From NCBI GenBank assembly GCA_044450345.1, contig JBIOIY010000004.1:1-64000 (forward strand): a stretch of 64,000 bases of DNA. The letters are read 5' to 3'. Shown here in pieces: positions 1 to 64,000 of the stretch (position 1 is the stretch's first letter; every line of letters begins with the position of its first letter). Position numbers and translations under genes: made by a program. This DNA comes from Thermodesulfovibrionales bacterium (GTDB lineage: Bacteria; Nitrospirota; Thermodesulfovibrionia; Thermodesulfovibrionales; UBA6898). The notes below the pieces were generated by a model. That model was not told the DNA's origin, did no database searches, and saw nothing but the letters and a program-made list of their open reading frames with translations.

Positions 1-113
1 CGGGGAGCAATCCCCCTGAAGGTCTGTGGTAGACTACCACGTTGATAGGCTGGAGGTGTAAGTGCAGTAATGCATTCAGCTGACCAGTACTAATTGACCG
101 TGTGTCTTGACCC
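1..113 (+). rRNA. rrl: 23S rRNA, 3' end (partial)
   Basis: Typical 23S 3'-terminal sequence (gttgataggctggaggtgtaag...cagctgaccagtactaat...cttgacc), followed by 5S rRNA. Confidence 0.93.
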
Positions 114-180
114 TTATTTATTTCTTCCCTCCTGGTGTCAAAAGAACTTGCATTTGGTTCTTTGAATGGTATAAGATATT

Positions 181-204
181 GGGCGAACAGCAGTTCGCCC
201 CTAC
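181..204 (-). repeat. GTAG-type REP-like palindrome in the 23S-5S spacer
   Basis: Minus strand reads GTAG GG GCGAAC TGCT GTTCGC CC: GTAG tetranucleotide plus GC-rich hairpin. Confidence 0.55.
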
Positions 205-219
205 ACGGAAATTAAGGTT

Positions 220-336
<117 letters not shown>

Positions 337-342
337 TAAAAT

Positions 343-372
343 AAAAGGCCCGCAGAAATGCGGGCCTTTTTT
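343..372 (+). terminator. Rho-independent terminator of the rRNA operon
   Basis: aaaaggcccgca-gaaa-tgcgggcctttttt hairpin with U tract. Confidence 0.9.
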
Positions 373-474
373 GTTGCAGGCAATAAATTGCCTCAAATAT
401 TTCTTTGTACTCCGGCAGAGATCGTCTTCCCGCTTGATTTCCGGCCATTTGCTGCTATGATTTTATTGGGATAA

Positions 475-963
475 ATGAAAAAGGACGATTCTATTGCGAG
501 AATCAGGAGCTGCATGTTCATGGAATCTGCGTGTGCTGCGGTTTTCCATCTGATGGCGCTGAATTTTCCGAGAGAAGGCGAATTATGGAGCCAAATAGCA
601 ATGGACGAGGAAGCGCATGCAGAGATTATCGCCAAGGGTATGAACTTCAACGATCCCGAAAACTTCACTGATTTTGATGTCCCCCCTGTCCTTCAATATA
701 TAAGACAGACGGCCGAATACGCAACAGAGTTCAAAAAGATGCTGGTGAAGGATAGCGTGTCACTGAGAGATGCCTTTGAAATGGTGATCAGTCTTCTGAA
801 AAAGAAGAATGAGAGCTATCAAAATGACCTTCTAGGCAAAGAGACCGACGAGCGGGTACATAGGGTCTTTCAGAGGCTTTTCGACATAGACGCCTCGCGC
901 CTGGACCTAGTGACTGCTGCCATGGCCAAATACAACTTTACGAAAGAGACGGGTCCGAAATGA
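475..963 (+). CDS. Ferritin-like / rubrerythrin-like diiron domain protein
   Basis: E..A..F..MA..FP....LW..IA.DE..HA first helix-pair motif; second half degenerate. Confidence 0.6.
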   Translation: MKKDDSIARIRSCMFMESACAAVFHLMALNFPREGELWSQIAMDEEAHAEIIAKGMNFNDPENFTDFDVPPVLQYIRQTAEYATEFKKMLVKDSVSLRDAFEMVISLLKKKNESYQNDLLGKETDERVHRVFQRLFDIDASRLDLVTAAMAKYNFTKETGPK

Positions 964-1020
964 ACCCCGCCCGCGTGAAAGTCTCCTGCGACGATGTTTA
1001 GTGCCGCAGGAGACTTTCTA

Positions 1021-1179
1021 TTATCCCTCGCAGCAAATACGCCTCATACTTTTTTTCCCGTTCGGTGAAACGGCGAGGACGACATCTACTTTTTTCCCGC
1101 AGTTGCTGCAGAAACTGCCTTTGCTTTTGTTATCTGCTCTTGCAGAAACGTCTGTCTTGGATTTTTTTTCTCCTGCCAT
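1021..1179 (-). CDS. Small (52 aa) basic protein with CxxC...CC motif
   Basis: Manual translation MAGEKKSKTD...FCSNCGKKVDVVLAVSPNGKKSMRRICCEG*; strong SD AAGGAGGT upstream; below the ORF-track size cutoff. Confidence 0.65.
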   Translation of the reverse strand: MAGEKKSKTDVSARADNKSKGSFCSNCGKKVDVVLAVSPNGKKSMRRICCEG

Positions 1180-1513
1180 GATGAAACCTCCTTTCTTATA
1201 TTCATGCCTCGATCAGGCAAATTCGCATTCTCGCTGTCTTGAAGACATGATGTCGGCCCCACAATTATCCTCAAAAGATTGCACATCCTTTACCGGGGAA
1301 AGCCGCGATCGAGGACCTTCAATACAAAACCCATTAATATAAAACAAAGGTGCAGACTTTGTCAAGAAGACCGGAAACACGGGGCGCAAAACCCGGATAA
1401 TCTATCTCAAAGTGAATGGGATTACTGGCAACAATGAAAGTCACCCTTTGGAAAAATCAGCAGATATCGGGCCGCTGTTGTGGTTTTAGATGATTTATGG
1501 TACTTTTTAGCAG

Positions 1514-2446
1514 ATGAAAATGAAATCATCTATCCTGCTTGATAAGGGGACCCTCTGGAAAAAGATCGTGAAAACCACAGCCAATGCACTGGCCACCGGC
1601 GCGCTTCTTCCTATCCCCACCAATTACGAGTTTATCGAAGACGGCGGTGTGCGCTTTTTTGTGAGAATCCTCGCAAATCTCACAGCGAAGGATGAAGAGA
1701 GGAAGAAGCAGGGGGAAAAAGGCGAGAGGATAAATCCCTTTCTTCCCTTTGAGAGAGATCTCTTCGTTGCAGATATCTCAGAAACTCATGTGGCGGTCTT
1801 GAACAAGTTCAATGTCGTGGGACACCACCTTCTCATTATCACAAGGGAATTTGAGGAACAGAAGACCTTGCTTACCGTAATGGATTTCGAGGCGTTATGG
1901 GCTTGTCTGGACGCGTATGATGGGCTCGGCTTCTACAATGGGGGCGAAACTGCCGGCGCGAGTCAGCCCCACAAACATCTTCAGTTGGTGCCTCTTCCTC
2001 TTGCGCCCGAAGGTCCGCGGGTTCCGGTTGAGCCTCTTCTCGTATCGGTGAAAGTCCAGGGTCGGATAGGCAACGTTCCCGGATTTCCTTTCCTCCACGC
2101 CTTTGGCCGTCTGGACACCGGTGACGGCGACCCTTCGGATCACCCTGCCGCAGCGGCAAGGTCTTTTGACCTTTATTGCCAAATGCTCCAACATATTGGT
2201 CTGAGTGTCACGAGTGCGGGCGGCCGGGTAAGGCAGTCTCCCCCTTACTGTCTCATCGTCACTCGTGAATGGATGCTGCTCGTGCCGAGATCAACAGAAT
2301 TTTTTGAAGGCATTTCAATTAATTCGCTTGCATATGCAGGGGCTTTGCTCGTCCGGAATGAAAGGCAATTGGAAGTGCTGAAACGGCACGGACCGATGAC
2401 GGCGCTGAAAAGTACTGCGTTGCAAAGAAGCTTCAACTTACCTTAA
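1514..2446 (+). CDS. ATP adenylyltransferase / Ap4A phosphorylase II (HIT superfamily)
   Basis: NPFLP, LNKFNV..HHLLIIT, FYNGG..AGASQPHKHLQ (HxHxQ) motifs. Confidence 0.88.
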   Translation: MKMKSSILLDKGTLWKKIVKTTANALATGALLPIPTNYEFIEDGGVRFFVRILANLTAKDEERKKQGEKGERINPFLPFERDLFVADISETHVAVLNKFNVVGHHLLIITREFEEQKTLLTVMDFEALWACLDAYDGLGFYNGGETAGASQPHKHLQLVPLPLAPEGPRVPVEPLLVSVKVQGRIGNVPGFPFLHAFGRLDTGDGDPSDHPAAAARSFDLYCQMLQHIGLSVTSAGGRVRQSPPYCLIVTREWMLLVPRSTEFFEGISINSLAYAGALLVRNERQLEVLKRHGPMTALKSTALQRSFNLP

Positions 2447-2964
2447 ATTTCTCCTAAAATATTTGCAGCGGGAATAATGTTGCCGCTCAGATGCCGTCCT
2501 CATGAGGGAGGCAGTGAAGTGGGGACGACTTATGTTTTTGCATGAAGCGGATTGCCGTGATATTATAGCCAACGGGAAATCAGGACGTTTGTCCCCAATT
2601 ATTGCTTCACTCTCGCGGAGAGGATTGTCCCGGCTGCGGAATTGTCCGAGCAGATTTCCACTGCCGGGTACGAGGCATCCGGTACGGGCAACATGAAATT
2701 CACATTGAATGGCGCACTGACTATCGGAACGCTTGGGGTATTTCGCCTGTGAAGATCGGCTGAGTGTTACCTGACAAACTCAACATTCGCAATTAAGTTC
2801 TTCTTGTTACCTTCCAATAGGCCGGGCGTTTGCGTTATAATCAGATGGAACAAAAAACAGTGCTGTTACGGTGTCTTGTTGTCAAATGAAATCATAGACT
2901 GGGATGCATGTAATCTGCAGCCAATGAGGACAAGAATCGGTTTTGCTCTCTTAGAACAGATAGA

Positions 2965-3669
2965 ATGGTTATTGGTTCAGGAATGATGGCAGGAGCGTTC
3001 ACTTCCTCGCTGGGAGATGCTCCATCGATTTGCGTTTATGCCGCGGGTGTTTCAAATTCGGGAAGTTCTGATCACCGGGAATTCGAGCGTGAACTGATTC
3101 GCCTGAGGGCAGCGGTGGAACAATATAGGACAGCAAAGCTATTTCTCTACTTCGGCACATGCAGCGTGAATGACCCCGTTGTGCGTTTATCTCCGTATGT
3201 TCAGCATAAACTCAAGATGGAACAGCTTGTCATGACACACCCGGGTCATTTGATTGTGCGATTACCGCAGGTAGCAGGACCGACGAGTAACCCGCACACA
3301 TTGCTTAATTATATTTTCGCCCGCATTAGCAGGGGGGAACGCTTTCAGGTATGGAAAAACGCCCAGCGCAACATAATCGACATAGACGACGTCGTGCGCA
3401 TTATTGTTGACCTGGCTCTGGTTGAAGGCGCCAGGGGCGAGCGCATCAACGTTGCAAATTTTTCCAATATTGATATGCCGGATCTCGTAGAAATAATGGA
3501 ACGGGTTATCGGCAAAAAAGCCCTATGTGATTATGTAGAGAAAGGGGCCCCCTACATGATTGATACGCGACGAATCAATGCCATCACGAAACGGTGCGGC
3601 ATTTCGTTCGACCCCCAATACACAGAACAGGTCTTCATGAAATACTATGGAAAAGCAATCAGCGCTTAG
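2965..3669 (+). CDS. NAD-dependent epimerase/dehydratase-like protein
   Basis: N-terminal IGSGMMA, A.GVSNS, Y..HK (YxxxK), RNIIDIDD. Confidence 0.75.
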   Translation: MVIGSGMMAGAFTSSLGDAPSICVYAAGVSNSGSSDHREFERELIRLRAAVEQYRTAKLFLYFGTCSVNDPVVRLSPYVQHKLKMEQLVMTHPGHLIVRLPQVAGPTSNPHTLLNYIFARISRGERFQVWKNAQRNIIDIDDVVRIIVDLALVEGARGERINVANFSNIDMPDLVEIMERVIGKKALCDYVEKGAPYMIDTRRINAITKRCGISFDPQYTEQVFMKYYGKAISA

Positions 3670-4618
3670 CCTAAAGGTCTCCATCGTTGTGCCGGTTTAC
3701 CGCAGCGAAAAAATACTTCCCAGGCTGGTTGATGAGGTGCATGCGGTAATGCAGGAGAAAGGTCTTCAGGACTCGTTTGAATTGGTGCTCGTCAACGATG
3801 CAAGTCCAGACGGGAGTTGGGAGCAGATTAAGAGATTGGCAGGAGAACACAAATTTATCGTAGGCCTTTCGCTGATGAAGAATTTTGGTCAGCATAATGC
3901 TACGATGGCTGGCCTTAATCATGCCAGTGGCGATGTGGTAGTGATTATGGATGATGACCTGCAGCACCCGCCTTCGACAATTACCAGCCTCTTGGACACT
4001 ATTGAGGCAGGAGCGGATGTCTGCTACACGTACTATCGGGCTCGGCGGCATGCGGCGTGGAAAAAAATAGGAAGTTGGGTTAATGACGTGGCTGCCACGG
4101 TCTTGCTAGGAAAACCACGCGAACTCTATCTTTCGTCTTTTAAGGCGTTGAGACGGTCCATTGTGACCGAGATAATCAAGTATGACGGCCCCTATGCCTA
4201 TGTTGACGGTCTCATCCTGGACACGACCCGATCGATTGCGTCAGTCGAAATACTACATCAGGAACGATTTGAGGGCACGGGAAACTACACCTTCCTTAAA
4301 TCCTTATCCCTCTGGCTAAAAATGGCGACCAGCTTTTCTGTGTTTCCCCTGCGCCTTGCCTCGGTTTTTGGAATTGTTTTAGCAGGGCTGAGTCTTGTGT
4401 TTATCGCGGCTGTGGTACTTGAAAAGCTCAGACATCCAGAGACTCCCGCAGGCTGGGCCTCCCTCATTGCAACAGTGCTCTTTATTGGAGGCGTTCAGCT
4501 TCTGTGCCTTGGACTCATCGGAGAGTATTTGGGCAGGGCGTATCTGAAACTCAACAGAAAACCGCAGTTTGTGGTTCGAGAAACATGTGCCGGGACATCG
4601 CACCATTCTCGCAAGTAG
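3647..4618 (+). CDS. GT2 polyprenol-phosphate glycosyltransferase (GtrB/ArnC-like)
   Basis: SIVVPVY, VNDASPD, NFGQH.A..AGL, MDDDLQHPP, two C-terminal TM helices, GLIGEYLGR. Confidence 0.9.
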   Translation: MEKQSALSLKVSIVVPVYRSEKILPRLVDEVHAVMQEKGLQDSFELVLVNDASPDGSWEQIKRLAGEHKFIVGLSLMKNFGQHNATMAGLNHASGDVVVIMDDDLQHPPSTITSLLDTIEAGADVCYTYYRARRHAAWKKIGSWVNDVAATVLLGKPRELYLSSFKALRRSIVTEIIKYDGPYAYVDGLILDTTRSIASVEILHQERFEGTGNYTFLKSLSLWLKMATSFSVFPLRLASVFGIVLAGLSLVFIAAVVLEKLRHPETPAGWASLIATVLFIGGVQLLCLGLIGEYLGRAYLKLNRKPQFVVRETCAGTSHHSRK

Positions 4619-4768
4619 CGGTGGACTCATTCCCGGATATGGGCGGAACATGTCTTCTGAAGGTGACAACTCAGTTTTTTTCATCTTGAAAAGAAATGGC
4701 AGGAAGAAAAATAGCTGCATGGTGTCGATGGGAGCTTTCTGGCGGCAGCACGCTATGGAATGTGAACC

Positions 4769-5449
4769 ATGAGAAATAAAAACTTTGATGAGTACGCCGA
4801 AGACTATGACACTATCTTGAAAAAGAAACTAAAAGTCTTCGGAGAAGAAACAGATTACTATGCTGAAAGTAAGATAAGAATCATTCAAGAAAATATCCGA
4901 AAATCTCCCGCAAGGATTCTTGAGTTCGGCTGTGGAATCGGCACAAACATTAGATGGTTGCTCGATTTCTTTCCCAATGCCAGCGTGTTCGGTTGCGACG
5001 TATCCGAAAGAAGTCTGGAAAAGGCGTCCTCCCGGTACCAGTCAGTAAATTTTTTCCCGATTAAGGACGACTGCATTGATCCTTCGGGCAGGTTCGACGT
5101 AGTACTGGTTGCAAATGTATTTCATCACATCCCCCCTGAGCAAAGAGAGGAAACGATGAAAAAGCTCGCCAAATATGTTGCTGACGGCGGCGAGATATTC
5201 ATATTTGAGCACAATCCCTGCAATCCTCTCACGAGGTATATAGTGCATATATGCCCTTTTGACAAGGATGTCACTCTTTTGTGGCCGAAGGAGACCAGAT
5301 GCTTGTGCGACAGGGCAGGTTTTAAGGTCGTTTCGCGAAAGTATATTTTATTCTTTCCTTCTTTTCTGAAAAAATTGAGGTCCTTGGAGGCAAAGCTGGG
5401 CTGGCTCCCTCTGGGAGGACAATACTATGTGCACGCACGCAAGCAGTGA
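4769..5449 (+). CDS. Class I SAM-dependent methyltransferase
   Basis: ILEFGCGIG motif I, GCDVS, NVFHHIP. Confidence 0.88.
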   Translation: MRNKNFDEYAEDYDTILKKKLKVFGEETDYYAESKIRIIQENIRKSPARILEFGCGIGTNIRWLLDFFPNASVFGCDVSERSLEKASSRYQSVNFFPIKDDCIDPSGRFDVVLVANVFHHIPPEQREETMKKLAKYVADGGEIFIFEHNPCNPLTRYIVHICPFDKDVTLLWPKETRCLCDRAGFKVVSRKYILFFPSFLKKLRSLEAKLGWLPLGGQYYVHARKQ

Positions 5450-5558
5450 TCCTCTAAGTATCTCCACGAAATCCTTTCGTGACTCATGGGAGAGCGCCAT
5501 TGAATCAATTCGGAATCGCTGACAATGCGCCGGGACTGCCCGACGTGCTTAAGACGCA

Positions 5559-7703
5559 TTACATCGAATCGTTGACTTCGACATCGATATACACCACCCC
5601 GGTGCGAATCGTGAGCGGGACGAAGGCGCCGTTTGATTGCAGAGCATAGAATTCCAACCTGTGTCTGCCGGCTCCAAGGTCCTCGGCCGGCACGGCGATG
5701 TTCCAGCCTGAAAGCAGGAGGTTCCTGTTGGCCAGGGTTGTCGCGACATCTCTGCGTTGTATATTGATGGGAACGGCAGCGAAGGGCTTTCCGTTGTCGA
5801 GTACGACTACCCATTTTGCGGGCTTTTTCGCAACAGGATCATAGGCCCACCCTGTTGCATGTACTGCGCCGCGCAGAGAAATCACAGATGACGTTTCGCT
5901 CGGTTCGAAGATGTCGATATGTCCAGCCTGAAGATCCTTCATGACCAAAGATGAATCATAACGCGCCAATACGGCCTTCTCTTCAATGTCAGGAGAGGCT
6001 TTTCCATGAAACAGCGCACCCAAATACTCGGGCCTGTATAGGATGGCCTTGATATGTCCGGAAAGTGGTCTATTCACAATCTGTGACAAAGGGTTATAGC
6101 CCAGTGTCTCCCCAACGACACCTTGAATCAATGCCCTCGGCAATTTGGGCTGGAGAAGATACCGGTTCTCCTTAGGCGAATATTTTAACAGGATACTCTT
6201 GGCGATTGGTAGGAGTACGTCTTCATTTTCCTCACCTTTACAGATAAATATATCATCTCTAATCGTGCAGTCTGTTTTCCTGCCCTCTGACCACACAAAG
6301 ACCCTCGAGAATAGAGATGGATCCTCATAGAGATAGCTCATCCATGACTTCGCCAAGTAGTTTGCCGTTGTGGCCAGGTAGGACGACTGGGGCGGAACGA
6401 AAAGAATCAGTCGTGCGTCGGGTTTAAGCCCTGGTATCTGCTCGACTATAGAACGCAATTCAGACTGATGTTGCCTCCAGTACCCGAGGAAATAGTCCTG
6501 ACGCTCCAGCCCCCCGTAAATGCCGAGGGCGATAAAAAGCGTGGGCAAAACCAACGATGTATACTGACGACTTTTCAGTACGGACCGGCCAAGCCAGTAC
6601 GTCAACAATGCGACGGCCATTGAGGCCCATACCCGGGAAACCCAATGCGTGCGATAAAAAACCTCTGAAAACTGAACAGACGAGTAAATGGCATTCGAAC
6701 ACAAGGCCATCAGTAAGCAGATAATAAATACGACTGCCATACGACGTCCATCTTTCCGCGACCGCTCTTTAGTTTCAGACTGTCTGCGCCACAACCAGGC
6801 GGCCACAACCCCAAAAACAATGGCGCCAAACAGCGCAATCAAAAATTTAAATGAGAATGAGAGTATGGACGGCGGCGCAGGAAACCACTGTCGTCTGCCT
6901 ATCGCCCAATTCCAAGGCGTAAAATTATGCATGAACATAACGAGCGCGTTGAAGACTTTTCCCTTGAGCGGCAAAGGGCGCAGAGATACTGCTGCGTAGC
7001 TTTGGGGGCTCATCAAAAACAAAATGAAAACGATGAGGTAGGGAGCAAGCACAGCATACCAGAATGCTGTCAATTTCAGCAGTCGCTTGGAAATCCGGAA
7101 ATTGTCCAGCGCTAGGAGGAGCAGGGGGGTGAGCAGCACGGACGCAAACGCGGCGTCGTATGTCCAAACACTGCAACTTAACGCAATACCCGAGAGGATA
7201 AGCCATGGCCATCTATTCCCCTGCCACCATCGTATCAGACAGAGAAGCGAGAGAAAATAAAAGGTCGCTGAAAAAGCGATATGCATCGGGACAATGGAAT
7301 TGGTGAGGAAATCACTTGTAGCCGTGAGCGTTAACCCGCCCCCGAGATAAGCCAGCAGGCTCTGTTGGGGGAAAAGTCGTCGTAACAGCAGATATGCCAG
7401 GATTCCGGTGATGAACCAGTTAATCCCGTATAAAAGCTGCAGGGACAGGATCAAAGAGCCTGACCAGTGGGACAATGTATAGGGGACATTCTCCAACAGC
7501 CGCGTCGGGGTTACGCCCGGTGAAATCAGTTGCGCAACCGGGCTGTCAGAATGGACCTGAACCAAATAAAGGACCAGCAGTTCGTCCTGCCACATACCCC
7601 GATCCGGGGCAAACAATCCCCATACGAGCACCGTCAGCATCCCATATATACCGATAATGACGGCCCATTCACGTGTGGATTTGCGCGATATCGGATTTAT
7701 CAT
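5559..7703 (-). CDS. Multi-pass membrane protein, GT-C-type glycosyltransferase-like, with C-terminal Ig-like domain
   Basis: About 11-12 hydrophobic segments; acidic QDE in first loop; C-terminal GHID...GWAYDP...RRDVA beta domain. Confidence 0.55.
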   Translation of the reverse strand: MINPISRKSTREWAVIIGIYGMLTVLVWGLFAPDRGMWQDELLVLYLVQVHSDSPVAQLISPGVTPTRLLENVPYTLSHWSGSLILSLQLLYGINWFITGILAYLLLRRLFPQQSLLAYLGGGLTLTATSDFLTNSIVPMHIAFSATFYFLSLLCLIRWWQGNRWPWLILSGIALSCSVWTYDAAFASVLLTPLLLLALDNFRISKRLLKLTAFWYAVLAPYLIVFILFLMSPQSYAAVSLRPLPLKGKVFNALVMFMHNFTPWNWAIGRRQWFPAPPSILSFSFKFLIALFGAIVFGVVAAWLWRRQSETKERSRKDGRRMAVVFIICLLMALCSNAIYSSVQFSEVFYRTHWVSRVWASMAVALLTYWLGRSVLKSRQYTSLVLPTLFIALGIYGGLERQDYFLGYWRQHQSELRSIVEQIPGLKPDARLILFVPPQSSYLATTANYLAKSWMSYLYEDPSLFSRVFVWSEGRKTDCTIRDDIFICKGEENEDVLLPIAKSILLKYSPKENRYLLQPKLPRALIQGVVGETLGYNPLSQIVNRPLSGHIKAILYRPEYLGALFHGKASPDIEEKAVLARYDSSLVMKDLQAGHIDIFEPSETSSVISLRGAVHATGWAYDPVAKKPAKWVVVLDNGKPFAAVPINIQRRDVATTLANRNLLLSGWNIAVPAEDLGAGRHRLEFYALQSNGAFVPLTIRTGVVYIDVEVNDSM

Positions 7704-10447
7704 ATTAATTGTCTTTGCCGATTCTTGCAGACCTGCTGCAGCCGTTTGATGATCTTGCCGCTGAGCACATCCGCACCGAGGAACGTTCTCACGTCCTCTG
7801 CCCCATTGGCGCCTATTCGCCTGACGTCTTCTCCACCCGTATAGACGTCGCTCATAAGCCTGGCAGCATGGCCGACGTCAGGGTCGGCCCAGGCGACTCC
7901 CTTTTCATAAGGACCAATGTCTTCCTCAATCTCGATGAGATCATATTTAACTGGATAGCTATTATTAATATTCATAAACTCCATATTGCCGGAGTATCCG
8001 GTGGCGATGACCGGTTTGCCGAGATACATCGCCTCGGCAAGAGGCAGGCCGAAACCCTCCGATCTGTGCAGGGAGGCATAACAGTCCGCTAGTGCGATCA
8101 AGTCATACACTTGATGCCTGTCAAAATAGTCACTCATTATTTTCACAGGCAATCCCGCGGTCTTTTCCCTTATCGCCTTCAGCAGAGGGGAGTTCTTGTC
8201 GGCATTTGACATCTTCAATACAAGCACGCTTTCCTTGCAATCAAGATCGTTATAGGCCGATGCGAATGCATCGATCAGCGCAAGGGGGTTTTTCCGCTCC
8301 GCGAAGGACCTGCTGTCAAAGATATTGAGAAACATGAATGCATCCTCCCTCACACCGAGGACCCTCCTTGTCAGGATGCCGGGAGGTGAGAACTCTACCG
8401 AAATGGGAACTTTTACGACAGGAATCGGAGATACTCTCGAAATCGCATCGAGGAGGAAGTCGCTTGCGACCCAGATCTCATTGAAATATGAGAAAGAATT
8501 AAGCCACTTTTTCGGGAACTCCGACAGTTCCCAGAACCAATAGCCAATGTTATACTTTCCCTTGGAATAGTCCTCACCAATCTGATTAAAAAAATGGGGT
8601 ACCTGATCGGCATTCACGTGAACGAGGTTGATAGCATATGGGTTTTCCTCGGAGAACTGTGTATAGGTCCTGTCGTTTCTCCTCAGCCATTGCTGCTCGA
8701 CGTTATTCAATACGAATTTTATTCCCGCTTTTTCGATACTCCTTATCATTCCTCTTGCCGCCTCGCCGACACCGCTTTCAGTGTCGATATATCCGGCCAC
8801 ATTGATGCCGATTTCATCATCGGCGGCCGGCGATGCGGAGTATCCGGCAGGCAATTTATCGGAGACCGCACCTAATGTACCAATGCGGCCCTGATACGGG
8901 ATATGCGCCGGTTTTTCGCGGGACAACCTGAAATACATTTTTTCCGCGATATCTCTCACCATCGGTATTTTTTTTATTTGAGCGGTATATTTGTTCCCGT
9001 ATTTCCAAAGCATTTCTCTAATGCGGGTCCACACACCTAATGTACCAATGTGGCCGTGATACGGGATATCCGCCGGCCTTTCGCGGGACAACCTGAAGTA
9101 CATTTTTTCCGCGATATCTCTGACTGTCGATATCTTTTTTATTTGGGAAGCGTATTTTTTCCCACATTTCCAAAGCATCTCTTTAGGGCGGTTCCAGCCG
9201 TGTTTTGCATGGACGGCAACAGAAGTCTCGATGTTCCGATTTTCGCCCCCCAGATGTTTTATGAAATCTTCTCCTATGCCATACTGCCCGGAAAGTACTG
9301 AACGCGCCCACGTTATCAACTTCTTCTCATTCTTATGCAGGCCTATAGGAAAAGCACACTGCAGATCATACCGCTCCTTGTATATGTAGTTGAGCAGATT
9401 TGTAATTTGAGAACCCTTCGAAACCGGAGAATTCAACCAATTAAAGAAACTTTTCTCTCCTTCAGCCTGGAAGGGATTGCCGAACTCAATAGAATTCGAA
9501 ATGCCTCCATACAGTTTTCTTACTATAGCGGGAATTTCAGCCCCGTTGTCGAAATAGCCATAGAAATAAGGCCATTGTCTGGAGTCACGATATCCGGCAT
9601 CTATTATCAGGCCCTTATACCGGTCAAACAGGCCCTTCAAATTCTTGATGTCCCCGAGATGGTAACGGCTCTGGTATTTCGAAATCCCTTTCAGGTTATC
9701 CAGAACGATTCCGCTGAAGTGGTAGAAAACCAACGGCTGTCCGTTTACCTCATATTCGCCCTGCACGATATCGAAGCTCTTCTCATGCAGGTTCCAATAG
9801 GCAGCGTTGTAACCCGGATGTTTCAGTATGTATACGCCTTCATATAAAGAAGGGACGAGGTCTATCCATTTCTGGTCTACGAAGAGCCCCTGTTCAGGGG
9901 CGGAGTAGCAGTACTTGTGCAAACGGGCCTTCCACCATTTCAAAAACTCCCTGACACGGTAATATGATGAGAGCGCGATGAAGCCGAGGTTATAACAGCC
10001 GGCCTGCATAATCTCTATCTCGCTCAACTTTTTCCCGTCGTCCGGGATAGGGGAGGTAAAATGAGGGGTGATGACGATCGAGTATTCATCAAGGATGGCG
10101 CAAAGCTCCTGGAGGCCCCTCATTACAAGGATATCAGGGTCTAAATAAATAACCTTGCGATACCCGTATTGGGAGAAGAGATGATCTATAAAGAAGGGCT
10201 TAACCGCGGTATTGAGTTCCATGATCGTGTATTTGAACATGAAGGGGTACTTGTCCGGGAAATCGATCTGTTCTATCTCTACGGTCCGGAAGTTTTCCCG
10301 GCCGGGATCGAAAAGGCCGTCGATCTTATCGACGAGCAGGACATAGCGGTCGCACTCCGGATGGTGCTTGAGCACAGAGGCCATCAGAACCCGCGCATAG
10401 CTAAGATAGTTTTTCGAGACTATGGTGAATATTGCCGTATCGGTCAC
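7700..10447 (-). CDS. Bifunctional glycosyltransferase (N-terminal GT-A domain + C-terminal GT4)
   Basis: FTIVSKNY, YLDPDI (DxD), DQKWIDL; C-terminal WFWELS, RKNP, SLHRSEGFGLPLAEAM.LGKPVIATGYSGN. Confidence 0.88.
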   Translation of the reverse strand: MTDTAIFTIVSKNYLSYARVLMASVLKHHPECDRYVLLVDKIDGLFDPGRENFRTVEIEQIDFPDKYPFMFKYTIMELNTAVKPFFIDHLFSQYGYRKVIYLDPDILVMRGLQELCAILDEYSIVITPHFTSPIPDDGKKLSEIEIMQAGCYNLGFIALSSYYRVREFLKWWKARLHKYCYSAPEQGLFVDQKWIDLVPSLYEGVYILKHPGYNAAYWNLHEKSFDIVQGEYEVNGQPLVFYHFSGIVLDNLKGISKYQSRYHLGDIKNLKGLFDRYKGLIIDAGYRDSRQWPYFYGYFDNGAEIPAIVRKLYGGISNSIEFGNPFQAEGEKSFFNWLNSPVSKGSQITNLLNYIYKERYDLQCAFPIGLHKNEKKLITWARSVLSGQYGIGEDFIKHLGGENRNIETSVAVHAKHGWNRPKEMLWKCGKKYASQIKKISTVRDIAEKMYFRLSRERPADIPYHGHIGTLGVWTRIREMLWKYGNKYTAQIKKIPMVRDIAEKMYFRLSREKPAHIPYQGRIGTLGAVSDKLPAGYSASPAADDEIGINVAGYIDTESGVGEAARGMIRSIEKAGIKFVLNNVEQQWLRRNDRTYTQFSEENPYAINLVHVNADQVPHFFNQIGEDYSKGKYNIGYWFWELSEFPKKWLNSFSYFNEIWVASDFLLDAISRVSPIPVVKVPISVEFSPPGILTRRVLGVREDAFMFLNIFDSRSFAERKNPLALIDAFASAYNDLDCKESVLVLKMSNADKNSPLLKAIREKTAGLPVKIMSDYFDRHQVYDLIALADCYASLHRSEGFGLPLAEAMYLGKPVIATGYSGNMEFMNINNSYPVKYDLIEIEEDIGPYEKGVAWADPDVGHAARLMSDVYTGGEDVRRIGANGAEDVRTFLGADVLSGKIIKRLQQVCKNRQRQLI
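8869..9182. repeat. Intragenic tandem duplication, 165-bp period (55 aa)
   Basis: cacctaatgtaccaatg...gggacaacctgaa...gcgatatctc...tttccaaagcat occurs at 8869 and 9034. Confidence 0.9.
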
Positions 10448-10540
10448 TCAGTCGCCTCTACCACCTGCGGGAATTTTCCATCCGCATGGTTTTGCCCATA
10501 GACGGAATCCTTCTGAAGCCCTCCCGGTCCGTCAGGCCGG

Positions 10541-13500
10541 TCAGTTGTCACCACTTTCGCCTTTTCCCTTTAGGAGAGATTTGATAAATGCCAACGCCCG
10601 GACAAGATATCTTTTCCCCCTTGCCTCAAGGGCCCCCACGTAACGCGCAATATAACGGTCTTCCAGGAGGCTTTTGATATAGCGGTCCTTTTCATGGATC
10701 ATGCCCTCCAGAATCGTACGGACTTCCCGGAGTTCGTTTTCCTGATTTACCACGTATTCCTGCATTTCACTGATATAGGTCTCCATGTTGTTTACCCTTA
10801 CCCTGAGGTCGCGCAAATAAAAATCCTTGGGACGCTCCCGCTTGGCCAGGATGGACGACAGTCTTTCGTAAAGAACGTCCTCGGAGTAGCCCTCAGCGAT
10901 GCTTTTTCTCGCTGCCGCACCCATGTGTCTGCATCTAGCCCTGTCAAGGGACAACGAGACTGCATAGCGTGCAAATTCCTCGTTGTTTTCTGCAATATAA
11001 CCGTTGCCGCCATGCACAATCGGTGAACTCTGTCCACCGCTTCTCATCGCAATGACCGGCAACCCATGAGCCATGGCCTCGATGATCTTTACAGGCATGC
11101 CTGTGCCGCCGGTGACAGGGCATATCGCAAAAGAGGCCTCCGCATAGAGCCCCCTCAGATCAGGGACATAACCCGCAAGGCGCACGCCGTCGACGGCGAC
11201 AAGCCGCGACGTAACTTCCCCGACGACGGTCAATTCAAAGTCAGGGACCTGCCGGCGGACCTCGGGCAGCACTTTAGCGGCAAAGAAGAGATACCCCTGG
11301 ATGTTGAAGGGATTGTCCCCCATAACAAAGATCGGACCGCGGGCATATGACCCTTCCGACGCGACAACATCGTATGTGATAGGAGCGGTGATCACATTTG
11401 TCCATAGCGTATGTTCCCGTATCGACTTCGCCTCCATCTCCGATATGGCTATCGCATGGTCGAAGCGGTCATAGATCATGAATTCCTCCGGGGCTGCCGC
11501 ACGGTCCTCCGCAGAATAGAAATCTTCCTTCAGGAGTTCCGGGTCAGCAGCAGAGGCATCGTAGGGCGGTTCTTTCAGGCAGGTCTGGAGCTTCCGCCAC
11601 ATCTTTGTGCTGGCTGTAACAAGATCAAGGGTATCGATAATGTTGAGAGAGGAATAAAAGTCGTCGCCGTTCAGAAGCCCTCCCCAATAGGCATAGCTTA
11701 TGAAAGTCACGTCGGGACTGAGGTTCCTGAATATCTGCCGGAAGGCGCTCGCCATGCCGGGAGGCGTATACATCTGCCAGTTAGTCACGTCCGTGAGCAG
11801 GCGCCGAGCTCCCTCCATGAACATGATATCGTCTTGGGTTTCGCTGTATACAACCACGTTTATGCCGTATGTGTCACGCATGACCTGCACATCCTGGTCA
11901 GTCCAGCGGAACCCGCCTGATAGGTTGTGGCTGAAAAGAGTTACGTCGTATCCCATCCGAAGGAAGACCTTCAACACCGAAAGACAACGTCTGTGGGCCC
12001 CTGTTTTGGGCGGATAAGGGTTCTGCGGAAAGAAGATCAGGACCTTTTTCGGTAAATCGCCGCCGTCTGAGCCCGTGGACGCAGGTTCGGGTAAAGGGCC
12101 ACCCTGCGCTAAGGAATGGTATCCGTATTGCCTGAGTTCTTTGCCAGCCATGGTATGAAGGAGAATCGAGTCGGTATATGATAACGAATTGCCCCTCCCG
12201 AGGGCAACGCTGCGGGAAAGGTCCTCGCGAACACCCTCCTTCCAGGACTCGGTCGCGCGGATGATCGAAGCGGCGTTCCCTTTGTACGCAGCAAGCAGGT
12301 CCTTGTCAAATGCGATTCCGGCGAACCCGCATAGCGATCCGACAACGCCGACAAGATCGCTGATGATATCCTCCAGCCTCACAATCAGCACCGATAGAGG
12401 CTGCTTCTTTTGCCACCTCATGATCATCTGCGCAGTCCGGAGCCAGAGTACTGCATGCCTCTGTATAGGCCATTCCTCCTCCCTCGAAAACTTGAAATGT
12501 CTTCTTCGCGAGATGATGGCCTTGCCCGGATCACGCATGACGCAGATGACCTTCGCTTGAGGATAAAGACTGAATATGCGGCCTAAGGAAAAGACATGAT
12601 CAGGGGTCTTTTCAATCCATCTGACATCTGCTACCTTGCCGGGACCGACCCTTGCCGCAAGCTGGTCTGCTACGATGATCTCGAAGAATGACTTCACGCC
12701 CAGCGCCTTGATAGCTGCCAGTTTCTTGCTGTGCTCTTCGGCGGCGGGCGAAACGTCAAGCCGCTGTCTGATCCTTTCGAGGGCCTGTTCGACGCCGGAA
12801 GTGGTAACCACGCCGCCTGTATTGCCGAACAGGTTCTCGGCGATACTGAAGAAATGGGTCTCGGGAAAGGAAGAGACATTTCTCTGCGTCGCAAGGAGTG
12901 CCTGCAGCAGGGTGGTCCCGGAGCGGGGAAAGCCCACTATAAAAATTGGGTCCTGACGTACCTGCGCCGATAGCCCGGATATGACTTTGCCTGCCTCCCA
13001 AGGGATAATCTGGTCAACGCAAGGCGGCAGGCCTTCCATATAACGGCGGGTTTTATCTAAGCCCGGGGAATGAGACCGCGCAGAGGACAGGCGCCGGCGG
13101 TGAAATTCGTACCACTGCTCAAGCCAGTCCCTTTGATTTATGTTATCCGATTCAAGGAGCGCTTCCAGGATCTTCACCAGTTCCTGCTCATTATGACGGT
13201 TGTAGCTATTATGTTCATTGCCCTGCCACGGCCTTTCATCGCCCCTGTGGAAAGTCAGATGCAGATCTTCAAAAACGTTAAAATTGGTTGAAAAAGCCAT
13301 AACATTGCCGAGCATGGCCCTCCCGATCCAGTTGGCGCCGATGCAGACATTGCCGAGCACGAAACGGCTGTAACTTTCCCGCCTGAATACAAAACAGTCG
13401 TACCCCGGGTGTTTTTCCCCCTGCAGCGCCTCCTCCACCATGAGATGAATGTCCTGCAGGTCGGCATAAGTCATACTGATCGTTCGCCGGTTGATCGCAA

Positions 13501-13891
13501 ACCCGTCGTATCCCTTCCCGATAATGTCTCTCACCGCAAGATAAAAGTCCGGTGTGAGGGCAATGTCCGTGTTGGTATAAATGAAATAATCGGCCGTGCT
13601 CCTCTGATATAGCCTGTCTATGACGTCTTTCACGAGCGGGAGTTTTTTAGTTCCCCCTGTGACTCCGAGGTCCAAAACCGAGCGATCGAGGGGGGCTGTT
13701 TTCCTGAAGTGACCGGGGACAATCCCCTCGTCTTCAGGGTAGAAGGCTGCCCATAGTTCGACGCTGACGTCCGACCCTGCGCGCTCTTGGGCAATCCTCA
13801 TGGTCTCAAACGTAATAGGCTGGGCAATGTAAAGATCGCTCGACTGCGGCACAATAACGGGGTTGATGACATGGGCAAGGGAGATCGTCAT
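10541..13891 (-). CDS. Multidomain protein: GT-A-like domain + sulfotransferase + GT4 + C-terminal coiled coil
   Basis: YTNTDI; 5'-PSB GFPRSGTTLL, EKTP, RDP...S; GTGMPVKIIEAMAHGLPVI; heptad-rich C-terminus. Confidence 0.8.
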   Translation of the reverse strand: MTISLAHVINPVIVPQSSDLYIAQPITFETMRIAQERAGSDVSVELWAAFYPEDEGIVPGHFRKTAPLDRSVLDLGVTGGTKKLPLVKDVIDRLYQRSTADYFIYTNTDIALTPDFYLAVRDIIGKGYDGFAINRRTISMTYADLQDIHLMVEEALQGEKHPGYDCFVFRRESYSRFVLGNVCIGANWIGRAMLGNVMAFSTNFNVFEDLHLTFHRGDERPWQGNEHNSYNRHNEQELVKILEALLESDNINQRDWLEQWYEFHRRRLSSARSHSPGLDKTRRYMEGLPPCVDQIIPWEAGKVISGLSAQVRQDPIFIVGFPRSGTTLLQALLATQRNVSSFPETHFFSIAENLFGNTGGVVTTSGVEQALERIRQRLDVSPAAEEHSKKLAAIKALGVKSFFEIIVADQLAARVGPGKVADVRWIEKTPDHVFSLGRIFSLYPQAKVICVMRDPGKAIISRRRHFKFSREEEWPIQRHAVLWLRTAQMIMRWQKKQPLSVLIVRLEDIISDLVGVVGSLCGFAGIAFDKDLLAAYKGNAASIIRATESWKEGVREDLSRSVALGRGNSLSYTDSILLHTMAGKELRQYGYHSLAQGGPLPEPASTGSDGGDLPKKVLIFFPQNPYPPKTGAHRRCLSVLKVFLRMGYDVTLFSHNLSGGFRWTDQDVQVMRDTYGINVVVYSETQDDIMFMEGARRLLTDVTNWQMYTPPGMASAFRQIFRNLSPDVTFISYAYWGGLLNGDDFYSSLNIIDTLDLVTASTKMWRKLQTCLKEPPYDASAADPELLKEDFYSAEDRAAAPEEFMIYDRFDHAIAISEMEAKSIREHTLWTNVITAPITYDVVASEGSYARGPIFVMGDNPFNIQGYLFFAAKVLPEVRRQVPDFELTVVGEVTSRLVAVDGVRLAGYVPDLRGLYAEASFAICPVTGGTGMPVKIIEAMAHGLPVIAMRSGGQSSPIVHGGNGYIAENNEEFARYAVSLSLDRARCRHMGAAARKSIAEGYSEDVLYERLSSILAKRERPKDFYLRDLRVRVNNMETYISEMQEYVVNQENELREVRTILEGMIHEKDRYIKSLLEDRYIARYVGALEARGKRYLVRALAFIKSLLKGKGESGDN

Positions 13892-13934
13892 GCCATCCTT
13901 CTATACAGAAGGTATCTCCTGCTCCACCCTCTTT

Positions 13935-15077
13935 TCACTCCAGCACCTCGCGTATCCGTCCGACGAGTTCGTCGGCATCTGGTATGAGAATCTCGTCTTC
14001 ATGGTGAGGGGCATCTTGCAGGCGATTCAGGGCATCCACAGCTTTGTCGAAATCTCCGAGTCCGCTGAATTCGATAACGCCCCTGCTTCCGTAATATGAG
14101 CGGGCGGCATGAGAACTCGCCAGAACAGGCACACCGGCAATCATCATCTCCTTTATCTTGGTCAGGGCTCCGGCACCGAATTCCTGGAAGCATATGAAGG
14201 CCCTGATGGTCGAAAGTGTCTGATCCAGTTCCTCATTGGAAAGTGCTCCGATGTATCTCACGAGCTCGGTGCTCTTGCCGCCCAGGTACTTGGGCGTACC
14301 GTAGCCGCCGACAAGCAGGGTCATCCCGTCTTCAGCGTCCCGCCTGTTCCAAAACTCGATGAATGTCTTCATGCCTTCGAGAGTAACCATATTTCCCACG
14401 GTCCCCAATAAGAGAAAATCACTCTTATCAGTATGCCTCCTATTATCGCGCACCCTTTTCATCCTGTCTTCGATGGACCGGACAGGATGGTAAGGGAAAA
14501 AATACGCCGGAATGTTAAAGTTCTTCAACAGAAAAGTCTCTTCCCTCGATATGGTCACAACAAGTTTACACTTCTTCAGGACGGATATCTCCCTGCTGAA
14601 AAGCCGTGCCTGCCGTGAGCCGTCCACCTGGTTGAAACTCAGGCTCTCGATATTCTGGCATAAGGCTACGACAGGGATCCCCCGCTCATGAAAATGTTCC
14701 ACAAGGGGATAAAAGAAAATCGGGTCGTCAATTATTGCAAGCGTGACATCCGGGCAACGGTCCGCATAGCGCTTCCATTCGAGCGTCGCCGACTTCATGT
14801 TCCATGCTTGATCCACAAAAGCGCGGTCCCAGTAAAGACCGAACGGATGCAGGAACCTGCCTGTCCGGTCCAGGAACCTGTCTCTTAGTCCCATCCGCCT
14901 CAAGAAGCTATCCGAATCCCGCCAGCTGATGAACGTATAGTCCAGCGGTTTGAGCGCCTCGCCGAGTTGTGTTTCCCTCCTGCAGCCTCCTCCGGCATTT
15001 TCATTGAGCACAAACCGGCTGAAGAAAAGCACACTATTTCTTTCATTTTCTGCGCTATGCGTTTTTGTGCTATCCAT
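13935..15077 (-). CDS. GT4-like glycosyltransferase
   Basis: GGG.RR at N-terminus, TISREE, GAGALTKIKEMMIAGVPVL. Confidence 0.7.
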   Translation of the reverse strand: MDSTKTHSAENERNSVLFFSRFVLNENAGGGCRRETQLGEALKPLDYTFISWRDSDSFLRRMGLRDRFLDRTGRFLHPFGLYWDRAFVDQAWNMKSATLEWKRYADRCPDVTLAIIDDPIFFYPLVEHFHERGIPVVALCQNIESLSFNQVDGSRQARLFSREISVLKKCKLVVTISREETFLLKNFNIPAYFFPYHPVRSIEDRMKRVRDNRRHTDKSDFLLLGTVGNMVTLEGMKTFIEFWNRRDAEDGMTLLVGGYGTPKYLGGKSTELVRYIGALSNEELDQTLSTIRAFICFQEFGAGALTKIKEMMIAGVPVLASSHAARSYYGSRGVIEFSGLGDFDKAVDALNRLQDAPHHEDEILIPDADELVGRIREVLE

Positions 15078-15157
15078 ATACCTGCCACGTGATATCCGGA
15101 TGCGAATTGAGCAGATCGATCAAGTGGTTGGAACCCGTCCTCGGATTGGCGATACTT

Positions 15158-16270
15158 TTATCCAGCATCGTTCTTCTCACACCACGATGTTACGACATGC
15201 AATGTTTTTTCAAGATATGCTTTGCCCCATCTCAAATCAGGTTCCAGATAGTTGGTCTCCGCCCACTCGTTCCAAGACTTTATGAAGACAACCTTCCTAT
15301 CATCGCTGCGGTCCGCTACCAGTCCCAAAGCCTCACGTAGGTGTTGGGCATAGAGCTCAGGTGTCGAACCAGCAAGGACGAAGCCGTTGACTCCGGCGCG
15401 GGGTGTGTTGTCCCAGTTGGGAACCACACAAGGGTAAAATTCTGCTCGGCGGGTCTTTTCCGGAAAGGCGTTTCGCACAAAGGTTTCATAGGAGTAGATT
15501 TTAGGCAACTGCGGTTTTTCAGCAGGGAGAACACGCAGGATCTCTTCGTTGAGGCGCTTGATCCCCTGGCACGCAACCATTGCCACCGGTGAATTCGCCG
15601 TGCAGGCGTCGTAGCCATCCTCCGGTATTTTCCACGGATAAGCCGTAATGGCGATGAAATAGAATCCCGGCGAACCCTCTTTCTCGGCCAACCGCCGCCA
15701 GGTATCCATGAAGAGTTTTGGCTCCCAGAGATCATCAGGGCGAGAGACGCAGAAGATGTTTCTGCCGTTTATCTTCATGTAGCGCGGGTCGCGGAAGGCG
15801 TCAAGCATGGCGTAGAAGTGAGCAGTAAAATCCTCTACACCGGGATACGTCTGCTTTATCAGTATCCGGTCCGGGCAGCCATGCCAGATGCCGGACCATG
15901 TTTGGTTGGCCCATGCAAGGCAAAAGGGAAAGTCCGGCTTTCTTGATTTCAGAACTTCATTGAAGGGCCTCTCCAAAAGTCTCTTGCCGCCGCCAAACCA
16001 GTAATGCCAATAACAGAACCCCTCTACGCCGTACTGTCTGGCTATATCCGCCTGGGCAATCCTGGATTCGGCCAGCCGCAGGTCGTAAAAGCCGAGGTCG
16101 GCCGGGAGATTCGGCTGCTGGTGGCCGGGAAACAGCGATGTTGCCCTAGCGACGTTAGTCCATTCCGTGAACCCCTTGCCCCACCATTCGTCGTTTTCCG
16201 GGATCGGATGGAACTGCGGAAGGTAGAATGCGATCAAACGGGCCTTGAAGTCTGACTTCTGGTGTAGCAT
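15158..16270 (-). CDS. WbsX-family glycosyltransferase / GH99-like protein
   Basis: IAFYLPQFHPIPENDEWWGKGFTEWTNV, WDNTPR, SWNEWAE..YLEPD; start moved to ATG 16270 behind AAGGGAG. Confidence 0.88.
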   Translation of the reverse strand: MLHQKSDFKARLIAFYLPQFHPIPENDEWWGKGFTEWTNVARATSLFPGHQQPNLPADLGFYDLRLAESRIAQADIARQYGVEGFCYWHYWFGGGKRLLERPFNEVLKSRKPDFPFCLAWANQTWSGIWHGCPDRILIKQTYPGVEDFTAHFYAMLDAFRDPRYMKINGRNIFCVSRPDDLWEPKLFMDTWRRLAEKEGSPGFYFIAITAYPWKIPEDGYDACTANSPVAMVACQGIKRLNEEILRVLPAEKPQLPKIYSYETFVRNAFPEKTRRAEFYPCVVPNWDNTPRAGVNGFVLAGSTPELYAQHLREALGLVADRSDDRKVVFIKSWNEWAETNYLEPDLRWGKAYLEKTLHVVTSWCEKNDAG

Positions 16271-16293
16271 AGCTCCCTTTAGATGATGTCCAA

Positions 16294-18891
16294 TTATTTT
16301 GCGAATAAACGGTCCGCCAGCCACCTTAGGGGGGCTGTAATCTTCCAGCTCAATGAGTTTCTCAAATCATGTATCAGCTTGTCTTTTTCAGCCAATTGTC
16401 TGCCCCATTTGTCCAACCGCTGGTCTCTGTCAGCCAACTGACAGTCGATCTCAGCCAACTTGAGCAACTGCCGATTAACTTGGGCTATCTGCTTCTCCCG
16501 CAAGTCCAGAGTTTTCTTACATTTCCAAAGATCGGTCATGTCATGATGATAGAATCGCGCATAAGAAGAAAACGCGTTCCATAGCCGGTCGACGGTCTCC
16601 CGGTTTGGAGATGAGTTCAGGGCCTCGCCCGCAAGCAGGCGCTCAAAAAGTTCATAGAGTTCTATTATGGGCCATGGCGCTCCGCATTTTTTGAGGTCCT
16701 CTACCGTTGAAGCACTGTGCCTCAAATCAAATCTTATAAAGGAAGCTATCTTCTCCCGAAGCGCGCCATCGTCTCGGGGCCACGAGATAGCCAGACCTTC
16801 TGAAATGCGTCTCAACTCCGCCTCCCAGTCTTCAAGGAAGCGATCATAGGAGATGAAGACCCTTGGTATCATATCTATCGCCTGAAGAGCAGTGATGTTG
16901 TAATTGAACCATATTCCGAAACCTTTATCGAGGGCAAACCCGTCTCGTTTCTGAAGTGAGCGTGCAACGTCAAGGGGGTTTCTTACCATAAAAACTATTG
17001 AGAGATCAACCCCTAGATCAATGAGAACCTCTTTCCAAAGCTCTATAAATATCGTCGAACGCGGATCCTTCCAGCCCCACAGAGGAACGCCGGAGAAGTT
17101 GGCCCTGACGAGCGAGCTGATCTCATCCCTGAAAGGCCTCAGCTCTGAAGCGTTTTGCCAACCGTCGGGAAAAGGAACAGTCGTATCCCATTTTCTCTTC
17201 ATCTCCGCCAGAAGTCGTTCCTGCAGTTTATTGAAATCAATTCTCTCCCAGAGTCCTTCGGGATTATAGTCCAGGGCAGGGTAAAGATCCGACTCTTCTC
17301 CAAGATATACACCCAACAGATTAAGCGCCCGCGCTATCGCAGATGTCCCGCTCCGGTGCATTCCCAAGATGCAGATGGCCCTATGGTTATTCTTATCCGG
17401 GACGAAAACATTGATTTTGTTTTTTTTATCGTCTCTGGTGAGGCTGTTTGCGGCATGTCTTTGAGATGACGGAGCAATGAACTGTAAGATCGTTGTATCA
17501 CGGTACTCCCCGATTTTTTTGATCTCGCCGACTCCATTCAAACGGAGCGTCTTGCTCAGAGCCTCATGAAAAAATACAATGCCTTTGTATCCCGGATCTC
17601 TTTCGTATCCAGCAATAACCCCCACTTCGGCAGTCACAGCCACTATTTTTGCGATAAATTTCTTGTAATAGTCATAATCGTTGAGGTGTATTAAAACATC
17701 CATGCACACGACCATATCAGCCGGCGCCACCTTGAGATCAAGAAAATTTCCGCAGACAAATGTCCTATCCAGAAAAGACTGTCTGTTCTTTTCTACAACA
17801 ACATCAGAAATGTCTAATCCCGCGTAGCCCTGCGCCGGCAAAGCAAGACCAACTTCCATATCGCCGCAGCCAATATCCAAGATGGAATTCGGCCTGAAGG
17901 CCGACGACACTTCAGTCAAAAGGGCACGTTTATAGTCTCTGTGTTCTCCGCGAGAGCCAAGGCCTGAGCCGAGTTCCGGATTTTCTGTGTAACGGAAATT
18001 CCAGAACAATCGATTATTAAAGTCCTTCTCTCTTTCTACGCGTAATCTCTGATTGAACTGTTCAATCCTGCGATTAACGAAAGGATAAGGAGACGGCTTT
18101 ATATATCCGGCTGCATCAACTAGCCAGTGGTAATGCAGGATAACGGGGTCTATATTATCCAAACGGGGATTGAGCTTTTCAAAATGGCATGGAAAATTCA
18201 TTTCATTCCCCAAAGTGGTGAACGGCATACGCGAAGCGACAAGGGCTAGGCTAAGACTCGCCTGCTCGCAAAAATTTGAGCACCCGGAGAGAAGGTCCAT
18301 CCTTTCGATTAACCGCTCATTCAGTTCAAGCCACTTCGTTAAAAAATCTGATATTGCAGTCCCGGAGAAAATGAGGACCCCGGCATTGAAATAAGGGATT
18401 GTCGCTTCTCCGGTAACCGTACATTCGTATTTTCGAGGGGGCAAGGACAGTTGAAAAAAATTAAATAGCTTTTCAAATACTGAGTGGGGTATAGTCGCTG
18501 CATCGGCAATTTTGGCTTGGAAACCGTCTCTCCCTAAATATAAGCTTGGGTCTTGGACAACTATAGTGTCGCAATCAAGAAGTAACATGTTTTTGTAAGA
18601 GGTCACTTCTTCTTGCTGCAGCAATCTTAATTTGTTTGACTGAGGATGTTTCCCGCTGAACCGCTCCACAATACGAACTGTAGCAGAATATTTTTCGAAT
18701 GCATCCCTTACCGCAGGGTCAATCCCATCAACAGCGCAGATAATGAATGTTGTCCCCGAAAGCTTTCCTCCAAACCAGCGAACAGATTGCAGCAGTCTCA
18801 ATGCCTGTGCAAGATATTTCGGAGAATTTTCCGCCACGCAACCGATTACAAGATCCGAAAGGCCAGAACTTATTTTGTTGTCTTTTGACAT
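16294..18891 (-). CDS. Multidomain protein: GT8-like + SAM methyltransferase + sulfotransferase-like + coiled coil
   Basis: NKLR, LDCDT, YFNAGV, ILHYH; ILDIGCGD; GMHRSGTS, WGWKDPR, RNP..VA.SL; coiled coil ending in SLSWKITAPLRW. Confidence 0.82.
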   Translation of the reverse strand: MSKDNKISSGLSDLVIGCVAENSPKYLAQALRLLQSVRWFGGKLSGTTFIICAVDGIDPAVRDAFEKYSATVRIVERFSGKHPQSNKLRLLQQEEVTSYKNMLLLDCDTIVVQDPSLYLGRDGFQAKIADAATIPHSVFEKLFNFFQLSLPPRKYECTVTGEATIPYFNAGVLIFSGTAISDFLTKWLELNERLIERMDLLSGCSNFCEQASLSLALVASRMPFTTLGNEMNFPCHFEKLNPRLDNIDPVILHYHWLVDAAGYIKPSPYPFVNRRIEQFNQRLRVEREKDFNNRLFWNFRYTENPELGSGLGSRGEHRDYKRALLTEVSSAFRPNSILDIGCGDMEVGLALPAQGYAGLDISDVVVEKNRQSFLDRTFVCGNFLDLKVAPADMVVCMDVLIHLNDYDYYKKFIAKIVAVTAEVGVIAGYERDPGYKGIVFFHEALSKTLRLNGVGEIKKIGEYRDTTILQFIAPSSQRHAANSLTRDDKKNKINVFVPDKNNHRAICILGMHRSGTSAIARALNLLGVYLGEESDLYPALDYNPEGLWERIDFNKLQERLLAEMKRKWDTTVPFPDGWQNASELRPFRDEISSLVRANFSGVPLWGWKDPRSTIFIELWKEVLIDLGVDLSIVFMVRNPLDVARSLQKRDGFALDKGFGIWFNYNITALQAIDMIPRVFISYDRFLEDWEAELRRISEGLAISWPRDDGALREKIASFIRFDLRHSASTVEDLKKCGAPWPIIELYELFERLLAGEALNSSPNRETVDRLWNAFSSYARFYHHDMTDLWKCKKTLDLREKQIAQVNRQLLKLAEIDCQLADRDQRLDKWGRQLAEKDKLIHDLRNSLSWKITAPLRWLADRLFAK

Positions 18892-19311
18892 GCTAAGAAC
18901 CCTGTTATCATAGTCACATATATTTTAGGGAGCATAGATTTCCCACTGCCTAAAAAAGATTTACCCCGGCGCACTTTTTTTCCACACGGGATTCTCCGGA
19001 TCTTCTCAGGGAGCATAATCACCTGATAGATATCCAATTATAACATTTTCGGGTCTCTATTCCGGCCTTTTACATCGACCACAAGGGGGTATCTTTTTTT
19101 GTTTTGTAAGGCTGAATTTCACATATACCGCTCAAAATAATCGCGTCCAGGTATCTGATTGTGCCATTACCGCCCACCAAAAAACTGCTACCTGTAAATT
19201 GCCGTCAAGGGAATGATTCCAATTCAGTGAATAGGTGCGGATGAACATAGTAAGAAATGAGGATAACTCCGAAGGCGGCAGAGTATTTAGATTCGGACTC
19301 ATTTTTCCAAA

Positions 19312-20019
19312 CTACATTTTTTTCGCGACGACAAAATAAATTGCGGCATTATCTTTAGCGTATTGTTTCTCCAGTTTATCTTGAAACGACATCATAACAT
19401 TGGTGAAAAAAGAAACAGCGTGAAATAAGAATTTTAAAATGGGGCCCCTGTCCGCTAATATACGCTTCAGGTAAAAAAGTCTTAATTGTGAGCTATAAGC
19501 AAGTGTCCCCAATATCCATAATGTGTCAATAACTTTAAACCCTGACTCTTCAATAATTCGCGACAGTCCTTCATGCGTCCATCGCCACAAGTCTTTTGGA
19601 CATGGATGCCAAATCCACTGACCATGTGTCGACAGCAAAAGCAGTCCATTTTTCCCAAGAAGTCTGTTTGCTTCCGCGAGATAAGTCGTAACATCCTCGA
19701 CATGTTCCAAGACCTGAATCGAAAGTACTATATCAAAACTCTCAGCGGGGAGAGGGACCTTACTGTCCGCCCCAATTGTTATTTCAGCGTGGGGGTTTCC
19801 TTCTATATCACAGGTAACATATTGTGTTACTTTGCTGACAAACAAAGGCAAATATGGCATGTCTCCGCACCCATAATCCATAAGTTTCTTGTACTCCGGA
19901 TTGCCGTCGATATATTTTCCTATCACCTCATTGACGACATTCTTAAGTCGGATCAACGCATAGTAATTATGGTCGTATCTCTTTGGGAAGAGGCGTCTAT
20001 TTGGAGAACCCATTCTCAA
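19312..20019 (-). CDS. Class I SAM-dependent methyltransferase
   Basis: MDYGCGDMPY, FDIVLSIQVLEHVED, HPCPKDLWRWT. Confidence 0.88.
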   Translation of the reverse strand: MRMGSPNRRLFPKRYDHNYYALIRLKNVVNEVIGKYIDGNPEYKKLMDYGCGDMPYLPLFVSKVTQYVTCDIEGNPHAEITIGADSKVPLPAESFDIVLSIQVLEHVEDVTTYLAEANRLLGKNGLLLLSTHGQWIWHPCPKDLWRWTHEGLSRIIEESGFKVIDTLWILGTLAYSSQLRLFYLKRILADRGPILKFLFHAVSFFTNVMMSFQDKLEKQYAKDNAAIYFVVAKKM

Positions 20020-20216
20020 GCCCTTTATCCAACGAGTTCCTTTGTATGCAAGTATTGTGTTTCATTTTGGCGCGATCTGCCCTCATCAGGACATTAAATA
20101 TAATAACAGAAGTTGCACAGAATGGATACTGAGCGGCGCAGATCAACACACGAAGAGTGGAAGCGTCAGAGAGGAAAAAACGTTGTGAGATCGGCCTTGG
20201 CTGAACATTTTCTTCA

Positions 20217-20255
20217 GGAAATCAGCTGCCCGGCTACAACAGGCAGCTGATTTCC
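20217..20255 (-). terminator. Stem-loop, probable terminator after the S74-domain gene
   Basis: ggaaatcagctgcc / ggcagctgatttcc 14-bp perfect stem. Confidence 0.6.
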
Positions 20256-20283
20256 CAAAAATAAAGGATGCTATTATTTATGC

Positions 20284-21096
20284 TTAAAGGTCTTTGTGAT
20301 TCTTTGAAGCTTTCTCGATCATATCGATCTTGGCCGACAACGCCTCGATCGTTTTGTTCTGCTCCTGAACTACTTTCGTCAAGACAGCCACTATGTCCAT
20401 AGGGCTAAGGCTCTTTCGATCTTTCGATGCCACTAATTCAGGAACATCTTCAGCGATAAAACCAACATGGGACTCATCGTTATTCTTATAGTTGTAAGTC
20501 ACGGGGGTAATAGTCTTTATTGCATCCATGGCCTTTTCTGCAGAAAGTTCGTTTATGTTGTCCTTGGCTGCGCGACTTGAAGTCTGCGAAATCGTTCCGA
20601 CAACATTTAGGCCAGTATCATTGAGTGTCATTTTGACAGCCTTTGTTATGCTTCCTACATGAGTTGTCTCAAAAGTGAAGTAGGTCCCCTGCGCACTTGC
20701 TGTGAAATTCTCTGCGGCTCTGAAATAGACACCTATCTTATTAGCGCTGAAAGCACCTGCACTCGTATATCCTGCAGCAACAAACCCCCCTAAGAGTCCA
20801 TTAGCAAGGACCTGCGATGGACTGGCAGCACTACCTCCTGCGGCCCTGAATACTGCTCCTGGATTGGCGCCATATCTTGTAAGTCGAATGTTTGTTGATA
20901 TGCCATCCCCCTGAATATCCATCGGCTCCGTCGGTGCCACATTGCCAACTCCAACTAGCCCCCCATCGGTTACAGTAAACGCCGGATTCGTACCCCCTGA
21001 GTCCATCACTTTCAGCTTATCAGCGCCAAACCCCGGCGTTACCAAGAGACTTGCGAGGGCTGCAACCGCCATAACAACTACCAATAACTTTTTCAT
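20284..21096 (-). CDS. Secreted fibre-like protein with C-terminal peptidase S74 intramolecular chaperone domain
   Basis: Sec signal peptide; G.VGVGN..P...DI.G repeat unit; SSRAAKDNI (Ser-Lys dyad position), PVTYNYK, GFIAEDVPELV, terminal coiled coil. Confidence 0.8.
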   Translation of the reverse strand: MKKLLVVVMAVAALASLLVTPGFGADKLKVMDSGGTNPAFTVTDGGLVGVGNVAPTEPMDIQGDGISTNIRLTRYGANPGAVFRAAGGSAASPSQVLANGLLGGFVAAGYTSAGAFSANKIGVYFRAAENFTASAQGTYFTFETTHVGSITKAVKMTLNDTGLNVVGTISQTSSRAAKDNINELSAEKAMDAIKTITPVTYNYKNNDESHVGFIAEDVPELVASKDRKSLSPMDIVAVLTKVVQEQNKTIEALSAKIDMIEKASKNHKDL

Positions 21097-21446
21097 ATCT
21101 TTTCTCCTTTCAGGTGAGTGTTTTATTTTAAAGAAGGCTCACTTATTCTCCACTTTCCCCCATATTTAATAAAATACCCCTTTTATCAAAAATAAGCAAT
21201 ATCAATACTGTCTCAGACAGTCGCTGCGACCGCCGCCGGAATCTGCCTCGCTGCCGAGGCAGGCACGGGAAAGGACATTTCTTTGATAGAGCTTCGTAGA
21301 AGATGGTCTCGCTTACTCCTCGGCGTCGGATTACCTTGTGGCGAAGAGGCACTGTGCCGCCTCACCAGGGCGGTGAGGCGGTTTGGGTATCGTCTTGGTT
21401 ACACCTCTCACGCACTGAGGGCTCACCGGATCCCGTCAATCCTGGA

Positions 21447-22187
21447 TCACTTTATGGCTAGTAACTCTACCTCATAAATCAGCGTTGCATACGGGCCGAT
21501 GATGCCCCTTCCTCCCCCCACGTAAGCGAGTCGGGATGGGATGAAGAGCTGCCACTTGGACCCTACCGGCATGAGCTTGAACGCCTCTCTCAACCCCGCG
21601 ATTACCCTGTAGTCGGAGACCTTGATCGTCGCCGGCTGACCGGTGTCAAAGTTGTTCTCGAACTCTGTCCCATTGATAAGAGTGCCCCGGTAATAGACCT
21701 CCACCGTATCTTCGGCGGTGGGTTTTTTGCCCTCGCCCGCCTTTAGAATCTTGTACTGTAGTCCGCTGGGCAGGGTCACTACGCCTTCCTTGGTCTTGTT
21801 GGAAGCCAGGAACTCCTGTCCTTCCTTCTTATTGTCCAGCCCGGCGACCATCCTTCCTCCGCGCTGCTTCGCAACCATTTCGCCCCTGAATTCAATCATG
21901 GTATCAGCGATGTCCTCGGCGGACATCAGGAGTTTGCGGCCCGCGTCCGCGTCCTTCATCCCCCTGATTACGAGGTCGAGGTCTATGTCCATCCCCAGCC
22001 GCTTGTAGTTTTTGACGGTCTCCACGCCCAGGCTGTAACTGTTCCATTCCTTTTTTGTCGTAAGGACCGGCGTCCCGCCGCCGGCTTTATCGGGCGGGAC
22101 AGGAGCGACCTCTTCGGTGAAGCCCACCTGCGCTGCCAACAGCCAAACTATCAGGGCGACCAGCCCTTTCATCCATCTCCGTCTCAT
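21447..22187 (-). CDS. FKBP-type peptidyl-prolyl isomerase (FkpA/Mip-like)
   Basis: SYSLG, G..FLA.N....GV..LPSGLQY, V.VYYRGTLINGTEF, IPS.LAY, LIYEVELL; start at ATG 22187 behind AGGAGG. Confidence 0.92.
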   Translation of the reverse strand: MRRRWMKGLVALIVWLLAAQVGFTEEVAPVPPDKAGGGTPVLTTKKEWNSYSLGVETVKNYKRLGMDIDLDLVIRGMKDADAGRKLLMSAEDIADTMIEFRGEMVAKQRGGRMVAGLDNKKEGQEFLASNKTKEGVVTLPSGLQYKILKAGEGKKPTAEDTVEVYYRGTLINGTEFENNFDTGQPATIKVSDYRVIAGLREAFKLMPVGSKWQLFIPSRLAYVGGGRGIIGPYATLIYEVELLAIK

Positions 22188-22306
22188 GAGTCCTCCTCGG
22201 TGAAATATAATCAGTAAAATATAATTATAATTGGTGAAATATAATTGGTAAATAGGGGAATGAGTTGAAGGGCGGCAGGCCTGCCGCCCTTCCAAAAACT
22301 AGCTTG

Positions 22307-22669
22307 CTAAGGTATCTTCACTGTCGTTATCTTCGACCATGCCGAGGGCCCCGTCGCGGTCTCCTGTCTCATACGGAAGTGGTACGTATTAGACTTGGGC
22401 AAACGGCCCGTGGTAAAGGTCCGCGCAGCGGCCCCGGCCTTATACGTCTTTGCTCCCTGGATGAAGTCGGCGCTCTGTATTGTGAAGCCCTGGGGTGCTC
22501 CTGTGGCACTCCATGTTAACGTCACCGTGTCCGCGTTTGCCTTTGCCGCTACAGCCGGAGCGGAGACAGCGGCGTCCGCTGTCGTCATCGGCCCCACGGT
22601 GAATCCAAACTGCGCCGCAAAAAGCCAAAATGCAAGGGCGGCGATTCCTATAATCCATTTCTGTCTCAT
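22307..22669 (-). CDS. Small secreted fibronectin type III domain protein
   Basis: Signal peptide; VTLTW...FTIQ...L..SNTYHFRMR...G.SAWS; resembles the last FN3 domain of the upstream oxidase. Confidence 0.75.
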   Translation of the reverse strand: MRQKWIIGIAALAFWLFAAQFGFTVGPMTTADAAVSAPAVAAKANADTVTLTWSATGAPQGFTIQSADFIQGAKTYKAGAAARTFTTGRLPKSNTYHFRMRQETATGPSAWSKITTVKIP

Positions 22670-22779
22670 AATTCCTCCTCGTTAAATTCAATTCAGCATA
22701 TCCGGTCAGCACATCCGGATGAAAACTGAGGGGAGGGGGGCAGGCTTGCCGCCCTCCCCAAGACTCCGATTGAACTACC

Positions 22780-25700
22780 CTAAGGCGCTACTACCGCAAT
22801 TTCCGCCGTATACGGCGTAGAAACTCCCGGCAGCATATCCGTCCTTATACGGTACCAGTACGTATTGCCCGGTGTAAGACCGGTATTTACAAAGGTCCTC
22901 AGCGTCCCGGGGGTGACGACGTAGGTCGTTATTCCCACGGTGAAGTCGAGCCTCTGTATCGTGAAGCTGGTGGGATTTACGCCGGAGACCCAGGTCAACG
23001 TCGCTGTGTCCGTTCCATTACCTGCGCTCACGGCACCTCCCGCAAGACCAGTCGGGGGCCAGACCGTCGCAACGGCAAAGGGAGCGCTCCATCCGGATGC
23101 GCCCGCCGCGTTCGATGCCGAGACCCTGTAGTAGTACGTCTGGTTCAGCACGACAGTGTTGTCGACGGTTGTGGTCGGCGCGGGATTCCCGATGACTGAC
23201 CACTGTGCCGGGGCTGGGGTCGTAAAGTTGGTGGTGTTAGTCGCCCTCTGGATTACGTATTTGGTCGCCCCGTTTAAGTTGGACTCGGCCCACCCCAAAT
23301 TCACGTGTAGCGACGGCACGTTAAACATATTGTAAAACAATCCTGTGGGTGTAGCCGGCACAGGGACATTAAACACGACAGGCCGCATAAAGTCATTCTC
23401 TTCATGCCCCAGCATGTGGCAGTGGAAGACGTACTCAAAGCCGAAGTTGGTCATCACATTGCTGAGTTGGGGCACGGCCGCTATGCCTGCAGGCGGCGCG
23501 ACCGGATAGAAGCTCACAGTGGAGTTAAGCGGTGTAGTCGGGTCCAAAACCCGCATGCTTACCGGTAGCGTAAACGGCAGATACACCTGATGCGGCTTGA
23601 ACGCCACGATGATGTCTTCCATCGGGTTGGTCCTGATGGTGTCCCTCCACCCGATCTCCTCTGAATAGGGCGGCTTTACGACGTTGGTCCAGTCGATCCT
23701 GTTGACAACCTGCACGTCGAACAGGTGGAAGTGTAGGGCATGAGAGTCGACACCCAGGTGCGTAATACGCCAGACGGTAGCTTCGTTGTCGTTTACGATC
23801 TCGGTCGGCGGGTCTATATAACGCGCCAAGCCCATAACAAAGCCCGCGCCTACAGTCGGCGTGAGCGGGTTAGGGGTCGATCCCAATCTGATGTCCAACC
23901 TTCCATACTCAGGGTCGTTACCCTCAGTGATGCTTTTAGTTGTCATAACCGCTATCGCTCCATTAAGAAGGGCTACTGCCGCGGCAGCTTGGCCGTGGTT
24001 GGCCGGATCGGTTATGTATACACGAGGTTCCCTGGTATACCCGCCGCCCGGGTTCGTGACCGTGATGGAGCCCACGGTATTTGCCACTGCTACGAATGTC
24101 GAGCATGTGGCCGCGGTCGTGCAGCCTGTTATGGTGCATGTAGGGGCCACAGTAGTGCTGTAGTTCGAGCCCGGCTCATCGACGGTCAGTGAGTTGACGA
24201 TGCCGCCCGACACTATCGCCTTGACTGTAGCTTGTACACCGCCTGCGCCAGGCGCACCTATCGCAACGGCAGCAGCCGAGGTGCAGCCCGCGCCGGAAGT
24301 CAAGAGCGTAACGCCGCCCATGGGATTAAGTCCCGCGGTGGCCAAAGCGCCTGAGCCGCCGCCGCCGACGATTGTGACGACTGGAAGCCCGGCCGGCCCG
24401 GCTATCGTCCCATAATTGTTGCCCGGAGCTATTGTCTTGATCTGTTTGATGCTCTGAGCGACGCCTGAAAGATTCACTGTGCTTTCAGGGGCCTGGACAT
24501 AATTGTTAGCCGTTGCAGTGTGAGGACCAGTGGGAAAGGCAGCATTATAGGCCAGCTGCGGCACTATAGGAGGGTCCTGGGCAATTGCGAAGGCCTTCGG
24601 TATCATTGTCTGCAGCGCGGCCAGGTTGAAGGTCGACGGAACAAAACCCGCAGGGGTCTTGATCCTGATCTGCATAACTGTCCTGGTGTTGGGGCCGAAA
24701 CCCGGAGGGGTTGTGGGCGGCCCGCCGACTACCCTCTGGTCAGGGTTGTCCGTGTAGTAGTCGTTGATCGGCCATGGCTGCGGCAAGGGCGCCGGAGCGT
24801 CGTTATAAAGAAGATACGTGCTGCCGTCCGTGGCACCCCTTAGGTCCACGATGACGTCTGCGCGCTGGGCCGGGAACATAAGGAGCGAATGGCTCGTGAC
24901 GCCCGCAAACGGGATGTTCTGGCGAACATATTCGAAATCTACCGGCTGCGGGGGGATCACAGCGACCTGGGCCAGGAGGCCGCCTTCGTTTCCGATCAGG
25001 ATCCAGGGCGGGCCCTGTGTGGTCGGATCAGGCACGCCGCCGTCCCTGCCGTCTTTGGGCCAGGTCGGATACGACGGGTTCGGGGCCGCGTCAACCATCC
25101 TGACTTCGGTATTGGTATACGCGTTAGCGGTAGCGCCTGAGCCGCCGCCGGTGCCGGGTACGACAGCAACAGCAGGAACGGCCGTGTAGCCCGCTGCGCC
25201 TGTAACCGTGATTCCGAGGATCTGTCCCGGAGGGGCTACCGTCGCCGTTGCTACACAGGTGGTGACTCCGCTGCCCGTGACAGTGACAATGGGAGCAACC
25301 GTGAAACCTGTGCACCCGTTAAACTGGAATCCTGTTATCATACCACCGCTATTCATGCCGATTATCGCCGCAACTTGAGTACATCCAGCTGTCAACGACG
25401 TGTCAGGCGCTACGGGCGTGATAGTGACAACGGGAGGGGCCGTGTAACCGATGCAACCCCAGGAAGCCGAGATGTTGGTTATTTCACCTGTAGAAACTTG
25501 TGCTGCCGCTGAAGTATAGGTGCCTGTTACGTCACCCAAGGCATTTGTTATGGTGACGGTAGGCGGCGTGCATGTACCTGTTCCCGCTCCGGTGCAGCAG
25601 AGAGCAGGCACTCCGGCCGCGGTGCAGGACGCATTAAGATACCCCGAACCTGGATTTGTCAGGGTGATCGTCAAGGGGTCCGCCTTATACAACTGCAGGT

Positions 25701-27558
25701 TAAAGGAGCGGTCGTTGCCTACGCTCAGGATCCTGAAGCGGACCGCATCGGGCGGCAGCTCGACGTAAGGGAATGCGGTGCCGTTTACGACGGCCGTGTC
25801 CCCGAATGACTCAGGAGTAGTGGTCGGGCTGGGCAGTGTGAGAAACAATGGGGCCATAGGCGGGATCATGAACGGGCCGTAGTCCCATCTGCCGTTGGTC
25901 ATGTTTCCGGTCGGGTCAAAGATGTTTTCGACCGGCATATACTCGTGGCTCATCCAGAGGTTCCCGCCGCCGACCGTTGGTCCCGGGTATCGTGACATTG
26001 CCGTTGGTGGTGCAAACCAGAGAGGGTCGGTGTCGGCCGTATGGAAGGTATGATCGTACGTCGCACTCGGGAAATTCGGAGACCGGAGGGCATCCGTAGA
26101 GCCGTCGTTCACAAAGGACTTGTCCTGAATTACCAGCGGAATCCCATAGCGGTAAATCCCGCCAAGGTTAGGCAATATCTTAGGGTTGCTACCAGCAGGT
26201 AGCGGGGCGAGCGGGCCGTAAACGCCTGAATAGTTGGAGCCGTCGATGAGGTCGTCCTCGACCTGGTCGACGAGCAGGTAGCCTGCAGCAACTCCCTTAT
26301 AGACGGTCAGGCGGGTGGTCCCGAAGGCATGGTCGTGCCAGAACATCAACCGGGCGCTCTGCTCATTACTAAAGAAGGAAGTTGTCATGCCGTCGCCGGC
26401 TGACGGAGCCGCAATGGTTTTTCCCGCGCCGATCATGTCGGGCACGTTTGTAAGAGCCACGCCCTTTTGATAGATAGTCGGGTCCCCGGCAGGGGTAAGC
26501 CATTGGTGCGGCGTGCCGTCGCTGATCCACGGGGTGCGGCCGCCGTGGAGGTGAGGTGTGGTGAGGCGGTTCTCAGTGTAAAGAGTGGTCGCGTTCGTGG
26601 GACCTGTCCCCGCGCCCATGAGGGTTGTGTCAATGGGTAAGCCCATCCTGCCCCCCGCAGTATTCGAAAGCGGAAGTCCATTGGTGAATTTGAGGCGCAC
26701 CGGCGCGCCGTTACAGGCCCTGCCCGAGATCGAAGATGGGCAGCCGTCTTTGGGCGGCTTGCTGGGGTCATATACCCTGGCGAGGAGCAGCGGTCCAAGG
26801 TACTGGCTCACTCCGCAGACATTGTCGCCAGGGGTGCAGCCGCCGGTATAGCCGGTGTGCGGCAGCGACTCAGTTTGCTGATAACCCCAGAGTGAGGTCG
26901 GCGGCAGGTCCGAGTTCATCTTGGTACTATAAGCTTTTCCTTTTATTTCATAATAATCGTGACCCGGATATAATGGGTTCGCCTCCGGAACGGCTACAGG
27001 TATAAACTGTCCGAGATTGTTCGCATTGCAAGTACCGTCGGAATAAGCTACACACGAACCTGTTCCGGCTGCGGTACAACAAGCAACGGGCGCGCCGGCT
27101 CCGGTGCAGGATGCATTTGAGAAGGTCGGAGTGCCTAAAAAGCAACCCGCCGTCCCCAAACCGGGCAGCTTGTCGACGAACTTCCTGATATTAGGGCTCT
27201 GGCTGTAATTCGGCAGGTCGTAGTTGACCGAGTTGTTGAACCCTATGCCAGGATTGTAGTGCGGCGGCGCAACGTTCGCCGCCCACGGATAGACGTACGC
27301 GACGTTAGGTGTCCGTACGTGCGGCGGCGGCGTCGAAGGCAGCGCCGGCGTCACGCCTTCCGGCTGTGGCGAGTTGGCAATATTCGTAAGGACTTGCTTG
27401 AACAGGGGGTCGTTCGCGGCCCGGTCTATTGCCGCCTGCTCAATAGCCTTCATGGCATCCTGCCTGCTCAATGGTTCGTCTGCAGCAGCAATGCCGGCAC
27501 AACAGCAAAGGGCGACAGCTATCATCAGCCATCTCAAGATTGATCTTCGGTTACTCAT
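22780..27558 (-). CDS. Giant secreted multicopper oxidase (CotA/bilirubin-oxidase type) with inserted beta-rich repeats and two C-terminal FN3 domains
   Basis: All four Cu motifs: HLHGG, FWHDH, HALHFH, HCHMLGHEENDFM; signal peptide; FN3 motifs YYYRVSA.N..G.S.WS and GLTPGNTYWYRI. Confidence 0.88.
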   Translation of the reverse strand: MSNRRSILRWLMIAVALCCCAGIAAADEPLSRQDAMKAIEQAAIDRAANDPLFKQVLTNIANSPQPEGVTPALPSTPPPHVRTPNVAYVYPWAANVAPPHYNPGIGFNNSVNYDLPNYSQSPNIRKFVDKLPGLGTAGCFLGTPTFSNASCTGAGAPVACCTAAGTGSCVAYSDGTCNANNLGQFIPVAVPEANPLYPGHDYYEIKGKAYSTKMNSDLPPTSLWGYQQTESLPHTGYTGGCTPGDNVCGVSQYLGPLLLARVYDPSKPPKDGCPSSISGRACNGAPVRLKFTNGLPLSNTAGGRMGLPIDTTLMGAGTGPTNATTLYTENRLTTPHLHGGRTPWISDGTPHQWLTPAGDPTIYQKGVALTNVPDMIGAGKTIAAPSAGDGMTTSFFSNEQSARLMFWHDHAFGTTRLTVYKGVAAGYLLVDQVEDDLIDGSNYSGVYGPLAPLPAGSNPKILPNLGGIYRYGIPLVIQDKSFVNDGSTDALRSPNFPSATYDHTFHTADTDPLWFAPPTAMSRYPGPTVGGGNLWMSHEYMPVENIFDPTGNMTNGRWDYGPFMIPPMAPLFLTLPSPTTTPESFGDTAVVNGTAFPYVELPPDAVRFRILSVGNDRSFNLQLYKADPLTITLTNPGSGYLNASCTAAGVPALCCTGAGTGTCTPPTVTITNALGDVTGTYTSAAAQVSTGEITNISASWGCIGYTAPPVVTITPVAPDTSLTAGCTQVAAIIGMNSGGMITGFQFNGCTGFTVAPIVTVTGSGVTTCVATATVAPPGQILGITVTGAAGYTAVPAVAVVPGTGGGSGATANAYTNTEVRMVDAAPNPSYPTWPKDGRDGGVPDPTTQGPPWILIGNEGGLLAQVAVIPPQPVDFEYVRQNIPFAGVTSHSLLMFPAQRADVIVDLRGATDGSTYLLYNDAPAPLPQPWPINDYYTDNPDQRVVGGPPTTPPGFGPNTRTVMQIRIKTPAGFVPSTFNLAALQTMIPKAFAIAQDPPIVPQLAYNAAFPTGPHTATANNYVQAPESTVNLSGVAQSIKQIKTIAPGNNYGTIAGPAGLPVVTIVGGGGSGALATAGLNPMGGVTLLTSGAGCTSAAAVAIGAPGAGGVQATVKAIVSGGIVNSLTVDEPGSNYSTTVAPTCTITGCTTAATCSTFVAVANTVGSITVTNPGGGYTREPRVYITDPANHGQAAAAVALLNGAIAVMTTKSITEGNDPEYGRLDIRLGSTPNPLTPTVGAGFVMGLARYIDPPTEIVNDNEATVWRITHLGVDSHALHFHLFDVQVVNRIDWTNVVKPPYSEEIGWRDTIRTNPMEDIIVAFKPHQVYLPFTLPVSMRVLDPTTPLNSTVSFYPVAPPAGIAAVPQLSNVMTNFGFEYVFHCHMLGHEENDFMRPVVFNVPVPATPTGLFYNMFNVPSLHVNLGWAESNLNGATKYVIQRATNTTNFTTPAPAQWSVIGNPAPTTTVDNTVVLNQTYYYRVSASNAAGASGWSAPFAVATVWPPTGLAGGAVSAGNGTDTATLTWVSGVNPTSFTIQRLDFTVGITTYVVTPGTLRTFVNTGLTPGNTYWYRIRTDMLPGVSTPYTAEIAVVAP

Positions 27559-28132
27559 AATTCCATTTCCTCCTTTTTACGTGTTCTCGTGATACCATAA
27601 TTACAAGGTCGGTTTTTTACCATAAGCACCCTTCCTCCTCTGATAACCAAAGATGGTTTTTAATAAAGTCTTGCCATACTCTAAACATCAAATTTCTCCT
27701 TTCTGTATAAAAGCACCCTGAAAAGTGTCTCAAAAATAACGAGCCGCAATATCAACTTCCCCCCTCGCATGTCTTTGAGTTACTTTAAAATATTGCACAT
27801 AATAACAAAAGAGAACAATCGGACTTAGTCTGATTTTATTGTAAGGCTTTATCCTACAAAATTAAGTTATTTTAATAAGTTTCTATAATATTTAAAAATC
27901 CTTTGATAATTAAGGTGTTATGGCGCTTTTTTTCTCTTTAATATTATCCAATTTACTATAGAATAAACTATATAAAAGGTGAAAGCAAGCAAAAAATAAT
28001 ATCCAGTCAGATAAAAAAGTGAACAACCTTGCGGAGCACGAGGAGAATCGGGAATTCTTTACCTCCCCCATCCCTTGCCAAGGAGGGGAAAGAGGGGCGG
28101 TCGACGTTCTCGGAGGGATATCCTGCCGGAGA

Positions 28133-28873
28133 TTAAGAAGTGGCCTTCAGATATTCTTTTGTGACCTCTTGAGGGTCTCCGCACATCCTGGGCGAGCCAC
28201 GGTGCATCCATAAGACACTGTTGCAAAGTTTCCTGACGTCTTCCATGGTGTGAGAGACGAAAAGCATCGTGACCCCCTTTTCTCTGAAGCGTGAGATCCT
28301 TTCCTTGCACTTCTTCTTGAAATGTTCGTCACCGACAGCCAGGATCTCGTCGATGATGAGTACCGCCGGATCGACTTCGGTCGCGATCGAAAAACCGAGT
28401 CTCGCGATCATCCCTGAGGAATATGTCTTCAGCGGGCTGTAAATAAAACCGCTGAGCTCGGAAAAATCCACGATCGCTTTAAACTTGTTGTCGATCTCCT
28501 TTTTCGAGAGTCCGAGGATCGAAGCATTGAGGTATATGTTTTCGGAGCCGGTGAGTTCCATGTCAAAACCTGCGCCGAGCTCTATGAGAGGGGCGATTTT
28601 GCCGCTCACGAAAACGCTCCCCGTTATAGGCTTCAGCACGCGGGCCACGACCTTCAGGAGCGTGCTTTTCCCCGCGCCGTTTGCGCCGATGATTCCGAGC
28701 GTCTCCCCTTTGCCGACCTCGAAGTTCACGTCCTTCAACGCCCAGAAATCCTCATAATCGGTCTTCCTGCCTTTTAGTTTCTGTATGAGAAATTCCTGAA
28801 GCGTCTTCGGTTTTTCCCTGGAAAGACGGTAGCGGACAGAGACGCCGGCAACGCGTATTGAAAGCTCACTCAT
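28133..28873 (-). CDS. wzt: Polysaccharide ABC exporter ATP-binding subunit, without C-terminal carbohydrate-binding module
   Basis: FWALKDV, G.NGAGKST Walker A, YSSGM.ARLGF signature, IIDE.LAVGD. Confidence 0.92.
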   Translation of the reverse strand: MSELSIRVAGVSVRYRLSREKPKTLQEFLIQKLKGRKTDYEDFWALKDVNFEVGKGETLGIIGANGAGKSTLLKVVARVLKPITGSVFVSGKIAPLIELGAGFDMELTGSENIYLNASILGLSKKEIDNKFKAIVDFSELSGFIYSPLKTYSSGMIARLGFSIATEVDPAVLIIDEILAVGDEHFKKKCKERISRFREKGVTMLFVSHTMEDVRKLCNSVLWMHRGSPRMCGDPQEVTKEYLKATS

Positions 28874-28909
28874 TCCGAAGAACCGCAGGTGACATGTCTC
28901 TGCCCATGA

Positions 28910-29695
28910 TCACAGATGGTAAACCACCCTGTCTTTATATCTGTCGTAAATAAACCAGCCGGCAGACAACGCGACGAGGGAACACAAAAATGCATAGAGG
29001 AGTTTTTCATAAAAAAAAGGGACATCCATGTATAAGACACCCCTGAAGATACTTATAAAATAGTACATGGGGTTCAGCTGGAAGATGATCCTGAATTTTT
29101 CAGGGACTATCGACTCAGGGAAAAACACAGGGGTCATATACATCCAGGCGAGCAGGCCGACTTCATAAATATAAATCGTATCATGGAAAAAAACAGTCAG
29201 CGTCGAGAGGATGAGCGAAACGCCGACGCAAAAAAGCCCTGCCATGATGACCACCAGCGGAAGCATGACGATATGGCCGTGCATCGGGGTGCCGGTCAGA
29301 TAAAAGATGAGGAAGAGCGGGACAAGGGAGAAGACGAAATTAACAACGGCGGACATCACTACGGACAGCGGGAAAATGGCCTTCGGGAGATATATCTTCT
29401 TGATAAGATTGCTGTTGGTCAGAAGGCTTTTGAGAGCCGAAGAAGTGCTCTGCGAGAAGAAGTTCCACAGGATGATTCCCGAAAGCAGGTAGGAGGTATA
29501 GTTCTTGGTAGCGACCTTGAAGATCTCGGAAAAAACCATGTTGAGAATGAGCATCATGAACAACGGGTTGAGCATGACCCAGAGGAACCCGAGAACAGAC
29601 CTCTTGTAGCGCACCTTAATGTCCCGCATAACCAGATTTCTCAGGAGTTCCTTATATCTGAGGATGTCGAATATTTCGTTATTATACATTGCCAT
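28910..29695 (-). CDS. wzm: Polysaccharide ABC exporter permease
   Basis: RDIKVRYK.SVLG.LW..LNP, TPVFFP, NP motif, about 6 TM helices. Confidence 0.92.
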   Translation of the reverse strand: MAMYNNEIFDILRYKELLRNLVMRDIKVRYKRSVLGFLWVMLNPLFMMLILNMVFSEIFKVATKNYTSYLLSGIILWNFFSQSTSSALKSLLTNSNLIKKIYLPKAIFPLSVVMSAVVNFVFSLVPLFLIFYLTGTPMHGHIVMLPLVVIMAGLFCVGVSLILSTLTVFFHDTIYIYEVGLLAWMYMTPVFFPESIVPEKFRIIFQLNPMYYFISIFRGVLYMDVPFFYEKLLYAFLCSLVALSAGWFIYDRYKDRVVYHL

Positions 29696-29855
29696 TGCCG
29701 TGCCCCGGTTTGATATTATACAGCATCCGCCCCGTCTTCTTCACTAATGTCCCTACGTCTCTAAAACGGTGAAACCCTTCCCCCGGCTGTGCTAAACTCT
29801 TACATGGTTCAAGAGTCCGGACTGATTTTAATTGCAATGAAAAGGACCTGAACAA

Positions 29856-30959
29856 TTGAAGATAGGCGTCAATGCAACATTCCTTGGCGAAAAACCGACC
29901 GGGTTAGGGGTTTTCACACAAGAGATATCACGGTATCTTTCGGCCGTGAGCAGGGATTTTGTGGTATTTTCATCTGCTGCGCTTGAGGGGGTTCCCGAGG
30001 ATTTCGTCTATAGAGTCCCTCCTTCGATCAGGGGCTCCCTAAGATTCCGCGATAACCTCCTGCGGTTTGTGTACCTGAACCTTCGTCTGCCCTTGCTCTG
30101 CCGGAACAAAAAGATAGACGTCCTGTTTTGTCCGATGATAGAGTTCCCGTTCTTACCCCTTGTCCCGCTTGTTGTGCATATCCATGACCTGCACCCGATA
30201 CTGTTTTCAGCCCAGTTCAGGCGTGCCGCCGCCCACTTCAGATATTCACTGAAAAGGCTGGAGAAAGTCGCCGGGAGAGTGACCGTCTCGTCCGCGGCCG
30301 TGAAGAAAGAACTCCTTGCAGCTACAGGAATAAGGGAAGAGATAATCGATGTGGTCCCCCTTGCCTATAGCCGGGACCGGTTTTATCCGCAAGGACCCGA
30401 GGGAAGAAATGTTTTTTTCAAAAAATATTCGCTGAGGGGACGTTACATTCTCACCGTGGGAAATCTCTTCCCCTATAAAAATATCGACAGTCTGGTGGAA
30501 GCGTTTCTCACAATCAAGGATAAGGTCCCCCATTCACTCGTTATCGTCGGAAGAAAGGAGTATGCAGCCGGGCGGCCGTTGAATGACGAGAGGATACTGT
30601 ATACCGACTATGTGCCGGACGAAGACCTGCCTAAGTTTTATTCTTATGCCGACCTTCTCGTGCATCCCTCCCTGAGCGAGGGCTTCGGACTTACGCCTCT
30701 GGAGGCAATGGCCTGCGGCACCCCCGTCATTTCATCCACCGGGGGCTCCCTTAAAGAGGTCATAGGGGATTCGGGGATGTTCTTTGAGCCTGCTGATACC
30801 GGCTCTATGGGGCGGCTGATCGTCAGGGTATTAGGTGACGAGGGCCTGCGAAAGCGTCTGGTCGAAAAAGGATTTGCACAGACACTGAAATTCTCTTGGG
30901 AAAAAACCGCAGCCGGGATTATGGAGTCGTGCAGGAAGGCGCTGGAAGAGAAACAATGA
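29856..30959 (+). CDS. GT4 glycosyltransferase
   Basis: TGLG, IHDL, KN...L, PSLSEGFGLTPLEAMACGTPVI, FSWEK. Confidence 0.9.
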   Translation: MKIGVNATFLGEKPTGLGVFTQEISRYLSAVSRDFVVFSSAALEGVPEDFVYRVPPSIRGSLRFRDNLLRFVYLNLRLPLLCRNKKIDVLFCPMIEFPFLPLVPLVVHIHDLHPILFSAQFRRAAAHFRYSLKRLEKVAGRVTVSSAAVKKELLAATGIREEIIDVVPLAYSRDRFYPQGPEGRNVFFKKYSLRGRYILTVGNLFPYKNIDSLVEAFLTIKDKVPHSLVIVGRKEYAAGRPLNDERILYTDYVPDEDLPKFYSYADLLVHPSLSEGFGLTPLEAMACGTPVISSTGGSLKEVIGDSGMFFEPADTGSMGRLIVRVLGDEGLRKRLVEKGFAQTLKFSWEKTAAGIMESCRKALEEKQ

Positions 30960-32080
30960 AGATACTCCATATACTTTATGAAAGTAAGGGTGACTATTTT
31001 GGGATCGGCGGCGTGGGCATGCGTGCATACGAGATTTACCGGTATTTGAAGGAACGCCACGACATCACCCTCCTCTGCAAGAGATATCCGGGCGCCAAAG
31101 ACCGGGAGATAGACGGCTTGAGGCATATCTTTGCCGGCGCTGAGAGCGGGAACCTGACAAGGACTCTCCTGTCTTATGCCTTGAATTCGGCCCTTTTCGT
31201 GAAAAGAGAAGGGGAAAAGTTCGATGTTATCGTCGAGGAGTTTTCCCCTGCCGTCCCTGCCTTCCTCAATTTTTACAAAAAAAGACCTGTAGTGCTGCAG
31301 ATCCAGGGGTATACCGGGACAAAATATTTCGGAAAATACAACCCGTTATACTCTGCCGTTCTATATGCCCTCGAAAGGCTGAGGCCTTCATTCTACAGAA
31401 ATGTCTTGCTCGTATCGGACGTCACGCGGCAGAGGTACTCGCTGCATGGAGACCACACCTCTGTCGGGATGATACCCAACGGCATATCCCGGGAACTCCT
31501 CGGCTGCACGCCGGAAAAATCGGACTATGTTCTTTTTATGGGCAGGATAGACATCCACCATAAGGGGCTTGATGTTCTTCTCGATGCCTATAGAGAGTTC
31601 TCTCCCTTTTTCCCCGGAATAAGGCTGGCTGTTGCGGGAGACGGCAGGGACATGGAAAAATTCCGGGAGAGACTGATGAAGCTTCCCGGCCCCGTAAGGG
31701 AAAAGATAGAACTGCTCGGATGGGTCTTGGGGGATGAGAAGAAGGAGGCATTGCGCAAGGCACTGTTCGTGGTCTTCCCTTCACGGTATGAGGTGCAGCC
31801 CATATCTGTTCTTGAGGCGATGGCGTGCGGCAAGGCGGTAGTGGTGAGCGATATCCCCGAATGCTCTTTTGTCACGCAAAACGGAGCGGGGGTCGCCTTC
31901 AAATCAGGAGACCCGGCCTCGCTTGCCGTCTCGATGAAAGGGCTCGCAGCGAGCGCCGGCCTCGGCGAAATGGGGCTGAAGGGAAGGGAATGGGTCAAGG
32001 ATTTCACCTGGGACAGGATCGCCGAACAATATGAAGATTTCCTCCTGAAGGCAGTGCAGCGGCAAGGCCGTTTTCTGTGA
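30956..32080 (+). CDS. GT4 glycosyltransferase
   Basis: ATGA overlap with previous gene; IPNGI, GRI..HHKG.D, PSRYE...SVLEAMACGK. Confidence 0.9.
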   Translation: MKILHILYESKGDYFGIGGVGMRAYEIYRYLKERHDITLLCKRYPGAKDREIDGLRHIFAGAESGNLTRTLLSYALNSALFVKREGEKFDVIVEEFSPAVPAFLNFYKKRPVVLQIQGYTGTKYFGKYNPLYSAVLYALERLRPSFYRNVLLVSDVTRQRYSLHGDHTSVGMIPNGISRELLGCTPEKSDYVLFMGRIDIHHKGLDVLLDAYREFSPFFPGIRLAVAGDGRDMEKFRERLMKLPGPVREKIELLGWVLGDEKKEALRKALFVVFPSRYEVQPISVLEAMACGKAVVVSDIPECSFVTQNGAGVAFKSGDPASLAVSMKGLAASAGLGEMGLKGREWVKDFTWDRIAEQYEDFLLKAVQRQGRFL

Positions 32081-32090
32081 TGAGATGTCC

Positions 32091-33296
32091 TTATTCTGTG
32101 TAGATTATCGCTTTGATCTTCTCCTCATCTCTCAACTTGGCAGCCAATTTCACTGATTCCTTCCTGTCTTCTGACTTTCCGATCAACACCCGGTAGAGAG
32201 TCCCGTTGTCCTTACCGGTGCCTTTGCTCATGAAGGTATCGTATCCCTTGGCTTTAAATTGTTTAGCGAGCGCTGCGGCATTACTTTCACTTTTGAACAC
32301 GCCGAGCTGGACGGAATAGGTCTTCTTCCCGGCTGTTTTCGAAGAGGACTTTTCCGGGGAGGCTGCGGGCGCCGGTACAGGCACCTGCTCCTTCTTTGCG
32401 GCTGTTGAGGGTGCCGCCCTTTGGGCCGGGGCCGGAGGCGAAGGGACCGCCTTACTTTCAATGACGGGTTGCTGTTTCTGCTGTTCATTTGACGGGGTGG
32501 GTGACTCGGCGGGGGATTGAGCAGGCGAAGGAGAAGGCGCAGGAGCGGGTGCTTCGGCCTTCGGCCTTGCTGCCGTACTCATGGGTTTCACGGAGACGGA
32601 TTTTTTTGTTCCGGTGTAAAAGAGGAAACCTGCAATACCGGCTATCACGATGACCAGACCGGCAGCAACGACAGGGGAATTGCTTTTCTTTTTCCTGCGA
32701 GGCGTTCCCTCTTTAGGAGAGGCATCGTAAGAAAAGTCAGGAGCGATCTCCCGAGTCGGCCCGCCAGTACTTTCCCGCTCTTCATCGAACTCAGGTATCC
32801 CGGACATTTCAGGGGCCTCAAGCCGGGCGCCTTTGCCCTGCTGTGTGGCAGGAGCATTTAAAAAATCAGGCGTGCCACTCTCTTCTTTTTTGGGCACCCG
32901 CTCTTTTTCCTTGACGTGCAGCACGATGGGGGCCTTTGTAGAGAGGACCTTCACTGTTTTTTCAAGTAGCTTACCCGGAGTGCAGGGGACATCCAGAAAA
33001 TCGGCGACCCCGAAAGAAGCAACGTCGCGCAAGTCAATGCCGCTGGAGGGAGAGGTCAGCAAGATGATAGGGACCTTTTGCAGCGACTCGAACTCGTGGA
33101 TCGTTTTGCAGATTTCAAGCCCTGTTTCATCAGGATTTATGAATATGAGCGAGGGGCTGACTTTCTGCGCCATTTCCGTGCCGACGTCGCCGCCGGGGAC
33201 TGCAAAAACAAGATATCCTTCCGATTCAAGAGTCGACGCGATGAGCTGCTCTGTTTCGCTGTCTGCGTCGATTACAAGGATTGTTTTGCTTGCCAT
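32091..33296 (-). CDS. Bitopic membrane protein: degenerate receiver domain + TM + Pro/Ala linker + SPOR domain
   Basis: KTILVID...PSLIFIN...VPIILLT receiver fold; RRKKK then TM PVVAAGLVIVIAGIAGFLFY; YSVQLGVF....NA...LYRVLIG SPOR. Confidence 0.85.
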   Translation of the reverse strand: MASKTILVIDADSETEQLIASTLESEGYLVFAVPGGDVGTEMAQKVSPSLIFINPDETGLEICKTIHEFESLQKVPIILLTSPSSGIDLRDVASFGVADFLDVPCTPGKLLEKTVKVLSTKAPIVLHVKEKERVPKKEESGTPDFLNAPATQQGKGARLEAPEMSGIPEFDEERESTGGPTREIAPDFSYDASPKEGTPRRKKKSNSPVVAAGLVIVIAGIAGFLFYTGTKKSVSVKPMSTAARPKAEAPAPAPSPSPAQSPAESPTPSNEQQKQQPVIESKAVPSPPAPAQRAAPSTAAKKEQVPVPAPAASPEKSSSKTAGKKTYSVQLGVFKSESNAAALAKQFKAKGYDTFMSKGTGKDNGTLYRVLIGKSEDRKESVKLAAKLRDEEKIKAIIYTE

Positions 33297-33337
33297 GGTA
33301 AATCCCCCTTCAACTGGTTATCGGTATTCAGAGGGCC

Positions 33338-34366
33338 TCAAAGAGGTTCCCAATACTTGGAAGGCATATCTTGCGCGAGTTTGAGCGCGCCGTTTGATCC
33401 GGCAAACAGGGGCTCTTCGACGCATGATACCCTGCAGGGGCCGTATTCTTTCAGGGCGTCCTGGAGATATTCGCGGAGACCCCTTATAAGGCTGCCGCCG
33501 CCCGCCAGGACGATGTTGTTCTTTATCCTGACCTGGAATTCAGGATCGAACCGCGCGATCATCTCGGTCGTGGTCTCGGTGAGCGCCGGGAGAATGCTTT
33601 CGCAGGCCCTTTTGATCTCGTTCTTGATATCGTGCATGACCGGCTTGCCGTCGACGGGTATCTCCACCAGGACCTCTTCGGCCGTGTTTCCTACAAAACT
33701 GTATTTTTCTTTGAACAGACGCACCATGTTCTTGTTGAACTTCGAGTTCGGATACTTCTCGCTCAGATAACTGAAGAGCTGGTCGTCGATGTAATCCCCT
33801 GCGTTCAGTATGGTCTTCTGGTCTTCCTCGGCAGGGATCGCCCCGTGCATGATGCAGAAATCCGTTGTGCCGGCCCCTATATCGATTACGAGCGAGTTGT
33901 TCAAAAGGTTCATACCGTATGCGACCGCAAAGGGTTCGGTCACGACCATCAGGGCGTGGACGAATTCGGTCACGGCCTTTCTGATGGCGAGCTTGTTCAC
34001 CTTCAGGGTGTCGGCGGGCACGCCTACCACGGCGTGGATCTTCTGTTCCGGGTCAGGGCCTGCGAGCTCGATGAGGTGTTTTATGATCTCTTTCACGGCC
34101 TCTTCATTTTTGTCGATACCCTCCTTTATCACGCCGTGCTCAAGAGGCCTGCAGACGTCGAGGGAAAGCCTGTTCTGCAGGGCCTCGGCGCCGAACAGCA
34201 CCGGCTTGCCGACCACCTGCATCGAGATAAAGTCCTTGGGCCATCCCACGAAACTCTCGATCCACTCCCTCTTGCTGTTGCTTGCGGAGATGGCGCTCCT
34301 CGATGTACCGAGGTCGATCCCGACGAACAGGATATTATCTTTTTTCTGCGGATCCGTTTGCCTCAT
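33338..34366 (-). CDS. mamK: MamK-family actin-like ATPase (MamK-like; no magnetosome role shown)
   Basis: GIDLGTS, VGWPKD, AVVGVPA, EPFAVAYG, DIGAGTTD, LAGGGS, GAL.LA..MP..YW; motif order matches Magnetospirillum MamK as recalled, not MreB/FtsA. Confidence 0.8.
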   Translation of the reverse strand: MRQTDPQKKDNILFVGIDLGTSRSAISASNSKREWIESFVGWPKDFISMQVVGKPVLFGAEALQNRLSLDVCRPLEHGVIKEGIDKNEEAVKEIIKHLIELAGPDPEQKIHAVVGVPADTLKVNKLAIRKAVTEFVHALMVVTEPFAVAYGMNLLNNSLVIDIGAGTTDFCIMHGAIPAEEDQKTILNAGDYIDDQLFSYLSEKYPNSKFNKNMVRLFKEKYSFVGNTAEEVLVEIPVDGKPVMHDIKNEIKRACESILPALTETTTEMIARFDPEFQVRIKNNIVLAGGGSLIRGLREYLQDALKEYGPCRVSCVEEPLFAGSNGALKLAQDMPSKYWEPL

Positions 34367-35384
34367 AACTCAGTTCTCCTTTATTTAGGTAATCCAGTAT
34401 CCCGGCCTCAAGATAATGGGCGATGTTCTCTCTGTGCCCCGGGGTGTTGAGCAGCTGTTCCTCCTCCTTGTTGCTGAGACAGGAGACCTCCGCCAGCACT
34501 GCCGGGATGTCCACCCCGAGCAGGACAACGAAGGGCGCCCTCTTGACCCCGAAATCATACGCGTTTCCGTTGTCTTTCTTGAAGTTCAGGAAAAGCTTTT
34601 TCTGTATCGAATATGCGAGGCCTCTGGACTCCTGCGTCTTCAGCCTCTCGCCCAGTTTCTCGATGATCTCCTTGAAATCGCTCAGGCCGTACTGGGAACC
34701 GGCGTTCTCCTGCTCCGCAAGACGCTGGGTGCCGGTGTCGGAAGAGGGGCCGAAGTAATAGGTCTCGATTATGTTGATCGGCTTGTGAGGAAGATAATTA
34801 AGATGGATGGATATGAAGAGGTCCGTCTTCTTCGACATTGCGAGATCGACCCTCTTGTTGAGGGGCATGGTGACGTCCTGGTCGCGGGTCATCAGCACAT
34901 TAAAACGGCCGTACTTGTCGAGGCGGTCTTTCAGCCTTTTTGCGATATCCAGGGTGATGTCCTTCTCCAGCGTGCCCATTATTCCCTTTGTGCCGGAGTC
35001 TGCGCCGCCGTGTCCTGCGTCTATCATGATCGTTTTTACCCCTAAGCCGAAGGTGCGGCTGACGGACATATCGGGGTTGGTGATAAAGGCCCTGTAATCG
35101 GCCGCGTTTGCCTTGGGGCTCTGAGGAGGGGCCATGTGCTTTATCTCGCCTGCGGTCAACTGCCTCTCCGAAAGGAAGGAGTTGGAGACATAAGACCCGT
35201 GGACGAGGATCGCGACCGTCGAAATGAGCAGGGTCAGAAAAAACTTATTGAGAACAAAATGTTTTGAACGGGATACGGCCCAGTCGCCTTTGCCGATGAT
35301 CCTCAGGTTCTCTTCATAAACCCCCCTCAGCATCTCCTGCTTTATCCTGAGGTCGGTCCTTTTCCGCGAAAAAATAGAGATCAT
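34335..35384 (-). CDS. N-acetylmuramoyl-L-alanine amidase (Amidase_3) with N-terminal membrane anchor
   Basis: Zn and catalytic residues IDAGHGG, EKDITL, ISIHLN, LAEVS; AEQENA helix; hydrophobic FFLTLLISTVAILV near residue 50; 32-bp overlap with the actin gene. Confidence 0.9.
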   Translation of the reverse strand: MISIFSRKRTDLRIKQEMLRGVYEENLRIIGKGDWAVSRSKHFVLNKFFLTLLISTVAILVHGSYVSNSFLSERQLTAGEIKHMAPPQSPKANAADYRAFITNPDMSVSRTFGLGVKTIMIDAGHGGADSGTKGIMGTLEKDITLDIAKRLKDRLDKYGRFNVLMTRDQDVTMPLNKRVDLAMSKKTDLFISIHLNYLPHKPINIIETYYFGPSSDTGTQRLAEQENAGSQYGLSDFKEIIEKLGERLKTQESRGLAYSIQKKLFLNFKKDNGNAYDFGVKRAPFVVLLGVDIPAVLAEVSCLSNKEEEQLLNTPGHRENIAHYLEAGILDYLNKGELSYEANGSAEKR

Positions 35385-35396
35385 AACGTTAGCATC

Positions 35397-35425
35397 ACTT
35401 TACCAATTTGCGGGAAAAAATTCAA
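35397..35425 (-). promoter_or_regulatory. Sigma70-type promoter of the amidase-actin-SPOR operon
   Basis: TTGAAT-N17-TAAAGT with extended TG, 12 nt upstream of the amidase ATG. Confidence 0.65.
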
Positions 35426-35651
35426 TGGAATACCTTTGCGGTAAAAGGTTTTTCGGCCCGATCAGGGCTTTCTGATCATCATCGAAAAGTAAGAAATATT
35501 CTCGACAAACGGGCGTGACACTTATGACACTTTATTGGCGGGGCCTCTTTTTGCCCGCCAGCGGGTTTAGAAGCTGCGCGTCCCTTGTAGAATTCGTCGC
35601 CCTTCAGTGTCCGCAGGGTAAGAGGAATCAGCAGGCGAGTTTCATCACTGC

Positions 35652-36671
35652 CTACCCGTGCAGAAACTTGCTGATTTTTGCGGTAAAGAATTCCCTGCTG
35701 CAGATAGAGGTTATCAAACTATAGAGGTCTCCATTGCTCACTTTCCTAATGCGCATTACGGCCTTTCTCTTCTTCAACATCTTCGGCAGCAGCCTGAGTG
35801 CATCGAGTTTCGCCCTAACGTAGAGCTTTAGTCTCCCGTGCCTGACGACGAAAAAAAGAAATTCCAGGAGCGTCCCGAGAATATAGGCCGGAAGGCAGCG
35901 GATGAAGACCCACGAAGGGATGTTCTTCATTCTGGTCAGTTCACTGTTTCTCAATGAATAAAACACCGCGGTATCACTCATGTTTCCGATCGTGGAGCGG
36001 ACTTTGTGATGAACAACGGCTGAAGGGACGTACTTCACCTTCCAGCCGGCCAACTGCGCCCTCAAATTGAAATCGGCGTCTTCGTAAATCAAGAAAAAAT
36101 CCTCGTCCAGAAACCCGATCTCCTCGATCATTTTCCTCCTGTACATGGCAGCACCTGCACATGCACCGAATACATATTCGTTTTCATTATACAAGTGAGC
36201 AGGCTTGCCTTCGCCGCGCTTGAATCCTTTCAAATTAGACGAGAAGCCGTCTCCTGCGCTGTCAATCAAATCCGTGCCCGCAACGAGCATCTTCGTCGCG
36301 CAGATACCGACCGAGGTGTCTTTTTCCATCGCCGAGACAAGACCTGCAAGGCAGTCCTTGTCCGCTTCTACGTCATTGTTGAGGAGCATTATGAAACTGC
36401 CCTTGGCGTGCTTGATGCCCTCGTTGTTGGCGCCTGGGAAGCCTATGTTTGAGGGCAGCGCAACCACCTCGACTGCCGGGAAGTTTTCTCTAATATATTC
36501 TACTGAACCGTCAGCAGAGCCGTTGTCCACTGCAATTACCTCGATATCCTGAAGGGACTGGGCAAAGACGGACTCAAGGCAAAGCCGCAATAATTCCCGG
36601 CCGTTATAGTTGACGATGATTATCGAGATAAGCGGAAAACCCGTATATTTTTCTTTCTGAATAAATTTCAT
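35652..36671 (-). CDS. GT2 glycosyltransferase (rhamnosyltransferase-like)
   Basis: SIIIVNYNG, VDNGSADGS, N.GF..ANN.G, LLNND, DEDFFLIYEDAD. Confidence 0.88.
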   Translation of the reverse strand: MKFIQKEKYTGFPLISIIIVNYNGRELLRLCLESVFAQSLQDIEVIAVDNGSADGSVEYIRENFPAVEVVALPSNIGFPGANNEGIKHAKGSFIMLLNNDVEADKDCLAGLVSAMEKDTSVGICATKMLVAGTDLIDSAGDGFSSNLKGFKRGEGKPAHLYNENEYVFGACAGAAMYRRKMIEEIGFLDEDFFLIYEDADFNLRAQLAGWKVKYVPSAVVHHKVRSTIGNMSDTAVFYSLRNSELTRMKNIPSWVFIRCLPAYILGTLLEFLFFVVRHGRLKLYVRAKLDALRLLPKMLKKRKAVMRIRKVSNGDLYSLITSICSREFFTAKISKFLHG

Positions 36672-36678
36672 AAGTAGT

Positions 36679-37812
36679 TCACTGAATACTAAGGAGTGCA
36701 CCAAGGTATCTTTCGACAACCTCGAAGATCACAACGTCGGGTTTCTCCTGCTCAATCACCCGAAAATCCATCTTCGGTTTCCAAACATATACGCTCCTTG
36801 AGAAATTCTCTGACAGATACGGAATCAGCCCATCAGCAAAGGAATCTCTGAACATTACAAGCTTAGGCAGGCCTTTGTCGTTTGTCATTGCTCCCACAGT
36901 ATCGCATCCTGCCATTGATTCATAAGCTACCGGTATTGGTCTTGCCTCTTTCGCCATTTTGGGCTCAAGTATTATTTCCGGGTCGGTTATCGACCCCTGG
37001 ATGTTAATAAAGCCGGCCAGATCCGCTATGTCTCTGTTATTGCCTAGCCGGACAACAAAATCGGAGAGCTTCATTGGCGCCACTATGGGATAGAACGCTT
37101 TAACGTGCGTCATGATTTCTTCATATCCGAGGAAAGCGCCGAGATTGTTCCAGTGCGTGTCAGTTCGGTAATAAAGGGGATAAGAGTGAAGGCTTTTGTT
37201 TGACAGGAGTTTTTGGCGGAGATCGACAAGGTCTACGCCTGTCGCAATGAGACACTCGCTAACCTGGCCGATCCTGGTTATTTTGCCCCCCTTACGTGCT
37301 ACTGACAGAGGTAATTTTTCGGGATATATCGTGTGTTTGTTGGGTATTATCGCGACAATGAAATGAATTTTATTCGCCCGTAGCCGTTCATTCAGTTTTA
37401 TAATTTTATCTTTTATTTGCGCGAGTTCATCCGCAGTAAAGTTGGCTTCCCCGGCATAATCTTTCAGATTCACCCCGTCTTTAGGGTCGTCATAAAAGAG
37501 CCATTTGTCCTCTCCTATAACTACACGCTCTGTTGGTGAAGTGGCTGCCAGCCTGACATGCGACAGGCTGTTGAGTCTCACAAGGTAATTGCGAAAACCG
37601 AAGTGGTCATTGAAATACATTTCGTATTCTTTAGGGTAGCTCAGTACAGCACCAAGGCTGAAACGCTTCAGCACCGGTTTTTCGGAAAGAGTCCTGTTCT
37701 CAGTGCCTGGCTTCTCAGGAAATAGTGACAGGGTCATCTGTAGGAGCGGCAGCCACAGGATGATCATAAATAGTCCCCCGGCAAAAAGCGCACTTTTTTT
37801 AGAGATCTGCAT
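36679..37812 (-). CDS. AlgJ/AlgX-like SGNH O-acetyltransferase
   Basis: N-terminal TM, ENR.L, D.FGFR, P.K..IYPE, YYRTDTHWN..GA, RDSF, E.VER. Confidence 0.82.
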   Translation of the reverse strand: MQISKKSALFAGGLFMIILWLPLLQMTLSLFPEKPGTENRTLSEKPVLKRFSLGAVLSYPKEYEMYFNDHFGFRNYLVRLNSLSHVRLAATSPTERVVIGEDKWLFYDDPKDGVNLKDYAGEANFTADELAQIKDKIIKLNERLRANKIHFIVAIIPNKHTIYPEKLPLSVARKGGKITRIGQVSECLIATGVDLVDLRQKLLSNKSLHSYPLYYRTDTHWNNLGAFLGYEEIMTHVKAFYPIVAPMKLSDFVVRLGNNRDIADLAGFINIQGSITDPEIILEPKMAKEARPIPVAYESMAGCDTVGAMTNDKGLPKLVMFRDSFADGLIPYLSENFSRSVYVWKPKMDFRVIEQEKPDVVIFEVVERYLGALLSIQ

Positions 37813-37814
37813 CG

Positions 37815-39272
37815 TCAGAACCTGAAGTAAATGAACGGGTTATAAGTACCGCCGGACAGCAGGACTATGCAGGCCATGAGGACTGAAAAAAGCATCACGA
37901 GCCCTACGAAATCGTATGCAGTTGACATTATCGTTCCGCGCCCTTTTCCATTAACAGGCGTATTAGTGAGCGCAAGGACCATCCGGGCGACCGTGGGGGT
38001 GCTTCCGATCAGGCCGCATAAAATGACGACAACAGTCTTTACATTCAGCAGGTCGTTTATGGGGATACGTGTGGCGCTGCCGAATCCGAACATGACCTTG
38101 AGGTACTGCGCGGAGGCCACCACGGTCTCTGATCTGAAAAAGACCCAACCGATAAGCACAACCAGCAAGGTATAGCCGCGTCCCACCGGACTTGGTGCTG
38201 ATTCAATGAACCTGCCGAACCGCGTCCTCTCCAAGGACAGAAAAACGCCGTGCCACAGTCCCCATATGACAAAGGTCCAGCTTGCCCCATGCCACAGGCC
38301 ACAAAGAAAAAACACCACTAGGAGATTCAGATATGCCCTGTATGGCGAGACCCGGTTTCCGCCAAGTGGAATATACAGATAGTCCCTAAACCAGGTGGAC
38401 AAAGATATATGCCACCTCCTCCAGAATTCCCGTATCGAACGGGAGATGTAAGGGTAATTGAAGTTCTCTAGGAAATGAAAGCCGAACATTCTGCCGAGCC
38501 CGATAGCCATATCCGAATATCCGGAGAAGTCGAAATAGATCTGGAGGGCATAGCAGAGAGCGCCCAGCCAGGCAGCCCCAGGGGACAGGGCTGAAGAAGG
38601 GGTCCTGAAGATTTGGTCAGCCACGGAAGCGACTGTATTTGCGATAATCACTTTCTTGCCAAGGCCTATAATAAATCTCCGGACCCCGCTGAAAAAGAGT
38701 TCGGGAGCAATTACACGATCTGCTATCTGACCGGCGACATCTTTATAGCGGACGATCGGCCCGGCTATTAATTGCGGGAACAACGCCTTGTACATCGAGA
38801 AATTAATAAGGCTCCTTTGTGCCTTAACATCTCCCTTATAGACATCGATAACATACGAAAGCGCCTGAAAGGTGAAGAAGGAAATGCCTATTGGGAGATG
38901 GACTGAAGGGGCCTGGACCGCATGCCCGGCAAATCTGACGACCTGATTGATATTGCTTATTACGAAGTTAAAATACTTATAAAACACAAAGACCCCTAAA
39001 TTAAAGGACAAGGCTGCGATAAAGCCGGCTTTTGCCTTCCTGTCTCCCCCTGCTGTTCGGAGTTCTTTTTGTTTTTCGATGAATATCGCGAAGTAATAAT
39101 TGAAGACCATGTAGGCGACCATTACGAGCACATACTTGCCCTCTCCCCAAAAGTAAAAGACCAGGCTTGCGGCAAGAAGAAACATATTCCTCAGGTCTCT
39201 CCTGATGAGGAAATAACCCGACAGTACTATAGGCAGGAAGAAAAAAAGAAATATGACTGAACTAAACACCAT
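37815..39272 (-). CDS. MBOAT O-acyltransferase (AlgI/PatA/DltB family)
   Basis: MVFSS..FL, LPIGISFFTFQ, FPQLIAGPIVR, DFSGYSDMAIG, FWRRWHISLS.W, GLWHGA, NPFIYFRF. Confidence 0.93.
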   Translation of the reverse strand: MVFSSVIFLFFFLPIVLSGYFLIRRDLRNMFLLAASLVFYFWGEGKYVLVMVAYMVFNYYFAIFIEKQKELRTAGGDRKAKAGFIAALSFNLGVFVFYKYFNFVISNINQVVRFAGHAVQAPSVHLPIGISFFTFQALSYVIDVYKGDVKAQRSLINFSMYKALFPQLIAGPIVRYKDVAGQIADRVIAPELFFSGVRRFIIGLGKKVIIANTVASVADQIFRTPSSALSPGAAWLGALCYALQIYFDFSGYSDMAIGLGRMFGFHFLENFNYPYISRSIREFWRRWHISLSTWFRDYLYIPLGGNRVSPYRAYLNLLVVFFLCGLWHGASWTFVIWGLWHGVFLSLERTRFGRFIESAPSPVGRGYTLLVVLIGWVFFRSETVVASAQYLKVMFGFGSATRIPINDLLNVKTVVVILCGLIGSTPTVARMVLALTNTPVNGKGRGTIMSTAYDFVGLVMLFSVLMACIVLLSGGTYNPFIYFRF

Positions 39273-39501
39273 GAGTCTAAATCCCTTTAATGAAATACCC
39301 GCCGGATTTCAGAGAGTTGTCTTTCTCGTAAAGAAATTTCGCGACCTTAGCTGGATCTTTCATTAAAACCCTCTTCATTAAGTAGTATTTTGCCTCTATT
39401 TCCCTGAGCAGCTATTTTTTTATCCACCGGATCGTCTTTAGCTACCCCTCCCGGAAAGAGATCCGGGGCTCCCACGAAAGGAAGTCGCGGTTACTCAAAA
39501 T

Positions 39502-39555
39502 ATAGAGATCATAACGTTCGCAACACTTTACCAATTTGCAGGAAAAAATTCAATG
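39502..39555 (-). repeat. Duplicate of the amidase promoter and start (35374-35427)
   Basis: 51/54 nt identical by manual alignment; reads ATG ATC TCT ATA TTT TGA (MISIF*). Confidence 0.88.
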
Positions 39556-39771
39556 ACGGTAATGTTATCGCGGTGAGCCGACGGCCCTGATGGGTGTCGG
39601 GATTCTCGTCCCGCCTATTCCCCGGGGAAAAAGGTCCCTGATATCCCGTAAAAAAATTTTGCTCTATCAAGGCGCCACTGACATAATTTTCCTGAGATTT
39701 GCGGTATTCTTTGCAGTATCGATTGCCCGCGCACTGGGGATTTTTTACAGACAATACGGAGGGTGTGTGTT

Positions 39772-40062
39772 ATGAAACGAATTGTCTTGATGATTCTATT
39801 TTTCCTTGTGGTTCCTCTTTTGATCTCAGCCTGCGGGGGAAGCAGCGCTTCAGGATCAGACAACACGCAACCTCCTGCTGACGGGGTTCATGCCTTGGAT
39901 AACTGGCACTGGCGAAATCCTTTACCGCAAGGCAACGCCCTAAACAGAATAGCTTTCGGCAATGACATCTTAAAGGAAGGGAGTCCCGAGGGGGAGATTC
40001 ATGTCAGGATTATTTGTCAAAGAGTTTTTCAGAGTTGGGCGGGTCAGAAAATCTCTCAATAA
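39772..40062 (+). pseudogene. Probable truncated lipoprotein (N-terminus of a beta-propeller repeat protein)
   Basis: GGAGG SD, lipobox ISAC, WHWRNPLPQGNALNRIAFGN first-blade-like motif, then loses similarity and overlaps the convergent gene. Confidence 0.5.
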
Positions 40063-41545
40063 CATTTTTGTAAGCGATCAGTTGAGATTGTTGTACTTCA
40101 ATAATTCCATTATTTATATCATTTAAGCACTCTTGCACAATATGTGTCGCTATTTCCTCGTCATTATACTCCCTGATTTGATATTCCACCATCTCTATTC
40201 TGGAACTGAATTCACGATATTTTCTATTTTCTAGGACACCGCATGACGCCAAAGACACCCGTGGCATATTGAAGCCGTCAACTTTACTTATGAGATCATA
40301 AACCATGTCTAACTTTTCCATATTACAGGTCTCAAAAATATTGTCCCATTTGGCAGGAAGACGACCTCTATGAGACAAAAATATCAAATCAAATCCCAGC
40401 CTATTACTCAGTTCAATGATCTTGTCAACTTCGTGTGCATTGCCTAAGGTGATAACACAGGCCAGGTTAACTGTCTTTATCTCACCTTTACCCAGTGCGT
40501 CCGAGATGTATAACAGTTTTTTATAGACATTTTCCCATTTAGAGCCTCTCCTGATACTTTCATACGTCTCTCTTGTAGCTCCGTCAACAGAAATTGACAG
40601 CGTAATATTATTATGTCTGATTTCTTTCCAGATTTTAGGGGTAAAAACCGTCAAATTTGTGATCAGGTTTATGGTAATTCCACGGGAGGAGAAAAAGTCA
40701 GAGCGCAGCAGATCTACGAATTCATCAAATAGAAAAATCTCTCCGGCGCCTGAAGTAGTTATGCTTTGCAGATCGCCGGACGAAGCGATCCGTTTAATGT
40801 TGTTTACGGCATCCTGAACGGCCTTTCTGTTGACAACCTTGACGTCTTCGCGACATATAGTGCATTTCAGATTACAGCCGTCACTTATGTCGTACACTAA
40901 TTTAGAAGGTGCGAAATCCAATTCAGTTTTTCTATTGTTAATGGCATTCAAGGCACGTATGCTTGGCGATTCTTGCACAGCCGCACCATTCAAATAAGGG
41001 CATATATGCACACGACAAAACTTTCTATGATTGTCTTCCAGAAAAGCTTCACGATATTGACGTATTTTGATCCCATTCCACAACTCGTCATAAGACTGTT
41101 CATTTATATTGCCTATTGAGTAACTTATGCTGGCAAGCCAGCTGGGACACTGACACGTATGCACATCCCCCGATGCCATGATATAAAGATTGTTCCAGGG
41201 AAAGTAGCATTTTTCCGTGATCTGACGCTTATCGCTGATAAGAATAGGACTGGAGGACAACTCTATATCTGTTCCGGAGACTTTTACCCCAATAATGTGC
41301 GGCTTATTATCATCCTTAAGATAATTCTCCGCGTTATACACAAAAGAATGTTTTCCATTACCCTTCCCGGCCTTTAACAGGTCCTCACGAAACTGGGAAG
41401 CTGCAATGCTTGCAACACGTACAGCGTCGATATATACATCAAGATTGATGGGCCTGTCCGGTTCATCCTTTTTATAACACCAGCCAAATACCGTTTTATC
41501 ATTAAATCCATCCAAATATCCTTCGTATGCTATTTCTTTTCTCAT
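40010..41545 (-). CDS. Radical SAM protein with N-terminal Ig-like domain and an upstream SPASM/twitch-like Cys domain
   Basis: CNLKCTIC (CxxxCxxC), SGAGE, SVDG....YE.IR.G; earlier CYFPW.......GDV..C.C...GNI......LWNG...C...C. Confidence 0.8.
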   Translation of the reverse strand: MRKEIAYEGYLDGFNDKTVFGWCYKKDEPDRPINLDVYIDAVRVASIAASQFREDLLKAGKGNGKHSFVYNAENYLKDDNKPHIIGVKVSGTDIELSSSPILISDKRQITEKCYFPWNNLYIMASGDVHTCQCPSWLASISYSIGNINEQSYDELWNGIKIRQYREAFLEDNHRKFCRVHICPYLNGAAVQESPSIRALNAINNRKTELDFAPSKLVYDISDGCNLKCTICREDVKVVNRKAVQDAVNNIKRIASSGDLQSITTSGAGEIFLFDEFVDLLRSDFFSSRGITINLITNLTVFTPKIWKEIRHNNITLSISVDGATRETYESIRRGSKWENVYKKLLYISDALGKGEIKTVNLACVITLGNAHEVDKIIELSNRLGFDLIFLSHRGRLPAKWDNIFETCNMEKLDMVYDLISKVDGFNMPRVSLASCGVLENRKYREFSSRIEMVEYQIREYNDEEIATHIVQECLNDINNGIIEVQQSQLIAYKNVIERFSDPPNSEKLFDK

Positions 41546-41661
41546 GATTTAATCTTAGGACAAAACATTCAAACTGTACTCCCTCTCTGGGATTTCTATG
41601 GATGCAATTATATCATTTCACAGAGTGTGGTGTCCAGGAAGCGTTTTATGAAGTGACTTCG

Positions 41662-42570
41662 TTAAGATGTCTTTCGTAGCCAGATACTCCCTCCAGGGTT
41701 CATCAAGCATAGGGGCATCCATTTTTCAAATTGCTCTCTATAGAAATATTCGAGATAAGTATTAAAAAAGACAATTTCAAAGGCATTATTATATTGAAGA
41801 AAGGCTTTGAGAATATACGCTTCATTCCAGGCAATCCCCTGGTAAATCCATTCTTTGTTGTATTCGAAAGGATAGAACACATCGTGAAAGTGAACAAGCA
41901 CACCTTTGGATAAACTCGGCAAGATATCAAATATTATAGCATTCACATCACTTCCAACTTTTGATACGTGAGTCGAGTCAATGAACAATATGTCGTCCTC
42001 TGACAATTCACGGAAGAAGTCCAATTCAACATTTTGCAGGGTTTTAGGAAGGATGCGATATTTTGATCTATCCCCTTCTTTCATTAATGAAAATAAATTA
42101 GTATATGGCTCAATAAATGCAATATCAATGCCGTTCTGAAAAAAAATTTCATTTGTATCCATCATGACACACGACGAATATCCTGAACCCACTTCAATAA
42201 TTTTTTTAGGTTTTGCTTTTCTGATCATCGAATAGAGACATATGGCATCAGAATACGAGTAAGCTGGATTATTAAAAAAATAGCGCAGAGAGGGATTTTT
42301 TTGAGGAGTAAAAGGCATCTCTTTATAGAATGTCACGAACTCCCTGAAGTAATTAAGCTGTTTTTCTGTATTAAGATCAATTCCGGGCAGATTTTCCGGA
42401 ATGCTGCCCCAAATTTTATCTTCCCTGCTTCTAATGTCATCGAGCGAAGGTATCGGAGAATAGAAATGTCCCGGCGGAACATGAGTATAGCCCTGCAACA
42501 AAGAGTCTCTTTCATCCTTCAGCTTTTTGATTTGTGGTATTTTTAAGGCTAATTCCTTTAAGAATCGCAT
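41662..42570 (-). CDS. Class I SAM-dependent methyltransferase (Methyltransf_24-like)
   Basis: PPGHFYSPIP, IIEVGSGYSS, LFIDSTHV, HFHDVF. Confidence 0.85.
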   Translation of the reverse strand: MRFLKELALKIPQIKKLKDERDSLLQGYTHVPPGHFYSPIPSLDDIRSREDKIWGSIPENLPGIDLNTEKQLNYFREFVTFYKEMPFTPQKNPSLRYFFNNPAYSYSDAICLYSMIRKAKPKKIIEVGSGYSSCVMMDTNEIFFQNGIDIAFIEPYTNLFSLMKEGDRSKYRILPKTLQNVELDFFRELSEDDILFIDSTHVSKVGSDVNAIIFDILPSLSKGVLVHFHDVFYPFEYNKEWIYQGIAWNEAYILKAFLQYNNAFEIVFFNTYLEYFYREQFEKWMPLCLMNPGGSIWLRKTS

Positions 42571-42768
42571 AACATTGCCCTCCCTATTTTGTCATGTATC
42601 CCGATTTTGGGCTAACTTGTTCAGGGCATCCGGACACCTTACGATAAGTCCTTTCCCGTTGAAGTTAACGACTATTATGCTGACTATCCTCAAAAAGACA
42701 TATCCTGGCATGGGAACGCTTTTTTTGAATAGCAGCTGACTGTCGTATCTCTTTCGTCCATAAAAACT

Positions 42769-44883
42769 TCATGGAGTGTTTTTCCCCCTCTTCTTTCGAG
42801 CCTTAACGAACATAAACCCTCCGGATGTGCCGAGTGAATTATCCTTTACGAGCAGGTTCCGCATGAGCAGCATTGCCGCATTAAAGGCCTTGATCTGTTC
42901 CGAGGAAAAAGTTAAGAGAAACTCCCTAAAGTCTTTGCCTACCCGCTCCTCGGTCTTTTCATACTTTTCGATGTCATACCAGTTATAGCACGGCCCCATA
43001 CAATTTTCGGCGATAACTTCTTCAAAATATCTCTCGAACCTTTTCAAGACCTTGTCAAAAGGCTCAAGCCCCACATGTCCATCGACCAATAGGTGTTGTT
43101 TTTCGCTTTCGGGCAATCTGCAGTAATCTATGTCGTCCGCCTCAATACCGTGCAACATAACCCCGTCATCCTTCAGTAAGCGCAGCCATTCGGCAAGATA
43201 CACATCTTTCACCTCGTTCTCTATGTGTCCCAGGACATCGAGACTTACTACAAAGTCAAACGATTTATCGGGATAAGGGATGTCATACCCGTCACAGAGC
43301 ACAGCCTCATCATACCCAGCGAGAAGCGCCTGTTCCAGGCCTTTTTCGGAGAGATCCGCGCCCACAAGGTAAGTCCGCTTGCTTTTCAAAAGATTGAGAG
43401 TCCCTGAGCCGCAGCCTACATCAAGTGCAGAAGCACCTTCTGTAACATTGTTGTATATCCAGTATTGTTTCACGTATGCAATATTGAATCTGGAAGTCGG
43501 ATCACACTTAACGATGTTGGGGCCATGGTTCCAGACAAATTTATCCGCATAAAAAGCGTTTATATCGTCGATGCCGAGTTTCTTATAGACAGAGTTTACT
43601 GCGGTCAGTTCTTTATTGCTCGTATGTTTCCTAATCTTTTTTTTTGCGCATGAAATATCGCAACCTGCAAGAACGGATTTGTAAATCTTTTCCACCGTAA
43701 ACGCCTCATCTTCCAGTCGCACAGGAAGATGAATATTTGACCTCAGCGCTTCCAAAACAGAAGGCTGATCCGCAATCCTCCTAATTATTTCCGCAAGTCC
43801 ATCGGGATCCTGAATCGAAAATATAAAGCCGTTTTCCCCGTTTCTTATAAATTCATAAGCGCTTCCTACCATGTCCGACGCGATCACGGGCACTTCATAT
43901 GCAAGACTCTCGATTACGACAAGTCCGTAGCTCTCCAACGTGGAGGACGGGACGAGCACGACATCGACCTCATTCAGTATATTCGGCAGTTCATCGTGAT
44001 TGAAGCGGCCCATAACTTTGATCCGCGGGTCTTCCGACTCTGCGTTGCGGAGGAAGTCGATAGTACCATCAATGCCAATAGAGTTCCCGTAAATATTGAG
44101 CCTGATATTTGGGGATGTCACACCCTTGAACGTGTCAACGAGGAGATTAATCCCCTTGTACCTGCCGACAACTCCCATGTAGGCAAAGATAATCGGCGCC
44201 CCCTCCTGTCTGGTTCGCTTTTTTGATGCGACGTATCGGTAATCCACCCCGTGGTTGACGTGGTGGATCGGCTTGTCCCAGCCGTTTGCCCTGAATATTT
44301 CTATCAGGAACCTCGACGGCGCTATACGCGCATCAACTGAGTCGAATAATATTCTGGCATTGCGCAGCCGCACAAAGATCGAATCATCGACCCCGCACTG
44401 GGCCTGACATTTTTTGCCTTCCTCTGGAGAATTGCAGGAAGAATAATCAGGTTTGAAGAACCGCCCCCTGGCGCAGATAAGCCAGAAATCCGTAATCGTC
44501 AATACCACCGGAATGCCGATTTGCTTTGCCGCAGCGACAACATACGATAGACGCATCGGATGGGCTATATGGATGACGTCTGGTCGCTCCTTCTTGAGGA
44601 TATCCCTCACGTCTTCCAGCAGATCGTCGTATATCCTGTAACCCTGATCAATCGGGATCTCCTTGTGCCGTATGCAGTCAACCGGGATACCCTCGAAGGC
44701 GTAAGACCGGTAAAGTATGTTGCCGACAGGCTGGAACTCGTCGGCCTGATCGTCGACACCGTATGTCAACACCTTCACGGTATTCCCCATCCTCTGCATC
44801 TGTTTCGCTATGTTGAGGACATAACGCTCTGTCCCGCCAAAGAATTTAGGGAAAAAATCGTGGACCACATAGAGAATCCTCAT
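42769..44883 (-). CDS. GT4 glycosyltransferase fused to a C-terminal SAM methyltransferase
   Basis: H.F.P...GGTE, PSSTLESYGLVVIESL; LDVGCGSG, SFDFVVSLDVLGHI. Confidence 0.85.
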   Translation of the reverse strand: MRILYVVHDFFPKFFGGTERYVLNIAKQMQRMGNTVKVLTYGVDDQADEFQPVGNILYRSYAFEGIPVDCIRHKEIPIDQGYRIYDDLLEDVRDILKKERPDVIHIAHPMRLSYVVAAAKQIGIPVVLTITDFWLICARGRFFKPDYSSCNSPEEGKKCQAQCGVDDSIFVRLRNARILFDSVDARIAPSRFLIEIFRANGWDKPIHHVNHGVDYRYVASKKRTRQEGAPIIFAYMGVVGRYKGINLLVDTFKGVTSPNIRLNIYGNSIGIDGTIDFLRNAESEDPRIKVMGRFNHDELPNILNEVDVVLVPSSTLESYGLVVIESLAYEVPVIASDMVGSAYEFIRNGENGFIFSIQDPDGLAEIIRRIADQPSVLEALRSNIHLPVRLEDEAFTVEKIYKSVLAGCDISCAKKKIRKHTSNKELTAVNSVYKKLGIDDINAFYADKFVWNHGPNIVKCDPTSRFNIAYVKQYWIYNNVTEGASALDVGCGSGTLNLLKSKRTYLVGADLSEKGLEQALLAGYDEAVLCDGYDIPYPDKSFDFVVSLDVLGHIENEVKDVYLAEWLRLLKDDGVMLHGIEADDIDYCRLPESEKQHLLVDGHVGLEPFDKVLKRFERYFEEVIAENCMGPCYNWYDIEKYEKTEERVGKDFREFLLTFSSEQIKAFNAAMLLMRNLLVKDNSLGTSGGFMFVKARKKRGKNTP

Positions 44884-47453
44884 ACGCAGTTCCCAAAGAT
44901 AGCGCCGATCCTTGACGAGGCGTCGTCGCCTGTCTTATGAAATGCGGAAAAATCACCGAGGTTGGCCCCGAGGACTACACCGGCAAGACTGTGCAACGAA
45001 AGGACAATGTCTTTTATCTCAATATCAGCAAACTGGCGACGCACCAGGAAATTATTAAAGCTATAAAGGGTTGAATAGAATTGTTCCATGAGCACATCCG
45101 GCGTTGCCAAGATCCTATTGTCGCAGGTACCATAAGCTTCCATCAGATCCCGCAGCACCCTTTCCATGCTCGGCTCCCCGCGATATCCATCTCCGGCGGA
45201 GTGAGAGGAGATGATATGCTGCAATGTCGCTACGAGAGGGACATCTTCTTCCCCTCCATGAAGATCAGCCTGGGCGAGCATGTTGAATGCAGAGTCGAGT
45301 TTTCGGTAAGTAGAATATATGTACTCGAGCATTTCGGAAAAATCTCTTATCCCGATTTCTTGCCAATTGACCGGCTCGACGTTAAGCAGTTGAATCAAGG
45401 CCTTTCTGTCAATATAACTTCTCTTGAAATAATATGCCGCCTCTCTGGTATGTGAGTGTATCACGCCCACCGACGACAGAAAGCCTATTTTGTACCCGCT
45501 TCTTACCAGACGCAACCCCAGATCCAGATCTTCAGCATAGGGCAAGTCGTTAAACTCATACTTCGCGAATACGTCCCTCCTGATACAGGAGCAGATATTG
45601 TCTATCTGTGATATCCTCCTCCTGTCACCGTGACCCAACTCCTCCAAATTTTTTTTGCGCAGAGAGACGATCTCGTCTTTAGGGTACCTCAGGAAATTCT
45701 CATAATGGTTCCATATCTGCCAACACGCAAAAAAATCAGCGTCGCTGCGGGGCACTTGTTTCGCTGATACGGCGGCGATTTTCGGATCATTCTTCATACC
45801 CCTGACCATATCGGCAAAACACGTTTCGCCGATGGGTATCGCATCCTGAGAAAGGAAGACAATAAAGTCTCCTGTTGCATGCCGGGCCCCATAGTTTCTG
45901 GTTTTTCCGTGGCCAAATTCAGAAGGAAGGATAGAAAATACCTGTGATCCGAAACGACCGGCCAGGTCAATGGTATCATCCGTGGAGCCCGAATCGACCA
46001 CGATTATTTCCACGTCTATGCCTTTCTGCATCCTGATCCTTTCGAGGACCTGCCTGAAGTCAGTCCCGCCATTTTTTGTCGGTATGACCACCGATACCTT
46101 TACGCCGAGGTTTTCCACCCCATTGCATTTGACATCCGGAACCTTAAAGAGTTCGGTCTTTATGGAGGAACTGGCCTTTACCTCGCGGAACTGCCTTTTT
46201 ACCTTGCCGAAGAAAATTTTTATCCCGTCCTTCTTTAACGTCCTGATTCCTCTTAATACCTTATGGTAAGCCTTCCACCGACTCGATCCGACCGGTGCCA
46301 CTACACTCTTTATATTTCTGCGGTACCATTCCAAAATCATCCATCCTATGCCTGACCGCACCTCTTCGATGTAAGCAATTTTGACTGTTAATTCTTCCCT
46401 GGTTTTTTGCAGTTCACGCCCGACTTCACGCAATTCCCCCGCAGTCGCATTAAGTTCTTCTCTGAACTTTCGGCTTTCTTCTGCGGCATTCCGCAATTCC
46501 TCTTTTATTTTTTCAAGATCTTCCTCTTTGTCCTGCAGTTTATCCATCACCTCGCGAAGTTCAATGTCCTTTTTCTGTAATTCCTCGTCCTTTTTCCGTA
46601 ATTCCTCCCAGCTTCCCTTGACGCCCTGTGCGAGAAGTTCTCTAATCTGCAGGTCACGGCGACCAAGCTGTTCCTGCTTTTTCAGGAAATAACCATATGC
46701 GACCTGAGCCGTTCTCCCTGATCCATGTTTTTTGAGGACCTCAATATATTTAATTCTTGCTAAAGCCGGGTCAGAATGCGCGATCTGAAAATCTCGGCTC
46801 CACTGATAGTATTTCGCCGTCGGTGATGCTATGTGCTGAAATGGATATGTACGGGACATTCTTATCAGGAGGTCCCAATCTTCAAAGATTTCGAAATTAA
46901 CATCAAACAGACCTACCCGGTCAAAAATCTCCCGATGGATCAGGAGACAAATTAAGGGTATGTAATTTTCGAAAAGCAGAATATCCGGCGAAAAGTCCTC
47001 GGAAAAGAAAACCCCCTCGTTGATCGGGATAAACCTTTTCTGCATGGGGTCGTAGTGAGACCGTATAATGTCCGCATCTGTGTATGCGATCCTGTAATCG
47101 CTGTTTTCCAGAAACTGCAAAAGCGTTTCCACATGATCCGGATAAAACTCATCGTCGTCATCGAGAAACCCTAGGAATTCGCCTTTTGCGTTCTCGATCC
47201 CGACATTCCCGGCATGTGCGCGGCCGGTATTTTTTTCGAGTCTTATGTAGTTGCACGAGACATCCCCGAGAATCCCTCTGATTTCCTCGACGTCCAGGTC
47301 GCAGCCGCCGTCATTGACAAGGACGACCTCTATCGGCCGGTAGGTCTGCGCAGCGATGCTCTGCAAGGCTTTTTTGAGCAGCTTGGGCCTGTCTTTTGTC
47401 CTGACGATTATGGAAACCAAAGTCATGCTTTCTTCCAATATATTATTCCTCAT
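44880..47453 (-). CDS. Double GT2 glycosyltransferase with central coiled coil
   Basis: VSIIVRT..R, FLDDDD, EDWD; long E/K/L heptad stretch; second VSVVIP, VDSGSTD, F.HG.TRN, SQDA. Confidence 0.85.
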   Translation of the reverse strand: MRNNILEESMTLVSIIVRTKDRPKLLKKALQSIAAQTYRPIEVVLVNDGGCDLDVEEIRGILGDVSCNYIRLEKNTGRAHAGNVGIENAKGEFLGFLDDDDEFYPDHVETLLQFLENSDYRIAYTDADIIRSHYDPMQKRFIPINEGVFFSEDFSPDILLFENYIPLICLLIHREIFDRVGLFDVNFEIFEDWDLLIRMSRTYPFQHIASPTAKYYQWSRDFQIAHSDPALARIKYIEVLKKHGSGRTAQVAYGYFLKKQEQLGRRDLQIRELLAQGVKGSWEELRKKDEELQKKDIELREVMDKLQDKEEDLEKIKEELRNAAEESRKFREELNATAGELREVGRELQKTREELTVKIAYIEEVRSGIGWMILEWYRRNIKSVVAPVGSSRWKAYHKVLRGIRTLKKDGIKIFFGKVKRQFREVKASSSIKTELFKVPDVKCNGVENLGVKVSVVIPTKNGGTDFRQVLERIRMQKGIDVEIIVVDSGSTDDTIDLAGRFGSQVFSILPSEFGHGKTRNYGARHATGDFIVFLSQDAIPIGETCFADMVRGMKNDPKIAAVSAKQVPRSDADFFACWQIWNHYENFLRYPKDEIVSLRKKNLEELGHGDRRRISQIDNICSCIRRDVFAKYEFNDLPYAEDLDLGLRLVRSGYKIGFLSSVGVIHSHTREAAYYFKRSYIDRKALIQLLNVEPVNWQEIGIRDFSEMLEYIYSTYRKLDSAFNMLAQADLHGGEEDVPLVATLQHIISSHSAGDGYRGEPSMERVLRDLMEAYGTCDNRILATPDVLMEQFYSTLYSFNNFLVRRQFADIEIKDIVLSLHSLAGVVLGANLGDFSAFHKTGDDASSRIGAIFGNCV

Positions 47454-47602
47454 TTAAATAGTTCTCTGGATTCCCGCCTCAGCGGGAATGGCGGCAACAT
47501 GATATCCGAAATTCCCTGTAAGTACGCGTTCTTATTATATTGGATGAGGCCCTAAAATTTCCATGACGGTTCAGGTCTGCGGAAGAGGGGGACGACGGGA
47601 AG

Positions 47603-48982
47603 TCAGTACGCCCCTTCTCTTTTTATGACGATCCGCACGGTCTTGAGAAGGATCACGATGTCGAGCCAGAGGTTCCAGTTTCTGACATACCACGAATCCA
47701 GCGACATGCGGTAATCATAACTCGTGTTGCTTCTGCCGCTCACCTGCCAAAGGCCTGTTATCCCCGGCTTTGTCAGCAGGATGGTATAATCACGGTCCCC
47801 CATCTCCTGCTTTTCTCTGGGCAGGTACGGTCTGGGGCCGACGAGGCTCATCTGCCCTTTCAGGACGTTGAAGACCTGGGGCAGTTCATCGAGGGAGGTC
47901 GATCGCAGAAACCTTCCTACCCTTGTCACCCTAGGGTCCTCGCTGAGCTTCCAATGAGTGTCCCATTCGCGCTGTGCTTCAGGGTCTCCGTCGAGTAGCC
48001 CGGTCAGACTATCCTCCGCGTCTTCGTACATGGTCCTGAACTTGTAACAGTTAAAGGACAGGCCTTTTTTGCCTATGCGCTCCTGAGAAAAAAAAGCCTG
48101 CCCCTTTGAGTCAAGTCTGATCAGGGCCGCAATGACGGCCATGGGTATCGATAGGAGGGGCAGCATCAGGACGCTCATGATCATATCGAAACACCGCTTG
48201 ATAAAGATGTTCAACGGGTTGGAGAGGTTGTTCTTCATCTCGAAGGCAAATGCCTCCTCATGGAAGAAATGCTGAAGGTTCGTCCCGGTGACGGCGATGC
48301 CGAAAATGTCCGGAACGAAAAGAATGCGTTCGACCTTATGCTGCAGACCGTTGATGAGCCCTTGCAATCTCTCCTTGCCGGCCCCGGGCATGGCGATAAA
48401 GAGGTCCTCGATATTACATCCCTTTACATATTCTGCGGCCCTGTCTATGCCCCTGTGGACCTTTATCCCGTCTATTCTCATACCGTATTTCTTGGGGTCG
48501 TCGTCTACGAAACCAAGTATTTCATAACCGTAATTAGGTTCTTTCTTGAGCGCCCTCACAATAAGCTTCCCTGTCTCTCCTGCTCCCAGGATGAGGACCC
48601 TGCGCTTGAGAAGACCGAATCGTCTAAGGACCTTCTTCGAGATGGTCCGTATGAGCGGGAAGACTATGAGCGAGACAACCCCCATGACGACTACGACCGT
48701 CCTGGACATATCCTCTCCCAGTTTCCCTATCGATGAAACGGTGAAGACGCCGACTGTGGAGAAGAAAGAGACTTTCCATAGCGCCTCTATTTCGTCCCAG
48801 AACGAGAACCTTTTTGTATACATGCCCTCATAATATAAGAAGAAAAGCCAGACGAGAAACACCCACCAGACGTCGCCGATGCCCTTGTAAAAGAAGACGC
48901 GCGGGAAGCCGTAATAAAAAAGAGGAAGCACGTCGGTCCTCATAAATACCGCGATACGGAATATCGTCAGGACGGCGACCAC
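47603..48982 (-). CDS. wbaP: Undecaprenyl-phosphate sugar-1-phosphate transferase (WbaP family); true start possibly about 49042
   Basis: ILGAG..G, KR.FD, KFRTM, DPRVT.VG.FLR.TSLDELPQ..NVLKG.MSLVGPRP, PGITGLWQVSGR. Confidence 0.88.
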   Translation of the reverse strand: MVAVLTIFRIAVFMRTDVLPLFYYGFPRVFFYKGIGDVWWVFLVWLFFLYYEGMYTKRFSFWDEIEALWKVSFFSTVGVFTVSSIGKLGEDMSRTVVVVMGVVSLIVFPLIRTISKKVLRRFGLLKRRVLILGAGETGKLIVRALKKEPNYGYEILGFVDDDPKKYGMRIDGIKVHRGIDRAAEYVKGCNIEDLFIAMPGAGKERLQGLINGLQHKVERILFVPDIFGIAVTGTNLQHFFHEEAFAFEMKNNLSNPLNIFIKRCFDMIMSVLMLPLLSIPMAVIAALIRLDSKGQAFFSQERIGKKGLSFNCYKFRTMYEDAEDSLTGLLDGDPEAQREWDTHWKLSEDPRVTRVGRFLRSTSLDELPQVFNVLKGQMSLVGPRPYLPREKQEMGDRDYTILLTKPGITGLWQVSGRSNTSYDYRMSLDSWYVRNWNLWLDIVILLKTVRIVIKREGAY

Positions 48983-49037
48983 ATCGACAAAAAAAACGGC
49001 AAGGGCTTCCGCAGCGGATTTGACCCTGTGTATGGAC

Positions 49038-49775
49038 TTAATAAGTGCCTCCCATAAGTGTTGCGGTGACCCTGCCCACCGCCACCTTAGTCTGCATTTT
49101 GACGGGGACGCGTTTCTCGTCGTCCGTGAGCCAGATATACATGTCGCCTCTTTTGTTGAAGATGCCTTCCGACTTCAGAAGCGGTTTTATGACGATGGTA
49201 TCGAAGTTCCCGACTTTGGTGCCGATTCTTTCCTTCCTGATGACCTGGACTTCTACGTTCCACAGCTTCTTGTTGTCAAGGACATCAACATAGACGGATT
49301 TACCCACCTCAGCCTTCAGCGTTCTGACATAGTAAAAGCCGGAAAGCGGATCTAAGGTTTTGTCCCGTATCTCTATGTCTTTCTTCTCTCCGGTCAAGTG
49401 GTCGGTTAAGGAGGCCCTGTGCTTGGTGCCGTCGAAGACGACCTCTTTGTTCCTTTTGTATCTGCCTTCCCTGATCCTGACCCTGTAATTCCGGGGCGTG
49501 CCGATTACCGCACGGGGGCCGGGCGCTGAGAGTTCCGCCTCTATCTTGTCGTCTACCGTGTAAAATACGGAAATCCAGTCGGCCGACCGGGCGGTCGAGA
49601 CGATCCTCGTTATCTCATTTTCACTTCTGACCTCGAGGGTCGCAGTCCCGGTTTTTATTCCGGCCCATGTGAGGTCGTACACCAGCCTCTCCGGCACCCG
49701 GAAGCCCGAGGCATAGGTGAGGGCGGAAAAGACAAAAAAAAGCGCCAATAGGCCGATACGCGCGCATTTTTTCAT
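49038..49775 (-). CDS. Secreted DUF3108-like protein
   Basis: Signal peptide; E.L.Y...W.G...G.A.L, DPLS..YY.R, IWLTDD..R.PVK. Confidence 0.7.
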   Translation of the reverse strand: MKKCARIGLLALFFVFSALTYASGFRVPERLVYDLTWAGIKTGTATLEVRSENEITRIVSTARSADWISVFYTVDDKIEAELSAPGPRAVIGTPRNYRVRIREGRYKRNKEVVFDGTKHRASLTDHLTGEKKDIEIRDKTLDPLSGFYYVRTLKAEVGKSVYVDVLDNKKLWNVEVQVIRKERIGTKVGNFDTIVIKPLLKSEGIFNKRGDMYIWLTDDEKRVPVKMQTKVAVGRVTATLMGGTY

Positions 49776-49851
49776 ATCAGGATTATTTCCCCGACCGGCG
49801 ACTTCATGAGACCTCCTGGAGAATTGCAGATTTTTTCTGCTATATTAATCT

Positions 49852-50580
49852 ATGTTGATTATTCCTGCAATAGATTTAAAAGACGGGTGCTGTGTGAGAC
49901 TCCAGCAGGGCAAGAAGGAAGCGGTGACCGTCTATTCCAAAGACCCCGTCCTTACCGCCAAGAGGTGGGAGGCAGGCGGGGCCGAAGTGCTTCATGTCGT
50001 TGACCTTGACGGCGCCTTCAGCGGAGGCCAGAAGAACTTCGGGAGCATCCTGCAGATAAGAAAATCCGTAAAGATGGTGATGGAGGTCGGCGGCGGGATA
50101 AGAGACATTGCGGCCGTAACCAAACTTCTTTCCGCGGGAATCGACCGCGTCATAATAGGGACATCTGCCATAGAAGACTCGGCCTTTGTGGTCGAGGCCT
50201 GCAATAAATTCCCGGGAAAGATATTTGTCGGAATAGATGCGAAGGACGGGAAAGTGGCGGTGAGGGGATGGGAAGAGGTGAGCACTGTTGAGGCGAAGGA
50301 ACTTGCCGAACGGGTCGAGACTGTCGGCGTTGCCGGCATAGTCTATACGGACATTTCGAGAGACGGCATGCTTACCGGCCCTAACATTTCGGCCCAGCAG
50401 GAGATGGTCGGTACGGTCACTATTCCGGTGATCGCCTCGGGCGGCATCGCGACGATAGATGACATAAAAGGGCTTTTGCAGATAAAGGGCCTTTGGGGGG
50501 CGATAACGGGCAAGGCGATATATGCCGGCTCGCTCGATCTTCGCGAAGCAATACGCCTGGCTGCGGATGCTGTCGACTGA
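49852..50580 (+). CDS. hisA: ProFAR isomerase (histidine biosynthesis)
   Basis: [41 protein letters not shown]. Confidence 0.96.
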
Positions 50581-51437
50581 TGCTCGCTAAACGAATCATC
50601 CCCTGTCTCGACGTAAAGGACGGCCGCGTGGTCAAGGGCGTCAGTTTTGTAAACTTGCGGGACGCCGGCGACCCCGTCGATAATGCGAAATTTTACGACG
50701 AACAGGGTGCCGATGAACTGATTTTCCTCGATATCACCGCCTCTCATGAAAAACGGAAGATCATACTCGACGTGGTGGAACGCACCGCCGAGGACGTTTT
50801 CATGCCCTTGACCGTCGGCGGCGGGATAAAGACCCTCGACGATATCCGGGACCTCCTTAACGCGGGATGCGATAAGGTCTCGATCAACACGACCGCGGTG
50901 AAAGACCCTTTCTTTATCAGCAGGGCGGCCGAGAAATTCGGGAGCCAATGCATTGTAGTGGCGATAGATGCCAAGAGGGTAACGTCCGATATGTCCGACT
51001 TTACAGGCGAGGGCTGGCTGGACGACCCCGCTCTTAAAGACGTCCGCCTTACACTTCCTGCCCCCCCTGTTCCCCGGGGCAACGGGAGGGTGTGGGCTAT
51101 CTCGACGCACGGCGGCAGGAAGATGAAGCGTATCGATGCGGTCAAGTGGGCAAAGAAGATGGAGGAACTCGGGGCCGGCGAGTTTATGCTGACAAGCATG
51201 GACAAGGACGGGACCAAGGACGGCTACGACATCGAATTGACGCGGACCATATCAGAAACAGTTTCCATCCCGGTCATCGCCTCGGGCGGCGCCGGAACTC
51301 TTGCTCACCTCTACGACGGACTCGTCAGTGGCAAGGCGGATGCAGTGCTTGCGGCGTCCATCTTTCACTTCAGGGAATTTACCGTCAAAGAGGCTAAGGA
51401 ATATCTCCGCTCAAAAGGGGTCGCGGTAAGGCTGTAA
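50580..51437 (+). CDS. hisF: Imidazole glycerol phosphate synthase cyclase subunit
   Basis: [46 protein letters not shown]; start overlaps hisA stop. Confidence 0.96.
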
Positions 51438-51542
51438 ATCCCTTCGCCTCTCATTTCATTCGAACTCATTTTTTACCCTTGCTATTGCCGTTTGATATGA
51501 TAACCTGTAATCATAAGTCGAACTATTTACGGAGGAAAAATT

Positions 51543-51722
51543 ATGAAGATGGAACTTGAGGGCACGCTTTTGAAGTTCACGCCGGAAAACGACAGGGAAA
51601 AGGCGGAACTGAACCAGCTCTGGACGATAGTAATCGGATGCGTGAGCGAAGGCAAAAAACTGGTCCCTGTCGGTCAATACCTGCCGGGCATAAAGGAAGT
51701 TGCGGTATTCAACATAGAGTAG
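51543..51722 (+). CDS. Small hypothetical protein (59 aa)
   Basis: GGAGG SD then MKMELEG...FTPEN..E...L.QLW...KKLVPVGQYLPG...FNIE*; below the ORF-track cutoff. Confidence 0.7.
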   Translation: MKMELEGTLLKFTPENDREKAELNQLWTIVIGCVSEGKKLVPVGQYLPGIKEVAVFNIE

Positions 51723-51979
51723 AAGACAAGAAAAAAATCGGGGTCGTCGCCTATTCAGGCTATAAAGGAGAGGAGACGCCCCGATCTTTTTTGCTCGGAG
51801 ACGTCAAAGTAGATGTCGTCTCAGTTATAAGGTCGTGGATAGAAGAGTCGTTGCAGGACAAGGGACGAAGGAGATTTTTCAAAGTCAGGGGCGGCGACGG
51901 AGTTACGTATACGCTATATCTCGACGAAGTCCAAGCCGAATGGTTTTTGGCCGGAGAATGCATTATTAAGGTCTCATAA
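51638..51979 (+). CDS. Hypothetical protein; start uncertain, protein-like part begins near 51720
   Basis: V.AYSGYKGEETPRSF...W......FKV...DG..Y.L..D....W pattern. Confidence 0.5.
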   Translation: MRERRQKTGPCRSIPAGHKGSCGIQHRVEDKKKIGVVAYSGYKGEETPRSFLLGDVKVDVVSVIRSWIEESLQDKGRRRFFKVRGGDGVTYTLYLDEVQAEWFLAGECIIKVS

Positions 51980-52026
51980 TTGAAAAGACATTTTATTGAA
52001 AAATCTCCCCTGACCCACTCCCGGGG

Positions 52027-52086
52027 ATCATAACTCCCCCTTCCCCCTCTTAGCTTAAGAGGGGGTGCCGGAGGCGGGGGCGTTAT
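52027..52086. repeat. Intergenic palindromic repeat element, copy 1
   Basis: atcataactccccc..ccccctctta..taagaggggg...gggggcgttat; related copy at 61257-61371. Confidence 0.7.
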
Positions 52087-52101
52087 TCCCTTATGAGAAT
52101 A

Positions 52102-53349
52102 TTAATGAACCTCTCCCCGTAGCTTTCGTATGCGCTCGACGATAGGCGGGTGCGAATAGTAGAACTTCGCATAGAGCGGATGCGGATGAAGGTTCGAGAG
52201 ATTGTCCTTCGAGAGCTTAATCAGGGATGTTGCGAGGCTCCCGGGGTCTCCCGTCAATTCAATTGCGAAACGGTCCGCTTCGTCTTCGTGCCTTCTTGAA
52301 AAGTAACTCGACAGCGGCGTAAAGGGGAAGGCGGCAATGCCGAAGAGAAATCCGATGATGATCAACTTTGCGAAGAAAGCTTCCCCCTGAAGATTGAACA
52401 TATCTGAAAGAACATCCGACCTGAGGATCAGAAAGGACAGATAGGCGCCTGCCAGGGACATGCATTCGAAGAGTACGATCCGTTTTAAGACGTGCTTCTT
52501 TTTCCAGTGTCCGGCTTCATGGGCAAGTACGGCGAGAATCTCGCTCTGCGCCATCATCTCCATCAGCGTATCGAACAGGACGATCCTTTTCACCCTTCCG
52601 ATCCCGGTGAAATAGGCGTTTGTGTGGCGGCTCCTTTTCGACGCGTCGATAGTGAAAACGCGGCTTACGCGGACCCCGACCTTCTGCATCATCTCCCTGA
52701 TCTTTTCTTCCAGTTCACCGCCTTCCAAAGGGGTGAACTTGTTGAAGAGCGGTTCGATGACGTAGGGGGATATATACATAAGGAATATGCTGAGGACGAA
52801 GAAAAACCCCCATACGAAAAGCCACCAGTACCCCGGGCTCTGCCGTACGATGGAAAGCCCGCCGAGCGATATGGTCCCGAGAATGACCGTCGACAGGAAG
52901 AGCGATTTGATCAGGTCGGCGACCCAGAGCTTCCAGGTCATGGTATTGAACCCGTATTTGTTTTCTATCCGGAACGTCGAGTAAAGGCTGAAGGGGATGG
53001 TGAGCAATGTATTGGCGAAGGTCAAAACAAGGAAAAATACAGCGCCTTTCATGACAAACGGCAGGCCAAGGGAACCGATCCAGCGGTTGTAGAGGCTTAG
53101 TACCCCTCCGTAAAGAAAAATTATTATGACTATATTGCCGAAGATGGACTCGATGAAAGAAAGCGAACTCGTCTCGATGGTGTATTCATGAGACTTCCTG
53201 AGCACCGACTCATCGATATATCCCTCGAACCCTTCCGGGACGAGCATGCCGTATTTTTTCATATAACTGAGGTTCAGGAATTTGAGCCAGTATTCGAACC
53301 CCTGGACAAAGAGATACGCGCACAATATGGCGAGCTGGTATTTTTGCAT
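52102..53349 (-). CDS. M48 family zinc metalloprotease (Ste24/CAAX protease-like)
   Basis: IE..YGFN, PLFNKFTPL, NAYFTG.G..KRIVLFDTL, HEAGH, E.EAD, YSHPP. Confidence 0.92.
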   Translation of the reverse strand: MQKYQLAILCAYLFVQGFEYWLKFLNLSYMKKYGMLVPEGFEGYIDESVLRKSHEYTIETSSLSFIESIFGNIVIIIFLYGGVLSLYNRWIGSLGLPFVMKGAVFFLVLTFANTLLTIPFSLYSTFRIENKYGFNTMTWKLWVADLIKSLFLSTVILGTISLGGLSIVRQSPGYWWLFVWGFFFVLSIFLMYISPYVIEPLFNKFTPLEGGELEEKIREMMQKVGVRVSRVFTIDASKRSRHTNAYFTGIGRVKRIVLFDTLMEMMAQSEILAVLAHEAGHWKKKHVLKRIVLFECMSLAGAYLSFLILRSDVLSDMFNLQGEAFFAKLIIIGFLFGIAAFPFTPLSSYFSRRHEDEADRFAIELTGDPGSLATSLIKLSKDNLSNLHPHPLYAKFYYSHPPIVERIRKLRGEVH

Positions 53350-53450
53350 TTTCCGCGACCTGAAGGAATAGTATAGCACTTGCCGGAGGGATATCCGAAA
53401 ATGGCCGTTTCATCGGTTATAATAGAAAATCACGTTGAAAGGAGTCTCAA

Positions 53451-53876
53451 ATGACCACAGTCAAAGAAGGAGATACCATCAGGATACATTTCGTAGGCAA
53501 ACTTGCCGACGGCACTGTTTTCGATACGTCGGAGGGCGGGGCCTCACTCGAAATAAAGGTAGGCAGTGGAGAATTTCTCCCGGGGCTCGAAAGGGGCGTC
53601 CTCGGCATGAGCGCCGGAGAAAAAAGGACGATACGGATTGCCGCGGGAGAAGGCTACCCATACCATAAGGAAAGGGTCTTCGAGTACGACCGGTCCAGGC
53701 TGCCCGAGGGCTTTATTCCGACAGTGGGCGGGCAGTTCCAGATGTTCCGCGCAGACGGACAGCCGGTAACGGTGACGATCAGCGGCTTGGGCGATAAGAC
53801 GGTCACGCTGGATTGCAACCAGCCCCTCGCCGGTAAGGACCTGGTGTTTGATATCACCCTCGAGGAGATCCTATAG
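53451..53876 (+). CDS. FKBP-type PPIase (SlyD/SlpA-like)
   Basis: G.L.DGTVFD.S, G.G...PGLE, D.N.PLAGK.L.F. Confidence 0.88.
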   Translation: MTTVKEGDTIRIHFVGKLADGTVFDTSEGGASLEIKVGSGEFLPGLERGVLGMSAGEKRTIRIAAGEGYPYHKERVFEYDRSRLPEGFIPTVGGQFQMFRADGQPVTVTISGLGDKTVTLDCNQPLAGKDLVFDITLEEIL

Positions 53877-53887
53877 AAGCTCCCTGA

Positions 53888-54925
53888 ATGGCAAAGAGAA
53901 TTAATCTAAAATCTCTCCCGAAGGACGGCCTCCATCTGTTTATTGAAGAGGCCGGTCTCCCCCGCTTCCGGGCGGGGCAACTCATCCACTGGATATATCA
54001 GAAGTATGTTTCAGATATCGCCGGCATCACCGAGTTTTCGAAGGAACTCAGGTCCACGCTGAGTGGTCTGTCATATATAAGCGACCTGCAACTTGCCGGG
54101 AGGCTGAAGTCTTCGGATGGCACGGAAAAGTTCCTCTTCTCCCTCGAAGACGGCGAAACGATCGAGAGCGTACTTATCCCTGATGACGCACGCCTGACGC
54201 TCTGCATATCATCTCAGGTCGGATGCGCGATGGGCTGCAAATTTTGCCTTACCGGGAAGCTAGGCCTGGTCAGAAGCCTGAGGGCCTTCGAGATCGTCGA
54301 CCAGGTGATCGCGGTGAACAGGCTTATCCTTCCCCGGAAGATTACGAATATTGTCTTGATGGGGATGGGAGAGCCGCTTGCGAACCTCGGTGAGGTTTCG
54401 GAGGCGCTCTGGCGGACCACCGAATATATCGGCATATCAAAGAGGAGGATAACCCTTTCGACAGCCGGACTTGTCCCGGGGATGGGGCTTCTCGCCGATA
54501 AGGCGCCCGAGGTGAATCTCGCGGTTTCGCTGAACGCCTCGACCGACCGGGTAAGGGACAAGATCATGCCGGTGAACAAGAGGTACCCGCTTAAGTCCCT
54601 CATCGAGGCCTGCAGGAGGTTCCCTCTCGGGCCGGGGAGGAGGATAACCTTCGAATATGTCCTGATAGGCGGTGTGAACGATTCTGTCGAAGACGCCCGG
54701 CGGCTTGTGGAACTTGTGAGGGGCCTTCGGTGCAAGGTAAACCTAATACCGCTGAACCCTCATGCGGGAAGCGCACTGAAGCGGCCGGCCGACACGACCG
54801 TGCTTGCGTTTCAGAAAGTACTTTCCAGCCACAGCCTTACCGCCCTTATAAGGGAGAGCAAGGGACAGGACATCCTTGCGGCCTGCGGACAGCTCAGGGC
54901 GGATTATCCGAAGAAGGGCAGTTGA
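53888..54925 (+). CDS. rlmN: 23S rRNA A2503 / tRNA C2-methyltransferase
   Basis: CISSQVGCAMGCKFC, MGMGEP, FEYVL, VNLIP.N, G.DI.AACGQL. Confidence 0.95.
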   Translation: MAKRINLKSLPKDGLHLFIEEAGLPRFRAGQLIHWIYQKYVSDIAGITEFSKELRSTLSGLSYISDLQLAGRLKSSDGTEKFLFSLEDGETIESVLIPDDARLTLCISSQVGCAMGCKFCLTGKLGLVRSLRAFEIVDQVIAVNRLILPRKITNIVLMGMGEPLANLGEVSEALWRTTEYIGISKRRITLSTAGLVPGMGLLADKAPEVNLAVSLNASTDRVRDKIMPVNKRYPLKSLIEACRRFPLGPGRRITFEYVLIGGVNDSVEDARRLVELVRGLRCKVNLIPLNPHAGSALKRPADTTVLAFQKVLSSHSLTALIRESKGQDILAACGQLRADYPKKGS

Positions 54926-55024
54926 CCCGCCCTTTGGGGTGATTACTGAGAGAAGGTTGTCGTATATTTCTCTTTACTTGACGGACGGCCTTCTGATAGC
55001 TTAAAAAACAGTGACAATAAATTT

Positions 55025-55747
55025 ATGTGCCGGGAGGCAAATGGTTTGATAAGATCGAAGATTTTTCTTCTTGTAATTATTATCTGCCTTTCCGGGGCCT
55101 GCGCGACGACAGACAGGACGAACAAGGCGGAGGCGTACCATAAGCTCGGCATCGCATATCTCAATGAAAACAAGATCCAGCAGGCGTTCGTTGAATTCCA
55201 TAAGGCCTATGAACTCGATCCGCACAACAAGGAGATCCTCTTCGCAATAGGGACAGTCTATCTCCTTCACCTCGATGAGACGGACAAGGCCATCGAGTAT
55301 TTCGAAAAGGCTGTGAAGGAGGACCCGCTTTATTCGGAGGCATTCAACAGCCTCGGCTACGGCTTTGAAAAAAAAGGCGACTTCGAAAAGGCGATATCTT
55401 TTTACAGGAAGGCGCTTTCAAATCCGCTTTATCCGACCGCTGAAAAGGCATACATCAATATGGGCAATTCCTACTACCGGCTCGGCAACTTCGGTGCGGC
55501 CTTACAATCTTACAAGGAAGCGATAAAAAGGTCGCCGGGTCTTAGCCTTGCATACTGGAAGATCGCTCTTTGTCTTAACGCAATGGGCAGATACGGCGAC
55601 GCGTCGACTGCTGTTTCCGAGGCGGTAAAACTGGAGTACGGCGGCGACAGGGAAAAGGCGATCGAAGACCTCAGTCTCAGGAAGTTAAAGGCAAAAGGCA
55701 GTGAGGAGCGGGACATACAGGACTACATCGAGATCCTAAAGTACTGA
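55025..55747 (+). CDS. TPR lipoprotein, PilF/PilW-like
   Basis: Lipobox-like SGAC; tandem TPRs; AL.NPLY.T; adjacent to rlmN. Confidence 0.75.
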   Translation: MCREANGLIRSKIFLLVIIICLSGACATTDRTNKAEAYHKLGIAYLNENKIQQAFVEFHKAYELDPHNKEILFAIGTVYLLHLDETDKAIEYFEKAVKEDPLYSEAFNSLGYGFEKKGDFEKAISFYRKALSNPLYPTAEKAYINMGNSYYRLGNFGAALQSYKEAIKRSPGLSLAYWKIALCLNAMGRYGDASTAVSEAVKLEYGGDREKAIEDLSLRKLKAKGSEERDIQDYIEILKY

Positions 55748-55805
55748 CGGACCTGCCGCTGCTTCCCAGTCCAAGAATTATTTGCCTGTCCTTGATCTTC
55801 AGTGG

Positions 55806-55834
55806 TTGACATGCCCCCTTTTTGGATATATGAT
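55806..55834 (+). promoter_or_regulatory. Sigma70 promoter of the first ompA-like gene
   Basis: TTGACA-N17-TATGAT. Confidence 0.7.
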
Positions 55835-55867
55835 TTTTTTAAATTTAACCATCTGTAAGGAGGGAGT

Positions 55868-56830
55868 ATGAAAAAACTTGCATTTTTTCTCTTTGTTTTT
55901 ATTTCGGTATTTGTACTTCCCACGATGCTGTATGCGGAAATAAAAGAAGGAAGCTTCGAGGTCAACCCATACGTAGGGTATTATTTCCCATCAGGGGACA
56001 GGGCCGACAAGGGGGCTGCCGGCCTCCGTCTGGGATACAATTTTACAAAAAACTGGGGCTTGGAGGGCGTCTATGACCATCTTGCCTCGAAAGCGGAGCT
56101 ATACCATGCCAACGCCCTGTATCACATTATGCCGGATGGCGCTTTCAATCCCTTTGTTACCGCAGGCATAGGAGACGCCTTCATAAAAGACGGCACCCGT
56201 AACAAGTTTATGGGAGATGTGGGTATTGGCGTCAAGTATTCCTTTTCCGACAGAATTGCCGCCAGGTTCGATGTCAGAGAAGTCATGACGCAGTTCAGCT
56301 GTGTTCTGGCAACAGCGGGTGTTACTTTCACCTTCGGCGGAAAGACCCCGAAGGCGGTGCCTCCACCTCCACCACCTCCGCCACCACCTGCGCCTGAGGT
56401 AAAACCCACTCCGCCACCACCTGCGCCGGAGGAGAAACCCGCGCCTCCTCCTCCTGCACCTGCAAAAGAGGTGAAGATAATACTTGAGGACATCCATTTT
56501 GAATTCGACAAAGCGACGCTCACCGCTGCCGCCAGGGAAATCCTTGACAGCAATTTGAGCGTCATAAGGGATAATCCCGGCATTCGCGTCCAGATCGAAG
56601 GGCATGCCTGCCCGCATGGATCAGATAAATATAACATGGGTCTCAGCGAAAGAAGGGCGAATGCGGTGAAGGAATACCTCGTAAAGGCCGGAATCCAGGA
56701 AGAGAGGCTTACGACGATAGCCTATGGCAAGACAAGACCTCTTTGTGTCGAGGAGCCTACTCCTAAAAATAAAAACTCCGAGTGCATGAAATCTGACAGG
56801 AGAGTCCATTTCGAAGTCATCATGAAGTAA
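55868..56830 (+). CDS. OmpA-family outer membrane protein (beta-barrel, Pro linker, OmpA-C domain)
   Basis: Signal peptide, G.RLGYNF, poly-Pro hinge, IHFEFDKA.L, N..LSERRA..V..YL, RRV.F. Confidence 0.9.
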   Translation: MKKLAFFLFVFISVFVLPTMLYAEIKEGSFEVNPYVGYYFPSGDRADKGAAGLRLGYNFTKNWGLEGVYDHLASKAELYHANALYHIMPDGAFNPFVTAGIGDAFIKDGTRNKFMGDVGIGVKYSFSDRIAARFDVREVMTQFSCVLATAGVTFTFGGKTPKAVPPPPPPPPPPAPEVKPTPPPPAPEEKPAPPPPAPAKEVKIILEDIHFEFDKATLTAAAREILDSNLSVIRDNPGIRVQIEGHACPHGSDKYNMGLSERRANAVKEYLVKAGIQEERLTTIAYGKTRPLCVEEPTPKNKNSECMKSDRRVHFEVIMK

Positions 56831-56853
56831 AGATTAATAAAAGGCGGATAACA

Positions 56854-56891
56854 AGAAAGCCCCTGACTGCTTATACTGTCAGGGGCTTTCT
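56854..56891. terminator. Bidirectional terminator between convergent genes
   Basis: agaaagcccctgac / gtcaggggctttct 14-bp stem. Confidence 0.8.
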
Positions 56892-56917
56892 CTTTGTGCT
56901 GCGTCCGAGATTCCCTC

Positions 56918-58096
56918 TTAAGGGTCTACCAGCATCGTAGAACCCGATATCGTTCCCAATGTCGCGGTGATTATGGTCGAGCCCTGCTTATGGTCGGCGG
57001 TGGCCAGACCCTTTGTTCCCGGCGCATTGCTTATGGTTGCGATCGAAGTGTCGGCGGAGCTCCAGGTCACAACTGTAGTAATATCCGCGCTGCTGCCGTC
57101 TGAATATAGCCCGGTAGCCGTGAACTGAACAGTGGCGCCGAAGTGAACCATCGGATTGACAGGGGTGACCTTTATCGATACGAGAGTGACGGCGGTAACC
57201 GTCATCGCTGTCTGACCGGTGATATTTCCGAACGTCGCTGTTATCGGGGTCGTACCTGCAGAAAGCGATGTCGCCAAGCCCCTGGACCCAGCTGCATTAC
57301 TGATCGAAGCTATGGCCGGGGCTGAGGAACTCCATGATACCACAGAAGTCAGGTCCTGAGTAGAGTTGTCCGAAAAAGTACCGGTTGCCTTGAATTGCTG
57401 GGTCATGCCTTTTACCACAGTCGGGTTTTTAGGAGTGACATCCAGCGAGACCAGCGAGGCGCCGGTAACCGTAAAAGAGGTGGAGCCGAAGATATCGCCG
57501 AACGTCGCTGTTATCGAGGTCGTACCCGCAGAAAGTGCCTGCGCCAACCCTTTAGAGGCTGCGTTATTGCCTATCGTTGCGACCGCTTGGTCCGAGGAAC
57601 TCCACGTTACCAGGGACGTCATGTCCTGAGTGGAGTCGTCCGTAAACGTACCGGTGGCCTTGAACGGCTGCGAGCCGCCGACCGCCGAGGTCGGGTTTGC
57701 AGGGGTGACCTCTATAGAGACCAGGGTAGCAGCGGTGACCGTAAGCGAGGTGGAACCCGAGACACTGCCAGAGGTTGCTGTTACTTTTGTGGTGCCTGCT
57801 GAAAGCGAGTGCGCCAATCCCTTTGTAGCAGCCTCATTGCTTATGGACGCTATTGCCTCGTCCGACAGACTCCACGTTACGGATTCAGTCATGTCCTGGG
57901 TCGTATTGTCCGAAAAGACGCCGGTGGCCTTAAACTGCTGGGCTGTCCCCAGCGCGATACTTGGGTCCACAGGACTCACCTCCAGAGACATAAGGACAGG
58001 AGGGCTGGGAGGGTTGTCTCCGCCCCCGCAGCCGCAGCCTGTCAGAAAAGCCGAAAGCAGTAGTGCAAAAAAGAGTAAGACGGCAGGTTTTTTCAT
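56918..58096 (-). CDS. Lipoprotein with four tandem Ig-like (Big_2) repeats
   Basis: Lipobox LTGC; four approx. 90-aa repeats L.S..V.P....G..Q.F.ATG.F.D....D.T..V.WS. Confidence 0.88.
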   Translation of the reverse strand: MKKPAVLLFFALLLSAFLTGCGCGGGDNPPSPPVLMSLEVSPVDPSIALGTAQQFKATGVFSDNTTQDMTESVTWSLSDEAIASISNEAATKGLAHSLSAGTTKVTATSGSVSGSTSLTVTAATLVSIEVTPANPTSAVGGSQPFKATGTFTDDSTQDMTSLVTWSSSDQAVATIGNNAASKGLAQALSAGTTSITATFGDIFGSTSFTVTGASLVSLDVTPKNPTVVKGMTQQFKATGTFSDNSTQDLTSVVSWSSSAPAIASISNAAGSRGLATSLSAGTTPITATFGNITGQTAMTVTAVTLVSIKVTPVNPMVHFGATVQFTATGLYSDGSSADITTVVTWSSADTSIATISNAPGTKGLATADHKQGSTIITATLGTISGSTMLVDP

Positions 58097-58306
58097 TTTG
58101 TCTCCCTTTCCATTTATTTTTGTAGTATCAAAAATGACAGAAACGCAGCAGAAAAATGCCGCGTCCGGATGAAAAAGATCCGATTCAGACTAAAGCATAT
58201 GAGAAATTATGTCAACCCAATTATGAGAGGACGTATCCCTTCAGCCGTGGGTCAATTTTTTGGCATAGAGCTACCCGAATTGGGGTCACGAGGAGACGGC
58301 GGGACG

Positions 58307-58335
58307 TTGACAGAGAATCACATTGTCCTTATTAT
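58307..58335 (+). promoter_or_regulatory. Sigma70 promoter of the second ompA-like gene
   Basis: TTGACA-N17-TATTAT. Confidence 0.6.
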
Positions 58336-58361
58336 AATTGAAAATTTATGAGGGGGGGCAA

Positions 58362-59354
58362 ATGAAAAAATTCTTGCCTGGCTTTTTAATAACATTATTT
58401 CTGATTGCGTCGGCTGGTATCTCGTGGGCGGAAATAAGGGAGGGCAGCTTCGAAATCAATCCCTTTATGGGGTATTGTACGGGCGCCACGTCGCGGACCC
58501 TTTGTCATAGGGACTTCTTCGGCATTCGCGCGGGTTACGCGGTCACAAAGAACTGGGAAATAGAAGGAGCCTTTGATTTTGTCGATTCCGCAGCCGAAAT
58601 GTTTCATGCGGACGTGCTCTACAATTTCATGCCTGAAAAGAAATCTTTTCATCCTTTCCTCGTTGCGGGTCTGGGCGAGGCCCATGTGCGCCCGAGATTT
58701 AGTGAGTCCTATACGACCTTGATGGCTGACGTCGGGGCCGGCTTTAAATATTTTTTAAATGAGACCGTGGCGGTAAGGTCCGATTTCAGGGACGTTATAA
58801 CGCATTCCCATAACGCCGTCCTCACGGCAGGGCTTACCTTCGCGTTCGGGGGAAAGACACCAAAATCCGCAGTAGTGGCCCCGGCGCCGATCCCGGCCCC
58901 GACAACCGAAACCAAACCTGAACCGGCGCCTTCGCCTGCTCCCGCGCCCTCTCCAAAGCGCGAGCCTGCGGTCCCCGCTACCCCCTCGCCCGAGCCTCTT
59001 AGGATAATCCTGGAAGACGTGCATTTTGAGAATAACAAGGCGGCACTGACGCCTCTGGCAAAGGAGATCCTCGCGAAGAACATACAGCTTCTGAAAGAGA
59101 ACCCCGGGGTCAAGGTCGAAATCCAGGGGCACACCTCGGCGATCGGCAGCGCATTGTACAACATGAAACTCAGCTGGAAAAGGGCGGATATGGTGAAAGG
59201 CTATCTTGTGAAAGAGGGCATCTCCCCTGACAGAATGACGACAGTGGGATATGGAAAAACGCGGCTTGAGGTCCCGGAGTTGAACCCCAGGAAGAAGGAG
59301 TCGGAAGCTGCAAAGATAAACAGACGCGTACATTTTCAAATTATCGAAAAATAG
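58362..59354 (+). CDS. OmpA-family outer membrane protein, paralogue of 55868-56830
   Basis: AEI.EGSFE.NP, AG.TF.FGGKTPK, IILED.HF shared with the first copy; start at ATG 58362. Confidence 0.9.
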   Translation: MKKFLPGFLITLFLIASAGISWAEIREGSFEINPFMGYCTGATSRTLCHRDFFGIRAGYAVTKNWEIEGAFDFVDSAAEMFHADVLYNFMPEKKSFHPFLVAGLGEAHVRPRFSESYTTLMADVGAGFKYFLNETVAVRSDFRDVITHSHNAVLTAGLTFAFGGKTPKSAVVAPAPIPAPTTETKPEPAPSPAPAPSPKREPAVPATPSPEPLRIILEDVHFENNKAALTPLAKEILAKNIQLLKENPGVKVEIQGHTSAIGSALYNMKLSWKRADMVKGYLVKEGISPDRMTTVGYGKTRLEVPELNPRKKESEAAKINRRVHFQIIEK

Positions 59355-59375
59355 TTTATAATTTAGTGAATGAAT

Positions 59376-59412
59376 CGAAAGCCCCCGGCGGAGATCAATC
59401 CGGGGGCTTTCG
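59376..59412 (+). terminator. Stem-loop, probable terminator
   Basis: cgaaagcccccgg / ccgggggctttcg 13-bp stem. Confidence 0.7.
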
Positions 59413-59432
59413 CTATTCTGCGCTTTTGGATT

Positions 59433-61223
59433 ATGAGAAAACGTGCTTCCCTAATTGATGCATTGAAGTCCATCGCTCTACTGTCTGCGGTTATTGTTCT
59501 TTTTTCATGCGCCGCGGAGAGGGAACTTGTAATGCCTCCTCCTGTTCCCCCCCGGGCGACTCAGCCCCGGATGGCGGTACCGGAGCCTGCAGCGCCTGCG
59601 CCTAAGATGAAGACTTCCTTGCAATGCAGGGAGGACACAAAAAGAGTCTTTAATCGTTGCGGCATCGAGGCCCTTCCTTTCCTCAGGGCGACTTTCTACG
59701 ATATGGACGGCGACGGGGAAGAGGAGATGATAGTCGGCGGCAAGGAGGGGCACCTCAGGCTTTTTAAGAATTACGGCACTGAGACGGGTCCGGACTGGAG
59801 GGAAGTGGAAAATTATTTCAAAGGCATATCTGCCGGCGCCTTTTCTTCGCCCGCAGTCGGCGACATAGATAATGACGGAAAGCCGGAGGTGATAGTCGGG
59901 ACCGGCGGTTTTTCCTCGGACTCAGGCAGGGTCCTTATCTTCAGAAATATGGGGTCCCTCGCCGAGCCTGAATGGAAAAGGGTCGACGCGCCGGAGATAA
60001 GGGTAGGTAATGATGCGGCCCCGACCCTTCTCGACACAGATAATAACGGCCGGCCGGACATTGTCGTTGGCAATTCCGAGGGCAAACTCATTCTCTTCAG
60101 GAACGGTTCAAAAAACGGAAGGATAGTATTCACAAAAGATCGAAGTTTTTTTGGCGGGGTGCGTCTGGGGATGTATGCGGTGCCTGCAGCCGCCAGGTGG
60201 GGAGGCAAAGCCGTTATTATTGCAGGCAACGATATGGGGAAACTGTATCTCCTAGAAAAGACGAATGGAAAGAACGGCGTCTGGACACGGACCCTTCTGA
60301 AGATATCGACTCCCGGCTTTGCCTCGCCCGCTCTGATAAGGACGCAGGACGGGAAGGGCCACAACCTCATGGTCTCGGATGGTGACGGACAGATTTATTA
60401 TTACAAGAACAAAAGGGGCAACTACCGGGAATGGGAGACATCTTCCGGGCCCTTTGCCGGCCGGCTGTTTCCAGGCCCGGCATGCGCCCCGACAGTGGCG
60501 AATAACGGCATCGGAAGGGTCATCACGATAGGAAATATCCATGGTGAAATAAAGCTGTTTGTCCAGGACGCCTCGGGGGCGGAACTGCCGGTCGAAAGAC
60601 GTGACTTTTTCAGGGGCGTCAAGCTTTCCGGCTTTTCGAAGGGGGTTTTTGCCGAGTGGCAGGGACGCACGCTCCTTATCACAGGGCAGCAAGATGGCGC
60701 GGTCAGGGCATTTCTGAATTCGGGAAGTATCGATAGACCTGCGTGGGTCGAGCTAAAGGATTTCTTCAGGGGAATTCCGAAGATGATGCATGCTTCTCCG
60801 GCGGTATTCGATCTGGAGGGCGACGGGAAATGGGAACTGATCGTTGGTGATGTGAAGGGGCATGTCCGAGGCTTCCGCTATGAATCAGGGCCTGACGGGA
60901 TGCCGCAATGGGAGGAGATGAAGGGGATCTTTGATGAGGTGAAAGTCGGGGGCTATGCGGCCCCGTCGCTTTTCAGGGAGGGAGACAGGCTCTCTCTTCT
61001 TGTGGGCGAGCAGGATGGAAGGATACGCGTATTTGAGGCCGATACCGGCGGCAATATGCTTGCCGTGTTCCATAAGGACGGTTTTCTCGGGGACATCCGC
61101 GTAAAAAAACACAGCTCTCCTTCGGCCATATCAAGGGAAGGCCTCGTAGAGATAGCTGTCGGAGATTATGACGGCAACCTCAAGCACTATTCATGCAATA
61201 TGGTCTCAGTCGAGGTGAAGTAG
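59433..61223 (+). CDS. FG-GAP/VCBS repeat lipoprotein (beta-propeller)
   Basis: Lipobox LFSC; repeated DxDxDG...E..VG...G....F.N.G....P.W units. Confidence 0.8.
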   Translation: MRKRASLIDALKSIALLSAVIVLFSCAAERELVMPPPVPPRATQPRMAVPEPAAPAPKMKTSLQCREDTKRVFNRCGIEALPFLRATFYDMDGDGEEEMIVGGKEGHLRLFKNYGTETGPDWREVENYFKGISAGAFSSPAVGDIDNDGKPEVIVGTGGFSSDSGRVLIFRNMGSLAEPEWKRVDAPEIRVGNDAAPTLLDTDNNGRPDIVVGNSEGKLILFRNGSKNGRIVFTKDRSFFGGVRLGMYAVPAAARWGGKAVIIAGNDMGKLYLLEKTNGKNGVWTRTLLKISTPGFASPALIRTQDGKGHNLMVSDGDGQIYYYKNKRGNYREWETSSGPFAGRLFPGPACAPTVANNGIGRVITIGNIHGEIKLFVQDASGAELPVERRDFFRGVKLSGFSKGVFAEWQGRTLLITGQQDGAVRAFLNSGSIDRPAWVELKDFFRGIPKMMHASPAVFDLEGDGKWELIVGDVKGHVRGFRYESGPDGMPQWEEMKGIFDEVKVGGYAAPSLFREGDRLSLLVGEQDGRIRVFEADTGGNMLAVFHKDGFLGDIRVKKHSSPSAISREGLVEIAVGDYDGNLKHYSCNMVSVEVK

Positions 61224-61256
61224 ACTTAATCCACCCTCTGTGTCCCCCCTTCGGAA

Positions 61257-61371
61257 ATCATAACTCCCCTTGACCCCCTCTTATCTTTTCACCTCAGCGA
61301 ATCCGCCTGAGTGCGGAAAGAGGGGGAGAGGCGCCCTGCCTGCCGGCAGGCAGGGCGCCTGGGGGCGTTAT
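61257..61371. repeat. Intergenic palindromic repeat element, copy 2, with nested insertions
   Basis: Same ends as 52027-52086; contains a perfect 32-bp palindrome at 61329-61360. Confidence 0.7.
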
Positions 61372-61453
61372 CTTCCGCTTTGCCGCAACGTTCTTCATCA
61401 GTGATATAATTATATATATTCTTAACTCTTGTATTATTAAATAGGGTGTGAAA

Positions 61454-61717
61454 GTGGAAAAAGATACTGAAATCATTCTCTATACGGCTCCTAACTGAAC
61501 CGACTGTCATGCACTGAAAGATTTTCTTTCGGCCAGAGGGGTTAAGTTCACCCACAAGGATGTCGGTACGGACAAATCCGCCCGGGAAGAGCTTATCGAA
61601 AGGCACGGCAGGATGGCCACCCCGACGCTCGTGATCGGCGACCGGGTTTTTTTGGGTTTCAGGCAGAACAGGCAAGAGATCGAAAAGATGGTAGACGAGA
61701 TCTTGAAAGGAAAATGA
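61454..61717 (+). CDS. Glutaredoxin-like (NrdH/YruB-type) probable selenoprotein, UxxC motif
   Basis: Manual translation [15 protein letters not shown](TGA 61496)[10 protein letters not shown]...DV......EL......ATPTLVIGD....GF; in-frame TGA at the first Cys position of CxxC. Confidence 0.78.
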
Positions 61718-64000
61718 TGAGTGAAAAGTCGAAAACATTGGGCAGGATAGACCTTCCGGTCACCGGCATGTCCTGTGCCTCCTGTGCTGCCCATATCCAG
61801 GAAGGCCTTTCGGCGCTCGACGGCGTTCAGACCGCGTCGGTAAATTTTGCCGCTGAAAAGGCAACGGTCGTCTATGATAAATCAAAAGTAACGATGGACA
61901 GTTTCGTCAATATAGTGAAGGACCTCGGCTATGGCGTTTCGATATCTAAGATAACGCTTCCTATCAAAGGCATGTCCTGCGCATCCTGCGTGGAGGCCGT
62001 GCAGAGGACATTGAATTCTCTCGATGGAGTGGTTTCGGCATCGGTAAATTTCGCGACTGAGCAGGCGACGATCGAATACTTTCCCTCGCAGGTCGGGATA
62101 AGGGATTTCAAGAAGGCGATCAAGGACGCAGGGTACGACATCGTCGAGCCCGAGAAAGGCGAGGATGTCGTCGAAAAGGAGCAGAGGGAAAGAGAGGCCG
62201 CATACCGGGCTTTAAGGACAAAAGTGATCACCGGAGGGATCCTCACGGTCCCTTTACTGGTCCTCATGCAGTGGGACCATATCGGACTTTCGCGTCTGGT
62301 ACCATTGTCTCATCAGGCGAATTTTCTCCTTCAATTCATCATCGAAACCCCGATACAGTTCTGGATAGGATGGCGGTTCTATACCGGCGCCTTTTCCGCC
62401 GCCCGCCACAGGACGACGAATATGAATACTCTTATTGCGGTCGGCACTTCTTCCGCCTATATCTACAGCGTTATCGCGACTTTCTTCCCTTCTGTGTTTG
62501 ATATAAAGGGCTATTCGGCAGGGGTGTATTACGACACGGCCGCTACGATAGTCGTCCTCATCCTTTTGGGCAGGCTCTTTGAGGCGAGGGCAAAGGGACA
62601 GACCTCGGAGGCGATCAAGAAGTTGATGGGCCTCCAGCCGAAAACCGCGAGGGTCGTTAGAGACGGAGGGGAGGTCGATATCCCGATTGAAGAGGTCGAG
62701 ATCGGAGATATTGTGGTAGTGAGACCCGGCGAAAAGGTCCCTGTGGACGGGGTGATCAAGGAAGGGTATTCTTCCTTGGATGAGTCGATGGTGACAGGCG
62801 AGTCGATGCCCGTCGAAAAGGGGGCTGGAGACAGCGTCATCGGCGCCACGATAAACAAGACCGGGACCTTCAGGTTCGAGGCGACAAAAGTCGGACGCGA
62901 CACTATGCTCTCCCATATCATCGAGATGGTCCAGACCGCCCAGGGATCGAAACCTCCTATTGCGCGCCTTGCAGATCTGATAGCCTCGTACTTTGTGCCC
63001 GCGGTCATGGCCGCCGCCGCGCTCACCTTCGTTGCATGGTACTTCTTCGGACCCGAGCCTTCTTTCACCTATGCGATGCTCAATTTTATCGCGGTCCTCA
63101 TTATAGCCTGTCCCTGTGCGCTGGGCCTTGCGACCCCGACCTCCATCATGGTGGGGACCGGGAAGGGGGCGGAAAACGGCGTTCTGATCAGAAGCGGCGA
63201 GGCGCTCGAAACCGCCCATAAGATCACCACCGTTGTATTCGACAAGACAGGCACCCTCACAAAGGGTGAACCTGAAGTCACCGACATCGTCGAGGCCGGA
63301 CTGGGCCATAGCGATATCCTCCACTATGCGGCATCGGCCGAAAAAGGATCTGAGCATCCACTTGGAGAGGCCATCATAAATAAGGCGAGGGCAAATAATA
63401 TAGAGGTCAGGGAGCCTGAGGGATTCCAGGCTGTGCCGGGCCATGGCATAAGGGCGACTGTAGACGGAAAGGCCGTCCTTCTCGGCAACGAGAGGTTCAT
63501 GGAAGAGGAAAATATCGATATCGCCGGCCTTAAACATAAAGCGGCCGGTCTTTCGGAAGAGGGAAAGACGCCGATGTATGTCGCTGTAGACCTCAAGGCT
63601 GCAGGCATCGTGGCGGTTGCAGATTCTCTAAAGGACGATTCCATTGATGCGGTGAAGTCGCTCCACACTCTCGGCGTAGAGGTCGTGATGATGACCGGCG
63701 ACAACAGGCGCACAGGCGAGGCGATCGCGCGTCAGGCCGGCATCGACAGGGTGCTCGCGGAGGTCCTTCCCGAAGGCAAGGCAGGCGAGGTGAAGCAGCT
63801 CCAGTCCGAGTCGAAGGTGGTGGCCATGGTAGGGGACGGCATAAACGATGCCCCTGCCCTGGCGCAGGCGGATGTGGGCATTGCGATAGGCACGGGGACA
63901 GACGTTGCCATGGAGGCCGCGGACATCACCCTGATCGGCGGCAAACTCAAAGGGGTAGTTACGGCAATCTCTCTCTCGAAGGCCACCATGAGGAACATCA
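61714..64000 (+). CDS. copA: Copper-translocating P1B-type ATPase (3' end beyond window)
   Basis: Two GMSCASC HMA domains, [36 protein letters not shown]; not in the ORF track because no stop lies in the window. Confidence 0.92.

Follow-up and report, generated by a model that had tools for sequence, protein, structure and literature searches.

On the minus strand of the window, that is, of the whole stretch of 64,000 nucleotides that was analysed, three genes follow one another closely, and the ORF list bears out the spacing read in the initial annotation, a 32-nt overlap followed by a 41-nt gap. The first gene (34335..35384) encodes a bitopic amidase of 349 residues with a cytoplasmic tail, a transmembrane (TM) helix and a periplasmic Amidase_3 domain; the second (33338..34366) encodes a MamK-family actin of 342 residues, its first 32 nt (34335-34366) lying within the end of the amidase gene; and the third (32091..33296), which is separated from the actin gene by the gap at 33297-33337, encodes a bitopic pseudo-receiver/TM/SPOR protein of 401 residues. 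The intergenic region upstream of the amidase gene (35385..35651, minus strand, 267 nt) holds only a weak promoter-like match, TTGAAT-17 nt-TAAAGT at 35425-35397, which was read by eye, matches at 8 of 12 positions, ends 13 nt before the amidase ATG and is no better than chance. The claim of one sigma70-like promoter is thus unsupported, as the promoter scan gave no minus-strand site with at least 9 of 12 matches. The gene arrangement itself is far beyond chance because it recurs across many genomes.

The amidase is anchored in the membrane by a TM helix at residues 42-65 in the structural model (codons 42-65, 35190..35261, minus strand), with a hydropathy peak at 43-61. Ahead of the TM helix, the tail is predicted by the model to form a helix at residues 4-29, and it carries a cytoplasmic helix motif (LRGVYEENLRIIGK; codons 11-32, 35289..35354, minus strand) that is the predicted actin-binding site; in 43 amidases with several phylum labels, N26 of the motif is invariant and L19, Y23 and L27 are conserved in at least 90%. 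In the periplasm, the catalytic domain (codons 118-336, 34377..35033, minus strand) gives a Pfam Amidase_3 match at residues 119-329 (E = 5.6e-42). As had been claimed, the catalytic residues are intact: H125, E140, H194 and E299, which align to GHGG, EKD, SIH and LxE of AmiC and AmiB and which we take to be the metal ligands and the catalytic Glu of the Amidase_3 fold, are all invariant in the 43 aligned amidases, an argument for selection acting on the enzyme activity.

The closest amidase relatives of solved structure are Bartonella AmiB (3ne8, 3e-30), AmiC (4bin, 1e-27) and AmiA (8c2o, 7e-22), and the top Foldseek matches are AmiA, AmiC and 3ne8. The catalytic domain appears to contain the insertion that serves AmiA/B/C as regulatory segment. 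Residues 221-260 are covered by the alignments to AmiB, AmiC and AmiA, those to CwlV, LytH and CwlD end near 212-224, and in the region aligned with the insertion a helix is modelled at 234-244, with a block-mean pLDDT of about 56-57. No AMIN domain was matched by Pfam in the amidase, the TM helix and the cytoplasmic tail standing in its place, and the AmiA/B/C equivalog models give it 110, 81 and 102 bits, a long way short of their cut-offs of 400, 532 and 700. As one part of an explanation that, taken as a whole, we consider probable, the amidase would be of the regulated AmiA/B/C type, with the usual periplasmic targeting domain lost and a TM anchor and conserved cytoplasmic helix instead.

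The assignment of the second gene to the MamK family was confirmed by the NCBIfam MamK model NF040964, with 418.7 bits against a cut-off of 400; in the NF040964 search of its own genome, the actin scores 419.1 bits. Its matches to solved structures are MamK 5jyg (E = 3e-92, residues 7-341), BeeR 8r2n (3e-44) and MreB 1jce (5e-15). In 43 sequences, D18, G20, T21, D162, G164, G166, T167, D169, G289, G291 and S292 are invariant, and these residues belong to the nucleotide-binding motifs of the actin fold. The clade of amidase-linked actins has weak tree support (0.28). The phylum's MamK genes of magnetosome type group separately (447-473 bits, 42-45% identical to the amidase-linked actin) and have no amidase neighbour in the 301 Nitrospirota genomes, and never among the 28 carriers do the two types occur together in one genome. 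In MAGs with several phylum labels there is also a large set of orphan MamK genes, which carry MreB or MamK annotations.

The third protein is indeed bitopic with a cytoplasmic receiver-like domain and a periplasmic SPOR domain, as is seen from its Pfam domains and from a TM helix at residues 208-229 in the model (hydropathy peak 209-227, with KKKS just before); its N-terminus is inside, and a disordered Pro-rich linker and the SPOR domain make up its C-terminal part. Response_reg matches residues 6-113 (42.2 bits, cut-off 30.2) and SPOR matches residues 324-399 (54 bits, cut-off 21, E = 2.2e-14). In the model, the receiver (codons 1-120, 32937..33296, minus strand) has the (beta-alpha)5 fold with block-mean pLDDT of 83-97, and the SPOR domain (codons 324-400, 32097..32327, minus strand) has the beta-alpha-beta-beta-alpha-beta fold with block-mean pLDDT of at least 94 over residues 331-400; over the two domains, 1-120 and 324-400, the block means are mostly above 90, and the linkers are disordered. 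Judged by alignment to YycF, the receiver is a pseudo-receiver, having N54 for the phospho-acceptor Asp and V103 for the conserved Lys. Among 57 family members, position 54 is N in 37, K in 10, D in four, S in four, A in one and Q in one, and the conserved-Lys position holds Lys in 29.

What is conserved as a unit is the pair of amidase and actin rather than the trio. In the survey of 301 Nitrospirota genomes, the amidase gene lies directly upstream on the same strand in 18/18 genomes with this actin type; among 80 fetched loci, it lies directly upstream of the actin gene in all the 78 that can be tested, the actin being at a contig edge in the other two, and in 75 of the 78 the actin frame opens before the amidase stop, the remaining three having gaps of 1-19 nt. 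The record titles of these loci name Nitrospirota, Rokubacteria/Methylomirabilota, Aminicenantes, Desulfobulbaceae and others, this phylum spread resting on MAG labels, as all the carriers seen are MAGs. The N-terminal 117 residues of the amidase are matched in 16 of the 301 Nitrospirota genomes, each of which belongs to the 18 with the actin and gives a single match, on the contig of the actin and within about 2 kb of it; no match was found in the other 283 genomes, which have no such actin. Actin and amidase show co-divergence, their pairwise identities correlating with r = 0.90, a value as high being reached in 0 of 999 permutations. The flanks of the pair vary between genomes and no other recurrent gene family was found near it, the next most frequent one occurring in 7 of the 80 loci. 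The strict pairing and the overlapping frames suggest a one-to-one partnership.

The coupling of the actin to a membrane protein, as anticipated in the initial annotation, has gained in-silico support for the amidase N-terminus. Three runs of the tail-actin complex gave ipSAE values of 0.81, 0.85 and 0.82 (median 0.82, a measure of the model's own confidence), the best of three controls giving 0.00, and the runs have at least 89% of contacts in common and a partner pLDDT of at least 65; the mark used is reached by 116 of 157 solved complexes and by 2 of 215 mismatched pairs, the alignments used here being outside that calibration. In the predicted complex, the conserved amidase helix docks into the subdomain cleft of the actin. 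The predicted interface comprises tail residues 11, 14-15, 17-23, 25-27, 29-30 and 32, the contacting residues 19, 22, 23 and 26 including conserved ones, and candidate contacts are made by L19, Y23 and N26 of the tail and R129, M334 and Y338 of the actin. On the actin side, the contact residues are mostly common to the Nitrospirota magnetosome MamK, with differences mainly at 126, 129, 139 and 141, and the cleft would thus be a feature of the family rather than a dedicated site. In ParM-like actins the inter-subdomain cleft is used in filament contacts; if this is so here, the tail might bind monomers or filament ends only.

Based on these results, we propose that the pair is a two-gene module in which an actin filament positions or regulates a peptidoglycan amidase, and we consider this best explanation to be probable. 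In the model, the MamK-family actin, co-translated with the amidase, would polymerise in the cytoplasm and would bind the amidase helix in the cleft between subdomains IA and IIA, and the filament would determine the location of the amidase in the envelope and perhaps also switch its activity on or off. If the amidase is held by the filament, peptide stems would therefore be stripped from the glycan strands at filament-defined places, and the process served may be septation or local wall remodelling. In Nitrospirota of the Thermodesulfovibrionales type, the gene after the pair codes for an FtsN-like SPOR protein that has a pseudo-receiver in the cytoplasm; this protein probably reads the denuded glycan made by amidases and reports it to the cytoplasm, and it would also work without the amidase-actin pair. 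Gene anatomy, conservation, co-occurrence and intact active-site residues are the directly observed part of the model. The retention of the pair by non-magnetic bacteria of several phyla suggests a so far undescribed filament system by which wall cleavage is placed or controlled.

It was proposed in the initial annotation that the three genes form a self-contained loop. The amidase would write denuded glycan, the SPOR domain would read it, the pseudo-receiver would tether or nucleate the filament and the filament would hold the amidase, so that a patch across the envelope would reinforce itself. Such a loop could apply only to lineages with all three genes, and there it is unlikely. SPOR domains are established to bind amidase-denuded glycan, and the topology puts the receiver in the cytoplasm and the SPOR domain in the periplasm, in line with such a loop; a receiver that, judged by its residues, would not be phosphorylatable in 53 of 57 members would also fit a binding module. 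Moreover, the trio recurs, the third gene following the actin in 15 of the 18 sampled genomes of the phylum with this actin type and, by tblastn, in 36 of the 80 loci, with gaps mostly of 4-122 nt. However, 39 of the 80 loci, each with at least 1300 nt downstream, have no REC/SPOR gene after the actin, nor have the loci with the most distant actins, and in one lineage a soluble REC-PilZ protein takes the third position. Orthologues of the REC-TM-SPOR gene are also present in pair-less genomes of the same order (G235, G286, G184 with two in tandem, G031 and G247), and those from the first four, G247's being left out, interleave with pair-linked copies in the tree. In G272 and G190, the pair is present and the sole REC-SPOR gene is found at another site, next to a Mur ligase gene. 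The SPOR gene is thus a frequent yet separable add-on to the pair. The three genes, their domains and their recurrence stand as first described, but the trio is not self-contained, and the loop is only partly supported because the orthologues persist in pair-less genomes.

A further reading, rather unlikely taken as a whole, is that the actins linked to the amidase represent an older, widespread working form of the MamK family, with the task of moving or placing the amidase from inside the cell. The tail would bind the inter-subdomain cleft exposed on monomers and at one filament end, so that the amidase would ride growing or treadmilling filament ends as ParR/parC rides ParM; magnetosome MamK would have been recruited later from this wall-linked cytoskeleton, and in Nitrospirota the pseudo-receiver/SPOR protein would close a wall-to-filament feedback loop. 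We give still less credence to the reverse polarity, in which the amidase, fixed to the wall, would serve mainly to anchor a MamK-type positioning filament at the membrane, and the real cargo of the filament would be another, for example the chromosome, a storage granule or another organelle. The family membership of the actin, the role of MamK as the organelle-positioning track for magnetosomes (PMC11929497, as far as the portion available to us goes) and the predicted tail-binding cleft, largely common to magnetosome MamK, are in its favour, and a peptidoglycan-binding periplasmic domain would fix the filament relative to the sacculus; but the four metal-binding and catalytic residues are invariant in the 43 sequences, no conserved cargo or adaptor gene is found near the 80 loci, and the strict pairing and frame overlap speak, as said above, for a one-to-one partnership. 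Finally, it is hardly credible that the pair descends from a magnetosome cluster, as a relic or spin-off, or belongs to a phage, a defence system or some other mobile element, even though the actin exceeds the MamK cut-off, the flanks differ between genomes and PHROGs gives weak matches to endolysin (amidase, 1.7e-25) and to a partition protein (actin, 7.8e-12). The magnetosome MamK of the phylum is, as noted, a separate group apart from the amidase; no magnetosome genes were found in this genome (91% complete) or at the locus; and the magnetosome-type MamK of G106 sits among MamM, MamP, MamB, MamA, MamQ and MamE-like genes, 16 of the 21 ORFs beside it having no tblastn match in this genome and the remaining five matching generic families at 26-29% identity. 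PADLOC matched no defence system, and neither integrases nor phage gene families are recurrent at the 80 loci.

Returning to the filament-amidase module, it would be an extra one in this genome, because the genome already has a separate AMIN-Amidase_3 gene on contig C1, a third Amidase_3 and three other SPOR proteins. Bacteria steer their wall synthases with MreB and FtsA/FtsZ. In the literature searched, we found no published description of an amidase/MamK-type actin arrangement, nor of an actin dedicated to a peptidoglycan amidase; a module in which a bactofilin steers an M23 peptidase is known (PMC10945521, in the part available). Should the prediction prove right, a large number of orphan MamK genes would gain a function, there would be a new way to place an autolysin from the cytoplasm, and the result would bear on the origin of the magnetosome actin. 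Simple falsifiable experiments can be built on the conserved tail motif, 20 residues long, and on the predicted contacts in the cleft.

Among the known systems, MamK (NF040964; PDB 5jyg, 5ljv), which forms two-stranded ATP-dependent filaments, is of the same family and has in common with the present actin the nucleotide-binding motifs and the C-terminal DMPxxYW helix, whereas here there are no magnetosome genes, the partner is a peptidoglycan amidase and the identity to the phylum's magnetosome MamK is 42-45%. The E. coli amidases AmiA/B/C resemble the present one in the catalytic domain, which is closest to AmiB, AmiC and AmiA, and differ in that the latter is without AMIN, membrane-anchored and below all the equivalog cut-offs. 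These division amidases are soluble enzymes that are exported, AmiB and AmiC having an AMIN targeting domain at the N-terminus. FtsN is linked to the actin-family FtsA, and, as in that system, an actin-family protein would here be coupled via a bitopic protein to periplasmic wall events, with a SPOR domain reading the amidase product. The third protein has the bitopic topology, periplasmic linker and C-terminal SPOR domain of FtsN, but it scores 32.6 bits on the FtsN model TIGR02223 (cut-off 107.65), its cytoplasmic part is a 120-residue receiver fold with an 80-residue linker rather than a short FtsA-binding peptide, and the actin is of MamK type, not FtsA. Saltatorellin is reportedly another MamK-like actin of non-magnetic bacteria with an unknown role. 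The same was stated, in the portions of the papers available, of the MamK relatives BeeR of Verrucomicrobiota (PMC11929497) and Bbp of giant bacteria (PMC10580974); the present actin has 232 bits on the BeeR model (cut-off 530), the bbp operon consists of the actin, a hypothetical protein and a Kelch-domain protein (PMC10580974), and the word amidase is absent from the available text of both papers. The closest analogue is the bactofilin-LmdC module of Hyphomonas neptunium and Rhodospirillum rubrum, where, in the part of PMC10945521 available, BacA recruits the bitopic M23 endopeptidase LmdC to a defined place and a conserved cytoplasmic N-terminal motif of LmdC is the BacA binding site. In the present pair, the polymer is a presumably ATP-dependent actin rather than a bactofilin, the hydrolase is an Amidase_3 enzyme and not an M23 peptidase, a predicted helix takes the place of the beta-hairpin as the motif, and binding and localisation are predictions; as in the BacA-LmdC module, so far as that text describes it, the gene of a cytoplasmic polymer is clustered with that of a bitopic wall hydrolase bearing a conserved cytoplasmic motif.

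The three genes follow one another on the minus strand of the window: the amidase gene (34335-35384, 349 aa; Amidase_3, E 5.6e-42), the MamK-family actin gene (33338-34366, 342 aa; NF040964) and the gene of a protein with Response_reg and SPOR domains (32091-33296, 401 aa; Pfam/NCBIfam). By the ORF calls, the amidase and actin genes overlap by 32 nt and a gap of 41 nt separates the actin gene from the third gene, so that the positions and domains reported in the initial annotation are borne out by ORFs, Pfam and NCBIfam. With the NCBIfam models, the actin scores 418.7 bits against the NF040964 cut-off of 400, while the BeeR and MreB models stay below their cut-offs (232 vs 530 and 88 vs 293). 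The single sigma70-like promoter proposed for the trio is not supported: the promoter scan gave no minus-strand site, and the by-eye candidate, TTGAAT-17-TAAAGT, is an 8/12 match.

The conserved unit is the amidase-actin pair. When 301 genomes of the phylum Nitrospirota were searched with the MamK model, 28 had a match, and their actins fall into two groups that occur together in none of these 28 carriers. The first group (10 genomes, 11 genes, 447-473 bits) is 42-45% identical to the window actin and has no amidase or SPOR neighbour within 1.5-kb flanks. The second group (18 genomes including the window genome, 408-441 bits, 64-86% identical) has the amidase directly upstream of the actin in 18 of 18 genomes. 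Using residues 1-117 of the amidase as the query, matches were obtained in 16 of the 301 genomes, all within the 18 actin carriers, one per genome, on the same contig as the actin and within about 2 kb of it, with no match in the 283 other genomes; full-length tblastn detects the amidase in the two carriers that the short query did not pick up. Moreover, actin identities correlate with amidase identities (r = 0.90), and none of 999 permutations gave a value as high.

A scan with the actin alignment, taking one genome per species, gave 267 relatives, the best 80 loci of which were fetched. By their record titles, where bin labels may be wrong, these 80 come from Nitrospirota, Ca. Sulfobium, Rokubacteria/Methylomirabilota, Aminicenantes and Desulfobulbaceae, together with single alpha-, gamma- and Chloroflexota-labelled MAGs. 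Among these best 80 of the 267, a same-strand amidase lies upstream of the actin in 78 loci, the actin being at the contig edge in the remaining two; in 75 of the 78 the end of the amidase gene overlaps the beginning of the actin gene, and in the other three 1-19 nt separate them, figures that hinge on start-codon calls. The most frequent further gene family near the pair appears in 7 of these 80 loci. The close relatives of the actin carry Nitrospirota/Thermodesulfovibrionales MAG names, and the 120 best relatives, both for the window actin and for a Desulfobulbaceae copy, include no named cultured carrier. It is also noted that in one Rokubacteria-labelled MAG (L088:6001-7006) the match to the actin is split over two frames towards the 3' end, which reflects either a frameshift or an assembly error.

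The third protein has the architecture described initially, a bitopic protein with a cytoplasmic receiver-like and a periplasmic SPOR domain: in its structure model, disordered linkers join the REC domain (1-120) and the SPOR domain (324-400) to a TM helix at 208-229, the linker on the SPOR side being Pro-rich. The receiver is a pseudo-receiver: its acceptor Asp is replaced by N54, an Asp being found there in only 4 of 57 relatives. REC+SPOR is a common architecture, with 78 cluster representatives below an E of 1e-30. The third gene follows the actin in 15 of the 18 sampled genomes; among the best 80 of the 267 loci it does so in 36 by tblastn and in 41 by ORF clustering, and in 39, all with room downstream, no REC/SPOR gene follows. 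The synteny survey suggested in the initial annotation upheld the amidase as a neighbour of the actin, and the third gene in only part of the loci. REC+SPOR proteins are also present in genomes of the order that lack the pair, namely G235, G286, G184 (two tandem REC-TM-SPOR paralogues, L120:4760-6088 and 6100-7275), G031 and G247, and in the REC+SPOR tree, from which the G247 copy was left out, the copies of the other four are mixed among the pair-linked ones. In G272 and G190, which have the pair, a divergent REC-SPOR gene is unlinked to it and adjoins a Mur-ligase-family gene (L122:4416-7160, by Pfam, and L123:2537-5366, where the neighbour is similar by sequence, respectively). Since the SPOR protein is present without the pair, is unlinked from it in these two genomes and has intermixed copies in the tree, it does not depend on the pair.

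Other genes can also stand after the actin. In one Nitrospirota lineage a soluble receiver-PilZ protein is encoded directly after the actin (L094:7036-7791, and likewise in L013), replacing REC-TM-SPOR at that position, which hints that the recurring element is a receiver-type domain rather than SPOR. In three Ca. Sulfobium-labelled loci only, L044 (7280-7981), L050 (1695-2465) and L051, the actin is followed by a gene whose product combines a signal-peptide-like N-terminus with Ysc84/SYLF (PF04366, E about 1e-37), a domain named for actin regulation in yeast. In both Aminicenantes-labelled loci a Ser/Thr protein kinase gene begins 188 nt past the actin (L091:3820-4086, read by eye; L092:1249-2469, by Pfam Pkinase).

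The amidase is membrane-anchored, as claimed, with a cytoplasmic helix at 4-29 and a TM helix at 42-65 in the structure model, and its catalytic residues are intact, H125, E140, H194 and E299 being invariant in 43 sequences. Its nearest solved relatives are Bartonella AmiB and E. coli AmiC and AmiA, the alignments of which extend across their regulatory segment, while those of CwlV, LytH and CwlD end before it; the window amidase lacks an AMIN domain. In its cytoplasmic tail the motif [IL]L[RK]G[VI]YE[ED]NL[RK]I.GK is kept across phylum labels. The multimer check proposed for the actin and the amidase N-terminus gave a positive prediction: with the actin and amidase 1-45 as input (a 43-row alignment each), the ipSAE values are 0.81, 0.85 and 0.82, the best of 3 controls scoring 0.00, and the runs have at least 89% of contacts in common with a partner pLDDT of at least 65. 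In calibration, 116 of 157 solved pairs and 2 of 215 mismatched ones attained the ipSAE mark, a calibration that is only roughly valid for the alignments used here. Tail residues 11-32 are predicted to touch actin residues 113, 125-129, 139-142, 150, 155-156, 175-177 and 330-342, a site that by actin-fold position corresponds to the IA/IIA cleft and the C-terminal helix; magnetosome MamK shares the majority of these actin residues, positions 126, 129, 139 and 141 being different. The prediction argues in favour of tail-actin binding but is not proof of it.

A magnetosome link is rejected. In G106 a high-scoring MamK sits amid MamM (388.7 bits vs a cut-off of 350) and MamP-, MamB-, MamA-, MamQ- and MamE-like genes. 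By tblastn 16 of the 21 ORFs flanking it on that side have no match in the window genome (3.19 Mb, 86 contigs, 91% complete) and the other 5 match generic families at 26-29% identity; the two actin groups also never share a genome among the 28 carriers. Note also that the amidase-linked actin clade has a support of 0.28 in a tree with an MreB outgroup and without alphaproteobacterial MamK and BeeR. A defence system is rejected as well, PADLOC giving no system match and, as its sole match, the actin to PDC-M61B (weak, E 5e-7), and so is a phage origin, for which the matches are only generic endolysin and ParM-like ones. A surface-polysaccharide locus encloses the trio (28133-32080 and 35652-39272), with two GT4 glycosyltransferases, a GT2, an AlgX/SGNH-like protein and an MBOAT acyltransferase by Pfam and, read by eye, two ORFs that may form an ABC-2 exporter pair (28133-29695). 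These genes are not taken as components of the system, because the GT4 neighbour family recurs in just 3 of the 80 loci and none of the neighbour families is present in more than the 7 mentioned. The window genome also has an MreB-like gene and further wall genes, for an AMIN-Amidase_3, a third Amidase_3, a 226-aa bitopic SPOR protein, an RlpA-like and a TPR-SPOR protein; the module is thus an extra on top of the ordinary wall machinery.

Taken together, the observation in the initial annotation is confirmed and its interpretation, a self-contained trans-envelope loop, is partly supported: the genes, the domains and a recurring trio stand, while self-containment does not, given the 39 loci with no REC/SPOR follower. 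On the most likely reading, the module is a peptidoglycan amidase that a filament positions or regulates, joined in Nitrospirota by a separable SPOR reader. The initial annotation knew of no account of this arrangement, and in the literature outside subscription-only papers and supplements none that pairs a MamK-type actin with an amidase was found. Two other MamK-like actins of unknown function, BeeR (PMC11929497) and Bbp (PMC10580974), have neighbours that differ or are undescribed; Bbp of giant bacteria, the operon of which differs (PMC10580974), is not the same arrangement, nor is the Thiomargarita mamK-like gene, which has a flotillin-like neighbour and in whose paper an amidase is unmentioned. 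The closest working analogue of the module is BacA-LmdC (PMC10945521).
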